53,428 nucleotides of DNA, from positions 1 through 53,428 of the forward strand of contig CAWUTX010000021.1 in NCBI GenBank assembly GCA_963925015.1, given 5' to 3'. Of this stretch, positions 1 to 53,428 are shown piece after piece. The position numbers and the translations under genes are program-made. Numbering within the stretch: the stretch's first letter is position 1; the number at the start of each line of letters is the position of its first letter. The DNA is from an uncultured Gammaproteobacteria bacterium. Lineage in GTDB: Bacteria; Pseudomonadota; Gammaproteobacteria; SURF-13. The notes under the pieces are model-generated. The model was given only the letters and a program-made list of their open reading frames with translations, was not told where the DNA came from and ran no database searches.

Positions 1-1450
1 ATTCCTCGTCATTCAACGCATCATGGGTCTGTTGCTGATGTTGTTCAGCCTTACCATGCTGCCCTGCATCGTGCTTTCCTGGTTCGATCAGGACGGGGGG
101 TTTGCGCCGTTTCTCAAGGCCAGCCTCATTACTCTGGCAACCGGTCTCCTGTTATGGCTGCCGGTGCGCCGTCAGGTCAAGGAGCTGCGCACGCGCGATG
201 CGTTTGTCATCGTAAGCCTGTTCTGGGCGATGCTGGCGCTGTTCGGCGCGCTACCTTTCCAGTTTGTCGGCACCACCACCCACATGGTGGACGCCTATTT
301 CGAAACCATGTCGGGGCTTACCACCTCCGGCTCCACCGTGCTCACCGGTCTCGATCACCTGCCCTTGTCCATGAATCTGTGGCGCGGCATTTTGCAGTTT
401 ATGGGCGGCATGGGCATCGTGGTGCTGGCGGTGGCCATACTCCCGATGCTGGGCGTGGGCGGCATGCAGCTCTATAAAGCCGAGACGCCGGGGCCGATGA
501 AGGAAAGCAAGATCACGCCGCGCATCAAGGAGACCGCCAAGGCGCTGTGGTATATCTACCTGGGGCTCACTGCGGCCTGCGCCATGGCCTTGTGGGCCGC
601 GGGCATGACGCCGTTCGACGCCCTGTTCCATGGCTTCACGGCGCTCTCCACCGGGGGCTTCTCCACTCACGACGCAAGCATTGCCTATTTCAACAGCGCC
701 GCTATTGAAATGATACTCGTGTTGTTCATGTTTCTGGGCGGGGCGAGCTTCACGCTGCATTTTCTGGCGTTCCGCGGCCGCAGCCTGGGCAGTTATTGGC
801 GCGACACCGAGTTTCGTGTTTATTCCGCCATCATCATCACGGCGACCTTGTTTGTCGGACTTTACCTGTACCTCACGGCGACCTACCCCACGCTGCTACT
901 ATCCCTGCGTTACGCGGTGTTTCAAGTGGTTTCCATGGCCACCACCACCGGCTACATGAGCGCGGACTTCGGCGCCTGGCCGCCGGTGCTCGGCGCAATG
1001 CTTATCATGCTGATCTTTTTCGGCGCGTCGGCGGGCTCCACCGGCGGCAGCATGAAGGTGGTGCGCATTGTGCTGCTGTTTAAACAAACTCTGTGCGAGA
1101 TACAACGTTTGATCCATCCGCATGCCATCGTACCCTTAAAGCTCTCCGGCAAGGTGGTGCCGGAGCGCGCCATCGCCGCAGTGTCCGCCTTCTTTGCCAC
1201 TTATCTTGCGAGCTTTGTCATCATCGCCTTGAGCATCTCCGCGATGGGGGTGGACCTCATCACCGCCTTCAGCGCCACGGCGGCGGCCATCAACAACGCC
1301 GGCCCCGGCCTTGGCGCGGTCGGCCCCGCCGCCAACTTCGCTGCACTGCCCGACGCCGCCAAGTGGCTGCTGTCCTTCGCCATGCTCATCGGACGCCTGG
1401 AATTGTTCACCCTGTTCGTGATCTTGACCCCGGCCTTCTGGCGCAAGTAA
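1..1450 (+). CDS. trkH: Trk-system potassium uptake protein TrkH (5' end off window)
   Basis: The 475-aa ORF is collinear with E. coli TrkH from memory (GLTTSGST, GMGIVVLAVAILPMLGVGGMQLYKAE, STHDASI, GSTGGSMKV.RI..LFKQ, GRLE.FT..V..TPAFW). Residues before the first ATG (FLVIQRI) continue the alignment, so the true start lies upstream of the window. Confidence 0.93.
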   Translation, partial: FLVIQRIMGLLLMLFSLTMLPCIVLSWFDQDGGFAPFLKASLITLATGLLLWLPVRRQVKELRTRDAFVIVSLFWAMLALFGALPFQFVGTTTHMVDAYFETMSGLTTSGSTVLTGLDHLPLSMNLWRGILQFMGGMGIVVLAVAILPMLGVGGMQLYKAETPGPMKESKITPRIKETAKALWYIYLGLTAACAMALWAAGMTPFDALFHGFTALSTGGFSTHDASIAYFNSAAIEMILVLFMFLGGASFTLHFLAFRGRSLGSYWRDTEFRVYSAIIITATLFVGLYLYLTATYPTLLLSLRYAVFQVVSMATTTGYMSADFGAWPPVLGAMLIMLIFFGASAGSTGGSMKVVRIVLLFKQTLCEIQRLIHPHAIVPLKLSGKVVPERAIAAVSAFFATYLASFVIIALSISAMGVDLITAFSATAAAINNAGPGLGAVGPAANFAALPDAAKWLLSFAMLIGRLELFTLFVILTPAFWRK

Positions 1451-1456
1451 ATCTTT

Positions 1457-1789
1457 GTGAACATGACCGGAAACCTTGAGACACTGCTCGCACAGAGTTT
1501 GGCCAAGGGCGAGGACTCGGCATTGCTGCGTTACAGTCTGGGCAATGCGTATTCCAAACAAGGTGATTACGCCAAGGCGTGCGAGCATTTTGCGCGCGCA
1601 GTAGAGCTGGATGCGCGTTATTCCGCAGCGTGGAAAGGCTACGCGCAGGCGCTCGCCGCCGCCGGGCGCAGCGAAGACGCCTTGCGCGCCTACGAAACGG
1701 GTATCCGCGTCGCGGAAGACAAGGGCGACCTGCAAGCCGCAAAAGAGATGAAAGTATTTTTGAAGCGGCTGCAAAAAACAGCACAGTGA
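1457..1789 (+). CDS. small tetratricopeptide-repeat protein
   Basis: The 110-aa ORF starts 7 nt after trkH. It has two or three TPR-like helix pairs (LGNAYSKQGDYAKACEHFARAVELD; AWKGYAQALAAAGRSEDALRAYETGI). Confidence 0.65.
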   Translation: MNMTGNLETLLAQSLAKGEDSALLRYSLGNAYSKQGDYAKACEHFARAVELDARYSAAWKGYAQALAAAGRSEDALRAYETGIRVAEDKGDLQAAKEMKVFLKRLQKTAQ

Positions 1790-1800
1790 AACGCTGACAG

Positions 1801-2052
1801 CTAGGCTTCCAACTCATCCTCGCTGTCCGGCAGACTCGCAGAATAATCCGTACTCAGCACGGTGCGCGCACGGGCGACAAACTCCCTCTCCACCTGCACC
1901 TTGATGCCACCCACCGCGAGACTGTAAAACCAGTCCGCCTGCACCAGATTCTCGTCGGCGATAAAGCAAGGAATACCCTCAGCCTCAAGCCGCCCCTTGG
2001 CGATGTAGGCCAGCGGCATATTATCGAACTGAGCGACAGTCACGAAATTCAT
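1801..2052 (-). CDS. DUF2007-like small protein (putative signal-transducing fold)
   Basis: The 83-aa ORF has an N-terminal pattern (A...L...GIP....DEN) typical of DUF2007 as recalled. It is convergent with the TPR gene. Confidence 0.55.
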   Translation of the reverse strand: MNFVTVAQFDNMPLAYIAKGRLEAEGIPCFIADENLVQADWFYSLAVGGIKVQVEREFVARARTVLSTDYSASLPDSEDELEA

Positions 2053-2183
2053 GCGATGTGCGAGCCTTGGTTGCGTCTCTTCGCCAGTTTACACCCTTGA
2101 CGCATGTTCTATTACTTATCATAGTGGTGCAAAACAAGGTATGTTTTAGGGCGGCTATTTCTAGTTGGACATCAAGGTGAACT

Positions 2184-2270
2184 ATGGCGCTACTTGCTGA
2201 GGAAATCGTTGAAGAGTGGTTAAACCGACAGGGCTACTTCGCTTATTGCGCCGGACGTTTCGGTGTGTAG
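2184..2270 (+). pseudogene. 28-codon remnant of a small hypothetical protein (MALLAEEIVEEWLNRQGYF...) cut off by a REP-like palindrome
   Basis: ATG at 2184 in a low-GC patch. From memory the N-terminus resembles a widespread family of small PD-(D/E)XK-like hypothetical proteins. The frame runs into the palindromic repeat at 2276-2306 and stops at 2268. Confidence 0.3.
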
Positions 2271-2275
2271 CCATT

Positions 2276-2306
2276 CGGCGGGTTACGCTGCGCTAACCCA
2301 CCCTAC
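2276..2306. repeat. REP-like palindromic unit (minus-strand reading GTAGGGTGGGTTAGCGCAGCGTAACCCGCCG)
   Basis: GGGTTA/TAACCC stem around a GC loop, starting with GTAG on the minus strand as classical REPs do. There is only one copy in this window. Confidence 0.4.
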
Positions 2307-2316
2307 GTAAATATTT

Positions 2317-3057
2317 TTACTGCGGCGCTACCATCATCAATGGCTTGAGCGTGGTGAGCAGGCTTTTGAACAGGCCTTTGTTGGTGCCCTCTTCCCCGGC
2401 GAGTAATTCTTTCAGGTGTTGGCGCTGCATCGGCATGCTGAAGCAGGCGGGGCAGTTGTCGCGGATTACGGGGAGTTGGGCGGCGGTGGCGAAATCCCTG
2501 AGCTGGCGTTCGCGCGCGTACACCAGCGGGCGGATTACGCGCACGTCGCCTGCGTCATTCAGATAGTGCGCCTGCATAGTGCGCAGCTTGCCGCCGTGAA
2601 AGGCGGACATGAGAAAGGTCTCGGCGAGATCGTCGAGATGCTGCGCCAGCGCGAGCACGTTGTAGCCCTCCTTGCGCGCGGTGGCGTAGAGCACGCCGCG
2701 CTTCATGCGCGAGCAGTAGGCGCAGAACGAATTGTTGTCCATGTTCTGTTTGGCCTGCTCCATGATCGCCTGGCTGCGGTAAAAATACGGCACGCCGAGA
2801 TCACTCATCACCTGCTTGAGTGGCGACGGGTCGAAGCCTTCGACCTGCGGGTCCACGGTTACGGCGCCGAGTTCGAAGCGCACCGGCGCACTCTTCTGCA
2901 AGTGCAGGAGAATATGCAGCAGCGACAGCGAGTCCTTGCCGCCGGAGACGCCGAGCAGCACACGGTCGCCCTCGCGGATCATGTCGAAGTCGGCAATCGC
3001 TTTGCCTGCGTGGCGCAGTAACGGTTTGGGTGGTTTTTTTAGCACTGAGGAGTTCAT
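2317..3057 (-). CDS. ttcA: PP-loop ATPase, tRNA 2-thiocytidine synthetase TtcA family
   Basis: SGGKDS PP-loop, GKAIADF.MI.EGDR N-terminus, CAYCSR.KRG and CP.C cysteine motifs. Collinear with E. coli TtcA from memory, though shorter (246 aa). Confidence 0.8.
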   Translation of the reverse strand: MNSSVLKKPPKPLLRHAGKAIADFDMIREGDRVLLGVSGGKDSLSLLHILLHLQKSAPVRFELGAVTVDPQVEGFDPSPLKQVMSDLGVPYFYRSQAIMEQAKQNMDNNSFCAYCSRMKRGVLYATARKEGYNVLALAQHLDDLAETFLMSAFHGGKLRTMQAHYLNDAGDVRVIRPLVYARERQLRDFATAAQLPVIRDNCPACFSMPMQRQHLKELLAGEEGTNKGLFKSLLTTLKPLMMVAPQ

Positions 3058-3078
3058 TAGTAAGGCGACATCTCCGTT

Positions 3079-3128
3079 ACGTCCCCGCCCCCTGTTGAGG
3101 GGGTGGGACAGGGTGGGGGTAGAGTAAA
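3079..3128 (-). repeat. G-rich REP-like repeat, copy 1 (reverse complement of the 31362-31439 copy)
   Basis: ACGTCCCCGCCCCCTGTTGAGGGGG...GGGGGTAGAGTAAA is the reverse complement of TTTACTCTACCCCC...CCCCCTCAACAGGGGGCGGGGACGT at 31362-31439. Confidence 0.85.
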
Positions 3129-3139
3129 GACAAGGTTTT

Positions 3140-3190
3140 CACTAAGAAGAAAAAATAAGCGATGCCCGCTTACTTTGTTTCTTCTTAGTG
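3140..3190. repeat. long low-GC hairpin (about 24 paired positions) adjacent to the G-rich REP
   Basis: CACTAAGAAGAAA (3140-3152) pairs with TTTCTTCTTAGTG (3178-3190). The inner stem is TAAGCG/CGCTTA. It is homologous to the hairpin at 31297-31353. Confidence 0.8.
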
Positions 3191-3242
3191 TGTGCATCAT
3201 GCTATTTTACGCACTTCAGGTCGCCGCCGAAACAGGCGCTTT

Positions 3243-3436
3243 AGGGCACCTCTAAAAATGATGGATTTTGCTTCAAGACAAGGCGCAGCGCAGGCGAGCA
3301 GCGGTCGCTCCTGCGCGTCCTGCGGCCGCGACATTCGTACGTCCCTGTACAGCACAGCATACACGTTAGTATGTGAGCAGCGGAGACAAGCTGTAACGCC
3401 GTATTGGAGCAAAAGACGCATTTTTAGAGGTGCCCT
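3243..3436. mobile_element. 194-bp MITE-like element with perfect 18-bp terminal inverted repeats
   Basis: AGGGCACCTCTAAAAATG at 3243-3260 and its exact reverse complement CATTTTTAGAGGTGCCCT at 3419-3436. There is no credible ORF inside. The interior holds a diverged copy of the 55-bp module (3303-3358). Confidence 0.7.
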
Positions 3437-3488
3437 TGATTTTATAGTCTGCACGGGGTATGACTGTAGCCCAGTTTCAGCGCAGTAA

Positions 3489-4439
3489 ATGGAGGCAACG
3501 GTGGATATCGTGTTTACGTTTTCAATGATTCTGGTGGTGGTGGCGGTGCTGCTGGTCTGGCACGGCGTACAGTCCGTGCCGCAGGGCATGGAATACACGG
3601 TGGAGCGTTTCGGCGCCTATCAGCGCACGCTGGCGCCCGGCCTCAGTTTTCTCTGGCCCATCGTGGAGCGCGTCGGGCGCCGCATGAACATGATGGAGAC
3701 GGTGCTTGAGGTGCCGTCGCAGGAAATCATCACCAAGGACAACGCCATGGTGAAGGTGGACGGCATTGTGTTTTATCAGGTGCTCGATGCGCCCAAGGCC
3801 GCGTACGAGGTGAACCAGCTCGAATACGCGGTGTTAAATCTCACCATGACCAACGTCCGCACCGTGATGGGCTCGATGGATCTGGACGAACTGCTGTCGC
3901 AGCGCGATGCCATCAATGCGCGCCTGTTGCACGTGGTGGACGACGCCACTACGCCGTGGGGCATCAAGGTGACGCGTATCGAAATCAAGGACATCACGCC
4001 GCCGCGCGATCTGGTGGAGGCGATGGGGCGGCAGATGAAGGCCGAGCGTGAAAAGCGCGCCAATATTCTGGAGGCGGAGGGCTTCCGCCAGTCGGCCATT
4101 CTCAAGGCCGAGGGTGAAAAACAGGCGGCGATTCTGGAGGCCGAAGGCCGTAAAGAGGCTGCGTTCCGTGACGCCGAGGCGCGCGAGCGCCTGGCGCAGG
4201 CGGAGGCCAAGGCCACCACGATGGTCTCCGAGGCGATCGCCCAGGGCAGCATTCAGGCTATCAACTATTTCGTCGCGCAAAAATACGTCGACGCGCTGCG
4301 CGCGATCGCGGTGTCCAACAATCAAAAAATTCTGTTCCTGCCGCTCGAAGCCTCAAGCGTCATCGGCGCCATCGGCGGTATTGCGGAGATCGCCAAGCAG
4401 GCATTCAGCGATAAAGGCGCGCAGGCGGGGAGCAAATAA
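3489..4439 (+). CDS. qmcA: SPFH/band-7 (stomatin/paraslipin-like) protein QmcA
   Basis: Collinear with E. coli QmcA from memory (VPQG.EYTVERFG, PSQE.ITKDNA, LTMTN.RTV.GSM.LDE.LSQRD.IN, TPWGIKVTRIEIKDI.PP, VNYFVAQKY). Confidence 0.92.
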   Translation: MEATVDIVFTFSMILVVVAVLLVWHGVQSVPQGMEYTVERFGAYQRTLAPGLSFLWPIVERVGRRMNMMETVLEVPSQEIITKDNAMVKVDGIVFYQVLDAPKAAYEVNQLEYAVLNLTMTNVRTVMGSMDLDELLSQRDAINARLLHVVDDATTPWGIKVTRIEIKDITPPRDLVEAMGRQMKAEREKRANILEAEGFRQSAILKAEGEKQAAILEAEGRKEAAFRDAEARERLAQAEAKATTMVSEAIAQGSIQAINYFVAQKYVDALRAIAVSNNQKILFLPLEASSVIGAIGGIAEIAKQAFSDKGAQAGSK

Positions 4440-4883
4440 ATGTCACCCTTCGATCATATTGTCTATTGGCACTGGTGGGTCATTACGGGCGTGCTGCTGA
4501 TACTGGAGCTCACCACGCCGAGCTTCTTTTTTCTCTGGCTGAGCGCGGCGGCAGGCGTGACCGGGTTGGTGGTGTTTTTTGTGCCGCTTGATCTGATTTA
4601 CCAGTTGGTGCTGTTTGCCGTGTTGTCCGCGCTTGCCATCAGCGTCTGGCGTTTTTATTTCAAGGTCAGCCCCGCTGCGAGCGACCAGCCCAATCTCAAC
4701 CGGCGTGGCGCACAATACACCGGACGTGTGTTCACCCTGCAAGAGCCGATCATCAACGGCCAGGGCAAAATCCGCGTGGACGACTCCACCTGGAAGGTCG
4801 AAAGCAGCGACTGTCCGGCCGGTACGCGGGTCAAGGTCACCGGCGTCGACGGCGTGATTCTGCGCGTGGAGATCGTGGCCTAA
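4440..4883 (+). CDS. ybbJ: NfeD-family membrane protein (YbbJ-like)
   Basis: Starts 1 nt after the qmcA stop. It has N-terminal TM helices and a C-terminal OB-like domain (GKIRVDDSTWKV....AGTRVKV.GVDG..L.V). SPFH-NfeD is the canonical pairing. Confidence 0.85.
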   Translation: MSPFDHIVYWHWWVITGVLLILELTTPSFFFLWLSAAAGVTGLVVFFVPLDLIYQLVLFAVLSALAISVWRFYFKVSPAASDQPNLNRRGAQYTGRVFTLQEPIINGQGKIRVDDSTWKVESSDCPAGTRVKVTGVDGVILRVEIVA

Positions 4884-4924
4884 TGGAATATCTGAATAAG
4901 TCCATCCTGGACTTCTCAGAGCAC

Positions 4925-4954
4925 GAAAAAGCAAAAACGTGGCTTTTGCTTTTC
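4925..4954 (+). terminator. candidate intrinsic terminator of qmcA-ybbJ
   Basis: GAAAAAGCAAAA / TTTTGCTTTTC stem with a 7-nt loop, followed by a T-rich CTTCATTTTT tail, 42 nt after the ybbJ stop. Confidence 0.5.
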
Positions 4955-4956
4955 TT

Positions 4957-5034
4957 CATTTTTCAAACACTTCCGTGTTTGAAAAATGGCGGTGCATCCC
5001 TACACCGCAGTAACCTCTGACTTAATCAGAGGTT
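4957..5034. repeat. array of three further perfect hairpins
   Basis: A 14-bp stem at 4957-4970/4975-4988 (CATTTTTCAAACAC/GTGTTTGAAAAATG), a 6-bp stem at 4989-4994/5003-5008, and a 9-bp stem at 5012-5020/5026-5034 (AACCTCTGA/TCAGAGGTT). Confidence 0.75.
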
Positions 5035-5046
5035 CCTAATAGTCAC

Positions 5047-5835
5047 GTGACACTTCCACGCATCTATGTCCCCCTTCCGCTACGCAGCGGAGAAACCGTC
5101 ACCCTTGATAAACAGGCCGAGCAGCACTTGGTACGCGTGCTGCGGCTTGCGCCGGGTGATGCACTCACCGTGTTTAATGGTCAGCCATTTAATGACCGCT
5201 ACGGTGAGTATCAGGCCACCTTGCTGGGCTCAAACGGCGCGGTGAGGGTCGGTGATTTCATCGCGCGCGACACCGAGTCTCCGCTCCACATCACGCTCGC
5301 ACAGGCCATATCGCGCGGCGAGCGCATGGACTACGCGGTGCAGAAAGCGGCTGAACTGGGCGTGACGCAGATCGTGCCGCTGGTCACCGAATTCTGTGTG
5401 GTCAAGATGGTCGCTCCCGGCATCCTGCCTCCCGCGACACTAGCACGTCCCTGTGCGTCACAGGACAAGCGCAAAGGCAAGCGCGTCGCCCATTGGCAAG
5501 GCATTGCGACTTCCGCCTGCGAGCAATCGGGCCGTGTGCGTGTGCCCGGCGTGAGCGCGCCACAGACCTTCGGTGAGTGGCTGCTCACGGTAAATGCCAG
5601 CGTCAAACTTGTGCTTGATCCGCTGGCGCAGACCACGCTGCGGCAATTACCAGCGCCTCAAGGCGACATCGTGTTGCTGGCCGGTCCCGAAGGTGGCCTG
5701 AGCGATGCGGAGGTCGCGCTGGCTACACGTGCAGGCTTCACGCCCGTGCGCCTGGGGCCGCGCATCCTGCGCACCGAAACCGTTCCCGCCGCCGCGCTGG
5801 CCGCGATGCAAATCTTGTGGGGCGATTGGATGTGA
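5047..5835 (+). CDS. rsmE: 16S rRNA (uracil1498-N3)-methyltransferase RsmE, carrying an in-frame repeat-derived insertion
   Basis: GTG start. Collinear with E. coli RsmE from memory (PRIY, ...RVLR..PGD, ESPL...L.QA.SRGERMD...QK..ELGV..I.PL, ACEQSGR.RVP, GPEGGLS..E, LGPRILRTET). It is 262 aa versus 243 because of an extra ~18 aa at 5409-5464. Confidence 0.9.
   Translation: MTLPRIYVPLPLRSGETVTLDKQAEQHLVRVLRLAPGDALTVFNGQPFNDRYGEYQATLLGSNGAVRVGDFIARDTESPLHITLAQAISRGERMDYAVQKAAELGVTQIVPLVTEFCVVKMVAPGILPPATLARPCASQDKRKGKRVAHWQGIATSACEQSGRVRVPGVSAPQTFGEWLLTVNASVKLVLDPLAQTTLRQLPAPQGDIVLLAGPEGGLSDAEVALATRAGFTPVRLGPRILRTETVPAAALAAMQILWGDWM
5409..5464 (+). repeat. 55-bp dispersed module, copy B (inside the rsmE coding sequence)
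   Basis: GGTCGCTCCCGGCATCCTGCCTCCCGCGACACTAGCACGTCCCTGTGCGTCACAGG. By hand alignment it is about 90% identical to 5876-5932 and about 75% identical to 3303-3358. Confidence 0.85.
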
Positions 5836-5842
5836 AAACCCT

Positions 5843-7503
<1,661 letters not shown>

Positions 7504-7512
7504 GCAGCCCAT

Positions 7513-8055
7513 ATGTCCGAGCCCACTGAAATTGCAACATTAGGCGGCGGCTGTTTCTGGTGCCTGGAGCCCATTTTTGCCGACCTGAAGGGTGTGCAAA
7601 AGGTAGAGTCCGGTTACTCCGGCGGCGCAGTGAAAAATCCCGCCTACCGCGAAGTGTGTGAGGGCACTACCGGCCATGCGGAAGTGGTGCAGGTCACGTT
7701 TGATGCAAGTGTCATTACTTATAAAGAGATTCTGGAAATCTTTTTCACTATCCACGATCCGACTACGCCCAACAGGCAGGGCGCCGATAGTGGCACGCAA
7801 TACCGTTCCGTGATTTATTATCACACGCCGGAGCAACAAGCCGTTGCCGAAGAGGTGATGAGGGAAATTAATGCGGCGGGTATTTGGGGCGCGCCTTTGG
7901 TCACAGAAGTAGCGCCCTTCAGCGTTTTTTACCGCGCCGAGGACTACCATCAGGACTACTACGCAAGAAACGGCAATCAGTCGTATTGCCAGATAATAAT
8001 TGCCCCCAAGGTTAAAAAATTTCGCGCGCTCTACAGCGCAAAGCTCAAGGGCTAG
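7513..8055 (+). CDS. msrA: peptide-methionine (S)-S-oxide reductase
   Basis: GGGCFWC active-site motif, GY.GG....P.Y..VC.G.TGHAEVV.V.FD, F..HDPTT.NRQG.D.G.QYRS.I. Confidence 0.93.
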   Translation: MSEPTEIATLGGGCFWCLEPIFADLKGVQKVESGYSGGAVKNPAYREVCEGTTGHAEVVQVTFDASVITYKEILEIFFTIHDPTTPNRQGADSGTQYRSVIYYHTPEQQAVAEEVMREINAAGIWGAPLVTEVAPFSVFYRAEDYHQDYYARNGNQSYCQIIIAPKVKKFRALYSAKLKG

Positions 8056-8423
8056 TCCATCAGCAACTTCTTCACATTCTCCGCCGGACGGCACAACACC
8101 GCCTCATCGCCGCGCACGACAATCGGCCGTTGAATCAGGTCGGGATTTTCCACCATTATTTTTATTAACTCAGCCTCGGAGAGTTGCTGTTCCGCAAGCC
8201 CGAGGCTGTGCGCCAATGGCTCACCACTGCGCAGTATGTCGCGCGCCGTGAGGCCCAGCTTCACAAGCAATCTACCCAACTGATCTTCCGTCAAAGGCAC
8301 TTCGTAGTAATTAATAGCCTCAAACTCTTCCCCGCTCTCCTTGAGCAGTTCGAGTGTCGATTTGCAGGTGCCGCAGGTGGGCTTCTGGTAAACGGTTATT
8401 TTGTTGCTCATTTTGTTGATCAT
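8052..8423 (-). CDS. ArsC/Spx/YffB-family thioredoxin-fold protein
   Basis: The 123-aa ORF has ITVYQKPTCGTCK near the N-terminus and LIQRPIVV near the C-terminus, typical of the ArsC family. Its stop overlaps the msrA stop (CTAG). The start could be the second ATG at 8411. Confidence 0.7.
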   Translation of the reverse strand: MINKMSNKITVYQKPTCGTCKSTLELLKESGEEFEAINYYEVPLTEDQLGRLLVKLGLTARDILRSGEPLAHSLGLAEQQLSEAELIKIMVENPDLIQRPIVVRGDEAVLCRPAENVKKLLMD

Positions 8424-8430
8424 CTCGTGG

Positions 8431-8457
8431 AATCAATCGAGTCTGACCCTATTGATT
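8431..8457 (+). repeat. REP (RAYT-associated family), copy 1
   Basis: AATCAATCGAGTCTGACCCTATTGATT has a 7-bp AATCAAT/ATTGATT stem. The same unit flanks the RAYT gene at 38390 and 39164. Confidence 0.8.
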
Positions 8458-8525
8458 ATTCTAAATGGGGCGATTATTTGTGCCGCCTTCGATGCTTTGA
8501 AATCTACGCCCCTATAGTTCCACAG

Positions 8526-9221
8526 TCAAACCAGCGCTGGGTGTTCTGCGCCTACAATACTGCCATCCACCAGATGTATCTGGCGCTGGGTGTGTTCGGA
8601 GAGGTGGGGGTCGTGGGTGACGGTAATTACGGTCTGACGGTTGTCTGCTACCAGTCGCCTGAAAATCTCGAATACGATGTGGCTGTTTTTGGTGTCGAGG
8701 TTGCCGGTGGGTTCGTCGGCGAGGATGATGAGCGGATCGTTAGCGAGTGCGCGCGCGATGGCGACGCGCTGGCGTTGGCCGCCGGAGAGTTGGTCGGGTG
8801 TTTTCCTGGCTTCAGGGGTGAGTCCCAGTTCGTCGAGTATCTCTGCGGCGCGGGAGCGCATCTGGCTCACGCTACGTAGCCTAAGCTTGCGCATTGGGAG
8901 CATGACGTTTTCGAGCACGGAAAACTCCGGTAGCAGAAAGTGAAACTGAAATACGAAGCCGAGTTTTTTCAGGCGCAGTTCGGCAAGTTCGTTGCGGCTG
9001 AGTTTGGAGGTGTCGCGTCCTTCGAGGTAGACGGAGCCGCCGGTCGGCACGTCGAGCAGGCCGAGCAGGTAGAGCAGGGACGATTTGCCGGAGCCGGAGG
9101 GGCCGGTGATGGCGATGAATTCGCCGGGCTGTACGCTGAAATGGATGTCGCGCACCAGGGTCACCGGCACCGGGCCGGGCAACACGCGCATGACGCCGCG
9201 CGCCTCCAGCAGCGGCGTCAT
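8526..9221 (-). CDS. ABC transporter ATP-binding protein (LolD/MacB-type)
   Basis: Walker [10 protein letters not shown], signature [15 protein letters not shown], Walker [14 protein letters not shown]-loop TVTHD. The start is set at MTPLLEARG (ATGA overlap with the permease stop). The track's 20-aa N-extension was rejected. Confidence 0.9.
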
Positions 9222-10462
9222 GCCGCGCCCCGGATGATGTCCACCGGATTGAGCCGCGCCGCCTTGCGCGCGGGCAGCCACGCGGCGAAGGTGGCGGAGA
9301 GAATGGCGAAGCCCCCGGCGATGAGGTAGTGCGTGATGGAGTAATGCAGGATAAAGCCCTCTGCGGTGACAAAGCCTTCGATGTGAAAACGTATCGTGCC
9401 GAGCAGGCGTGTGAGCCCGTAGCCGAGCATCCAGCCGAGCAGCGTACCGACCAGCCCGACCAGCAGGCCTTCGATGAGGAAGATGTGGCGGATGTCGCGC
9501 TCCTCGAAACCTATGGATTTCAGGATGCCGATGTCGCGCGTCTTTTCGTGGATGACGGTGGAGATAATGTTGAAGATGCCGAACGCCGCGACGATGAGAA
9601 TCGCGCCCACCGTGGAGTACATGATGGCGTTCTGGATGACGAAAATGCCGAGGATATTTTCATACGTCTCTTCCCATGATTCGGTGCGGTAGCCGAGACG
9701 CGCCTCGATGCTGCTCGCGATGCTGCGCGCCTGATTGACATCATTCAAGCGGATACGAATCTGATTGATGACGTTGGGACGGTTTTGCAGTATCTGCGCC
9801 TTTTTCAGGAGCGCATAGGATTCAAAATTGTCTATCGGCGTGATACCGGTGCGGAAGATGCCGACCACTTTCATTTTGAGAATCACGCCGGCGGGCGAGA
9901 TCACCGACAGGGTATCGTTCAATACCGCGCCGATCTTTTTGGCTACGCCGTCGCCGAGGATGATGCCGTTCGCTGCACTGTAGAGTGCATTCAAGTGTCC
10001 GGCGATGAGATCATTTTCCAGATTACTCACGCGCCGCTCGTATTCCGGATCGATGCCGACCATGGTGGCGGACACGTCTTTCGATCCATAACGCAGGAAG
10101 ATTTGCCCGCGCAAGGTAGGCGCGGCGGCGAGATCGCTGCGCCGGTTGAGTTCGGCGATCACCGTATCGGCGTCCTTGATGCCGCGCAATTCTTCGCGCG
10201 GCTTCAGTCCGTGCACCATTACAACGCCGTCGCCAAACAAACGCTGCACCGGCTGCAACGGCGCGCTGCGGTATTCGTCCTTGATGGTGACGTGCGGCCA
10301 CACGTCGATGACCTTGGAGATGAAGTAGACGTGAAAACCCTGCATCAACGCCGCCATAGCAACGAAAAAGCCCACCCCCATCGCCACGCCCAGCACCGAA
10401 ACCAGTGTCTGGCGCTTGCGGTTACGCAGGTGTGTTAGCGCGATTTCGAGTGGCAACCACAT
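9218..10462 (-). CDS. ABC transporter permease, FtsX/LolC-LolE-like
   Basis: 414 aa: one N-terminal TM, a large periplasmic domain, and a C-terminal FtsX-type 3-TM bundle (ILKSIGF....I..IFL.EG, YP.RKAARL.PV..IR). Confidence 0.85.
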   Translation of the reverse strand: MWLPLEIALTHLRNRKRQTLVSVLGVAMGVGFFVAMAALMQGFHVYFISKVIDVWPHVTIKDEYRSAPLQPVQRLFGDGVVMVHGLKPREELRGIKDADTVIAELNRRSDLAAAPTLRGQIFLRYGSKDVSATMVGIDPEYERRVSNLENDLIAGHLNALYSAANGIILGDGVAKKIGAVLNDTLSVISPAGVILKMKVVGIFRTGITPIDNFESYALLKKAQILQNRPNVINQIRIRLNDVNQARSIASSIEARLGYRTESWEETYENILGIFVIQNAIMYSTVGAILIVAAFGIFNIISTVIHEKTRDIGILKSIGFEERDIRHIFLIEGLLVGLVGTLLGWMLGYGLTRLLGTIRFHIEGFVTAEGFILHYSITHYLIAGGFAILSATFAAWLPARKAARLNPVDIIRGAA

Positions 10463-10463
10463 G

Positions 10464-11474
10464 TCAGGGCGCGGGCTGCACTTGGGTGCGCACGCTGCGG
10501 CCTTGTTTCAGGTCGGCAGGCGGCGCGACGATGATTTCATCGTTATCGGCTAGCCCTGCGGTGATCTCGATGCGTTGGTTGGTGGTGGCCCCGGTTTTGA
10601 CCACGACGCGTTCTGCCTTCCCCGCGCGTACCACCCAGACCATGTTATGGGTGACCGCGTCGGAGGGTATGAGCAGTGCGTTGCTGGTTTTGCGCACGAT
10701 GATGTTGACCTCCGTCGTCATGCCGGTTTTGAGCGGTGTGTCGTCAGGCAGCGCGACGCGGACGCGGTAGCTCTTGTTCACCGGATCGCCTTTGGGCGTG
10801 ATTTCGGCGACGCGGCCTTCCAGCACCTGGCCGGGAAAGGCGTCGGCCTTGATCAGCGTGCGGCTGCCCGGGCGAATGCGCAGGATGTCTTCCTCGTCCA
10901 CCTCCGCCGTGATCCGCAGGGGCTTGAGTTCGCCCACCCAGAACAATACCTGCATACTGCTGGCGGTTTCGCCCGCTTCGCCGTCCTGGCGCAGCACCAC
11001 GCCGCTCATGGGTGAGCGCAGGCGCAGGTCGCCCTGCACGTGTTTTGCCGCGTCGAGATTGGCGCCTGCCTGACGGTGTTCGCTCACGGCGCGGTCGTAG
11101 GCCTGCTTACCGACATAGCCTTTGGGCAGCAGCGGGGTGAGGCGTTGCACTTCATCGCGCAGCATACGCTCCTGCGTGGCCAACTGATCCACGCGCGCGC
11201 CGACCTCGTCATCGCTGAGGCGTGCGAGCAATTGATTGCGCGTCACCCGGTCGCCCTCGCGCGCCAGTATCTCAACGATACGCGCGGTGGATTTCGGGCT
11301 CACCTTGGCCCAGCGCACCGGCTCCACCTCGCCGGTAGCGTACACGGCTTCGACGGCCGGGCCGCGCACGGGATGGGTGATCGTGATGCTGGCCTGCGAC
11401 TGGAAATAGACAAAAACACCGGCGCCAGCCAGTATCACGAACAGCAGTATGGGGATCTGATAGCGTATGCGCAT
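10464..11474 (-). CDS. periplasmic adaptor (membrane-fusion protein, HlyD/MacA family)
   Basis: N-terminal TM anchor, a coiled-coil segment, and beta-barrel motifs (L.SPMSGVV, V...P.....G..V.V). It is the first gene of a three-gene operon with the permease and ATPase. Confidence 0.85.
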   Translation of the reverse strand: MRIRYQIPILLFVILAGAGVFVYFQSQASITITHPVRGPAVEAVYATGEVEPVRWAKVSPKSTARIVEILAREGDRVTRNQLLARLSDDEVGARVDQLATQERMLRDEVQRLTPLLPKGYVGKQAYDRAVSEHRQAGANLDAAKHVQGDLRLRSPMSGVVLRQDGEAGETASSMQVLFWVGELKPLRITAEVDEEDILRIRPGSRTLIKADAFPGQVLEGRVAEITPKGDPVNKSYRVRVALPDDTPLKTGMTTEVNIIVRKTSNALLIPSDAVTHNMVWVVRAGKAERVVVKTGATTNQRIEITAGLADNDEIIVAPPADLKQGRSVRTQVQPAP

Positions 11475-11641
11475 TTCATCGTCACTTTAAATGAACTGTG
11501 GCAGGAAAACGAGCAGACGCGCCGACAAGCAGCTTGGCGCCTAGTCTCGATGATTTATCCTGGTACGGCAAGGTCAGGCCGGTGCGAGGCACCAGACGGC
11601 GTGCACATGTACACTCCCAATAGTTCCCTTGCCGGTGAAGA

Positions 11642-11650
11642 TGGTATAAT
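11642..11650 (+). promoter_or_regulatory. possible extended -10 promoter element (TGGTATAAT) upstream of rng
   Basis: TGnTATAAT match about 125 nt upstream of the rng ATG. There is no good -35. Confidence 0.3.
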
Positions 11651-11773
11651 TCCATTATCCTAATTAATGGAGGCTACCCTAGCATAGCGCGCTTCACGCC
11701 CGGAAACGTGTTAAGTTAAGCAAGGTACGTTCCAGACAGGACTGCTTATCCATCCTTCGTCACTCGCTTTCCC

Positions 11774-13243
11774 ATGAGCCGCGAAATCCTGATCAATGTG
11801 ACACCGCGCGAGACGCGCGTCGCCGTGGTTGAAAACGGCGTGCTGCAGGACATCTTTATCGAGCGCGCGCACAAGCGTGGCCTGGTCGGTAACATCTACC
11901 ATGGCCGCGTGAGCCGCGTGCTGCCCGGCATGCAGGCCGCGTTTGTGGACATCGGCCTGGAGCGCACCGCATTCCTGCACGCCTCCGACATCCTCAGCGT
12001 CGGCAACGGCGACGAGCCGGACGAGAAAAAAGTGGTTGAGCCTATTACCACGCTGCTGCGCGACGGCCAGGAGCTGCTGGTGCAGGTCGTTAAAGACCCG
12101 CTCGGCAGCAAGGGCGCGCGCCTCACCACGCAGATTTCCGTCGCTTCGCGTTACCTCGTGTTTATGCCCAACACGACGCACATCGGCGTATCGCAGCGCA
12201 TCGAAGACCCCGCCGAGCGGCAACGCCTGAAGGACATCATTAAGCAACTCAGCCCGCCTGCGACGAGCGGCGGTTACATTATCCGCACCCTGACCGAAGG
12301 CGTAAGCGCGGACGATCTGCGCGCGGACATGGAATTTCTGCACAAGTTGTGGACCTCGATCGAAGAGCGCGCGCGCAGCGAACAGGCGCCGGCGGTGATC
12401 CATGAGGATCTGCCGCTGGTGATGCGCACCATGCGCGATCTGGTGGAGGTGGAAGTGGAGAAGGTGCGCATCGATTCACGCGAAACCTGTCAGCGCGTGC
12501 TCCAGTTCGCGCAAAAATTCATTCCGCAGATTGTGGAGCGCATCGAGCACTATCCCGGCGAGCGTCCGATCTTCGATCTCTACAGCGTGGAAGATGAAAT
12601 CCAGAAGGCGTTGGAGCGCAAGGTGCAACTGAAGTCGGGCGGCTATCTAATGTTTGATCAAACCGAGGCGCTGACCACGGTCGATGTCAACACCGGCGCC
12701 TTTGTTGGTCACCGCAATCTGGAAGAGACCATCTTCAAGACCAATCTGGAGGCGGCGCAGACGATTGCACGCCAACTGCGCCTGCGTAATCTGGGCGGCA
12801 TCATCATCATCGATTTTATCGACATGACCGACCTTGACCACCGGCGCCAGGTGCTGCGCGCGCTCGGCAAGGCGCTGGAGCGCGATCACGTCAAGACCCA
12901 TATCTCCGAGGTGTCCGCGCTCGGACTGGTGGAGATGACGCGCAAGCGCACGCGCGAGAGCCTGGAGCACGTGCTGTGCGAGCCGTGTCCGTCTTGTCAG
13001 GGACGCGGCTCGCTCAAGACCGCCGAGACCGTGTGCTACGAAATCTTCCGCGAGATTCTGCGTGAGGCGCGCCAGTTCGAGGCGCAGCGTTTTCTGGTCA
13101 TGGCCTCGCAGGAAGTGGTGGGTCTGCTGCTGGATGAAGAGACCACCGGCCTCGCGGAGCTGGAGGAGTTTATCGGCAAGCCGATACGTCTGCAGGTGGA
13201 GACGCAGTACACTCAGGAGCAATATGACGTGGTGCTGACCTAG
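11774..13243 (+). CDS. rng: ribonuclease G
   Basis: 489 aa. S1-domain N-terminus (GNIY.GRV.RVLPGMQAAFVDIG..R.AFLH), catalytic core (GGIIIIDFIDM), Zn-link CP.C.G.G. It is followed by yhdP, as in E. coli. Confidence 0.94.
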   Translation: MSREILINVTPRETRVAVVENGVLQDIFIERAHKRGLVGNIYHGRVSRVLPGMQAAFVDIGLERTAFLHASDILSVGNGDEPDEKKVVEPITTLLRDGQELLVQVVKDPLGSKGARLTTQISVASRYLVFMPNTTHIGVSQRIEDPAERQRLKDIIKQLSPPATSGGYIIRTLTEGVSADDLRADMEFLHKLWTSIEERARSEQAPAVIHEDLPLVMRTMRDLVEVEVEKVRIDSRETCQRVLQFAQKFIPQIVERIEHYPGERPIFDLYSVEDEIQKALERKVQLKSGGYLMFDQTEALTTVDVNTGAFVGHRNLEETIFKTNLEAAQTIARQLRLRNLGGIIIIDFIDMTDLDHRRQVLRALGKALERDHVKTHISEVSALGLVEMTRKRTRESLEHVLCEPCPSCQGRGSLKTAETVCYEIFREILREARQFEAQRFLVMASQEVVGLLLDEETTGLAELEEFIGKPIRLQVETQYTQEQYDVVLT

Positions 13244-13250
13244 ACCCGTA

Positions 13251-16200
13251 ATGCGCTCAACCCGATACAGATTACATGCCCTGCTGCACCGGTTGATGGC
13301 GGCGAGCCATATCACGCTGCGCCATACATGGAAGATGGCCATCATCACCTCCGTCATCCTCGTCATCACGGCGGGGGCGCTGCTCGGCGTGGCGCGCCTG
13401 CTGTCTCCCATGGCGAGCCAGTTCCGCGGCGACATCGAGGTGTGGGCGAGCGCCGCCGCCGGTCAGCCGGTGAAGATCGGCGCTCTCAACGCCGATTGGT
13501 CCGGCTTGTTACCGCAGATCAGATTGACTGACGTGCGCGTGTATGACCCGCAGGGTGAGCGGGTTTTGCTGCGCTTCAGCGACATGCGCATGCGCGTTGA
13601 CCCGGTAGTGTATCTGCGCGACGGGCGCGTGGAGCCCAGCCATCTCTCGCTGGAAGGTGTGAGCCTGTCGCTGATCCGCACGCCGCAAGGCCATGTGGTG
13701 CTGGAAGGATTCGAGGACCGCACCCTGTCGGACGGTGCGTTCCTGCCATGGCTGCTGCGGCAGGGGCGGCTCGATATCCGGCAGAGCCAGATAGCCTGGA
13801 CCGACCGGGAGGCGGGCCGGGCGCGCCAGAGTTTCAGTGACGTGAATCTGCTGCTGCGTACGGACGGCAAACGTCATCAGTTGAACGGCACGCTGGCGCT
13901 GCCCGGCGCAATGCCTGCACGCGTCACGCTCGCGCTCGACTTCGGCGGCGATCTCAACGCCCCCGCCACCTGGGGTGGCAAGGTTTACCTGCAGGCCGAC
14001 GCGCTCGATCTGGCGGCGGTGCAGCGTGAGTTGCACTGGCCGGGTCGCGCGGCATTGCAGGGCGCGGCCGATTTCAAACTCTGGGGCCTCTGGAGCGGCA
14101 CGCGGCTGCAACGGCTGGAGGGCGAGGCCGCAGCGCGCGGCGTGCGGCTTGCGGCGTCAGGCCAGCCGCTGCTGCTGATCCGCCAGACAAGCGCGCAACT
14201 CCAGTGGCAGCGTGAGGACTCCGGCTGGCGCCTCTCCGCCGAGCGCTTTGTGCTGCAACGCGCAACGGCCTCGGTGCCGTCACGCTTTGTCGTCGTCTCC
14301 CATATAGAAAAAGATGTCCGCGTGCTGGACGCGCGCTTCAGTGAATGGCGCATGGAAGATGTCAGCGCACTGCTGCTGGTCGGCGCTGCGCTGGCGCCGG
14401 CCCTTACTGAACCGTTGCGCGGGCTGGAACCGCGCGGCGTGTTGCGTGACGTGCGCGTGCGCTTCACGCCTGGGCCTGCCACGGCGTCGGTCGCGGACAC
14501 CTTCAAGAATTTCTATCTGCGCGCCCGGGTGGATGGCTTGCACACACACGCCTACCGCTCCCTGCCGGCGCTCGATAACGTCAGCGGGGTGTTGCAGTGC
14601 GATGAGCGTTCCGGCGCCTTCGAGTTGAACACACGCAGCGCGCAACTCGCGGGACTGTTGCGCAAACCGCTCGCCATCGCTCAGGCCACGGGCCGGGTGG
14701 GCTGGCAGCGCGGCGAGCACGCGTGGCGCGTAGGGCTGGAGGCGCTCGATCTCAGGAATGACGACATCAGCGCACAGGTGGCCGGCACCATCGACTGGCC
14801 GCTCGACGGCGGTTCGCCGCTGGTCGATCTGCAATCGCGTTTTGAGATACCACGCATCGGCCGCGTGCCGGATTATCTGCCGGAGTCACTGTCGGAAAAG
14901 GCCCGCGCATGGATCACGCGCGCGCTCGTTACCGGGCGCGTCACCTCCGGCACGGCACTGGTGCGCGGACGGCTGAGTGATTTTCCGTTTGATGCCGGCA
15001 GCGGATTGTTCGAGGCGCGCCTGAATGTAAGCGACACCGTGCTGGATTACGAAGCGGGCTGGCCGTGGCTGGGCGAGATTGAAGGCGAAGTGGTGTTTCG
15101 CGGACGCGGCATGGAGATCAATGCCGTCGCGGGCAAGATTTTCGACTCCAGCGCGCAGAAGATCAGTGCCGTGATTCCCGACCTGTTGCTGGATGAGCCG
15201 CAGCTCACGATGCGAGGCGAGGTGCGCGGCGCGACCACCGATGTGCTGCGCCTGTTGCGCGAGAGCCCGCTGAAAGACACGTGGGCGAACTCCGTAGCGG
15301 GACTGAGCGCGGGCGGACAAGTCACGCTCAATCTGGATTTGCTGATTCCGCTCTCGGAACAGCCCAACCAGATCAAGGGCACGTTGCAGTTCAGGGACAG
15401 CGCGCTGCATTACGTGGACAAGGCGCAGGAGCGCGACATCGAGCTTACGCGCATCAACGGCGCACTCAATTTTACCGGCGACATGCACCTCACCGGCAAC
15501 GACATCGACGCCGTCCTGCTCGATCATAAGGTCAAGCTGGCGCTGAAGAACGAGACCCCGGAGGCGCCTGCGGGCCAGACCAGGCAGGCGCTGGTGATCG
15601 AGGCGCGCGGCAATACCGACCCCGCCGACCTGGCGCGCCAGTTGAAGCGCATTGCGCCTGATCTTCCGGCGGGCGCGCTTGATACCCTGCGCGGCAGCAC
15701 CGACTGGCTCGCCGTGCTGCGACTGCGTGCGGGTGCGGGCAGCGCGATTGAGGCCGACTGGCGGCTGGAATCGTCGTTGCAGGGCATGGCATTGCAGTGG
15801 CCGGAGCCCGTGGGCAAGACAGCGCCGGAGGCGGTGCGATTGGCTCTGGAGTCGGTGCCGGGCAGCGGACAAAACCGGCGCTTTCTGCTGCGCTACGGCA
15901 GCCGTCTGAACGGCGTGTTTGAACTCGCGCGCGCCAAAAATAGCTGGACACTGGCGCGCGGTGAGCTGCGCTTTGGCGTCACCGTTGCAACCTTGCCGCC
16001 GCAGGGCCTGCGCATCAGCGGCGAACTCGAGCATCTCCCGGTCACGGAGTGGCAGACGTTTCTCGCCCATGGCATCAGCGGCGGCGGCGGGTTGGCCGCC
16101 AGGCTTAATGCGGTTGATGTGCGCATCGGCGCGCTGGATGTATTCGGACAACGCTTCAGCAATACTCAAATCCGCGCCACCCAGACGCCGCAGGCGTGGG

Positions 16201-17180
16201 AAGCGAACGTCAGCGGCGCCGAGCTGGCGGGCAGCCTGCGACTGCCGCGCGAGAAAGAGTCGGCGCTGGTGCTGAATCTAGAGCGTATGTATCTCAATAA
16301 GATCGATGGCGGCGCGTCCATAAGTTCAAAGGGTACTGATCCGCGCCACTGGCCGCCGCTGCGCATTGATGTTGCGAACTTCAAGTACGCTGACGCCGAC
16401 CTCGGGCGCCTGCACCTCGATGCCGCAAAACGCAGCAGCGGCCTGCGCATTGACAGCCTGAGCCTCGCGTCGCCGAGCCTCCATGTCACCGGGCAGGGTG
16501 ACTGGGTAGTGGAGCAGGACAAGCCTGCGTCGCGTTTTACGGCCAAGGCCAGCGGCGATGATATGGGCAAGATGCTTGCGGCCTTCGGGTTTGCGGCCTC
16601 GGTGTCCGGCGGCAAGAGCCAGTTTGATCTCACTGCAGCCTGGGAAGGCTCGCCCGCTGATTTTGCGCTGGAACGGCTGAATGGAAACCTGTCGCTCAAG
16701 GTGACGAAGGGACGCCTGCTGGAGATCGACCCCGGCGCCGGGCGCGTGTTCGGCCTGCTGAGCTTGCAGGCGCTGCCGCGCCGACTCACGCTCGACTTCA
16801 GTGACATCTTCGCCAAGGGCTTCAGCTTCGACCGCCTCGAAGGTTACTTTGTATTCGAGAACGGCAACGCCTACACCAACAATCTCACTATGGAAGGGCC
16901 CTCGGCCAACATCACCGTGACCGGGCGCACCGGGCTTGCGGCCAAGGATTACGACCAGGTAGTAACAGTGAAGCCCGAAATCAGCGACGGACTGTCGCTG
17001 GGTGCGGGGCTCGTGGGCGGGCCGGTGGTGGGCCTGGGGCTGTTTCTCGCCGATAAATTATTACCCGGGCTCAAGGATATCGCGACCTACCAGTACACGA
17101 TCAAAGGGCCCTGGAAAGAACCCATGATCGCGCCTCTGGAACAGCAGGAGAAGGCGGCGCAGAAAAAGAGCGCGGGGTGA
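13251..17180 (+). CDS. yhdP: YhdP-family (AsmA-like, TIGR02099-type) envelope protein
   Basis: 1309 aa with an N-terminal TM anchor and a huge beta-rich periplasmic body. The C-terminal conserved block is G.GRVFGLLSLQALPRRLTLDFSD.F.KGF.FD...G. The position immediately after rng is conserved. Confidence 0.85.
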   Translation: MRSTRYRLHALLHRLMAASHITLRHTWKMAIITSVILVITAGALLGVARLLSPMASQFRGDIEVWASAAAGQPVKIGALNADWSGLLPQIRLTDVRVYDPQGERVLLRFSDMRMRVDPVVYLRDGRVEPSHLSLEGVSLSLIRTPQGHVVLEGFEDRTLSDGAFLPWLLRQGRLDIRQSQIAWTDREAGRARQSFSDVNLLLRTDGKRHQLNGTLALPGAMPARVTLALDFGGDLNAPATWGGKVYLQADALDLAAVQRELHWPGRAALQGAADFKLWGLWSGTRLQRLEGEAAARGVRLAASGQPLLLIRQTSAQLQWQREDSGWRLSAERFVLQRATASVPSRFVVVSHIEKDVRVLDARFSEWRMEDVSALLLVGAALAPALTEPLRGLEPRGVLRDVRVRFTPGPATASVADTFKNFYLRARVDGLHTHAYRSLPALDNVSGVLQCDERSGAFELNTRSAQLAGLLRKPLAIAQATGRVGWQRGEHAWRVGLEALDLRNDDISAQVAGTIDWPLDGGSPLVDLQSRFEIPRIGRVPDYLPESLSEKARAWITRALVTGRVTSGTALVRGRLSDFPFDAGSGLFEARLNVSDTVLDYEAGWPWLGEIEGEVVFRGRGMEINAVAGKIFDSSAQKISAVIPDLLLDEPQLTMRGEVRGATTDVLRLLRESPLKDTWANSVAGLSAGGQVTLNLDLLIPLSEQPNQIKGTLQFRDSALHYVDKAQERDIELTRINGALNFTGDMHLTGNDIDAVLLDHKVKLALKNETPEAPAGQTRQALVIEARGNTDPADLARQLKRIAPDLPAGALDTLRGSTDWLAVLRLRAGAGSAIEADWRLESSLQGMALQWPEPVGKTAPEAVRLALESVPGSGQNRRFLLRYGSRLNGVFELARAKNSWTLARGELRFGVTVATLPPQGLRISGELEHLPVTEWQTFLAHGISGGGGLAARLNAVDVRIGALDVFGQRFSNTQIRATQTPQAWEANVSGAELAGSLRLPREKESALVLNLERMYLNKIDGGASISSKGTDPRHWPPLRIDVANFKYADADLGRLHLDAAKRSSGLRIDSLSLASPSLHVTGQGDWVVEQDKPASRFTAKASGDDMGKMLAAFGFAASVSGGKSQFDLTAAWEGSPADFALERLNGNLSLKVTKGRLLEIDPGAGRVFGLLSLQALPRRLTLDFSDIFAKGFSFDRLEGYFVFENGNAYTNNLTMEGPSANITVTGRTGLAAKDYDQVVTVKPEISDGLSLGAGLVGGPVVGLGLFLADKLLPGLKDIATYQYTIKGPWKEPMIAPLEQQEKAAQKKSAG

Positions 17181-17284
17181 GTACGCCAAATCTGCTAGAA
17201 TTTTTCCAGCTGTTGTATGCCGGGACGTTTGCACTGCGTTAATCCCGAATGATCAATCTTAATCATGAAAAAGGAGCCTTGAGC

Positions 17285-17806
17285 ATGAAGCAACTGGTTC
17301 TGATAAGCGGCATCCTGACCTTGGTGCTGGTCGCCTGCGGCAAAGAGGAAGCCACCACCGTCACCCCGATGAAGCAAGAGGCGGCGCCTGCAACCCCGGC
17401 ACCCGCTGTTTCCGCCCCGATGACAGCGCCCGCGACCCGGGCAGCCGTGCCTGCACCGGCTGCGACTCCCGCTCCTGCCGCACCGGCTCCTGCGGCCAAG
17501 GAAGCGACACCGGCCGCACCCGCAGCGGCAGGTGCAGGCGACGCCATGGAAGCCGGCAAGGCGCTTGCCAAACAGAGCGGCTGTTTTGCCTGTCACAATG
17601 TCGAGCAAAAACGCATCGGCCCGGCTTGGAATGAAGTCAGCAAGAAGTACAAGGGCGACACAGGTGCGCATGACAACTTGGTGAAATGGGTGCACACCGG
17701 TGGCACCGGTCGTTGGCAAATGGGTACCATGCCAGCCTATTCACCGCGCGTGCCAGACGCCGACATCGAGAAACTGGTGGACTTCATTCTCTCGCTGTCC
17801 AAGTAA
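17285..17806 (+). CDS. lipoprotein-anchored class I cytochrome c (c551/c8-like domain on an Ala/Pro-rich tether)
   Basis: AGGAG RBS before ATG 17285. Lipobox LVAC|G, an Ala/Pro-rich linker of about 70 aa, then a c551-like domain (CFACH heme site, IGPAW..V..KY, distal MPAY). This start is preferred over the track start at 17249. Confidence 0.85.
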   Translation: MKQLVLISGILTLVLVACGKEEATTVTPMKQEAAPATPAPAVSAPMTAPATRAAVPAPAATPAPAAPAPAAKEATPAAPAAAGAGDAMEAGKALAKQSGCFACHNVEQKRIGPAWNEVSKKYKGDTGAHDNLVKWVHTGGTGRWQMGTMPAYSPRVPDADIEKLVDFILSLSK

Positions 17807-17855
17807 CACGCACGCGGCCTATCACTGGCCGCGCACTAAAGCGCAAAAGATATTG

Positions 17856-17879
17856 CCTCCCCTTGCAACAAGGGGGAGG
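17856..17879 (+). terminator. candidate intrinsic terminator after the cytochrome c gene
   Basis: CCTCCCCTT-GCAAC-AAGGGGGAGG hairpin followed by GTGTTGTTGT. Confidence 0.45.
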
Positions 17880-17907
17880 GTGTTGTTGTCCAAAGCAGGT
17901 GGGTAAT

Positions 17908-18054
17908 TTACATAGCGCCTTAAATCTACTGCGCGTCTTTGATGCGGGTGCGTGCGGTGCTCCGAATCCTCATGTACTGAAATGTACACTCCGGTTCCTG
18001 CGCTCCGCACCCCCCGCCTGAAAGCCGCTCGCTACGATTTATGACGCTATGTTA
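17908..18054 (-). mobile_element. MITE, family with TIR TTACATAGCGCC, copy 2 (inverted, lacks the 55-bp module)
   Basis: TTACATAGCGCC (17908-17919) and TGACGCTATGTTA (18042-18054). The reverse complement aligns with 5843-6053 over both arms (e.g. GGAGCGCAGGAACCGGAGTGTACAT, GAGCACCGCACGCACCCGCATCAAAGACGCGCAGTAGATTTA). Confidence 0.8.
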
Positions 18055-18078
18055 ATCTCAAAGCCGATCTTTAGGCGG

Positions 18079-19494
18079 ATGCATTCAGCAGCACACGGGA
18101 GATCACGGCTGGCGTACGGGTGTCTGTCTGCGCTTGCAGTGGCTTTATCCGTTAGCATTCCGGCGGCGGCGGATACGACAGATCCATTCGCCACCGGCGG
18201 CCTCGTAGCACCATCCCCGGCCACAAGCATCAACAGACCCGCGACGTTACCCTGCAACTTCAGTCATGCGGACAATGCAGCACTGACGCTGCCCGACGTG
18301 GTGGAGCGCGCACTGTGCAACAATCCGCAAACCCGTGAGGCATGGGCGAACGCGCGGGCGCAGGCGGCCCAAGTCGGTGTAAATGAGTCGGCCTTGCTGC
18401 CTTCCATCAACGCCACCGGCTCGTTAACGCACAACAACACCAGCAACACCACCAGCAATCAGGAGAGCGTCGGCCTGTCGCTCACTTATTTGCTGTACGA
18501 TTTTGGCGGCCGCGACGCCACACTGGAAAATGCCAGACAGGTACTGGCCGCGGTCAATGCCACGCAGGACGCCACACTCCAGTCGGTATTTCTGGCAGCG
18601 GTGCAGGCGTACTACCAGCTCTTTGCCACACAAGCGGCCGTGGATTCCGCAAACGAAGCGGAGAAATCCAGCCGCGAAAGTTTCAATGCCGCCGCCGCGC
18701 GCTACAACGTGGGCAGCGGTACGCCGGCAGATAAATTGCAGACCCAGACCGCTTACTCGCAGGCGGTGTTGAACCGCATCCGCGCCGAGGGCGATGCCAA
18801 GAACGCGCAAGGCACGCTCGCCAATGTGATGGGGCTCGATGCGAACCTGGCGTTTGCCATCGCGCCACCGCTGGCGCGATCACCCGCTGCCCGGTTCGAA
18901 GGCGATGTGGCGCGCCTGATTGAAGAGGCGCGCAGGAACCGGCCCGATCTCGCCGCCGCAGAGGCGCAAATCAAGGCCGCACAGGCCAACGTCGCGGCGG
19001 TGCAGGCGTCCGGCAGGCCCAGCATTTCGCTCACTTCCAATCTCAATCGCACCGATACGACCAGCGCCGGGCCGCTTAACAGTGCGGCGCTGGGCGTATC
19101 GGTGAGCATCCCGCTCTTTACCGGCTTCAATACCACGTACCGCACCCAGGCCGCGCAGGCTCAGGTCGAAACGCGCACGGCGCAGCGCGACCGTCTGAGT
19201 CAACAGGTCGCGCTCGACGTGTGGAAGGCGTACCAGAACCTGACCACTGAAACCCAGTCCCTGAAAACCAGCACCGACCTGTTGGCGAGCGCAGCCCAGT
19301 CGGAGCTTGTGGCGCTGGGTCGCTACAAGGCGGGGGTCGGAAACATTCTCGATGTACTGACCGCCCAGAGCGCGCTGGCAAGTGCGCGCCAACAGAATAT
19401 TCAGGCGCTGTATGCCTGGTACATCGCCAAGGCCACGCTCGCGCAGTCCGTGGGGCAACTCGACTTCGCCACTATTGATCCGTCTCAGAGATGA
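18079..19494 (+). CDS. TolC-family outer-membrane efflux protein
   Basis: Signal peptide (...VSIPAAA), then two tandem OEP repeats with the characteristic L.L.D....AL..NP......A and coiled-coil segments. The start is taken at ATG 18079 because the track start at 18049 lies inside the MITE. Confidence 0.88.
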   Translation: MHSAAHGRSRLAYGCLSALAVALSVSIPAAADTTDPFATGGLVAPSPATSINRPATLPCNFSHADNAALTLPDVVERALCNNPQTREAWANARAQAAQVGVNESALLPSINATGSLTHNNTSNTTSNQESVGLSLTYLLYDFGGRDATLENARQVLAAVNATQDATLQSVFLAAVQAYYQLFATQAAVDSANEAEKSSRESFNAAAARYNVGSGTPADKLQTQTAYSQAVLNRIRAEGDAKNAQGTLANVMGLDANLAFAIAPPLARSPAARFEGDVARLIEEARRNRPDLAAAEAQIKAAQANVAAVQASGRPSISLTSNLNRTDTTSAGPLNSAALGVSVSIPLFTGFNTTYRTQAAQAQVETRTAQRDRLSQQVALDVWKAYQNLTTETQSLKTSTDLLASAAQSELVALGRYKAGVGNILDVLTAQSALASARQQNIQALYAWYIAKATLAQSVGQLDFATIDPSQR

Positions 19495-19504
19495 TCTTTC
19501 ATAA

Positions 19505-20689
19505 ATGAATACCAAAAAATTGCTGTGGAATAAAATCGCCCTTGTCGTGGCGCTCGCGGCTATCGGCGGCACCGGATTTTTTCTGTGGCAGCAGGGGCAT
19601 CAGAAATCTTCCGGGGAACGCTACAAGACCCAGACCGCTGAGACGGGCGACATCACGCAGACGGTTTCGGCGAACGGTACCCTGAATCCGGTGGTTCTGG
19701 TCAGCGTGGGAACGCAGGTGTCGGGCACGGTGAAGAAGCTCTACGTGGACTTCAACGACCGGGTGCAGCAGGGCCAGATTTTGATGGAGCTCGACGCCTC
19801 TCTGTTTCAGGCGCAGACGAAACAGAGCGAGGCCAACGTGAGCAACGCCCAGGCGACGCTTGACCTCGCTACCGCGAACGCAGCCAGAAGTCGCAGTCTC
19901 TACGCACAGGAGTACATCTCGAAACAAGAGCTCGATCAGTCGGTGCAGGCGCTGAAATCCGCCCGCGCCCAGCGTGCGCTGGCACAGGCGCAGTTTGAGA
20001 AAGACCGCATCAATCTCGGCTATAGCGTCATCCGCTCGCCGGTGTCCGGTGTGGTGGTCGCGCGCGAAGTGGATGTGGGGCAGACCGTGGCGGCGAGCTT
20101 CCAGACCCCGACCTTGTTCAAGATCGCGCAGGATTTGCAGAAGATGCAAATCGACTCCAGCTTCGCCGAGGCGGACGTCGGCAATGTCAAAGAAGGTCAA
20201 ACGGTGCGTTTCACCGTCGATGCCTTTCCAAACCGTTCTTTCAAGGGCATCGTCAGACAGGTGCGGCTCAATCCCACCACGCAACAGAACGTAGTCACCT
20301 ATAACGTGGTGGTAGGTGTGGATAATCCTGAGCAAATCCTGCTGCCCGGCATGACCGCCTACGTCAACATCGTCGTGGCGAGCCGCAAGAATGTGCTGCT
20401 GGTGCCAAACGCGGCGCTGCGCTTCAAGCCGCAGGACCCCGCCGCCAAGGACGACAAACGCAAAGGCAAAGACGACAAACGCGAAGCCGCCGTGGGTGCT
20501 GTTTATGTGCTGGAAAATAATCAGCTCAAGCCCGTGACCCTCTCCATCGGCATCACCGACAACCGTTCCACCGAAGTGCTTTCCGGAGATCTTAAAGCCG
20601 GAAACACTGTGGTGGTGGAAGACACCCAGCTCACCGGCGGCGCGAATCAGAATCAATCTTCCGGCACGCTCAGAATGCGCATGTTCTGA
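19505..20689 (+). CDS. macA: efflux periplasmic adaptor, MacA-like
   Basis: N-terminal anchor. GTLNPV..V.VG.QVSG.V.KLYVDFND.V..GQ....LD, a coiled-coil hairpin, I.SP..GVV..R.VD.GQTV, F.G.V..V..NPT...NVVTY.V. Confidence 0.88.
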   Translation: MNTKKLLWNKIALVVALAAIGGTGFFLWQQGHQKSSGERYKTQTAETGDITQTVSANGTLNPVVLVSVGTQVSGTVKKLYVDFNDRVQQGQILMELDASLFQAQTKQSEANVSNAQATLDLATANAARSRSLYAQEYISKQELDQSVQALKSARAQRALAQAQFEKDRINLGYSVIRSPVSGVVVAREVDVGQTVAASFQTPTLFKIAQDLQKMQIDSSFAEADVGNVKEGQTVRFTVDAFPNRSFKGIVRQVRLNPTTQQNVVTYNVVVGVDNPEQILLPGMTAYVNIVVASRKNVLLVPNAALRFKPQDPAAKDDKRKGKDDKREAAVGAVYVLENNQLKPVTLSIGITDNRSTEVLSGDLKAGNTVVVEDTQLTGGANQNQSSGTLRMRMF

Positions 20690-21405
20690 TGAGCCCCGAC
20701 GCTGTCATCCGTGTAGAAAGGCTGTGCAAACAGTACGAGACCGCAGCAGGCGCCGTGCCGGCGCTTAAAGACGTCAGCCTCACCATTGCCCCCGGCGAAT
20801 TTGTCGCCGTGATGGGCCCGTCAGGTTCGGGCAAGTCCACCTTCATGAACATCCTGGGGTGTCTCGATACGCCCACCAGCGGCAGCTATGTGCTCAACGG
20901 CAAGGACGTCGGCACGTTGAACAGCGACCAGTTGGCACAGCTCAGAAACAAAGTGATCGGTTTCGTGTTTCAGGGTTTCAATCTGCTGCCGCGCGCCAAT
21001 CTGGAAGATAACGTGGCGCTGCCGCTGGTCTACCGGGGGGTCAAGAAAACAATGGCGGCTACACAGGCACGCGAGATGCTTGAGAAGGTGGGCTTGAAGG
21101 GCTACAGGAATTCCATGTCCAACCAGATTTCCGGCGGGCAGCAGCAGCGCGCGGCGATTGCCCGCGCACTGGTGAACCGCCCGCGGCTCATTCTGGCGGA
21201 CGAGCCGACCGGCAATCTCGACACGGCGACAAGCCGCGAGATCATGAATCTCTTTACGCGGCTCAACAAAGAGGACGGCATCACCATCCTGCTGGTCACC
21301 CACGAACGCGACATCGCGGCTTACGCTAAACGGCTGGTGCAGTTTGTCGACGGCCGCGTGGTGCACGATGGCGCCGTGACTCATCTCGAAGCGGCGCCTG
21401 CATGA
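20689..21405 (+). CDS. MacB-type ABC ATP-binding protein (separate polypeptide)
   Basis: Walker [11 protein letters not shown]-loop, [36 protein letters not shown]-type overlap with macA and with the permease gene. Confidence 0.92.
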   Translation: MSPDAVIRVERLCKQYETAAGAVPALKDVSLTIAPGEFVAVMGPSGSGKSTFMNILGCLDTPTSGSYVLNGKDVGTLNSDQLAQLRNKVIGFVFQGFNLLPRANLEDNVALPLVYRGVKKTMAATQAREMLEKVGLKGYRNSMSNQISGGQQQRAAIARALVNRPRLILADEPTGNLDTATSREIMNLFTRLNKEDGITILLVTHERDIAAYAKRLVQFVDGRVVHDGAVTHLEAAPA

Positions 21406-22622
21406 TAGGCCCGATGCTGGCTGAGGCGTGGCATGCGATGAGCGCGAACCGCCTGCGCACATTTCTCACCATGCTCGGCATGGTGATTAGCGTCGGCGCC
21501 GTCATCCTGATGCTGGCCATCGGCCGGGGCGCGCAGTTTCAGGTGGAGCAGTCCGTCGCGTCGCTGGGCAGCAACCTGTTCATGATTTTGTCGGGCTCCT
21601 CGACCGCAGGCGGTGTGCGGCTGGGAGGCGGCGCGGCGCCCACCCTTACCCTGGGGGATGTGCAGGCCATCGCGGAGCTGCCCACCATCGCGGCGGTCGC
21701 GCCCACTGTGCCCGGCGGCGCGCAGATCGTATACGGGCAAAATAACTGGGGCACGCAGGTGCTGGGCACGACACCGAGCTATCTCGAGGTGCGCGACTGG
21801 CAACTCGACGCCGGATATCCCTTCACCGACTCGGACGTGCGCTCTGCCACGCGCGTGGCGCTGATCGGGCAGACCGTCGCAAAAAATCTGTTCGGTGAAG
21901 AGGAACCGGTCGGCAAGATGATACGCATCAAGCAGAGCCCATACCTCGTCATCGGCCTGCTCGCGGCGAAGGGACAGAGCCTGGACGGGCGCGATCAGGA
22001 CGACACCATTCTCGTTCCGGTGACCACCGCGCAACGCAAACTCTTCGGCACCCAGTTTCAGGGCACCGTGCGTTACATCATGGCGCAGGCAACTGCGCCG
22101 GAGGCCATGGCGGGCACAGAGCGGGCCTTGAACCAGTTGCTGCGCCAGCGCCATCATCTGCAAGAAGGTGCGGACAGCGATTTCAGCGTGAGAAATCTCA
22201 CCGCAGTCGCCAACACCGCAGCGGAAACCGCCCGCATCATGTCGCTCATGCTGGGCGCGATTGCCTCCATCTCGCTCGTCGTCGGCGGCATCGGCATCAT
22301 GAACATCATGCTGGTATCCGTCACCGAGCGCACACGCGAGATCGGTATCCGCATGGCCGTCGGCGCACGCCAGCGCGACATCCTGCTGCAGTTCCTGCTC
22401 GAAGCCATCATCATTTCCGTCGTCGGCTGCTTGGTGGGAGTGATACTCGGCGTAGGCGGCGCAGTGCTGGCAAATAAAATCACCGAAACCGCCGTGGTCA
22501 TCACCCTGAGCTCCGTGGTCATGGCCTTCCTCGTCGCCGCCGGCGTAGGAGTATTCTTCGGATTCTATCCCGCCAACAAAGCCGCCCGCCTGAAACCCAT
22601 CGATGCGCTGCGATACCAGTAA
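21402..22622 (+). CDS. MacB-type ABC permease (FtsX family)
   Basis: 406 aa. MacB periplasmic domain plus a C-terminal FtsX bundle (GGIGIMNIMLVSVTERTREIGIR.A.GA...DIL.QFL.EA, YPA.KAARL.PI.ALR). Confidence 0.92.
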   Translation: MIGPMLAEAWHAMSANRLRTFLTMLGMVISVGAVILMLAIGRGAQFQVEQSVASLGSNLFMILSGSSTAGGVRLGGGAAPTLTLGDVQAIAELPTIAAVAPTVPGGAQIVYGQNNWGTQVLGTTPSYLEVRDWQLDAGYPFTDSDVRSATRVALIGQTVAKNLFGEEEPVGKMIRIKQSPYLVIGLLAAKGQSLDGRDQDDTILVPVTTAQRKLFGTQFQGTVRYIMAQATAPEAMAGTERALNQLLRQRHHLQEGADSDFSVRNLTAVANTAAETARIMSLMLGAIASISLVVGGIGIMNIMLVSVTERTREIGIRMAVGARQRDILLQFLLEAIIISVVGCLVGVILGVGGAVLANKITETAVVITLSSVVMAFLVAAGVGVFFGFYPANKAARLKPIDALRYQ

Positions 22623-22816
22623 TAATGGGCTGGTTTCATCTGGGACTTAATATCCCGCCTCACGTCCTGATGTCAGGAAAAAAAGAATATTGTATGCGCT
22701 ACCAAGCTAATGTATTGACCGGCTTGAAAGCTAACGCGCGAGGGTGCAAAGTGACGCAATACAAGGCCGCATAGGCGGTCTATTTCTAGTTAGCCATAGC
22801 ATTTTGGGACAGATTC

Positions 22817-23221
22817 ATGGAAACGATTCTGGCAATCAACACCGACCTCAAGTACGTCGAATACCTGTTACATGTATTGGATACTTATCCAGACGCAACG
22901 ACTCTCAAGACAATACGGGAAGAATTTGAAAAACGATTTTCAACGCGACACGTACTATTGAATCAGAACTTCGGAATCTACAGGCTGCTACCGCTCATCC
23001 TCATAAAAGAGGAACACAAAAAGGACAGAAAAGATCTGGCAGGAGTAATCGAGCAGATTAAGGTCATACGAGATTCTATCGCTCATAATAGCTTTTCAAT
23101 CGACGAGAATGGGTATCACTTCAAGAATGACAAGAGGAGTATCTCTCTGACATATGAGCTTCCCCCTGTTTTCCGTCTTCCAAAGGGCGGGGTTCATGCT
23201 GCCAAGTTCTGCCCGTGCTGA
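22817..23221 (+). pseudogene. low-GC orphan ORF with an R-x4-H (HEPN-like) motif, 3' end replaced by the IS3 terminus
   Basis: 113 native codons (to 23154) contain IKVIRDSIAHNSF, i.e. an R..x4..H motif in a helical context. From 23155 the reading frame runs through the IS3 left inverted repeat (tail ELPPVFRLPKGG...). Confidence 0.45.
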
Positions 23222-24085
23222 GCGCTGATCCAGTCCGCAAGGAACTGAACCGGCGATTGGCTCTTGAGCGTGGAGTGGCGGCGACTCCGGTTGTAGAACA
23301 CCTCGATGTACTCGAACAGGTCGGCGATGGCCGCTTCGCGTGTTCTGTAGCGCGTGCCATGCACCCGTTCGTTCTTGAGACTGTTGAAGAAACTCATCGT
23401 CGGCGCGTTGTCCCAGCAGTTGCCCTTGCGGCTCATGGAGCAGATCATGCCGTACCCGGCCAGCTTGGCCTGAAACACGCCACTCGCGTACTGGCTGCCC
23501 CGATCCGAATGGTGCATCAGGCCGGGCAGAGGCCGACGCCGGAACCAGGCCATGGTCAGCGCATCCACGACGATGTCCGCCGTCATGCGCGGCTTGATCG
23601 AGAAGCCCACGACCTCGCGATTGAACAGATCGAGCACCACCGCCAGGTACAGCCAGCCTTCGTCCGTCCAGATATAGGTCAGGTCGGCCGTCCAGACTCG
23701 ATTGGGCGCTTCCGGCGAGAAGTTCCAATCCAGCAGGTTGTCCGCCACCGGCAGCGAATGCCGCGAGTTCGTGGTCGCTTTGTAACGGCGCTTGTGCCGG
23801 GCCCGGAGGCCGTTCTCGCGCATCAGCCGCTCCACCCGTGCCTTAGCCGCCGGGAAGCCGCGATCCCGCAGTTCATCCACCCTCCGTGGGCTACCCGTAG
23901 GCGCCCTTGAACCCCACGTGTAGGGCCCGGATCAGCGCCAGCAGTTGGGCATCGGTCAGGCGAAGGCGGTGGTGCTCACCGCCCCGTTTCTAGGCCCGGT
24001 AACCGCTGATGCTCACCGCGAGCTTGCCGCACAGCGCGGGCAGCGGGTACTGCCGGCGGTGCCGATCAATCCAGGCGTACTTCAC
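23194..24085 (-). pseudogene. IS3 orfB (DDE transposase core), inactivated
   Basis: The C-terminal 228 aa are intact (WTADLTYIWT..GWLYLAVVLDLF.REVVG, HHSDRGSQY, CWDNA..ESFF..LK.E). The upstream part has an in-frame TAG at 23990-23992 (SGYRA*KRGG) and a 1-nt frameshift near 23891-23897 (AYG/SPRRVDEL). Confidence 0.85.
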
Positions 24086-24111
24086 AGCACATCTCTGGCG
24101 AAGTACGCCGT

Positions 24112-25340
24112 GGTGGGCTCAACCGATCGTTGCAACACTGGCCTCAAGTCTATCGGCAGGCGAGTAAAAGTTCAAAGTCTTCCGAGGGCGCTGATTTAAA
24201 CGTAGAGCGACCTTGTTCAAGTCCGATTGCGAGTAGCCGGAGAGATTAGTGTCTTTCGGGAAGTACTGGCGTAGCAAGCGGTTGGTATTTTCATTGGTGC
24301 CCCGCTGCCAAGGGCTTTGGGGGTCGCAGAAGTAGACTTGCACGTCCGTTGCGACGGTAAATTTCTTGTGGTGCGCCATCTCCATGCCGCGATCCCACGT
24401 CAATGATCGACGCAGTTCGGAAGGCATCTTGCGGGCTTGCTTGCTCAGTGCGGTCACCACGCCGGCGGTGTCCTTGCCCTGTACCTTCACCAGCATCGTG
24501 AATCGCGAATGACGCTCCACGAGCGTCGCAATATGGGTGTTCTTCGAACCGGTTATCAAATTACCTTCCCAATGGCCGGGAATCGCACGGTCTTCAACGT
24601 CCGCCGGGCGTTCGCGGATGGACACCCCATCCACGATCTGCCCACGCGGCTAGCCATCCGTGCTAGCGTTCTTTGACCGCTGCATCATGCGCCTGGATCG
24701 CAGATGCCCAACCAATTCTTTCCTGAGCACGCCCCGGGCTTGAATGAATAGGCTACGGTAAATGGTCTCGTGGGACACCCGCATGCTTTCATCATTTGGA
24801 AATTTCAGTTTGAGCCACCCGGCTATTTGCTCAGGGGACCAATCCAGCTTCAGTTTATGCGCTACGATCCTTCGTAGCCTGTCATGCGTGGCGAGCCGAC
24901 ACGGCTTGGGGCGCCGTGCTTGATCCCAGGCCTGCGCCTCTGCAGCAGAGGCACGATACGTATTTCGACCACCGTGTCGTTCGATTTCGCGGCTCACTGT
25001 CGACGGTGGTCTATCCATCATGGCGGCTATCTGAAGGATCGAGGAGTCAGTCGCAATGCCACGGGATATCTCTTCACGCTCCGAAAGAGTAAGCGCCCAG
25101 CGCGAACGGCGACGGACTGCGGGGATGATCCCGCCGTTAGATGACACAACGCCGTGAATCGCCCCCGCGTGCTTGCCGAGTGCACGACCGATATCACTCA
25201 AAGACTGCCCGCTTTTCCACCTTTGCCACAGCTCCGCCTTCTGGGAAGCAGACAGTCCTGGCCGCCCCATTTGTGCCATATACACCACCCTCCAAATCTA
25301 AATTAAAACAGATGGTGTTGCACTGACCGGTTGAGCCCAC
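24112..25340 (-). mobile_element. IS30-family insertion sequence inserted into IS3 orfA
   Basis: Terminal IRs (G)GTGGGCTCAACCG.TC.(G)TGCAACAC at both ends. It is flanked by a CGT direct repeat. Removing it restores ...EILKKATAYFA... of the IS3 element. Confidence 0.88.
24119..25288 (-). pseudogene. IS30-family transposase split by an in-frame TAG
   Basis: N-terminal HTH part (24650-25288) and DDE part (24119-24634) are in the same frame, separated by TAG at 24650-24652 (...STDG*PRGQIVDGVSIRERP). GHWEGNLI stands where I recall the family consensus as GHWEGDLI. Confidence 0.85.
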
Positions 25341-25606
25341 CGTCGCTTTTTTAGGATCTCGTTCTCCATCGTGAGGCGCGCATTCTCGCTGCGCACGCGT
25401 GACAGCTCCATCTGCTCAGCGCTCACCCCCTTGCGGCCAAGCGCATTAAGCCGACCTTTCTCGGCCGCCTTGACCCCGTTGCGCAGGGTCTGGTCCACCC
25501 GCCCCAGCTCCCGCGCCACCTGGGCGATCGCTTCACCACCACTCACACGCTTGACCGCCAGTTCCTTGAACTCGGCGGTATACTCTTGCCTTGGTATCTT
25601 GAACAT
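25298..25606 (-). pseudogene. IS3 orfA (HTH transposase subunit), 3' end displaced by the IS30 insertion
   Basis: YTAEFK..AV......G..I.QVARELG....TLRN.V plus a leucine-zipper segment. The reading frame leaves IS3 sequence at 25341 and ends inside the IS30 IR. Confidence 0.85.
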
Positions 25607-25673
25607 CTGCTTCCTCCGCTTGCATCTATCTTATCCGCTTACCATTGGAAGACGAAATTCGAGGGGAAGCTCA

Positions 25674-26262
25674 GGGGCCGGGCGTCCGGAAAAGCGGGTA
25701 AATGCAAGGTCGAAGCTTCCCCAAAAGAAATCCACAGGACTGCATTTGCCGATAAAACCGGTACGGAATTCCTTGAATACGCGGTCTGCTTGCACTAGGG
25801 CACGCCAAAATTTATTGGCATACTCTGCGTCATAGGATGCATGATTATGATCTCTCTCGAAAGGGATGGCATCGGCAACTTCATTGGGAGTGGTGTGGAT
25901 ATTTACGTCGAGGCCGAGTTCGGCCAGGTTGGAAAACAGCTCTAGGTAAAAAGTGGTTGCAGTGCCATGGTCTTAACCGACCCGTCGCTGGTCTGGATCA
26001 AAAGCCGGTGGTCGATAAAGTCGAAATCAATCTGAAACATGCGCGTACCGTGTGGGATGGGCGAAGTTGTCAGGCCGCGCGCCGTTACGTAGAGGGTCAC
26101 GTGCCAGGCATGATTAATCCACGGCGTCTGGACGAGCCGGATTTTGCCTACAGTCTGCGTCCACATATGTAGCGTCGTGTAGGTGTCCTTCGATGCGTCG
26201 AAGGACAAGCTTGGCCACTGCTCGGACCGGGGTGCATTGTTCGATAAATTTGAGTGAGGCAT
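25674..26262 (-). pseudogene. DUF5996-family gene, frameshifted and 3'-truncated by IS3
   Basis: The N-terminal 106 aa (TLHMWTQTVGKIRL..TPW.NH.WHVTLYVTARGLTTSPIPHG...F.IDFDFIDH.L) match DUF5996 as recalled. After the A5 run at 25948-25952 the protein continues in another frame (LELFSNLAELGLDV...FWRALVQADRVFKEFRTGFIGKCSPVDFFWGSFDLAFTRFSGRPAP). It ends abruptly at the IS3 right end. Confidence 0.75.
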
Positions 26263-26277
26263 GGGTTTCTCCGCGAG

Positions 26278-27525
26278 TTAGCACATTGTGATATCCCTCG
26301 CCAGTCGGATGCCAGAAAACTGCCAGCAGGCATGGGCGGGAAAGAAATTGCGATAGCTCGGACGGATGTGCTCTGAAGGTGTGGCGCAGGATCCCCCCCG
26401 CAGCAAATACTGGTTCACCATGAACTTGCTGTTGTACTCACCTATTGCTCCCTGTGCCGGATAAAAGCCCGGATAGGCGGAATAGCTTGACTGCGTCCAT
26501 TCCCATGTATCGCCGTAGATCTGGACAAGACCGGCGCTAACCGCAGCAGCGGGGTGAAAGCGGTTGTTGTTGGCGAAGTTTCCACTGATTTGTTGCTGAG
26601 AGGCCGCATGCTCCCACTCAGCTTCAGTGGGCAGTCGGGCGCCGAACCATCGCGCGTAGGCGTCGGCCTCATAGTAGGAAACATGGACGACTGGCAGATT
26701 GAGATCCAGCGGCAGGACGCCTCCGAGGGTGAATTCCATCCATCCAGCATCCTTGCCGAGCCAGTAGAGGGGATGGCTGTGCTGGTTGATCTTGATCCAG
26801 TCCCATGCTTCCGACAGCCAGAGTGCTGGATCCTCGTAGCCGCCCGCATCGACGAACTGGAGATACTCACCGTTGGTGACGAGGCGCGAAGCCATCTGGT
26901 GGGGCTGAATATATTCCTTGTGTCGCGGCGACTCGTTGTCGTAACTGAATCCTTCTCCTGCGTGGCCGATCTGCACGGTGCCCCCCTCGAAATCATGCCA
27001 TTCCAGCGCGGTGGGCGGCGCGGGAGGGTATGATTCCGGCGTTTGGTAGCACGGCTTCAGCGGGTTTTGCGAGAATAGGTGTTTGATATCGGTCAGCATG
27101 AGTTCCTGATGCTGTTGTTCGTGATTCAGGCCGAGAACCGTCAGGCTGCGTAGCGCGTCATCATTGGCGGGTCGTTCCAGTAGCCGCCGCATACGTTCAT
27201 CGACATTCCTGCGATAGTCCCGGACTGCGGGCAATGGGGGCCGAGTAAGCAGTCCGCGTTGAGGGCGGGAATGCTTTTCACCGACTGCATTGTAGTAAGA
27301 GTTGAACATCACCCGGAAAGCCTTGTGGAAAGGCTCGAAAGACGCTTCGTAACGCTCCAGCACAAAGGTTTCGAAGAACCATGTGGTATGGCCTAGGTGC
27401 CACTTGATGGGGCTGGCATCCGGCATCGACTGGACACAGCAATCCTCGGCGGACAAGGGTGTGGCCAAGGCCATGGTCCGGTCGCGGATCTCGGTATATT
27501 TCGACCATAAGGCTGAAGGGGTCAC
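26278..27525 (-). CDS. egtB: ergothioneine biosynthesis sulfoxide synthase EgtB (DinB_2 + FGE-sulfatase domains)
   Basis: WHLGHTTWFFE and LNHEQQHQEL iron-ligand motifs. The C-terminal FGE-like domain has V.V.YYEA.AYA.W.G.RLPTE.EWE and G..WEWT.S.Y..YPGF, LRGGS..T. Confidence 0.88.
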   Translation of the reverse strand: MTPSALWSKYTEIRDRTMALATPLSAEDCCVQSMPDASPIKWHLGHTTWFFETFVLERYEASFEPFHKAFRVMFNSYYNAVGEKHSRPQRGLLTRPPLPAVRDYRRNVDERMRRLLERPANDDALRSLTVLGLNHEQQHQELMLTDIKHLFSQNPLKPCYQTPESYPPAPPTALEWHDFEGGTVQIGHAGEGFSYDNESPRHKEYIQPHQMASRLVTNGEYLQFVDAGGYEDPALWLSEAWDWIKINQHSHPLYWLGKDAGWMEFTLGGVLPLDLNLPVVHVSYYEADAYARWFGARLPTEAEWEHAASQQQISGNFANNNRFHPAAAVSAGLVQIYGDTWEWTQSSYSAYPGFYPAQGAIGEYNSKFMVNQYLLRGGSCATPSEHIRPSYRNFFPAHACWQFSGIRLARDITMC

Positions 27526-27554
27526 AGAGGCTCCCTTATGAACTCAAGCGGCGA

Positions 27555-28481
27555 TTAGATGCCTGCATAATAGACTGCGAACCACTTCCGTTCGTCAGTC
27601 CAAACGCTGATTTCAGAAAAGCCGACCTGGGTGAGTAAGGTGCTGAAATCGTCCAGTTGGTACTTGTAGCTGTTTTCAGTATGGATACGCTCGCCCTCGG
27701 AAAAGCTACGTCCACCGCCCGGCCAGGATACGACGCTGTCGCCAACCGCTTCAAGATACATTTCGATACGGGAGCGGGCTTGATTGTAGATCGCACAGTG
27801 TTTCCAGTCCTGCAGCCTGAAATCGCTTCCGATCAATCTGTTGAGGTGTGTGAGCACATTCAGGTTGAAGGTGGAAGTATATCCCAGGCCGTCGTTATAG
27901 GCGGTTTCAAGTATCGCCTGGTCCTTAATCAGGTCGACGCCGATGAGCAGCCCGCCGGTGTGTGTGCAGAGGCTCCTGATGTGTGACAAAAGTGTCACTG
28001 CATCTTCCGCATCAAAATTGCCGATGGATGAGCCCGGGTAAAAAAATACACGGGGCTCCGCATGGACGGAGTCCGGCAAAGTGAGGCCTAAGGACAAATC
28101 TGCCCCGACGGCGAGCATGTCAATGTCGGGGAATGCCACCTGCATCCGGGACAATACTCCTCTCGGGAATTCGGTCGAGAAATCCACGGCCACGTACTGC
28201 CGTGGCTTGAGCGACGGAAACAAGGTGCGAGCCTTCTCGCAATTGCCCGCGCCAAGATCGACAAGGATGGCGTCATTACCGATAGCCAGGGTAATTGCGT
28301 CCATATGACGATCCATCACCGCCTGCTCGGTACGCGTAAGATAATACTCTGGCAGGCGTGTGATGAGTTCAAACAGGCGGCAGCCAAGTATGTCGTAAAA
28401 ATACTTCGGCGATATGGAAGCGTTCGTCATGCTCAGCTTGTCGATGATCTCCTGGCGTGCGGCCCCGTTACTTTGATGCAT
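27555..28481 (-). CDS. egtD: L-histidine N-alpha-methyltransferase EgtD
   Basis: Collinear with mycobacterial EgtD from memory (SPKYFYD..G..LF..ITRLPEYY.TRTE, LVDLG.G...K, YPGSSIGNF, L.G.DL.KD...L..AY.D..G.T..FN.N.L...N, IEM.L). Confidence 0.88.
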   Translation of the reverse strand: MHQSNGAARQEIIDKLSMTNASISPKYFYDILGCRLFELITRLPEYYLTRTEQAVMDRHMDAITLAIGNDAILVDLGAGNCEKARTLFPSLKPRQYVAVDFSTEFPRGVLSRMQVAFPDIDMLAVGADLSLGLTLPDSVHAEPRVFFYPGSSIGNFDAEDAVTLLSHIRSLCTHTGGLLIGVDLIKDQAILETAYNDGLGYTSTFNLNVLTHLNRLIGSDFRLQDWKHCAIYNQARSRIEMYLEAVGDSVVSWPGGGRSFSEGERIHTENSYKYQLDDFSTLLTQVGFSEISVWTDERKWFAVYYAGI

Positions 28482-28663
28482 TCTGTCTCCTTACTGTGTC
28501 GGAGTTCGATGGAATTTGAGCAAGAGTGAAGTCAGCCTGTTTTGAATTCTGAGTGGGTAACTATAGCGCGTCAAGCGCTGAATACAGCACGAATCAGGCT
28601 GATTTCCCGCACCGGGAGAGGTGGTTTGGGTTATAATTTGCCTCCGCAACAAGGTGTTGGACT

Positions 28664-30462
<1,799 letters not shown>

Positions 30463-30466
<4 letters not shown>

Positions 30467-31284
30467 ATGTTGATTTTGCAGCAGTACTGTTAGGTGCGGT
30501 GGTAGTAAGCGGCGCCATCTGGGCGGTGGATGCCATGCTGTTTGCATCACGTCGGCGCGCGGATATTGCGCGGCTACGTGCCAGTGCTGCGCCACAGGCT
30601 GAGATTGAGCGGCTGGTGCGCGGGCCGGTGCTGGTCGAATACGCGCGCTCGTTCTTTCCCGTGTTTCTGGCGGTGCTGATGCTGCGCTCGTTTCTGGTGG
30701 AGCCGTTTCGCATACCCTCCAACTCGATGATGCCGACGCTGCTCACCGGCGACTTTATTCTGGTGAACAAATTCACCTACGGCATACGCCTACCGGTGGC
30801 CGACAAAAAAATTATCGACATCAATGCACCGCAGCGTGGCGATGTGGTGGTATTTCGTTATCCGCTCGAACCCTCGGTGGATTACATCAAGCGCGTGGTC
30901 GGCGTGCCGGGCGACCATATCGCCTATTACAACAAGACGCTGCGTGTGAATGGCCAACCCGTGCCGCAGGAGCTCGTGGGCGTTTATACCGGCGTGGGCG
31001 CGGGTAGCGGCATGACCGGGGCGAAGTTGTTGCACGAGTCCTTGGGCGGCGTGGCGCATCCGATCCTGATCCGCCCCGGCCAGGCCTCATTGGAGGGCCA
31101 ATTTACCGTGCCGCCGGGGCAGTATTTCGTGATGGGCGACAATCGCGACAACAGCAACGACAGCCGCTACTGGGGCACGGTGCCGGAGCAGAATCTGGTG
31201 GGCAAGGCCTTTATGATCTGGATGAATTGGGATGCCTCCAACGGTGGTGTATCATGGGGGCGCATCGGGTCGGGCATCCGATGA
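30463..31284 (+). CDS. lepB: signal peptidase I
   Basis: IPS.SM.PTL..GDFILV.K catalytic Ser box, GDVVVF..P, KRV.G.PGD, the [15 protein letters not shown] box. Start overlaps the lepA stop. Confidence 0.95.
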
Positions 31285-31296
31285 TACGTCATTCTC

Positions 31297-31353
31297 GTTA
31301 CTCAGGAGACGCAAAGCAAGGATACATGGCAGACTAGGTGTCTCCTGAGTAAC
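31297..31353. repeat. 14-bp perfect-stem hairpin adjacent to the G-rich REP (homologue of 3140-3190)
   Basis: GTTACTCAGGAGAC (31297-31310) pairs with GTCTCCTGAGTAAC (31340-31353), with a 29-nt loop. Confidence 0.85.
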
Positions 31354-31361
31354 AAACCCTG

Positions 31362-31439
31362 TTTACTCTACCCCCCCCCTCCCCCCGTTCAACCCGGGGG
31401 CAGGCTCTGCCCCGCCCCCTCAACAGGGGGCGGGGACGT
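31362..31439 (+). repeat. G-rich REP-like repeat, copy 2 (longer form, contains C10 and C6 runs)
   Basis: TTTACTCTACCCCCCCCCCTCCCCCC...CCCCCTCAACAGGGGGCGGGGACGT. Both ends match the reverse complement of 3079-3128. Confidence 0.85.
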
Positions 31440-31501
31440 GTAGGAGAGTGTAGTCTTACATTACTGACTTATGAGTAAATCTGACCCACGATGGAGGGGC
31501 C

Positions 31502-31873
31502 ATGTACAACACCCATACGCAACGCGGCATGTCGGCAGTCGGCTTTATCATCGTTCTTGCGCTGATAGGTACTTTTGTATTGGTGACGCTTAAATTGTTC
31601 CCGGCCTATATGGAGAGCTTCAAGGTGACAGCTGCGATGGAGTCGCTCGCAAGCCAGCCGGGCATCGGTGACAAGGGCAAGGGTGAAGTCATCGACATGC
31701 TGATGAAACGTCTGGATGTCGACGACGTGGATAACGTCAAGCCGGGCAATGTCGATGTCAGGCCGCGCGACGGCGGCGGATTGCTGCTCGGCGTCAAGTA
31801 TGAAACCAGGGGTACCCTGTTCAGCAATCTTGATTTCGTGGTGCGCTTCGACAAGAGCGTGGAGTTGCGTTGA
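31502..31873 (+). CDS. DUF4845-domain membrane protein
   Basis: 123 aa. It has an N-terminal pilin-like hydrophobic helix (QRGMSAVGFIIVLALIG) and sits between lepB and rnc, which is typical for DUF4845 in gammaproteobacteria as recalled. Confidence 0.7.
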   Translation: MYNTHTQRGMSAVGFIIVLALIGTFVLVTLKLFPAYMESFKVTAAMESLASQPGIGDKGKGEVIDMLMKRLDVDDVDNVKPGNVDVRPRDGGGLLLGVKYETRGTLFSNLDFVVRFDKSVELR

Positions 31874-32544
31874 GCGCGCCGCTCAAGCGCCTGTGCCCGA
31901 CGCTTGGATACCGTTTTATCAACGCCGGGCTGCTGGAAGATGCGCTCACTCACCGCAGTATGGCCGGCGCCAACAACGAGCGGCTGGAATTTCTCGGCGA
32001 CGCCATTTTGAACTTCATCATTGCCGCTGAGCTTTACCGGCGCTTTCCCCATGCGCATGAGGGTGATCTCAGCCGGTTGCGCGCGAGCTTGGTCAAGCGT
32101 GATGCACTGGCGGAACTCGCGGGCAAGCTGCATCTCGGCGACTATCTGAGCCTGGGGCCGGGCGAACTCAAAAGCGGCGGTCAGCGCCGCGCCTCGACGC
32201 TTGCCGACGCGCTCGAAGCCATCATCGGCGCGGTCTATCTGGACGGCGGTTTTGAGGCAGGCCGTGACGTGGTGCTGGGCCTGTATCGGGACTCGCTGGA
32301 AAATCTGCCGTCGGCCGCGGGCGTCAAAGACCCCAAGACCCGTTTGCAGGAATACCTCCAGTCGCGCCGCCAGCCCATACCGCAGTACAACGTGATCGAC
32401 GTGGCGGGCGAAGCGCACGCGCAGACCTTTCGCATCGAGTGCCGCGTAACAGGCATAGCGCCCACTGAAGGTGTGGGCAGCACACGCAGGCGCGCGGAGC
32501 AGGAGGCGGCGGAGCAGGCGCTCCGGCTGCTGGAGGAGAGTTGA
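31870..32544 (+). CDS. rnc: ribonuclease III
   Basis: ALTH.S......NERLEFLGD.IL signature, E.L.GA.YLD, and a C-terminal dsRBD (DPKT.LQE..Q........Y......G..H...F...C). Confidence 0.96.
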   Translation: MSAPLKRLCPTLGYRFINAGLLEDALTHRSMAGANNERLEFLGDAILNFIIAAELYRRFPHAHEGDLSRLRASLVKRDALAELAGKLHLGDYLSLGPGELKSGGQRRASTLADALEAIIGAVYLDGGFEAGRDVVLGLYRDSLENLPSAAGVKDPKTRLQEYLQSRRQPIPQYNVIDVAGEAHAQTFRIECRVTGIAPTEGVGSTRRRAEQEAAEQALRLLEES

Positions 32545-33422
32545 TGCGCTCCGGATACGCCGCTATCGTAGGCCGCCCCAACGTGGGCAAGTCCACCCTG
32601 CTCAACCATCTGCTCGGGCAGAAAATCAGCATCACCTCGCGGCGCCCGCAGACCACGCGCCACCGCATCCTCGGCATCAGCAACGGCAGCGGCTTTCAGA
32701 TCATGTATGTAGATACGCCCGGGCTGCACCATGTGGGCCAGCGCGCCATCAACAAATACATGAACCGTGCGGCGACGTCTGCCATGAGCGATGTGGACGT
32801 GCTTATTTTTGTCGTCGAAGGGCTCTGTTGGACGGAGCAAGACGACTATGTGCTGGAAAAGATCAAGGCACTGAAGGCGCCAGTGATTCTAGTGCTCAAC
32901 AAGACCGACAGAATTCCCGACAAAACAGCGCTGTTGCCGCATATCCAGAAGTTATCGGAAAAGATGAAGTTTGCCCACATCATCCCGCTCTCCGCGCGCA
33001 CCGGTGATAACCAAGCGGCGCTGGAGGAGGCCGTGAAGAACCTGCTGCCGGAAGGTGTGGCGCTGTATCCAGAAGACCAGATCACCGACCGCAGCGAACG
33101 CTTCATGGCGGCGGAATTCGTGCGCGAAAAACTCATGCGCAGCACCGGGCAGGAAGTGCCTTATGCCGCCACGGTGGAGATCGAAAAATTTACACACCAG
33201 CGCGACGTACTGCATATTCACGCCGTGATCTGGGTAGAGCGCGAGGGGCAGAAGGCCATCATCATCGGCGACAAGGGCGAGCGCCTCAAGCAGATCGGCA
33301 CCCAGGCGCGCCTGGAGATGGAGCGCATGTTTCAGTCCAAGGTATTTTTGCAGCTTCTGGTGCGCGTGAAGGAAGGCTGGTCGGACGATGCGCGCGTCAT
33401 GGCGCGTATGGGCTACGAATGA
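32541..33422 (+). CDS. era: GTPase Era
   Basis: GRPNVGKSTLLN (G1), DTPG (G3), NK.D (G4), and a KH domain (E.VREK........E.PY...V.IE). Confidence 0.96.
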   Translation: MMRSGYAAIVGRPNVGKSTLLNHLLGQKISITSRRPQTTRHRILGISNGSGFQIMYVDTPGLHHVGQRAINKYMNRAATSAMSDVDVLIFVVEGLCWTEQDDYVLEKIKALKAPVILVLNKTDRIPDKTALLPHIQKLSEKMKFAHIIPLSARTGDNQAALEEAVKNLLPEGVALYPEDQITDRSERFMAAEFVREKLMRSTGQEVPYAATVEIEKFTHQRDVLHIHAVIWVEREGQKAIIIGDKGERLKQIGTQARLEMERMFQSKVFLQLLVRVKEGWSDDARVMARMGYE

Positions 33423-34183
33423 GTATCACGCGCGTCAGTCTGCAGCCCGCCTTTGTGCTGCACCATCGCCCCTACCGCGACACCAGCGCGCTGCTGGAGA
33501 TTTTCACGCCGGAGTTCGGGCGCGTGGGTCTGGTCGCGCGCGGCCTGAGATCGGCCAAGTCGCGCCTGCAAGGCCTGGTGCAGCCGTTCAGTCCGCTGCT
33601 GGTTTCGTGGAGCGGGCGCGGCGAACTCGCCACGCTCACCGGCTGCGAGCCGAACGGCATGCTGACGAGGCTGGACGGGTCGCGCGTCCTCAGCGGGTTT
33701 TATCTGAACGAATTGCTGCTGCGGCTGTTGCACCGGCACGACCCGCACCCCGCGCTGTTTGAGTGCTACGCGCAAACGCTGCATCTGTTGCAGCAGCACG
33801 ATATGGAGCAGCGCGCATTACGCATTTTCGAGAAGCACCTGCTGCGCGAGATAGGTTATGCGCTGACGCTGGATCATGAGGCGGAGAGCGGCGCGCCGAT
33901 AGAACCGGGAGAGGCGTATAGTTATCACCTGGAGCGCGGCCCGCTCAAGCGTCATGCCGGGGAGTATGCGGGGATACGCATGCAGGGCAGCAGTCTGCTT
34001 GCGCTGTTAAGTGAAACCCTGCACGATGAGACCAGCCTGCGTGAAGCCAAACAGCTCATGCGCGCCGCGCTCGGTTTGTACCTCGGCAATAAACCACTGC
34101 AGAGCCGCGAATTGTATATCGACTTCCACAAGACTCGCGCGCCGTCACCAGCGTCAACGCCAGTGCTGGAAAACGCATCATGA
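33419..34183 (+). CDS. recO: DNA repair protein RecO
   Basis: AFVLH.RPYR.TS.L.E.FT...GR....ARG.RS.KSR..G.LQPF.PL..SW.G.GEL.TL, and synteny after era. Confidence 0.9.
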
Positions 34184-34917
34184 ATAGCGACATTTTGCTC
34201 GGCGTCAACATTGACCACGTCGCCACGCTGCGTGCCGCACGCGGCACGCGCTATCCCGATCCGGTGCAGGCCGCCTTCGAGGCGGAGCAGGCCGGGGCGG
34301 ATGCCATCACGCTGCACCTGCGCGAAGACCGGCGTCATATCCAGGAGCGCGACGTGGAGATGCTGAAAGACACGTTACAGACGCGCATGAATCTGGAGAT
34401 GGCGGTGACCGACGCCATGCTTGCATTCGCCGCGCGCATCAAACCGCACGACTGCTGCCTAGTGCCGGAGCGGCGCGAAGAGCTGACCACGGAAGGCGGG
34501 CTGGACGTCGCCGGGCAACTGCCGCGCATCACTGCGGCCTGTGTCGCACTCAAGGCCGCGGGCATACGTGTGTCATTATTCATCGACGCCGATGCACGCC
34601 AGGTGGAGGCCGCCGCGCGCGCCGGTGCGCCGGTAATCGAGATTCACACCGGGCACTACGCCGATGCGGAGGATGCAGGCGCAAGTGCGCAGGAGCTGGA
34701 GCGAATTATTGGCGCGGTGAAACTCGGCAGGAAATCGGGTATGCAGGTGAATGCCGGTCACGGCCTGCACTATCACAACGTCGCCGCTATCGCCGCGCTG
34801 CGCGAGGTGAGCGAACTCAACATCGGTCACGCCATCGTCGCGCGCGCTGTCTTTACAGGCTTGGCGGAGGCGGTGCGCGAGATGAAACACCTGATGCGTG
34901 AGGCCCGCCGTGGCTGA
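34180..34917 (+). CDS. pdxJ: pyridoxine 5'-phosphate synthase
   Basis: [38 protein letters not shown], the C.VPE.R.E.TTEGGLD motifs, HAGHGL.Y.NV. Confidence 0.96.
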
Positions 34918-35302
34918 GCGCATCTTCGGCATCGGCACCGACATCGTGCGCGTGTCGCGCATGCAGGCGAGTCTCACGCGTTACGGCGAGAAGTTCGCGC
35001 GCCGCATCCTCACGCAGAACGAACTCGATGACTTTTCTCGCTGTGAACGTCCGGCACATTTTCTGGCCAAGCGTTTTGCGGCCAAGGAGGCGGCAGTCAA
35101 GGCGCTGGGATTGGGTTTCAGCGCCGGGCTCACGCCACGCAACATCGGCGTTGCGCACGAGAAAAACGGCAAGCCGGTGCTTGAGTACCACGGCAAGGCG
35201 ATCGCGCTGGTGAAAAAAATGGGCATCAGTTCGGGCCACGTCAGCATCGCCGATGAAGACGATCACGCCGTGGCGTTTGTCACCCTGCTGGCGGCGATAT
35301 AA
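34898..35302 (+). CDS. acpS: holo-[acyl-carrier-protein] synthase
   Basis: GIGTDIV...R, FAAKEA..KA.G. The start is uncertain: GTG 34910 ([11 protein letters not shown]) overlaps the pdxJ stop and may be the true start. Confidence 0.9.
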
Positions 35303-35311
35303 GGTGCGCCC

Positions 35312-36202
35312 ATGACTTATCCCACCATAGAATCATTTATCGGCAACACACCGCTGGTGCGATTGCAGCGTCTGCCCGGCGACACCACCAACACTCTGCT
35401 GGTCAAGCTGGAAGGCAATAATCCTGCGGGTTCGGTGAAAGACCGCCCGGCCATGAGTATGATCAAACATGCCGAGGCGCGCGGCGAGATTAAGCCGGGC
35501 GACACCCTGATTGAGGCCACGAGCGGCAATACCGGCATTGCGCTGGCGATGGCGGCGGCGATACGCGGCTATCGCCTCACGCTTATCATGCCGGAGCACA
35601 TGAGCGCGGAACGGCGCAGCACGATGAAGGCCTTCGGCGCCGAGATCATTCTGGTGTCGCGCGCCGCGAGCATGGAAGGCGCGCGCGACCTCGCCCTGAA
35701 AATGCAGGCCGAGGGCAAGGGCCGCGTGCTCGACCAGTTCGCCAATCCTGACAACCCGCTCGCTCATTACGAAGGCACCGGGCCGGAAATCTGGCGCGAC
35801 ACGCAGGGCAAGACCACACATTTTGTCAGCGCCATGGGCACCACCGGCACTATCATGGGCACCTCACGCTTTCTGAAAGAAAAAAATCCCGCAGTGCAAA
35901 TTATCGGTGTGCAGCCGAGCGACGGTTCGCAAATCCCCGGCATCCGCCGCTGGTCCAGAGAATATCTGCCGAAGATTTATGACCCCGCGTGTGTGGATCA
36001 GGTCATGGAGGTGAGTCAGAGCGAGGCCGAGGCGATGACGCGCGAACTTGCCGCGCGCGAAGGCATATTCGCCGGCATATCTTCCGGCGGCAACGTGGCG
36101 GCGGCGTTGCATTTGTCGCGTGAAGTATCCAACGCCGTGATTGTCGCTATCGTCTGCGACCGTGGTGACCGCTATCTTTCCACCGGCGTGTTCCCCGAAT
36201 GA
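35312..36202 (+). CDS. cysM: cysteine synthase B
   Basis: Near-collinear with E. coli CysM from memory (IGNTPLV.LQR, LEGNNPAGSVKDR.A.SMI, EATSGNTGIALAM, QF.NPDNP.AHY..TGPEIW, GIRRW..EYLP.I, CDRGDRYLSTGVF). Confidence 0.95.
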   Translation: MTYPTIESFIGNTPLVRLQRLPGDTTNTLLVKLEGNNPAGSVKDRPAMSMIKHAEARGEIKPGDTLIEATSGNTGIALAMAAAIRGYRLTLIMPEHMSAERRSTMKAFGAEIILVSRAASMEGARDLALKMQAEGKGRVLDQFANPDNPLAHYEGTGPEIWRDTQGKTTHFVSAMGTTGTIMGTSRFLKEKNPAVQIIGVQPSDGSQIPGIRRWSREYLPKIYDPACVDQVMEVSQSEAEAMTRELAAREGIFAGISSGGNVAAALHLSREVSNAVIVAIVCDRGDRYLSTGVFPE

Positions 36203-36969
36203 ATATACTCGTATTTGACATCGAAACTGTGCCGGACGTGGAGAGCGGTCGGCGGCTGTACAAGCTTGACGGCCTCAAAGACAAGGAAGTCGCCGAGGTG
36301 ATGTTTCATGCGCGCCGCCAGGAAACCGGAGGCTCGGAGTTCCTGCGCCTGCACCTGCACCGCATCATTGCCATCTCTGCAGTGGTGCGCACGCGCGACA
36401 AGGTGAAGGTGTGGTCGCTGGGCGAAGTGGACGCGTCCGAAAAGGAACTGGTCACACGCTTTTTCGACGGCATCGAAAAATACACGCCGACACTGGTGTC
36501 GTGGAACGGCGGCGGGTTTGATCTGCCGGTGCTGCACTATCGCGCACTGCTGCACGGCGTGGCCGCGCCGAAGTACTGGGATACAGGCGAGGCGGACAGC
36601 TCCTTCAAATGGAACAACTACCTCAGCCGCTATCACTCGCGCCATACCGACCTCATGGATGTGATTTCCCTGTATCAGCCGCGCGCCACGGCGCCACTGG
36701 ACGAGATCGCCACGCTGCTCGGCTTCCCCGGCAAGATGAGCATGCACGGCAGCCAGGTGTGGGACAGTTACATGCGCGGCGAAATTGTGAACATCCGCAA
36801 CTACTGCGAAACGGACGTGCTCAATACCTATCTCGTATATATGCGCTTTGAATTGATTCGCGGCCACATGAGCCAAGAAGAATACGACCTGGAATGTCAA
36901 CGGTTGCGCGATGAGCTTGCCAGCACAGGCAAGCCGCATCTCGATGAGTTTCTCGCTGCCTGGCGCTAA
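36199..36969 (+). CDS. predicted 3'-5' exonuclease related to the PolB exonuclease domain (COG3298-like)
   Basis: VFDIETVPD (ExoI-like), NG..FD.PVL..R (ExoII-like), YCETDV.NTYL (ExoIII-like). ATGA overlap with the cysM stop. Confidence 0.75.
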   Translation: MNILVFDIETVPDVESGRRLYKLDGLKDKEVAEVMFHARRQETGGSEFLRLHLHRIIAISAVVRTRDKVKVWSLGEVDASEKELVTRFFDGIEKYTPTLVSWNGGGFDLPVLHYRALLHGVAAPKYWDTGEADSSFKWNNYLSRYHSRHTDLMDVISLYQPRATAPLDEIATLLGFPGKMSMHGSQVWDSYMRGEIVNIRNYCETDVLNTYLVYMRFELIRGHMSQEEYDLECQRLRDELASTGKPHLDEFLAAWR

Positions 36970-37027
36970 CCCGCGCGACCCTGCGCCTCCTTGCTACTTC
37001 TAACTTGTCACTTGCTACTGTTTCTAA

Positions 37028-38377
37028 ATGCCCCGCCGTTCACGTAATTTAAAATCACTGCCGCAAGAGCCTGTGCCAGGGTACGTCGAGTCGCTCAACC
37101 ACGACGGGCGCGGTGTCGCGCATATGGGCGGCAAGGCCGTGTTCATTGAAGGCGCGCTGCCGGGCGAAGAGGTGTCGTTCACCTATGTCGCACAACACAA
37201 GCGCTACGATGAAGGAACCGTCGCGCAAATTCTCAAGCCGTCACCGCAACGTGTAACGCCGCGCTGCGTGCATTTCAACATTTGCGGCGGATGCAGCCTG
37301 CAACATATGGAGGCGGCCGCACAGATCGAGGCCAAGCAACAGGTCATGCTGGACAATCTCCGGCAGATCGGGAGAGTCGAGCCGGAGCAGGTATTGCCGC
37401 CGCTGAGAGGCCCGCACTGGGGCTACCGGCGCCGCGCGCGGCTGGGCGTCAAGTTCGTCATCAAGAAAGACAAGCTGCTGGTCGGCTTTCGCGAAAAGCG
37501 CAGTGCACTGCTGGCCGACATCAAGCGCTGCGAGGTATTGCACCCTTCAGTCGGAGAGCTGCTGCCAGAATTGCGCGCGCTGATCGCCGGGCTCGAAATC
37601 TATAACTGCATTCCGCAGATTGAAGTGGCTGTGGGGGATGAGGCGACGGCACTGGTATTTCGCAACCTGGCCGCGTTTAGCGGCTCCGATCTGGAAAAGA
37701 TGCAGCAGTTCGGAGAGGCGCACGGCTTACAGATATATCTGCAACCGGCGGGGCCGGAGAGCGTGACCTTGATCTGGCCGCAGGCCGCAGCCTTAAGTTA
37801 TCGGTTACCCGACTACGGACTCGAACTGTTTTTCTCACCGGCCGATTTTGTGCAGGTCAATGGCGAAATCAACCGCGCCATGATAGCGAGCGTCATCGGG
37901 CTGCTCGACCTTAAGCCGCAGGAACGTGTGCTCGATCTGTTCTGCGGGCTCGGCAATTTCACCTTGCCGTTGGCGCGCCATGCCGGGCATGTCACCGGAG
38001 TGGAGGGTGATGTGAAACTGGTGCAGCGTGCGCAAAGCAATGCCCGGCACAACGATATCCACAACGCGGAATTCTACGCTGCCGATCTCAGTCAGGATTT
38101 GTCCCAACAGCCGTGGGCCGAACAGCGCTTTGACAAGATTCTGCTCGACCCACCGCGCACCGGCGCGCTGGAGATCGTCAGACAACTGCAGGTGTTCAGT
38201 GCCTCAAGAATTGTGTACGTCTCATGCAATACAGCCACCCTGGCGCGCGATGCGCAGGAACTGGTGCAACGTGGCTACAAACTCGCTGCCGCAGGCGTGA
38301 TGGACATGTTTCCGCACACCACACATGTGGAATCCATCGCGTTGTTTGAGAAATACGAAAATAGTATCCATCACTAG
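37028..38377 (+). CDS. rlmD: 23S rRNA (uracil1939-C5)-methyltransferase
   Basis: TRAM N-domain, the 4Fe-4S Cys cluster C.....CGGC.LQH, F.P.DF.QVN, SAM motif LDLFCGLGNF.LPLA, LDPPR.G, VYVSCNP-like VYVSCNTATLARD. Confidence 0.93.
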   Translation: MPRRSRNLKSLPQEPVPGYVESLNHDGRGVAHMGGKAVFIEGALPGEEVSFTYVAQHKRYDEGTVAQILKPSPQRVTPRCVHFNICGGCSLQHMEAAAQIEAKQQVMLDNLRQIGRVEPEQVLPPLRGPHWGYRRRARLGVKFVIKKDKLLVGFREKRSALLADIKRCEVLHPSVGELLPELRALIAGLEIYNCIPQIEVAVGDEATALVFRNLAAFSGSDLEKMQQFGEAHGLQIYLQPAGPESVTLIWPQAAALSYRLPDYGLELFFSPADFVQVNGEINRAMIASVIGLLDLKPQERVLDLFCGLGNFTLPLARHAGHVTGVEGDVKLVQRAQSNARHNDIHNAEFYAADLSQDLSQQPWAEQRFDKILLDPPRTGALEIVRQLQVFSASRIVYVSCNTATLARDAQELVQRGYKLAAAGVMDMFPHTTHVESIALFEKYENSIHH

Positions 38378-38389
38378 CGTCCGGTTAGG

Positions 38390-38416
38390 AATCAATGGGG
38401 TCAGACTCGATTGATA
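38390..38416 (-). repeat. REP, copy 2 (inverted, upstream flank of RAYT)
   Basis: AATCAATGGGGTCAGACTCGATTGAT is the reverse complement of the unit at 39164-39190. Confidence 0.85.
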
Positions 38417-38468
38417 TTGGATTGAAAACGCAGTACAGTGCCTATTCCTATGAAGCTGGAGGCAGGCA

Positions 38469-39179
38469 ATCGCGCGCTTACCTAAATTTCTGATTCCAGG
38501 CCAACCGCAACATGTCATCCTGCGCGGCAACAACCGTACAGAAATCTTCTGTGCCGACGCAGACTACCGTTTCTATCTTGAAAAGTTACAGTTAGCCTGC
38601 GACTACCACGGCTGTGATGTTCATGCCTATGTACTGATAACCAACCACGTACATTTACTCATCACACCACACGAAGAACAAAGCCTTCTAAAAGCCATGC
38701 AAATGCTGGGGCGTTACTATGTGCAGTACTTCAACTACTGCTACCAGCGCACGGGCACCCTGTGGGAAGGCCGCTATAAAGCCACCCTGATTGATACCGA
38801 AGCCTACCTGTTGACGCGCATGCGCTACATAGAGTTAAATCCGGTACGGGCAGGCATGGTTTCACACCTGACTGAGTATCCTTGGTCAAGTTATCATCAC
38901 AATGCCTTTGGTCAGCCCAATGATTTGGTGACGTCGTATCTTGAATATCGCCGTTTGGGCAAGACCGACGCAGAGCGTCAGGCAGCCTACCGCCAGCTAT
39001 TCAGGCATCACATACCTGAAAAAAGTATCACTGAAATCAGGGAAGCGACTAATAAAGCCTGGGTGTTCGGCAATGATCGGTTCAAGCAACGCATTCAAAA
39101 GCGATTGGAGAGACGAGTTGAGCCGGGAGCCAAGGGTGGGGATAGAAAATCAGAACAATTCAGAATCAATCGAGTCTGA
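38469..39179 (+). CDS. REP-associated tyrosine transposase (RAYT, IS200/IS605-like HUH Y1 transposase); no canonical start codon
   Basis: Frame open from 38454. ARLPKFLIPGQPQHVILRGNNR, HUH motif in YVLITNHVHLLIT, TLWEGRYK, catalytic-Tyr region MRYIELNPVRAGMV, YPWSSY. Where relatives have MARLPR, this copy reads A-I(ATC)-A-R-L-P. The nearest upstream ATG (38450) is in another frame and stops after 11 codons. The first in-frame ATG (38697) would delete the HUH motif. Confidence 0.8.
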   Translation: MARLPKFLIPGQPQHVILRGNNRTEIFCADADYRFYLEKLQLACDYHGCDVHAYVLITNHVHLLITPHEEQSLLKAMQMLGRYYVQYFNYCYQRTGTLWEGRYKATLIDTEAYLLTRMRYIELNPVRAGMVSHLTEYPWSSYHHNAFGQPNDLVTSYLEYRRLGKTDAERQAAYRQLFRHHIPEKSITEIREATNKAWVFGNDRFKQRIQKRLERRVEPGAKGGDRKSEQFRINRV

Positions 39180-39190
39180 CCCCATTGATT
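39164..39190 (+). repeat. REP, copy 3 (downstream flank of RAYT, supplies its last codons and stop)
   Basis: AATCAATCGAGTCTGACCCCATTGATT. RAYT ends ...RINRV* inside it. Confidence 0.85.
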
Positions 39191-39250
39191 TACTGCCATC
39201 CCGCCATACGGTATCTGACCACTTGTGTGTGAGATTTGGCCCCGTGTGCG

Positions 39251-40468
39251 CTATAACCCCCTGCGCGATAGCGTCAGCGTGGCATTTGTGCCGCCAAAGC
39301 CGAAGCTGTTCGACATCGCGGTTTGAATATTCGCGTTGTCAATTCGCTGGCGAACGATAGGCAGACCCTCGGCGGCAGCATCCAACGTTTCGATATTGGC
39401 CGAAGCCGCAATGAAATTATTTTCCATCATCAGCAAGGTGTAGATAGCTTCATTCACGCCTGCCGCCCCCAACGCATGGCCAGAGAGTGACTTGGTCGAG
39501 GCAATGGCCGGCGCGCTGTTGCCAAACACCGCGCGAATCGCTTCCAGCTCCTTGACATCGCCGACCGGTGTGCTGGTGCCGTGGGTATTGATGTAATCCA
39601 CTTCTCCCTCAACTCCCTGCAATGCCATCAACATGCATCTGGCCGCGCCTTCACCACTCGGCGCGACCATGTCGTGGCCATCGGAAGTGGCGCCATAACC
39701 GACCACCTCGGCATAAATTTTTGCACCACGTTTTTTTGCGTGTTCGAGCTCCTCCAATACCAAAATTCCACCGCCGCCGGAGATGACGAAGCCATCACGA
39801 TCGGCATCATAAGTGCGCGAGGCCTTTTGTGGCATGTCGTTATATTTGCTTGAAAGCGCGCCCATGGCGTCGAACAAAAAGGCCATGGTCCAGTGCTCTT
39901 CTTCCGCACCACCGGCAAACACGATATCCTGCTTGCCCATCTGGATTTGTTCCACGCCATTACCGATACAGTGCGCGCTGGTGGCACAAGCTGAGCTAAT
40001 GCCGTAGTTGACACCCTTGATCTTCGCACCCGTGGCTAGGCAGGCTACCACGCCGCTCGACATGGTTTTCGTTACCATGTAAGGGCCAACGCGGCGAATG
40101 CCTTTCTCCGCCAGAATATTTGTGGCTTCCAGCATGCTTTCGGTAGATGTGCCGCCCGCGCCAACGATGAGTCCGGTACGGATATTGGATACCAGTTCCA
40201 GCGGCAAGTTGGCATCGGCTATCGCTTCCTGCATGGCGATCCAGGCGTAAGCATGGCCATTGGCCATAAAGCGCATTAACTTGCGGTCAATCAGCTCCGC
40301 GACATTCAAACGGATAGGCCCGCAAACATTGGAGCGCAAGCCATGATCGGCATATTCCTGACTGAATGCGATGCCGGAACGGCCTTCACGCAGGCTATCA
40401 AGAACTTCAGCTTTATTATTACCGAGGCTGGAGACTATCCCCATACCAGTAACAACGACATGGCGCAT
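39251..40468 (-). CDS. fabB: 3-oxoacyl-ACP synthase I
   Basis: Collinear with E. coli FabB from memory ([61 protein letters not shown], the HGTSTP.GD and [10 protein letters not shown] blocks). The start is taken at MRHVVVTG. Confidence 0.95.
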
Positions 40469-40494
40469 ATTCGTGCTCTCCAAAATTAGCTCTA

Positions 40495-41010
40495 CTAAAA
40501 ATTATCCGTGCGCGTGAACAAACCCACGCGCAAATCGCTGGCCACGTAGATTTCCCGGCCATCCAGCGCCATGCTCGCATCGGCAATGCCCATTACCAGC
40601 TTGCGCATAATGACGCGCTTAAGATCGATGGTGTAAGTGACCAGTTTACCTGTTGGCAACACTTGGCCACTAAATTTAACTTCGCCGACACCCAGCGCGC
40701 GGCCACGTCCCGGCCCTCCCATCCAGCCCAGGAAAAAACCCACCAGTTGCCACATCGCATCTAACCCGAGACAGCCGGGCATCACCGGGTCACCTACAAA
40801 GTGGCACCCAAAAAACCATAGATCGGGCCGCACGTCGAATTCAGCGACGATCTGGCCATTGCCATACTTCCCGCCATCCTCGGTAATCGAAATGATGCGG
40901 TCGAACATCAGCATCGGTGGCAATGGCAATTGCGCGTTGCCTATCCCAAATAATTCGCCCCGTCCGCAGGCAAGCAGCTCCTCGTAAGTAAAGCTATTAT
41001 TTTTTTGCAT
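40495..41010 (-). CDS. fabA: 3-hydroxydecanoyl-ACP dehydratase/isomerase
   Basis: [29 protein letters not shown]...GG.YG.G...[35 protein letters not shown]. Confidence 0.95.
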
Positions 41011-41078
41011 GTGTTTTGCGGTCAGCGCCGAATGAATAGGCTGCTATTTTCGCCGACCGACTTTGTGCAAGTCAATCG

Positions 41079-41104
41079 AATCAATGGGGTCAGACTCGAT
41101 TGAT
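41079..41104 (-). repeat. REP, copy 4 (inverted)
   Basis: AATCAATGGGGTCAGACTCGATTGAT, identical to copy 2. Confidence 0.85.
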
Positions 41105-41107
41105 ATT

Positions 41108-41244
41108 ATAAAGCCTGGGTGTTGGGCAATGATCGGTTCAAGCAACGCATTCAAAAGCGATTGGAGAGATGAGTTGAGCCGGGAGCCAGGGGCGGGGGGA
41201 TAGAAAATCAGAACAATTCAGAATCAATCGAGTCTGACCCCATT
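41108..41244 (+). pseudogene. internally deleted RAYT/REP unit: duplicate of the last ~110 bp of RAYT plus REP copy 5
   Basis: ATAAAGCCTGGGTGTT.GGCAATGATCGGTTCAAGCAACGCATTCAAAAGCGATTGGAGAGA...GAAAATCAGAACAATTCAGAATCAATCGAGTCTGACCCCATT matches 39052-39190 with only a few differences. Confidence 0.85.
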
Positions 41245-41625
41245 TACAACCAACCCATGCACGCGCTTAAATTCTTTGCTATTCGCTGTGACCACGCCAT
41301 AACCATAGGCAATAGCCGTCGCCGCAATAATTCGATCATGTGCCCCTACCGCCCCGCGCGGCAACTCAGCACACATTTGGGCATGAATTCGTGCCACATC
41401 AGCATCGAAGATCAGGGCAGGTAATATAGACAATATATATTCGACGAAGGCAGAGCGTTTTACACGCTGCGCTTTCGTCGTTGCCTTGTATACGCCTACC
41501 AGCAATTCGGATACCGTGATAACGCTGATATAAACCGCCTCATCCTGAGCCCAGGATTTGGAATTAAACGGCAACCCGCGCTGCTCTGAGTCAATGAGTA
41601 CACTCGTATCTAAAATTAATCCCAT
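41224..41625 (-). CDS. vapC: PIN-domain toxin VapC
   Basis: ILDTSVLI (first Asp), TVSEL (Glu), HDRIIAATA (Asp) PIN signature. It overlaps the upstream antitoxin by 10 nt. Confidence 0.85.
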   Translation of the reverse strand: MGLILDTSVLIDSEQRGLPFNSKSWAQDEAVYISVITVSELLVGVYKATTKAQRVKRSAFVEYILSILPALIFDADVARIHAQMCAELPRGAVGAHDRIIAATAIAYGYGVVTANSKEFKRVHGLVVNGVRLD

Positions 41626-41891
41626 ACGTTGGGAGGCATCACGGCATCACGTCTAACAGCGGCCAAATCCTGTTTAAAGGTGCCAGCATCATCGCCCAGT
41701 GACGGCATAGCCGCATAAAACGCCTCTAAGTCAGCAACCTTAAGTCTCGCTGCCGGCTGTGCCGGACACAAGCGCGCGACGACCTCCCGGCCACGCTTAA
41801 TATCAAACTGCGCTCCTTGGTAGCGCACCTGATTCAATAGCTCCGAGAAATTACGGGCGGCTTCGCCGGAGTTTATTTGTTTCGCCTTCAT
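41616..41891 (-). CDS. type II antitoxin (Phd/YefM-like N-terminus)
   Basis: The 91-aa ORF has an N-terminal ...EAARNFSELLNQV...G..F.I.RGREVVARL.P pattern typical of Phd/YefM-type antitoxins. AGGAG RBS at 8 nt. Confidence 0.75.
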   Translation of the reverse strand: MKAKQINSGEAARNFSELLNQVRYQGAQFDIKRGREVVARLCPAQPAARLKVADLEAFYAAMPSLGDDAGTFKQDLAAVRRDAVMPPNVWD

Positions 41892-41929
41892 GACGGTTAC
41901 TCCTATGCCTGCATCGTGAATATAATAAT

Positions 41930-41957
41930 ATTATAATCATATATTCAGAAAATACAA
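41930..41957 (-). promoter_or_regulatory. candidate sigma70 promoter with AT-rich palindromic operator for the antitoxin-vapC operon
   Basis: On the minus strand: TTGTAT - 16 nt - TATAAT, followed by the TAATATTA palindrome, about 40 nt upstream of the antitoxin ATG. Confidence 0.45.
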
Positions 41958-42029
41958 GAATTGCCCGAAGATACGCTGCAGGGCTTAATTAACGCACTCC
42001 GCTAACGCGTCCGGTGCAATGCGCTTCAC

Positions 42030-42224
42030 TTATTGGCACCCTACGTTATGATAGATGTCGTGCAGGTGGTCTTTAACGGTCTGTTGCGAGATAAAAAGTC
42101 GTTCGGCGATCTGCTGGTTGGACAAACCCCGCAGGGTATGGACCACGATTTCCCGCTGTTTTGGAGTCAAACCTAAGGCGGCTAACTTCGAGCGTACTGG
42201 AACGGTATCTTCCAGCCCGTTCAA
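42030..42224 (-). pseudogene. LuxR/GerE-type HTH fragment (no receiver or ligand domain, C-terminal helix cut short)
   Basis: LTPKQREIVVHTLRGLSNQQIAERLFISQQTVKDHL..IY is a GerE HTH. Only 64 codons, with no ATG start. It abuts the solo IS3 inverted repeat. Confidence 0.7.
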
Positions 42225-42226
42225 AT

Positions 42227-42255
42227 TTGGAAGACGAAATTCGAGGGACAGCTCA
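42227..42255 (+). mobile_element. solo IS3-family right inverted repeat (remnant)
   Basis: TTGGAAGACGAAATTCGAGGGACAGCTCA versus TTGGAAGACGAAATTCGAGGGGAAGCTCA at 25645-25673 (27/29 identical, same orientation). Confidence 0.8.
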
Positions 42256-42257
42256 TT

Positions 42258-42461
42258 GTGCCGACGGTACCCCAGGACCGGTTCTATTTACGGGTGTCAC
42301 CGGAGCAGATCAAGCAGTTTGACCTGATTGATCCGGGCGTGCGTGAAATCACCATCTCGCCAGATGGAGAGTTTATCCATGGTGTGGACTTTTTGTTGAG
42401 AAAAACCCCGGCTAGGCCAATGCCCGACCTTCCGCGCGAGGAACCTCATGAACAAAAATGA
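42258..42461 (+). CDS. hypothetical 67-aa protein (doubtful)
   Basis: GTG-start ORF beginning 2 nt after the IS remnant. No recognisable motif. It overlaps the next ORF by 14 nt. Confidence 0.25.
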   Translation: MPTVPQDRFYLRVSPEQIKQFDLIDPGVREITISPDGEFIHGVDFLLRKTPARPMPDLPREEPHEQK

Positions 42462-42870
42462 CTTCCAGCAAAACCGCCTGGCTCAAGCCGTTGCCTGCGT
42501 GCTTGCGATCGGCAGCATGGCCTGGGTCCACAACAGCGACGCGGCCACGGCAACGGTGCTTGAGTCGGTGTCAGTCATCGTTATAGGGCCAGAAGAAGTC
42601 GTGACTACTCCAGTCTTGGCAGGCACGGTTTTCACTATCAACAGTTTCACGGAAAGCCTGTCCACCAGTAACCCTTTGTTGCGTAGTGCACCGCCTCCGG
42701 CGGATGTTGTAAGTGGGACTAGCGGAGCCGGTGCGCCGCCTGCCGCTGACAGTGCGGCCGTCGTCGTGACGGTCAATGCCGACGGCTCCCTGAGCGTCAG
42801 CGGCGGCTCAAACTTGATGTTTGCCCTGGCGCAGCCGGCCGACTGCGCGGTGATCATTGAGTACAACTGA
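42448..42870 (+). CDS. hypothetical secreted protein (signal peptide, Ser/Thr/Val/Ala-rich)
   Basis: GAGGA RBS 5-6 nt before the ATG. Signal peptide ...VACVLAIGSMAWVHNSDA|ATA, then a 105-aa mature beta-rich sequence with a single Cys near the C-terminus. I recognise no family. A terminator-like hairpin lies downstream. Confidence 0.55.
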   Translation: MNKNDFQQNRLAQAVACVLAIGSMAWVHNSDAATATVLESVSVIVIGPEEVVTTPVLAGTVFTINSFTESLSTSNPLLRSAPPPADVVSGTSGAGAPPAADSAAVVVTVNADGSLSVSGGSNLMFALAQPADCAVIIEYN

Positions 42871-42909
42871 GCAACTATACAATAGCAGGGTCACGAAGAT
42901 AAAAGAATA

Positions 42910-42931
42910 AAAAGGGGGGTACTGCCCTTTT
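42910..42931 (+). terminator. candidate intrinsic terminator
   Basis: AAAAGGG-GGGTACTG-CCCTTTT followed by ATCC, 40 nt after the stop of the secreted-protein ORF. Confidence 0.45.
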
Positions 42932-43140
42932 ATCCGAATCAAGGCACAGCTTAAATGGTACCGTCCGCTTTATTCTTGGGACACCCCCTAGCCTACTACC
43001 GCTGTTCGCAACATCATGCCGCTTGTTGCCGACCAGATTAAATGGCCAGAGCCATTTAGCTGATCCGCATAGCGACGCGGTCACGATTTTGCGTTTGTTG
43101 CATCACGTAGGACAGTGGCCTTGATTCCCAAGCAGGTACC

Positions 43141-46100
43141 TCAATCAATCCACTTCCGGGCATTACGGAACATGCGCAGCCACGGCGCGTCATCGCTCCA
43201 ATCGGCAGGGTGCCAGGAATTGGATACGGTGCGGATCACTCGCTCCGGGTGCGGCATCATGACGGTGTAGCGTCCGTCGGGGGTGGTGAGGCCGGCGATG
43301 CCGAGCGGTGAGCCGTTGGGGTTGGTGGGATAGGCTTCGGTGGGATGGCCGTTGTTGTCCGCCCAGCGCAGCGCCACGATGCCCTGAGCCAAGGATTGCT
43401 CCGGGCTGGTGCCGGGACGGAACAGGGCGCGGCCTTCGCCGTGCGCCACCGCAATGGGCAGGCGCGAGCCGGCCATGTCGTGCAGGAACAACGACGGCGA
43501 GGCGGGAATTTCGACCAGAGAGAACCGCCCCTCGAATTGTTCTGATGTGTTGCGCATAAACTGTGGCCAGCGTTCCGCGCCCGGAATGAGTTCGTATAGG
43601 TTCGACATCATCTGGCAGCCGTTGCAGATGCCGAGGCCGAAGGTATCGGTGCGTGTGAAAAATGCACTGAACTCGTCACGTGCGCGCGCATTGAACAGAA
43701 TGGATTTGGCCCAGCCCTGTCCCGCGCCCAGCACATCGCCGTAGGAAAAGCCGCCGGGCGCGGCGAGACCCTGAAATTCAAGCAGCGAGACGCGGCCAGC
43801 GAGTATGTCGCTCATGTGTACGTCGATGGCGGAAAATCTGGCACGGTCGAAGGCCGCAGCGAGTTCGATGTGGCCGTTTACGCCCTGCTCGCGCAAGATG
43901 GCGATGCGCGGACGCAGGCCTTTTTTTAGGTACGGCGCGGCGATGTCATTGTTCGGATCGAAACTGAGTTGCGCGTTCAGGCCGGGATCGCGCGCATCGA
44001 GCAGGGCATCATATTCCTGCTGCGCGCAAACGGGGTTGTCGCGCAGTGTCTGCATCTGGTACGAGGTCTCTGACCAGGCGCGCTGAAGATTGATACGTGT
44101 GTCGCTGAGCAGTGTTTGTCCCCACTGTGTCACCACAATATCATCGGTGTCGTTAAGTGTGCCGATAGCATGTGTGTATGGTTCCAGACCGGCTGCTTGC
44201 AGTATTTTTAATACGGCGGTTCTGTCCGTGCGGCGTATCTGCACGACAGCACCCAGCTCCTCGCTGAACAGCGCGGCATGAATATCATTGCCGGGTTCAT
44301 CAAGTTTCAAGGTGAGGCCGGTGTGCGCGGCAAAGGCCATTTCGCATACAGTGGCAAACAGGCCGCCGTCTGAGCGGTCGTGATAAGCGAGAATGAAATT
44401 ATTTTCGTTGAGCGCTTGCAGTGCGGTGAACAGCGCCTTGAGCAGTGTCGGGTCGTCCACATCCGGCGCTTGTGTGCCGATTTCGTTATAGACCTGCGCG
44501 AGCACGGAACCGCCGAGGCGATTTTTATCCTGTCCCAGATCAATGAGCAGTAGCTCGGTGTCGCCCTGATCGACGCGTAATTGCGGTGTCAGTGTGCGGC
44601 GGCAGTCGTGTACGCGCGCAAAGGCGCTGACGATGAGCGACAGCGGCGCAGTTACCGATTTCTCCACACTATTTTCGCGCCACACGGTTTTCATGGAGAG
44701 CGAGTCTTTGCCCACCGGGATGGCGATGCCGAGCGCCGGGCATAGTTCCATGCCGACGGCGCGTACGGCGTCATACAGTGCTGCGTCTTCGCCGGGATGA
44801 CCTGCAGCGGCCATCCAGTTGGCGGAGAGTGTGATGTCGGAAAGTTGGGTGATGCGTGCTGCGGCGATATTGGTGATGGCTTCGCCCACCGCCATCCGCG
44901 CGGAGGCCGCCGGGTGGATGAGCGCGAGCGGCGCACGCTCGCCGAGGGCCATGGCCTCGCCGGTGTAGGTGTCAAAGCTCGTGGCGGTGACGGCAACGTC
45001 CGCCACCGCAGCCTGCCACGGGCCGACCATCTGGTCGCGCGTCACCAGCCCGCCGACGCTGCGGTCGCCGATGGTAATCAGAAAACCCTTGTTCGCCACA
45101 GCGGGGAAACGCAGCACGCGCAGTGCGGCCTCGTGCAGATTGATTTTGCTGCAATCAAATCCGGAAAGTAGCGGCGGCGCATGGCGCACGTCGCGCAGCA
45201 TTTTGGGCGGTTTGCCGAGCAGCATGTGGAGCGCGAGGTCGATAGGCGTGTTGTGAAACTGCGCATCTACCAGCGCGAGCTGTTCGTCCACAGTAGCCTC
45301 GCCTACCACGGCATAGGGGCAGCGTTCGCGCGCACACAGCGCGGCAAATTCATCGCGCCGCTCAGGTGCTACCGCCAGCACGTAACGCTCCTGCGCTTCG
45401 TTGCACCAGAGCTGCATGGGCGACATGCCGCTGTCGTCGCTCAGTATCTCGCGCAGTTCGATGCGCGCACCGCGCGCACTGCCGTGCACCAGTTCCGGCA
45501 GTGCGTTGGACAGGCCACCCGCGCCGACGTCGTGTAGCGAGAGGATAGGATTGGCATCGCCCAGTTGCCAGCACTGGTCGATCACTTCCTGGCAGCGGCG
45601 CTGCATCTCGGGATTGCCGCGCTGCACCGAGGCGAAATCGAGCGCCTGGTCGCCGCTGCCGCTGGTGATCGACGATGCCGCGCCGCCGCCCAGCCCGATC
45701 AGCATCGCCGGCCCGCCGAGCACGATGAGTAATGCGCGCGGCGGGATTTCATTTTTTTCGACATGCCCCGAGCGGATGTTGCCGACGCCACCCGCTAGCA
45801 TGATGGGTTTGTGGTAGCCGCGCCGGTCGATACCGTGTTCGGCTGGCACCTGTGCTTCAAAGGTACGGAAGTAACCGCAGAGGTTCGGGCGGCCGAATTC
45901 GTTGTTGAACGCCGCCGCGCCGAGCGGGCCTTCCAGCATGATGTCGAGGCTCGAGGCGGTGTGGCGCGGCTTGCCGAAGTCATGCTGTTCCCACGGTTGC
46001 ATCGCGCCGGGAATGCGTAAATGCGAAACGGAAAAGCCGCATAAACCCGCTTTGGGTTTGGCGCCACGGCCGGTGGCGCCTTCGTCGCGGATTTCGCCGC

Positions 46101-47034
46101 CGCTGCCGGTGGCCGCGCCCGGAAACGGCGAGATGGCGGTGGGATGATTGTGCGTCTCCACCTTCATCACGATATGCACGTCTTCGGGGTGATAGCGGTA
46201 TTCGCGCCCCGCTGCCGGGAAGAAGCGTCCGGCGCGCGCGCCTTGCATCACGGCGGCATTGTCCTTGTAGGCGGAGAGAATGCCGTGCGGATGTTGCCGG
46301 TGAGTGTTGCGGATCATGTCAAACAGCGACGCATCCTGGCGCACGCCGTCAATGATCCAGTCGGCATTGAATATCTTGTGGCGACAGTGCTCCGAGTTCA
46401 TCTGCGCGAACATCATGAGTTCGACATCGGTTGGGTTGCGTCCGAGCGCCATGAAGTTTTGCAGCAGGTAGTCGATTTCGTCCGCGGTGAGTGCGAGCCC
46501 CAGCGTCTGATCAGCCTTGACCAGTGCGGCCCGGCCGCCGCTCTGTACGTCGATAAAGACTAGCGGCGCGGGTTCTGCGTGCGCGAATAAATTTTCGGCC
46601 TCACGCGCATCGTCCAGCAACTGCTCGGTCATGCGGTCGTGAATGAGGGGTGTGATGTGCTCGCGCTCGGAGCCGGTAAGCGGCGCGCGGTTTGCTTTTG
46701 CGAGATAGTAAATTACGCCGCGCTCGATGCGCCGCACCTGATGGAGTCCGCAGATGTGCGCAATGTCGGTGGCCTTACTCGACCACGGCGAGCGGGTGCC
46801 TATGCGCGGCACGACCAGCAGCGGCTCACCAGCCAGTGCCTGAGTAGCGGAGCCGTAGCCCAGAATCTTTTCGAGTTGCGCGTGCTCTGCGTGGGTGAGC
46901 TCGTGCGCGAGATCAATGAAGTGGATGAAGCTGGCGCCGACGCTGTCGAGATCGGGCACGGCCACCCGCAGGGCAGAGCGCAACTTGTCCAGCCGGAAAC
47001 CGGACAGTGCTTGCGGCCCGTGCAGTGGGAGCAT
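43141..47034 (-). CDS. purL: phosphoribosylformylglycinamidine synthase (large single-chain form)
   Basis: 1297 aa. N-terminal PurS-like domain, AIR-synthase-like repeats ([25 protein letters not shown]), and a C-terminal glutaminase with GICNGCQM and HGEGR. Confidence 0.97.
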
Positions 47035-47057
47035 GGCAGGCTTAATACGACTCAGAT

Positions 47058-48200
47058 TTATTTTAACTGTTCGTGTAGCAATGCCAGTATGCGGTTCGAG
47101 GTTTCGGAACTCTCCGCCGCACCGTCCTTGTTGAGTACGGTGATGCGAGTGGTGGCGCCTTCACCCGTCACGCTGACCAGATACTGGATGCTTTCCGCTT
47201 TCTTGTCGCCCTTGCCCCAGAATTTTAGCTTGCTCAAGTAGCCTTCCTTCGTTTCCTCTTTGAGAGGATCGGCATAGCGCACGTAATAGAGGCCGCGTGA
47301 ACGGTCGCGGTCTTCCACCGTGAAGCCGACGCGGTCAAGCGCGAGGCCGGTGCGGCGCCAGGCGCGCGAGAAGTCCTCATCCAGGCTTAGGAAGCTGTTG
47401 CCCTGCGCATCGCGCGTGAGCTGGGCATGCGGCACGTCCTTCGCGCGCGTGAGCAGCGACTTTGCTTTTTGCTCGTCGACGCCGAAGAACACCGCCATGC
47501 GATTGAGCATTTCGATTTCCAGCTCCGGATCGGACGGACGGCTTTGCCAGATGATGGTGGTGCCCTGCGCCACTTCTTCCACGCCGCGATGACTCAAGAA
47601 AAGCTCGGTGCTGTTGGAGTCTTTGCTGCGCTCCAGGCGTACACGGTATTTGTCACGCGTGGCCGAGGAGTAGAGCGAGTCGAACACCTTGCTGATGATG
47701 GAGCGGATCGCGTCTTTCGGGATGTCGGCACGGTTTTCCAGCCAGTCGGTTTCCAGGATGCCAATGCGCGGGTCTTCTTCCTTGATCAGAAATCCGTTCT
47801 GCAGAAAGAATTCACGCACCTTGGGCCAGACCGTTTCCGGCGCGCCCTCCATCACAATCCAGCGTTTGTCGCCGTCGCGCTCGAAGCGGATGTTGCTTTG
47901 CTGGGGCAGCACGTTTTCGCTATGCGCGACCTGCGAACCGCCGCGCTCATCGGTGTAGGAGGACAAGGTCGCGCTGCTTTTCGGGTCGATGTCGGGCACC
48001 GCCATGGTGTCGTCGATGGTGGACTTGGTGAGGTCCGGCGGCACTTCCAGCGCTGGCAGCGTCTGACTCTTTTTGTACTCGGCCTTTTTCTCCGGCGAGA
48101 GTTCGTCGAGCTTGTTGCTGATCGCACTACAGGCACTTAATCCAAACAAGGTAACCAGCAGCGAACAGAAAAGAAAACTACGCATAAACCACATATTCAT
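47058..48200 (-). CDS. bamC: outer-membrane protein assembly factor BamC (lipoprotein)
   Basis: Lipobox LSAC|S, followed by L.VPPDL and the two BamC helix-grip domains. It lies immediately downstream of dapA, as in the E. coli dapA-nlpB arrangement. Confidence 0.85.
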
Positions 48201-48204
48201 TAAC

Positions 48205-49089
48205 CTATGCTATCAAACGGATATCGGCCTGTTGCAGCGCGCGTCGCACACGTTCGTGGCAAGGCGGCGACAGGGGCGTAAGCGGAAGCCGGAGGCCGGA
48301 CGGGATCAGGCCCATCTGGTGCAGCGCCCACTTGACCGGAATCGGGTTGGACTCGATGAACAGCTCCTGGTGCAGGGGCATGAGTCGTTGATTGATCGTA
48401 TCGGCCTGCGTGCGGTCGCCGCGTAATGCGGCGGCACTCATCTCGTGCATGAGTCTCGGCGCCACATTGGCGGTGACCGAGATGACACCCTTGCCGCCCA
48501 TCAGCATCAACTCCATGGCGGTGGCGTCATCACCTGCATACACGTCCATTTTATCACCACAGCGGTCAAGAATCTCGCGCGCGCGCGCAATATTGCCGGT
48601 GGCCTCCTTGATGCCGACGATGTTGGAAACGGCGGCGAGGCGGGCCACGGTCTCCGGCAGCAGGTCGCACGCGGTGCGCCCCGGCACGTTGTAGAGAATT
48701 TGCGGTATCGGCACGGCCTCGGCTACCGCCTTGTAATGCAGGTAGAGGCCCTCCTGCGTGGGCTTGTTGTAGTAAGGCGTGACCAGCAGGCAGGCGTCGG
48801 CGCCGCCCTCCAGGGCGCAGCGCGTAAGCCGGATTGCCTCACTGGTGGCGTTCGCGCCGGTGCCCGCAATGACGGGCACGCGGCCGCGCACCCGTTCGAC
48901 GACTTCGCGGATCAGCGCGCAGTGCTCGTCCTCGTCGAGCGTGGCGGATTCGCCCGTGGTGCCGACCGCGACAATGGCGTCGGTGCCGTTTTCGATGTGG
49001 AATTCGATCAGTCGCGCCAGGCTGTCATGGTCCAGCGCGCCGTCGGGCGACATCGGGGTCACTATGGCCACCATGCTGCCGTGAAACAT
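48205..49089 (-). CDS. dapA: 4-hydroxy-tetrahydrodipicolinate synthase
   Basis: [13 protein letters not shown]... aligns with E. coli MFTGSIVAIVTPM. GTTGES.TL, the active-site Lys context (V.GIKEATGN), Y.VP.RT. The track's 25-aa N-extension was rejected. Confidence 0.95.
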
Positions 49090-49289
49090 CAAGACTCTCC
49101 GTTGCTGCCCGATAAGTAATGCTGTGAGGCCCATTATAGGCTTTTTCTGCCTGTTTTCAGTCACCTGCCGGAAGCGGGCATGGTACTTGCTTCCCTATTG
49201 TATGACAAGCGGTCGACATGCGAAGATGATGCAGTTTAACGGGGTCTGGAAGCTGTTTCGGGGTGATCCGCGAAGGGTATTGAAACCGC

Positions 49290-51017
49290 ATGGCAATATC
49301 ATCAACCAATGTGACGTTCAAGCTAGCCGGGTTGACGCGCCGTCTGGTGCTGGATGGCCTGCTCACGGAAGCTAATGCGCAACAGGCCTACGAGCAGGCG
49401 CTCAAGGCGCAAACCCCGCTCGTCTCCTGGCTGGTAGAGAAAAAAGTCCTCAGCAGCCACGCAGTGGCCAATGCGGCGTCGCAGGAATTCGGTGTGCCGT
49501 TGCTGGATATGGCCGCCGTCGATATGGAGCATGCCCCCACAGCCATGGTGGCGGAAAAGCTGGTGCGCAAGCATCATGCGCTGCCCCTCTTCAGGCGCGG
49601 CAGCCGGTTGTTTCTCGCCATGTCCGATCCCACCAATCTCCAAGCGCTGGATGAGATCAAGTTTCACGCCGGCCTCAGCACTGAAGCAGTCCTGGTGGAA
49701 GAAGACAAGCTCACCAAGGCCATCGAGAAGGCCATGGCCGCGAACGACGTATCGATGAGTTCACTGAGTGGCTTCGACGTCGATGACCTTAATCTGGAAG
49801 TCACCGGTGGCGATGAAGACCTCGCGGCTGCCGACAGCGCTGCCGCCGATATCGACGATACTCCCGTGGTGCGCTTTGTGAACAAGGTGCTGCTCGACGC
49901 GATCAATAAAGGGGCGTCCGATGTCCACTTTGAGCCCTATGAAAAAATCTACCGTGTGCGTTTCCGCCAAGACGGCGTGTTGCGCGAGGTGGCAGCGCCG
50001 CCGGTAGCCCTCGCACCCCGTCTTGCCGCGCGTCTCAAGGTGATGTCGCGGCTCGATATCTCTGAGCGCCGTGTGCCGCAGGACGGGCGCATGAAGATGC
50101 GCTTGTCCGCCACCCGCGCCATCGATTTTCGCGTCAGCAGTTGCCCTACCCTGTACGGCGAGAAGATCGTGCTGCGTATTCTGGATTCTGCCAGCGCCAA
50201 ACTCGGCATCGACGCGCTGGGCTATGAAGAGGATCAAAAAAAGCTATTCATGGATGCGATCCACCGTCCCTACGGCATGGTGCTGGTCACCGGCCCCACC
50301 GGCAGCGGCAAGACCGTATCGCTTTACACGGCGCTCAATATCCTGAACACCGAAGACCGCAACATCTCGACGTGTGAAGACCCGGTCGAAATCAATCTCG
50401 TCGGCGTCAATCAGGTCAACGTCAACCCCAGGGCGGGGCTGATGTTTGCCACGGCGCTCAAGGCCTTTCTGCGCCAGGATCCGGATGTCATCATGGTGGG
50501 CGAGATTCGTGACCTGGAAACCGCCGAGATCGCGATCAAGGCGGCGCAGACCGGCCACATGGTGCTCTCCACCCTGCACACCAACGACGCGCCACAGACC
50601 TTGAGCCGGTTGGCCAACATGGGTGTAGCGCCGTTCAATATCGCCTCGGCGGTGTCGCTCATCATCGCGCAACGTCTGGCGCGCCGCTTGTGCAACCAAT
50701 GCAAAAAACCGCTGACCATCCCGCGCGAGGCGCTGCTGGAGGAAGGCTTCAAGGAGGCCGATCTCGCCAGCATCAAGCTCTACAGCGCGGTGGGTTGTGA
50801 CCAGTGTGCCGACGGCTACAAGGGCCGCGTGGGCATCTACCAGGTGATGCCGGTGACGGAAGCCATCGGGCGCATCATCATGGAAGGCGGCAACGCGATG
50901 CATATCGCCGACCAGGCGAAAAAAGAGGGTGTCGCTGATCTGCGCGAGTCGGGGCTGAAAAAGGTGCGTCAGGGCGTTACCAGTCTGGAAGAAATAAACC
51001 GCGTTACCAATGAATAA
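49290..51017 (+). CDS. pilB: type IV pilus assembly ATPase PilB
   Basis: N-terminal T2SSE_N repeats, Walker A GPTGSGKT, Asp box, Walker B IMVGEIRD, His box, and the tetracysteine motif C..C...........C..C. Confidence 0.95.
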   Translation: MAISSTNVTFKLAGLTRRLVLDGLLTEANAQQAYEQALKAQTPLVSWLVEKKVLSSHAVANAASQEFGVPLLDMAAVDMEHAPTAMVAEKLVRKHHALPLFRRGSRLFLAMSDPTNLQALDEIKFHAGLSTEAVLVEEDKLTKAIEKAMAANDVSMSSLSGFDVDDLNLEVTGGDEDLAAADSAAADIDDTPVVRFVNKVLLDAINKGASDVHFEPYEKIYRVRFRQDGVLREVAAPPVALAPRLAARLKVMSRLDISERRVPQDGRMKMRLSATRAIDFRVSSCPTLYGEKIVLRILDSASAKLGIDALGYEEDQKKLFMDAIHRPYGMVLVTGPTGSGKTVSLYTALNILNTEDRNISTCEDPVEINLVGVNQVNVNPRAGLMFATALKAFLRQDPDVIMVGEIRDLETAEIAIKAAQTGHMVLSTLHTNDAPQTLSRLANMGVAPFNIASAVSLIIAQRLARRLCNQCKKPLTIPREALLEEGFKEADLASIKLYSAVGCDQCADGYKGRVGIYQVMPVTEAIGRIIMEGGNAMHIADQAKKEGVADLRESGLKKVRQGVTSLEEINRVTNE

Positions 51018-51022
51018 TTCTT

Positions 51023-52246
51023 ATGGCTGAAAAAACGGCGAGAAAAACGGATACCTTCGTCTGGGAGGGCACCAATAAACAGGGTGCGCGCGTCAAGGGC
51101 GAGTCGCAAGGGGCGAGTCTCACGCTGGTCAAGGCCTATCTGCGTCGGCAAGGCATCAATCCGCTCAAGGTTAAAAAGAAATCTGCGTCGCTGTTCGGGA
51201 AGCGCGGGAAGAAGATTACCGCCAAGGATATCGCCATTTTCAGTCGGCAGCTTTCGGTGATGATCTCCGCTGGCGTACCGCTGGTGCAGTCCTTCGAGAT
51301 TGTCGGGCGCGGGCATGAAAATCCCGCCATGCAGAGGCTTTTGCTCAGTATCAAGAACGACGTGGAGGGCGGCAGTTCGCTGGCCGAGGCGATGGAGAAA
51401 CATCCGCTTCAGTTCGACGAGCTTTACGTCAACCTGGTGCGCGCCGGCGAGCAGGGAGGCATACTTGATGCCTTGATGAACAAGATTGCCATGTACAAGG
51501 AAAAGACCGAAGCGATCAAGGGCAAAATCAAGAAGGCGATGTTTTATCCCACTGCGGTGCTGGTGGTGGCGTTCATCATCACTGCTATCCTGCTCATCTT
51601 CGTGATCCCGCAGTTCGAGTCGTTGTTCCAGGGCTTCGGCGCCGACCTGCCCGCGCTCACTCAAATGGTCATCAATCTCTCCGCCATTTTCCAGAAATGG
51701 TGGTGGCTGATTTTCGGCAGCCTGGGCGGCGGCGTCTACGCGCTCATCGAGGCGAAAAAGCGCTCCAAGCCGATGCAGCATTTCCTGGATCGCCTGCTGC
51801 TCAAGCTGCCGGTTATCGGTGCGATTATCAACAAGGGGACGATTGCGCGTTTTGCGCGCACGCTCTCCACCATGTTCGCCGCCGGCGTGCCGCTGGTGGA
51901 GGCGATGGAGTCGGTCGCGGGCGCCGCTGGCAATATCGTTTATTCCGACGCCATCCTGCGCATGCGTGACGAGGTCTCCACCGGCATGCAGTTGCAGCAG
52001 GCGATGCGCAACGCTAACCTGTTTCCCAGCATGGTGGTGCAGATGGTGGCCATCGGCGAGGAGGCGGGCTCGCTCGACGCCATGCTAGCGAAGGTGGCCG
52101 ATTTCTACGAGGAAGAAGTGGACAATATGGTGGATTCGCTCTCCAGCCTGCTCGAGCCCATGATCATGGCCATCCTCGGCGTGCTGGTGGGCGGCCTCGT
52201 GATCGCCATGTATCTGCCGATCTTCAAGATGGGATCAGTGGTTTGA
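51023..52246 (+). CDS. pilC: type IV pilus inner-membrane platform protein PilC
   Basis: Two T2SSF repeats (FSRQL..M..AG.PL.Q....; FARTLS.M..AGVPL.EA...) and the C-terminal LEP.......V..G..V.AMYLPIF. Confidence 0.95.
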   Translation: MAEKTARKTDTFVWEGTNKQGARVKGESQGASLTLVKAYLRRQGINPLKVKKKSASLFGKRGKKITAKDIAIFSRQLSVMISAGVPLVQSFEIVGRGHENPAMQRLLLSIKNDVEGGSSLAEAMEKHPLQFDELYVNLVRAGEQGGILDALMNKIAMYKEKTEAIKGKIKKAMFYPTAVLVVAFIITAILLIFVIPQFESLFQGFGADLPALTQMVINLSAIFQKWWWLIFGSLGGGVYALIEAKKRSKPMQHFLDRLLLKLPVIGAIINKGTIARFARTLSTMFAAGVPLVEAMESVAGAAGNIVYSDAILRMRDEVSTGMQLQQAMRNANLFPSMVVQMVAIGEEAGSLDAMLAKVADFYEEEVDNMVDSLSSLLEPMIMAILGVLVGGLVIAMYLPIFKMGSVV

Positions 52247-52257
52247 AAACAGATACA

Positions 52258-52335
52258 AGAGAAAAGAGGCAAGAGCAAAGATTTATCCTTGATAGTGCGC
52301 CGATACTTTTCTCTTTGCTCTCGCCTCTTTTCTCT
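52258..52335. repeat. 23-bp-stem hairpin between pilC and pilD
   Basis: AGAGAAAAGAGGCAAGAGCAAAG (52258-52280) pairs with CTTTGCTCTCGCCTCTTTTCTCT (52313-52335). One mismatch, 32-nt loop. It is low-GC and purine-rich. Confidence 0.85.
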
Positions 52336-52343
52336 GTGCGCCA

Positions 52344-53207
52344 GTGATCGACACCCTGCAGACGCTGCCCTGGTTCTTTAACCTGTCTATCGGTGTACTA
52401 GGCCTGATAGTCGGCAGTTTTTTGAATGTCGTCATCCATCGCTTGCCGCAGATGATGCAACGCGACTGGCATGCGCAATGCCGTGAACTTCTGGAACTGC
52501 CCGGTGAATACGCTGCACCGCGGCATTTTGGGCTCGTCGTGCCACGCTCGCGTTGCCCGCATTGCGGGCATGGCATCACGGCGCTGGAAAATATCCCGCT
52601 GCTGAGTTATCTCGCGCTCAAGGGAAAATGTTCGGCGTGCGGCGCGCGCATCTCGCCGCGTTATCCGGTGGTCGAATTGCTGACCGCTATACTTTCTGTG
52701 GCGGTCGCCGCGCATTTTGGTTTTGGCTGGGCCAGTGTGGCGGCGCTGCTGCTCACCTGGTGCTTGATTGCGCTCACCTTCATCGACCTCGATCACCAAC
52801 TGCTGCCGGACTCGATCACGTTGCCGCTGTTGTGGGGCGGTCTGCTGCTCAGTCTGGGTGGTGTGTTCGTCGACAGCCAGGCGGCGATCATCGGCGCGGC
52901 GGCGGGTTATCTCAGCCTGTGGTGGGTGTACTGGCTGTTCAAGCTGCTCACCGGCAAGGAGGGCATGGGGCAGGGCGATTTCAAACTGCTGGCGGTATTC
53001 GGCGCCTGGCTCGGCTGGCAGGCGTTGCCGCTCATCATTCTGCTCTCGTCTCTGGTGGGGGCGATGGTGGGGATTTCCCTGATGCTGTTTCGCGGCCACC
53101 AGCGTGACACCCCGATTCCGTTCGGGCCTTACCTTGCCGCCGCCGGCTGGATCGCCCTGCTCTGGGGTGAGCCGCTGATGCAGGCCTATTTGAAGCTGCT
53201 GGGCTGA
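52344..53207 (+). CDS. pilD: prepilin peptidase / N-methyltransferase PilD
   Basis: GTG start. N-terminal Cys pairs C..C ... C..C (CPHCGH, CSACG), catalytic Asp contexts (FIDLDHQLLPD; GQGDFKL). Confidence 0.94.
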   Translation: MIDTLQTLPWFFNLSIGVLGLIVGSFLNVVIHRLPQMMQRDWHAQCRELLELPGEYAAPRHFGLVVPRSRCPHCGHGITALENIPLLSYLALKGKCSACGARISPRYPVVELLTAILSVAVAAHFGFGWASVAALLLTWCLIALTFIDLDHQLLPDSITLPLLWGGLLLSLGGVFVDSQAAIIGAAAGYLSLWWVYWLFKLLTGKEGMGQGDFKLLAVFGAWLGWQALPLIILLSSLVGAMVGISLMLFRGHQRDTPIPFGPYLAAAGWIALLWGEPLMQAYLKLLG

Positions 53208-53428
53208 ATGTATCGCGTCGGCCTCACCGGCGGCATCGGCAGCGGCAAGTCCACGGTCGCGCATTATTTCAGTGCGCTGGGCGTGCCGGTGATCGACGCC
53301 GACGACATCGCGCACGAGCTGGTGGTGCCGGGCGCGCCTGCGCTGGCGCGTATCACGCAGGTGTTCGGGGGCGAGGTGCTGGAGGCGGGTGGCGCACTGA
53401 ACCGTGCCGCGCTGCGCCGCATCGTGTT
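53208..53428 (+). CDS. coaE: dephospho-CoA kinase (3' end off window)
   Basis: ATG immediately after the pilD stop. The translation is [37 protein letters not shown]. It is not in the ORF track because there is no stop in the window. pilD-coaE synteny is standard. Confidence 0.9.

Follow-up and report, generated by a model that had tools for sequence, protein, structure and literature searches.

Selfish palindromic repeats that decorate essential proteins in frame are best known from Rickettsia, and the phenomenon was regarded as peculiar to reductive intracellular genomes. REP families are usually restricted to one species or genus, and Elhai and colleagues are said to have found small dispersed repeats of about 21-27 nt in cyanobacteria, nested in MITEs and other repeats and also in genes. 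We know of no enzyme that moves either the Rickettsia palindromic elements (RPEs) or the CGTC type of REP. RPEs are small palindromic repeats of about 100-150 bp that are confined to Rickettsia and lie in frame in unrelated housekeeping genes, a large fraction of them being intragenic (PMC10969869). Some copies of REPs, too, are located inside open reading frames, including those of uvrA, polymerases, and tRNA synthetases (Di Nocera et al. 2013, PMC3733652), and the CGTC REPs in particular have a terminal CGTC, an 8-9 bp stem that starts with A-T pairs, a loop of 4-5 nt, and a CCA tail (PMC3733652). Elements of the IS200/IS605 family are known for precise excision and for the choice of their target by base pairing (PMC5027513, PMC3201880, PMC5934647).

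The DNA that we analyzed (the window) is a stretch of 53,428 nucleotides from an uncultured member of the Gammaproteobacteria, and the features of interest are collected in Table 1. Among its genes is rsmE, whose inferred product, initiated at a GTG codon at position 5047, is 262 aa in length. In an alignment with RsmE of E. coli (PDB 4E8B; E=3.4e-50), 17 residues of the window protein had no counterpart between D120 and S121, and the Pfam match of the window protein to PF04452 was broken into two stretches by the extra residues (PF20260 was also matched). The first-pass annotation had proposed that this surplus is encoded by a dispersed repeat of about 55 bp. The repeat is indeed there, and it accounts for the surplus, but its length is 51 nt: the first G of the wider span belongs to an ATG codon of the host gene and the final CAGG to the host codons for Gln-Asp. 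The 51 nt (GTCGCT…GCGTCA) constitute 17 codons, which are translated as VAPGILPPATLARPCAS and correspond to residues 122-138. The boundaries are exact, as judged by comparison with an empty site in a related locus (L117, encoding homologue P0003), which reads GTC AAG ATG|CAG GAC where the window reads GTC AAG ATG (51 nt) CAG GAC. Relative to L117, the insertion created no target-site duplication whatsoever and cost the host gene no bases. We conclude that the surplus in RsmE is probably one copy of a non-autonomous, 51-nt mobile module that has a three-helix fold, that inserts without target duplication, and that survives in frame.

Table 1. Features of the window that bear on the insertion in rsmE
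Feature	Position	Strand	Basis or remark
rsmE, 16S rRNA m3U1498 methyltransferase gene, insertion host	5047..5835	+	Pfam PF04452 and PF20260; PDB 4E8B
Left target flank ATG	5407..5409	+	Fits YG preference at -2/-1
51-nt module, in frame within rsmE	5410..5460	+	Empty site in orthologue L117; covariance model 77.7 bits
Right target flank CAGGAC, host codons Gln-Asp	5461..5466	+	Also in empty site
MITE A, host of copy 2	5842..6052	+	Inverted matches I1, I3, I7 to 17909-18055; pairwise alignment
Copy 2, non-coding, within MITE A; 52 nt owing to an extra A	5877..5928	+	Covariance model 74.4 bits; clean insertion relative to MITE B
MITE B, without module	17909..18055	-	Unoccupied site GGCTT T CAGGCG
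192-bp MITE with 17-nt terminal inverted repeats (GGGCACCTCTAAAAATG), host of copy 3	3244..3435	+	Sequence reading; terminal-inverted-repeat search
Copy 3, more diverged, P2 stem of GCGC type, nested in another MITE	3304..3354	+	Covariance model 58.9 bits

The segment is lineage-specific. Among 120 RsmE homologues, VAPGILPPATLARPCAS was found at the window position only in the window protein itself and in the homologues P0001 and P0002, which are 99% and 88% identical, respectively; it was absent from P0003 (93% identical), from P0004, and from 114 other homologues, and L117 extends this specificity to the nucleotide level. RsmE proteins of distant taxa that lack the DNA repeat were not found to have the segment. 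Mapped on an AlphaFold2 model of the window protein (mean pLDDT 88.6), the insert falls, as was anticipated, in a loop, which is placed between a strand at 108-113 and a helix at 137-161. Residues 122-137 have a pLDDT of <50, the remainder of the model is confident, and all of the invariant residues of RsmE are kept. The addition is thus predicted to be a disordered loop in the SPOUT domain, with the catalytic motifs all intact. Nor is the window site the only one that has been entered in this family of proteins. The RsmE homologues exhibit three independent module sites, namely the window site, a site following YQATL in P0016 (locus L118), and a site in P0033 (locus L121), with the empty sites ATG|CAGGAC, CTG|CAAGAA, and TCG|CAACTC, respectively. 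The insertion in P0016 is evidently recent, given that this protein is 95.6% identical to P0009, which lacks an insert.

Two additional copies in the window had been claimed at the outset, and three approaches agreed in placing them where they had been reported. The gapped exact pattern GGTCGCTC-N14-19-CGCGACA-N4-6-ACRTCCCTGT, which was derived from the three window copies themselves, matched the window at 3303-3348, 5409-5454, and 5876-5922 only, and was not matched in any of 100 shuffles. Repeat-family detection also grouped the same three copies (family D4), and a covariance model run with its filters off recovered exactly these three, the next match scoring 12 bits. Within the unit, four substitutions and a 1-nt insertion separate copy 2 from the copy in rsmE; a further substitution in the longer span brings the total to the five substitutions and one indel that had been counted. 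This copy is nested in a MITE whose other copy in the window lacks the module, and alignment of the two MITEs shows a clean insertion. The module-filled form of MITE A is also present in two other genomes (L049 and L081). Copy 3, the more diverged of the two, likewise lies inside another element, and MITEs related to that element in L024 and L007 harbor the module at another position and in another orientation, which implies separate insertions. As the annotation stated, then, a very small module has made its way into other mobile elements as well as, in frame, into a conserved coding sequence.

The unit is exactly 51 nt long in 101 of 124 copies. It is organized as GTCGC-TCC(C)-[P2 hairpin, loop TCC]-(C)TCC-GCGAC-AYTNG-[NNAC-RTCCCT-GTNN]-NTCR, in which P1 is formed by GTCGC and GCGAC, P2 lies inside P1 and has a variable stem and the loop TCC, and P3 (NNAC-RTCCCT-GTNN) precedes the tail NTCR. 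The two ends, GTCGCT… and …GCGTCA, do not form inverted repeats. RNAalifold recovered P1 and P3, with a P3 pair that is UA in 51 sequences versus CG in 42 and another that is GC in 87, AU in 4, and CG in 4. For P1, GTCGC/GCGAC is replaced in compensatory variants by GCCGC/GCGGC and GCCAC/GTGGC. Since MAFFT misaligns P2 owing to indels, P2 was scored by a direct hairpin search, which yielded a mean stem of 3.95 bp as compared to 2.32 bp in shuffles and compensating stems that include GGCA/TGCC, GACA/TGTC, GCGCA/TGCGC, GGCCA/TGGCC, and GCACAT/ATGTGC. In a model-guided alignment of 146 copies, which leans toward the model, compensatory changes were observed in 10 of 13 pairs and there were 141 doubly changed cells as against 37.6 in shuffles, a value that none of 500 shuffles reached; sliding the pair partners in this alignment, as a control, destroyed the covariation signal. 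All three helices of the module are backed by covariation. The same three-helix structure is the minimum-energy fold of the rsmE copy as single-stranded DNA (-10.7 kcal/mol, z = -3.07). Wobble-pair asymmetry was uninformative as a test of which strand folds, except at the R-T pair closing P3 (AU in 50 sequences, GU in 41), which may simply be part of the loop.

The module is not confined to the window. In a collection of species-representative genomes it was found at at least 116 loci, distributed over about 70 assemblies among the matches listed, as read off the record titles. The carriers among the matches listed are mostly basal Gammaproteobacteria. The lineages represented include Acidiferrobacterales, Sulfurifustaceae, 'Muproteobacteria', Sedimenticola, Thiohalophilus, Thiohalomonadaceae, Ectothiorhodospiraceae, and Woeseiaceae, together with Methylovulum, Methylomonas, Dokdonella, Rudaea, Lysobacterales, Solimonas, and Porticoccaceae. 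They also include the isolate Marinobacterium litorale DSM 23545 and one Rhodocyclaceae MAG, and a few module-bearing contigs were binned to other phyla, some of which may be mis-binned. The sequence of the module is conserved across orders. No copies were present in the PLSDB plasmids, the GenBank phages, or IMG/VR; no copy matched an Rfam 15 covariance model, even at E<=10; and neither the sequence of the module nor its peptides had a match in the searchable literature. Two partial matches (L110 and L040) that were considered as a possible split or autonomous form turned out to be ordinary intergenic fragments, the former in the mreB-mreC region.

What are the hosts of the coding copies? Tabulating the near-full-length copies as coding or non-coding, as the first-pass annotation had suggested, showed that 47 of 134 (35%) lie in frame inside coding-like open reading frames, defined as those of >=150 aa with a coding-type GC periodicity, and that 87 do not. 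The unit is free of stop codons in four of its six frames, and the coding copies use all four: R2 (xDAQGRASVAGGRMPGAT, 23 copies), F0 (VAPGILPPATLxxPCxS, 14 copies), R1 (xxYRDVxVSREAGxRERP, 6 copies), and F1 (GRSRHPASRDTxTSLxx, 4 copies). Moreover, 45 of the 47 coding copies are exactly 51 nt long as compared to 67 of the 87 non-coding copies, an excess consistent with translation and with selection to keep the reading frame intact. Hosts confirmed by Pfam are MutL, ValRS, Tex, PcnB (two copies), ArgB, GcvT, NadE, UvrA, MetH (two tandem copies), CysS, and GcvP, and the module resides in the inter-domain linker of MutL, after the S1 domain of Tex, between domains of UvrA, and between the catalytic and DALR domains of CysS. 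Because the unit is 17 codons long and has four stop-free frames, insertions into the surface loops or linkers of proteins survive as additions of 17 residues. The module provides a natural experiment that reveals which loops of conserved enzymes (MutL, ValRS, UvrA, MetH, RsmE, and others) tolerate a fixed addition of 17 residues. It also carries a warning for the annotation of MAGs and for phylogenomics: alignment and binning can be led astray by identical blocks of 51 nt or 17 aa that occur in genes with no relation to one another.

The flanks of the module are biased in sequence. The base at -1 is G in 90 of 118 copies (76%) and the base at -2 is Y in 93 of 118 (79%). CAGG occupies +1 to +4 in 12 of the 118, a 17-fold enrichment over the 0.7 expected, and 37 copies (7.4 expected) match CAGG there at three or more of the four positions. 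Conservation of the flank motif is about 41-79% per position. Thus, the module inserts preferentially at YG^CA(G)G, and does so without target-site duplication: four empty sites were resolved, the three in rsmE and AGG|CAGGAT, and none has a duplication. The fourth of these sites is itself the P2 region of another copy of the module, in inverse orientation. Such self-nesting, which gives rise to 102-nt matches to the covariance model, was seen at L041, L062, L011, L030, and L086. Other copies are located within the loops of GTAG REPs (L018, L026, and L080) or within other MITEs, and head-to-tail arrays were found at L090, L082, and L093, the last consisting of six units. The P2 and P3 loops contain a conserved TCCTG/TCCCTG, to which the preferred CAGGA is complementary. 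We take this as a lead that the target may be recognized by base pairing.

How does the module compare with the systems described above? Like an RPE, it has entered, in frame, conserved genes that are unrelated to one another, so that the protein gains a peptide and is otherwise left intact. On the other hand, a length of 51 nt, three covarying helices, and a YG^CAGG flank bias set it apart from RPEs as described, and its carriers are free-living Gammaproteobacteria of many orders or other non-Rickettsia MAGs. The resemblance to RPEs to which the annotation called attention therefore stands as a functional analogy and not as membership in the family. In nesting within other repeats and in having genic copies, the module is similar to the small dispersed repeats of cyanobacteria, from which it differs in phylum, size, sequence, and structure. 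A classical MITE has terminal inverted repeats and target-site duplications, whereas the module has no terminal inverted repeats and no duplication at the four resolved sites. In sum, the module fails the sequence definitions of RPEs, of GTAG and CGTC REPs, and of MITEs with terminal inverted repeats and target duplications. The phenomena of RPEs and of intragenic REPs are known; what is new is a fixed, three-helix module of 17 codons that is conserved across orders. By means of this element, free-living Gammaproteobacteria of the sulfur and methane cycles exhibit a decoration of proteins comparable to that in Rickettsia.

The REPs deserve closer comparison, because the module could be a bona fide REP or REPIN that is mobilized by a cognate RAYT, and hence an ordinary member of the REP-RAYT system. 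It has much in common with REPs, BIMEs, and REPINs, for which an HUH Y1 mover is presumed, being small, G+C-rich, hairpin-forming, chromosomal, high in copy number, and sometimes intragenic, as is documented for REPs (PMC3733652). Its absence from the plasmid, phage, and viral collections is consistent with vertical persistence, and the window contains a Y1/RAYT-like gene. Nevertheless, GTAG REPs have GTAG at the foot of a palindrome of 20-40 bp, whereas the module has a variable AYTNG beside P1 and P3 and neither GTAG nor CTAC. CGTC-like bases follow P3 in about half of the copies, but a 4-bp stem, the loop RTCCCT, and the lack of a CCA tail depart from the architecture of the CGTC family. 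Nor is the module a symmetric, inverted doublet of REPs; it joins two hairpins that are unlike each other into a composite with a fixed length of 51 nt. The peptides and sequence motifs of the module are missing from the catalogue and supplement of intragenic REPs of Di Nocera et al. (PMC3733652). Finally, REPs flank a cognate, single-copy RAYT. A tblastn search of the module loci (0.9 Mb) with E. coli RAYT and Salmonella IS200 TnpA identified three RAYT genes, each at 2-3 kb from a copy of the module and each flanked by its own GTAG REPs, which are unlike the module; we therefore reject adjacency to these genes as a sign of relationship. Taking these differences together with conservation across orders, which runs counter to the narrow host range of REP families, we consider it unlikely that the module is an ordinary REP.

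The Y1_Tnp gene of the window (38454-39179) was examined as a candidate for the mover. Its product matches PF01797 (E=1.5e-12) and, at 71.8 bits, falls below the cutoff of 80 for the NCBIfam model REP_Tyr_transpos. The gene is flanked by an unrelated inverted repeat of 26-42 nt and has no orthologue in the other module loci, and for both of these reasons a role as the mover is not supported. When 939 open reading frames from around the copies were clustered all-against-all, only ordinary housekeeping families emerged, and none was a recurrent neighbor of the module.

Could the module instead derive, as a palindrome-associated element, from an insertion sequence of the IS200/IS605 family, with the TnpA of that insertion sequence moving it via peel-and-paste? 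With IS608 and ISDra2 it shares insertion without target duplication, exact ends, hairpins near both ends, and a preferred short sequence that abuts one end, and its patchy occupancy (see below) is compatible with precise excision. In IS608 it is base pairing with the DNA of the transposon that selects the target (PMC3201880, PMC5934647); there the foot of a hairpin takes part, and in the module the complementarity involves the loops. However, the two hairpins of the module are unlike each other, and the abutting motif is only partly conserved, in contrast to the near-invariant target of IS608. No IS200 TnpA and no full-length insertion sequence with the ends of the module was found in the 0.9 Mb around the copies. 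Also, a strand bias, such as the preference for the lagging-strand template that marks these elements, was not detected by local GC skew in 8-kb tiles, a weak proxy for the direction of replication (71 versus 52, p=0.10). On this evidence a derivation from IS200/IS605 is quite unlikely.

We return to the reading that we prefer, a non-autonomous mobile module, and ask how it might move. As a single strand, the module folds into P1, P2, and P3; it inserts preferentially between YG and CA(G)G, and often in the hairpins of other repeats, including its own copies; and TCCTG-type loops may pair with the CAGGA target. An HUH/Y1-type enzyme that recognizes hairpins may mobilize the module in trans, in the form of single-stranded DNA and with seamless excision. 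We put this possibility forward tentatively and by analogy with IS200/IS605 elements and REP-RAYT systems, the points of analogy being precise excision, absence of duplication, hairpin recognition, and target pairing. The lack of target duplication and the patchy distribution of filled and empty sites both speak for a seamless step involving single-stranded DNA. Against our reading count the failure to find a linked transposase in the 0.9 Mb of loci, a flank motif weaker than the target of IS608, and the lack of a significant strand bias by local GC skew. Whatever the enzyme, the module is a compact and well-defined substrate with which to find one that moves such repeats.

The patchy occupancy is best seen at rsmE itself. 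The filled allele of the window is nearer to the empty allele at L117 than to the filled allele at L119 (71, 29, and 30 informative sites), and this pattern holds on either side of the insert. The adjacent nfeD gene conflicts with the topology of rsmE, in that it groups the window with L119. Because of this conflict recombination is possible, and the rsmE gene tree is not usable for dating the insertion. To account for the occupancy of rsmE, one must invoke recombination, a loss that was seamless, or two separate insertions at a single site.

Meanwhile, the module is more conserved than the genes in which it resides. Between the window and L119 only 1 of its 51 positions has changed, as compared with 86% identity for the gene (p about 0.004). 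Likewise, in hsdM the orthologous copies of Methylovulum (L008) and Methylomonas (L111), which have an unusual P2 loop in common, differ at 1 of 51 positions, while the flanks are 79-80% identical (p about 1.6e-4). The near absence of synonymous change at orthologous copies implies either a constraint on nucleotides rather than on the peptide or else homogenization or re-insertion. Conservation in excess of the flanks (98% versus 79-86%) is not predicted for a purely selfish insertion that decays, and it prompts one to ask whether repeats of this kind are selfish and nothing more. One answer is that the module is a host-functional structured motif, such as a binding site in DNA or RNA or a regulatory hairpin, that is under selection and for which dispersal is secondary. 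The 50/51 identity at orthologous sites, the covarying structure, and the conservation of sequence across orders all speak for a function, but a host-functional motif would not be expected to occur in both orientations and in four frames of unrelated genes, to nest in itself, and to form tandem arrays. Clean polymorphism of filled and empty sites among close relatives and the lack of an Rfam match also weigh against it, and we regard it as very unlikely. That the similarity is a purely local matter, the result of gene conversion or duplication involving 5409 and 5876 in this genome, has virtually no probability: although all three window copies lie within 2.6 kb, there are at least 116 loci elsewhere, and the module has inserted independently into dozens of further genes and into other homologues of RsmE.

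The observations can be joined into a single, bolder picture, which we offer as speculation and think unlikely to hold in its entirety: a previously undescribed class of module would persist vertically across gammaproteobacterial orders, with near-invariant nucleotides at ancient orthologous gene sites and reversible, seamless excision, and would choose CAGGA targets via its own TCCTG loops with the help of a conserved, host-encoded enzyme acting on single-stranded DNA.

Finally, we note that the hairpin originally drawn for the 3' part of the rsmE copy, GTCCCTGTG-CGT-CACAGGAC, borrows the CAGGAC of the host gene and is not the conserved one, which is P3 (GCAC-GTCCCT-GTGC in this copy). The alternative hairpin competes with P3 only in the context of rsmE, and its existence may reflect the complementarity of the loop to the preferred CAGG target.

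The 51-nt hairpin-forming module was found at an orthologous hsdM site in two methanotroph genera (locations are collected in the table), where the two copies are identical at 50 of 51 positions and their flanks are 79-80% identical. In a Sedimenticola MAG the module forms an array of six units, and divergence among these units is progressive across the six copies. A different arrangement was seen at two further loci, L031 and L060, whose 57-nt tandem repeats consist of the 3'-side hairpin of the module (P3) fused to a different hairpin. These repeats suggest that the hairpins of the module are themselves exchangeable modules.

Location of repeats and transposase genes in the window and in loci of other assemblies (L-numbers)
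Feature	Location	Description
Module, hsdM site	L008 7776-7826; L111 649-699	orthologous copies
Module array	L093 2826-3141	head-to-tail, period 52-53 nt
P3-containing repeats	L031 1080-1240; L060 2999-3090	GTACAGGGACGTAC, reverse strand
Y1_Tnp gene	window 38454-39179, +	RAYT-like HUH tyrosine transposase; PF01797, E=1.5e-12
Repeats bordering Y1_Tnp	window 38383-38424; 39156-39190	AATCAATGGGGTCAGACTCGATTGAT, inverted, 26-42 nt
Additional copies of bordering repeat and gene-fragment duplicate	window 8431-8456; 41079-41104; 41221-41250; 41108-41244	
DDE_Tnp_IS1595 gene	L119 2587-3372	between ATP synthase operon and ttcA
Hairpin repeat	window 3071-3111; 31407-31447	CCCCGCCCCCTGTTGAGGGGGTGGG, G/C-rich, mutually inverse
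Dispersed repeat	window 23154-23186; 25642-25673; 42226-42256	ATGAGCTTCCCCCTGTTTTCCGTCTTCCAAAGG, ~32 nt, mixed orientations

The module is also present in L055, L014, L054, L084 and L087, whose contigs were assigned by binning to Klebsiella, Planctomycetales, Poribacteria, Binatia and Phycisphaerae, L055 being labeled as a Klebsiella pneumoniae MAG. These contigs are likely to be mis-binned gammaproteobacterial DNA; otherwise they would represent rare transfers.

The repeats on either side of the Y1_Tnp gene of the window are unrelated to the module. The gene has no canonical start codon upstream of 38697, and a fragment of its 3' end (39052-39186) is duplicated elsewhere in the window at 96-100% identity. 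A DDE_Tnp_IS1595 transposase gene is located in the ATP synthase operon-ttcA interval of L119, a relative which like the window has a filled rsmE site; the window has none in that interval. Immediately 3' of ttcA lies the CCCCGCCCCCTGTTGAGGGGGTGGG hairpin repeat, which is REP- or terminator-like.

Follow-up and report, generated by a model that had tools for sequence, protein, structure and literature searches.

Probable import of a betaproteobacterial fabB-fabA operon into the rlmD-purL gap of an uncultured gammaproteobacterium, beside two copies of a Y1-transposase unit

The stretch of DNA analyzed here, referred to below as the window, is a 53,428-nucleotide contig of an uncultured gammaproteobacterium in which the fabB and fabA genes lie between a full Y1-transposase unit and an internally deleted copy of it. 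It was originally suggested that the operon may have been imported, and horizontal import is strongly supported by synteny, distribution within the family, phylogeny, composition, and the existence of near-identical donor loci. The composite-transposon look of the locus is most likely incidental. Taken as a whole, the locus is best read, with a probability of about 0.7, as a foreign 1.8-kb fabAB fragment joined illegitimately into a gap that already held the unit and a gutted copy of it. It represents a clear case of horizontal transfer, of an already known kind.

The imported segment (39251–41056, reverse strand) has 1,806 bp and consists of fabB, fabA, and the 46-nt leader of fabA. Read from its ATG, fabB occupies 39251–40468 (405 aa), or it extends to 40483, and fabA occupies 40495–41010, both on the reverse strand. 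Both products pass NCBIfam equivalog models over their full length (NF005935 for FabB, 697.5 bits vs 630; TIGR01749 for FabA, 308.9 bits vs 238), their identity being taken from these sequence models. In E. coli and other Proteobacteria, FabA and FabB constitute the anaerobic route to unsaturated fatty acids. The likeness to this route includes full-length equivalogs and the same fabA-fabB adjacency as in the donors; the difference is that here the genes are an accessory gain, whereas the conserved route is a membrane desaturase of ~400 aa. A search of 13 family genomes gave this desaturase in 12, the source genome included. The lower GC content claimed for the operon proved real but moderate: 55.0% for fabB and 54.3% for fabA, compared with a genome mean of 61.1% (sd 3.4; 957 long ORFs), which corresponds to the 3rd–5th percentile of the genome’s long ORFs. 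GC3 is 62.5% and 63.4% for fabB and fabA, respectively, vs 73.2% in the genome. The promoter predicted at fabAB matches the consensus weakly (9/12), with 7 sites present vs 4.2 expected. Because the operon brought only a 46-nt leader, its transcription probably starts from a junction promoter or depends on read-through from vapBC.

The operon is located between two convergent core genes, rlmD (37028–38377, forward strand; NCBIfam RlmD, 613 bits) and purL (43141–47034, reverse strand; NCBIfam, 2079 bits). The gap also contains vapC (41224–41625, reverse strand; PIN domain), whose last codons and stop lie within the right repeat of the deleted unit, a putative antitoxin gene beside it (41616–41891, reverse strand), a LuxR/GerE HTH stump (42030–42224, reverse strand), and an orphan ORF of 140 aa (42448–42870, forward strand). 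GC content of the vapC/antitoxin region is 49–54%, and the vapC-antitoxin pair, the LuxR/GerE stump, and the orphan ORF are all absent from the corresponding locus in relatives. The cysM-exo-rlmD synteny is kept in all relatives checked. In three genomes of the same genus (G001, G003, G004) and two others of the same family (G011, G007), rlmD and purL are 0–2.25 kb apart and fabAB is not beside rlmD; the congener G002 has a full unit at rlmD and no fabAB. No fabAB was found anywhere in four same-genus genomes, where the best FabB-like match (~40% identical) is FabF. Among 20 family genomes, FabA exceeds the cut-off in only 3; apart from the source genome, fabAB is present in G014 and G016. The gap content, with GC of 45–54%, is different in every relative and includes toxin–antitoxin pairs, orphan ORFs, transposase units, and fabAB, so the gap is an integration hot spot. 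Hot spots between conserved core genes are reportedly filled via recombination in their flanks. The rlmD-purL gap resembles these in that convergent core genes frame a variable interval and the flanking genes are mosaic, but it is small (0–4.8 kb), and neither an integrase nor a tRNA is involved. As in a horizontally acquired cassette, fabAB is absent at a conserved site in close relatives and its phylogeny and composition point elsewhere. The original prediction had named relatives with fabAB at the same site, together with a congruent tree, as evidence against import; the opposite was found.

The origin of the operon in an uncultured betaproteobacterial lineage, distant from the recipient, is shown by loci of the donor type. 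The segment 39251–41056 is 94.7%, 95.8%, and 93.7% identical in DNA sequence to L082, L085, and L086, respectively, and 81–82% identical to L058, L060, and L084. The match begins exactly at the fabB stop codon and extends to position 41056, with the same end points in L082, L085, and L086, all of which run on beyond it into native flanks. In L082 and in L083 (88% identical), the contigs of which are long enough, an asmA-like ORF follows, and the donor lineage has a stable fabA-fabB-asmA-mutY neighborhood. In L058 and L060, FabA and FabB are 91–93% identical to those of the window, and the flanking housekeeping proteins are 29–79% identical to those of the source genome (MutY 44%, Lnt 47%, GlyS 46%). 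The FabB tree places the window protein inside a clade of 29 sequences with support of 100/99, apart from the family’s own FabBs (G014 and G016). This clade contains MAGs labeled Methylophilaceae, Thiobacillaceae, and Betaproteobacteria, labels that come only from its more distant members and not from the closest donor-type loci. GC content of the donor contigs is ~55%, matching the fabAB of the window, vs 61% for the genome. No copies of the repeat unit were found in the donor-type contigs L058, L060, and L082–L086.

The full unit (38389–39190, forward strand) comprises a left repeat (38389–38424), a Y1-transposase frame of 236 codons (38469–39179, forward strand; Pfam Y1_Tnp, 1.5e-12), and a right repeat (39156–39190) overlapping the transposase stop codon. 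Its two repeats are 91% complementary to each other over 35 nt, each forms an imperfect hairpin on its own, and both contain GGGGTCAG. The unit beside rlmD in G002 occupies the same position and is 94.3% identical in DNA sequence. Among 80 related loci in named genomes and MAGs, most are flanked by the same 26-nt repeat, which begins ~80 nt ahead of the start codon and runs over the stop. In the source population the frame is intact apart from its start: ATC stands at 38469–38471 (forward strand) in place of the ATG (MARLPRF...) found in the orthologues from G002, G015, G012, and G009. GGAGG lies 6 nt upstream of this ATC, and no ATG, GTG, or TTG occurs in the frame before 38697. Position 38471 is C in source-like runs and G, restoring ATG, in a lake-water strain. 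In the source population, the transposase gene is therefore likely to be silent or translated only very weakly.

The deleted copy, or miniature unit (41078–41244, forward strand), is in the same orientation and, as had been claimed, consists of a left repeat fused to the end of the transposase gene with its right repeat. Its left repeat (41078–41107) is identical at 30 of 30 positions to 38389–38418, and the following 137 nt (41108–41244), which correspond to the last 128 nt of the gene with the right repeat included, are 95.6% identical to 39052–39186 and contain an exact run of 49 nt. It corresponds to an internal deletion of 633 bp (38419–39051 of the full unit), and the two copies share 167 nt of direct repeat. 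A chance origin of the repeats was rejected in view of these 137-nt, 30-nt, and 49-nt matches. The closest relative of the miniature is the resident full unit (95.6%), followed by the unit of G002 (94.9%); it is single-copy in the source genome, and its deletion joint is also present in the lake-water strain. Full units beside truncated copies, without any cargo, are found in L093, L104, L131, L139, and G012, and such pairing is a common habit of this transposase family.

The foreign DNA does not reach a repeat at either end. A 60-nt spacer (39191–39250) lies between the full unit’s right repeat and the joint at 39250/39251; neither rlmD genes nor the remainder of the genome nor the fetched loci gave a significant match to it, and it is 23 nt shorter in the lake-water strain (gaps in X4/X5). 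The other joint, at 41056/41057, borders a 20-nt scrap of rlmD (41057–41076, forward strand; rlmD nt 811–834), located between the foreign DNA and the miniature. The scrap is identical at 22 of 23 positions to rlmD of G002 (E 1.8e-6) and matches rlmD of five relatives. In other strains it extends to rlmD nt 867 before the repeat (57 nt); a joint from 41070 to 37856..37894 and then into GAATCAATGGGG was found in runs X4, X5, X8, and X9. The junction of the fabA leader with the rlmD scrap recurs in runs from four studies, and a contig of a separate ENA assembly record, 100% identical over 38428–40896, joins the full unit to fabB. Logan contigs join fabB-fabA-scrap to the deletion joint of the miniature. 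Other assemblies end within the exact 49-nt repeat and give no independent confirmation of the step from the miniature to vapC, which is deduced by elimination. Among JGI metagenome contigs, a 27-mer of the fabA-leader/rlmD-scrap joint had no match, and a 20-mer had three chance matches in unrelated low-GC contigs. Sequencing depth across the locus is flat (17.6 / 16.1 / 12.6). An assembly artefact or chimera was rejected on the basis of the ENA contig, the Logan contigs, and the flat depth. The suggestion that the duplicates can drive excision or amplification of the operon stands in principle, given the 167 nt of direct repeat. In assembled contigs of eight public runs from five studies, depth was flat, and neither excision or amplification joints, nor repeat-bounded circles, nor an empty pre-insertion form occurred; this is weak negative evidence, since contigs cannot reveal rare events. 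The joints listed at repeats in these runs stem from repeat doublets located elsewhere or from ambiguous mapping.

The transposase belongs to the Y1 class (Pfam PF01797 Y1_Tnp, 48.1 bits vs a cut-off of 23), and its translation contains the HUH motif (NHVHLL; HVH) and the tyrosine region YIxxNPV (YIELNPV). The NCBIfam model of REP-associated tyrosine transposases (NF047646) gives 71.8 bits, below its cut-off of 80, and spans residues 19–145 of 241; the canonical protein of this model has 146 aa, vs 236 aa in the unit. TIRtrons (TIRYTs) are RAYT-like genes placed between terminal inverted repeats at a fixed distance, one group of which shares GGGGWSAS (PMC3733652). The unit, with terminal inverted repeats at a fixed distance and GGGGTCAG matching GGGGWSAS, fits the TIRtron/TIRYT type. 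It shares with TIRtrons and REPtrons a single Y1_Tnp gene, inverted self-pairing repeats of 26–35 nt placed ~50–80 nt before the start and over the stop codon, and gutted copies lacking the gene (PMC3733652; PMC5581495). Inverted hairpin repeats flank the gene, and only ~9 repeat copies were found in the 1.45-Mb MAG, so a large REP/REPIN population may be missing, although repeats are under-counted in a fragmented MAG. REPINs consist of two inverted REPs with a short spacer and are mobilized in trans by a RAYT (PMC3116915). The miniature, with two inverted repeats 118 nt apart, resembles a REPIN, but it shows no sign of past transposition and is a deletion derivative, its spacer being recognizably the transposase gene’s 3′ end. 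RAYT groups are mostly vertical, whereas this unit is exchanged horizontally: its dS between genera is 0.27–0.35 vs 1.3 for core genes, that is, 4–5 times lower, so the unit is younger than the genera carrying it.

In the illegitimate-joining model, the gap between the convergent rlmD and purL, shown to hold different low-GC cargo in each relative, is the landing site. Before the arrival of fabAB it probably contained the Y1-transposase unit beside rlmD, as in G002, and probably also the gutted unit copy attached to a scrap of duplicated rlmD. The 1.8-kb fragment of betaproteobacterial source (39251–41056) would then have been joined by illegitimate, non-homologous recombination, as the joints suggest: on one side, 60 nt separate the fragment from the full unit’s right repeat, and on the other it ends within the rlmD scrap, at a distance of 21 nt from the miniature’s left repeat. 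Since the joints lie away from the repeats, the direct-repeat bracket would be a by-product of the landing place and not the mover. No genome or run contained a pre-insertion gap (full unit, spacer, rlmD scrap, and miniature, but no fabAB), and the order of events is inferred for this reason. The unit copies differ from each other by 4.4%, and fabAB differs from its closest donor-type relative by 4.2%; given these similar divergences, duplication of the unit at the time of import stays compatible with the data.

The rlmD scrap and the mosaic 3′ half of rlmD would also fit integration of a circle via rlmD or unit homology, which itself creates a direct repeat. It can be proposed that a circle carrying an rlmD 3′ piece, the full unit, and fabAB, pre-assembled in a close relative, recombined in a Campbell-type manner either with the resident unit or with the resident rlmD, already interrupted by a unit at nt ~867. 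The repeats would then have helped the operon in by homologous recombination, not transposition, since direct unit repeats and a same-orientation duplicated rlmD piece are products of a single crossover. The nearest relative of the resident rlmD, as judged by sliding-window identity, shifts from G004 to G002/G001 at ~37900, just past nt 867, which makes the gene a mosaic, and dS between G000 and G002 is 0.38 for rlmD, below the 0.70 of the neighboring exo, and lower still (0.165) for the unit, a pattern consistent with joint transfer of the unit and the 3′ end of rlmD. The arrangement in G015, rlmD(full)-cargo-unit-rlmD′(from nt 864), is the mirror product. However, recombination mosaics are common at the locus anyway: purL, scanned for a clear break matching that of rlmD, is mosaic throughout, and mosaicism spread over the entire gene says nothing specific. 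The usable homology (rlmD nt 811–867) amounts to only 57 nt, an earlier illegitimate capture of fabAB beside the unit in some relative is still required, adding extra steps, and neither such a relative nor the circle was seen. Circle integration is thus considered possible but unlikely.

Import by means of the REP/RAYT copies, originally raised as one possibility, is not supported, and movement of fabAB as one module, the Y1 transposase cutting at the outer hairpins of the two unit copies upon arrival or exit, is very improbable. Composite transposons such as Tn10 and Tn9 have an IS-cargo-IS layout, which the two direct-orientation unit copies around a metabolic operon resemble; the unit family also moves between genera and has left gutted copies at other loci. 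In contrast to composite transposons, the cargo does not abut the element ends, being separated from them by the unrelated spacer on one side and the rlmD scrap on the other; one copy is gutted, and the transposase start codon is lost in the source population. The closest fabAB relatives occur in native, repeat-free contexts, G002 has the full unit without fabAB, truncated tandem copies are general in this transposase family, and fabAB with its bracketing units was seen only between rlmD and purL. Y1 enzymes act on single-stranded hairpins and, to our knowledge, are not known to move composites; we know of no description of such cargo capture by RAYT/IS200-type enzymes. Neither joints indicative of circles or deletions nor an excess of depth were seen. 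Still less credible is that fabAB is ancestral to the family, lost many times and kept here by chance, or that the segment is a binning or assembly chimera. The former could be suggested by fabAB in G014 and G016 and the latter by the fragmented state of the MAG and the 30- and 49-nt repeats flanking the segment, but the window FabB is 71% identical to the family’s other FabBs vs 92–98% to the donor clade, and the rlmD-purL adjacency is ancestral, holding across two genera. Vertical inheritance with losses was rejected on the FabB tree and the flanking-gene identities. The segment is also embedded in a 53-kb contig and has syntenic core genes to its left and right; it is tied to the repeats by unique linker sequences, its joints are reproduced in an independent assembly record and in runs from four studies, and its depth equals that of the flanks.

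The import of fabAB is a clean, well-bounded addition of a core lipid pathway to a streamlined uncultured lineage of ~1.5 Mb, with donor-type sequence known within 4–6% and both joints known to the base. The family’s own route to unsaturated fatty acids would be the oxygen-dependent desaturase, to which the gain would add the oxygen-independent FabA/FabB route; the latter can thus be an accessory trait and may allow a desaturase-dependent organism to make unsaturated lipids at low oxygen. The locus also calls for caution: useful genes bracketed by a transposase unit in direct repeat look like a composite transposon, yet such a layout can arise simply from new DNA landing in a repeat-rich hot spot.

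It can tentatively be suggested, although we consider it rather doubtful, that the unit is a horizontally mobile module which repeatedly targets rlmD at nt ~864–867, with an intact rlmD kept or restored beside it, and seeds a small cargo-accepting islet in the rlmD-purL gap, its copies and the rlmD scraps serving as portable homology by which cargo, for example fabAB or toxin–antitoxin pairs, passes among relatives. This reading is based on the positions of the left junction in genus g1 (rlmD nt 867) and the right junction in genus g5 (nt 864), on the low dS of the unit, and on its location at rlmD in four of the five family genomes carrying it. Movement of a TIRYT-type unit between genera and its recurrence at one rlmD position may matter for the view of “domesticated” transposases. 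Each rlmD scrap, in g1 as in g5, matches the rlmD type of its own genus.

The fabB-fabA operon of the window (fabB 39251-40468 and fabA 40495-41010, both on the minus strand) was imported, as the original prediction had suspected, and this is borne out by synteny, distribution within the family, the FabB tree, donor-type contigs, and composition. In the congeners G001, G003, and G004, as well as in G011 and G007 of another genus, purL comes 0-2.25 kb after rlmD, and the gap between them lacks fabAB. FabB is absent from all congeners, whose best matches, about 40% identical, are FabF proteins. FabA scores above the model cut-off in 3 of the 20 family genomes; a fourth, G019, has a 40-aa N-terminal FabA fragment in a short open frame (C122:6351-6470, 59.8 bits), so the fabAB count may be a slight undercount. 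A search of 5.8 billion proteins found the closest FabB relatives at 86-98% identity, those with labels belonging to MAGs named Thiobacillaceae, Methylophilaceae, and Betaproteobacteria; identity to the other FabBs of the family (G014 and G016) is 71%. In the maximum-likelihood tree, the window FabB falls within a clade of 29 sequences formed by those relatives (support 100/99), apart from the FabBs of G014 and G016, which make a separate pair. The lower GC noticed in the operon was also confirmed, the two genes having 55.0% and 54.3% against a mean of 61.1% for the genes of the MAG, G000; donor contigs have 55.3%.

Long donor-type contigs encode FabA and FabB 91-93% identical to those of the window (L058, L060) or FabB 92% identical (L084). 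All three share the stable order fabA-fabB-(asmA)-mutY-pseudouridine synthase-lnt and lack a transposase unit; between L058 or L060 and G000, the housekeeping proteins share only 29-79% identity. At the DNA level, positions 39251-41056 match the short donor-type contigs L082 (94.7%), L085 (95.8%), and L086 (93.7%), which diverge into their own native flanks, the similarity ending at two identical points in all three; in L082, the next gene downstream of the match is an asmA-like ORF. The public sequencing run X12 also holds a donor-type organism, 97% identical and with native flank.

The MAG (1.45 Mb, 117 contigs, GC 60%, completeness 92%), in which the window is contig C21, carries to the left of the operon, on the plus strand, cysM (35312-36202), a PolB-exonuclease-like gene (exo, 36199-36969), rlmD (37028-38377), and the full transposase unit (38389-39190). 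To the right follow the miniature unit (41078-41244, plus strand), vapC (41224-41625), a putative antitoxin (41616-41891), and a LuxR HTH stump (42030-42224), these three on the minus strand, then an orphan ORF (42448-42870, plus strand) and purL (43141-47034, minus strand). The full and internally deleted units lie around fabB-fabA, and the original description of them is correct. The full unit consists of 35-nt inverted repeats, 91% complementary and each foldable alone as a small hairpin, around a 236-codon Y1_Tnp frame. The miniature joins the left repeat (30/30 identical) to the unit's final 137 nt, 95.6% identical with an exact stretch of 49 nt, which equals a 633-bp internal deletion, and its nearest relative is the resident full unit; internal-deletion miniatures of independent origin are found in G002, a congener, and G013. 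The right repeat of the miniature contains the final seven codons and stop of vapC (41224-41244); on arriving, the repeat thus replaced the gene's original 3' end. The transposase stop codon likewise lies within a repeat.

On the left, the foreign DNA begins at the fabB stop codon; a spacer of 60 nt (39191-39250), which matches nothing that was searched, separates it from the full unit's right repeat. The right end is at 41056/41057, beyond the fabA leader (41011-41056, minus strand). The next 20 nt, CCGACTTTGTGCAAGTCAAT (41057-41076, plus strand), correspond to rlmD nt 811-834, with 22/23 positions as in G002 rlmD, and the miniature's left repeat begins only beyond this scrap. Enzymes of this transposase class cut at their hairpins; as the joints lie elsewhere, both look like illegitimate recombination. 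Neither transposase-mediated import nor a composite transposon is supported, given the position of the joints, the donor loci free of units, and G002, in which the full unit also adjoins rlmD (94.3% DNA identity) without fabAB. Also speaking against a part played by the repeats are the cargo-free truncated copies that stand beside full units at L093, L104, L131, and L139 (among 80 loci from named genomes) and in G012, the independent miniatures of G002 and G013, and the closeness of the miniature to the resident full unit. In the simplest history, the fragment would have fallen between a full unit and its gutted neighbour copy. It is possible, though rather unlikely, that the repeats helped through homology; recombination via rlmD or unit copies could also account for the direct repeat on either side of fabAB. 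As an event, the import of fabAB belongs to a known kind and illustrates it well.

The window is matched by Logan contigs from X1-X3, marine runs that are source-like, with depths of 17.6 (rlmD-unit), 16.1 (fabAB), and 12.6 (vapC-purL); over 38428-40896, it is identical to a contig of a further ENA assembly record. Other studies also contain the joint of fabA leader and rlmD scrap, in runs from lake water (X4, X5), hot-spring material (X8), and sediment (X9). There the scrap extends to rlmD nt 867 before the repeat; the window's copy has thus been shortened by one more small deletion. The lake-water strain shares the deletion joint of the miniature. The proposed excision or amplification found no counterpart, as neither repeat-bounded deletion, circle, nor extra depth was seen in the runs' contigs, which cannot show rare forms.

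Of 13 family genomes searched, 12, G000 included, encode a conserved membrane desaturase of about 400 aa; FabA/FabB thus adds an oxygen-independent route and fills no gap. In G000, a second desaturase gene (FA_desaturase, 373-aa frame), missing from the congeners, brings the routes or enzymes that bear on unsaturated lipids to three (desaturase loci C26:1873-2481 and C16:10427-11119). The operon arrived with only 46 nt of leader. A weak sigma-70-like match (9/12) crosses the foreign/native joint on the minus strand (41046-41075), with the -35 TTGACT from the rlmD scrap and the -10 GAAAAT from the donor leader, and may be a candidate promoter created by the insertion. The same strand carries vapBC upstream, and transcription of fabAB may be driven from the joint promoter or from the vapBC side.

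The unit is located at rlmD in four of five unit-bearing family genomes. In G015 (genus g5), its right repeat abuts an rlmD fragment from nt ~864 (L073 9149-9388), with full rlmD 2 kb upstream; in the genus-g1 strains of X4, X5, X8, and X9, the left repeat abuts the scrap ending at nt 867, with intact rlmD upstream. Each scrap matches the rlmD type of its own genus. This suggests a preferred unit site inside rlmD and a process keeping an intact copy, which could be recombination through rlmD or unit homology. The rlmD-purL gap is a hot spot, a small hypervariable islet, and its content is low in GC (45-54%) and unrelated from one relative to the next: a 204-aa orphan ORF in G004, a 257-aa orphan ORF in G001, two ORFs in G003, an RHH/ParE-like antitoxin/toxin pair in G011, hicAB (HicA/HicB) and a transposase unit in G015, and nothing in G007 (L050 4389-5290, L051 5260-6633, L052 4877-7128, L053 4873-5543, L073 6356-8345). 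Neither integrase nor tRNA was found in the gaps of these relatives. The genes on either side of the gap are mosaic among congeners; over 37640-38377, resident rlmD is 92-97% identical to that of G004 up to ~37900 and 85-86% thereafter, where identity to G002/G001 is 92%. The first ~800 nt of G004 purL (L050 about 8400-9190) are 73-76% identical to the window, against 90-96% elsewhere, and are a recombinant segment in a core gene.

The transposase has a Y1 fold by domain search, yet scores under the NCBIfam cut-off for canonical REP-associated transposases. The full unit's repeat carries GGGGTCAG, which fits GGGGWSAS, the motif of one group of TIR-flanked relatives, TIRtrons/TIRYT (Di Nocera et al., PMC3733652). 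The same 26-nt repeat, AATCAATGGGGTCAGACTCGATTGAT, is kept to within 0-2 mismatches next to homologous transposases of different orders; the 80 loci compared (L087-L166) come from named genomes, including Gallionellaceae, Nitrosospira, Sulfuricella, Thiobacillus, Methylococcaceae, Crenothrix, Sedimenticola, Natronospirales, and others. In most of these loci, the repeat begins ~80 nt before the start codon and, at the other end of the gene, overlaps the stop codon; about nine copies were found in the whole G000 MAG. The window transposase starts with ATC (38469-38471) downstream of an intact GGAGG, whereas every orthologue (G002, G015, G012, G009) has MARLPRF with an ATG start and the lake-water strain has ATG (38471 C>G). 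The start codon was lost recently, and the transposase is probably silent or nearly so in the window's population, which further weakens an ongoing role of the unit. Between G000 and genus g5, transposase dS is 0.27-0.35, against ~1.3 for rlmD and exo; between G000 and G002, the values are 0.165 (transposase), 0.38 (rlmD), and 0.70 (exo). Over 38469-39179, the loci L049, L073, L074, and L075 give a transposase dS of 0.17-0.52, against 0.4-1.3 for rlmD/exo of the same genomes. Judged by these distances, the unit is much younger than its carrier genomes and has been exchanged between genera, unlike RAYTs, for which mostly vertical inheritance is reported. In G002 (L049 ~13600-13670, ~14477-14496), G012 (L075 ~2903-2967), and G015 (L073 ~8320-8345), stuttered partial repeat copies stand at both unit ends, e.g., GAGTCTGACCCCATTGATTC twice followed by ATTGATT fragments, and may have been left behind by repeated cutting or by slippage.
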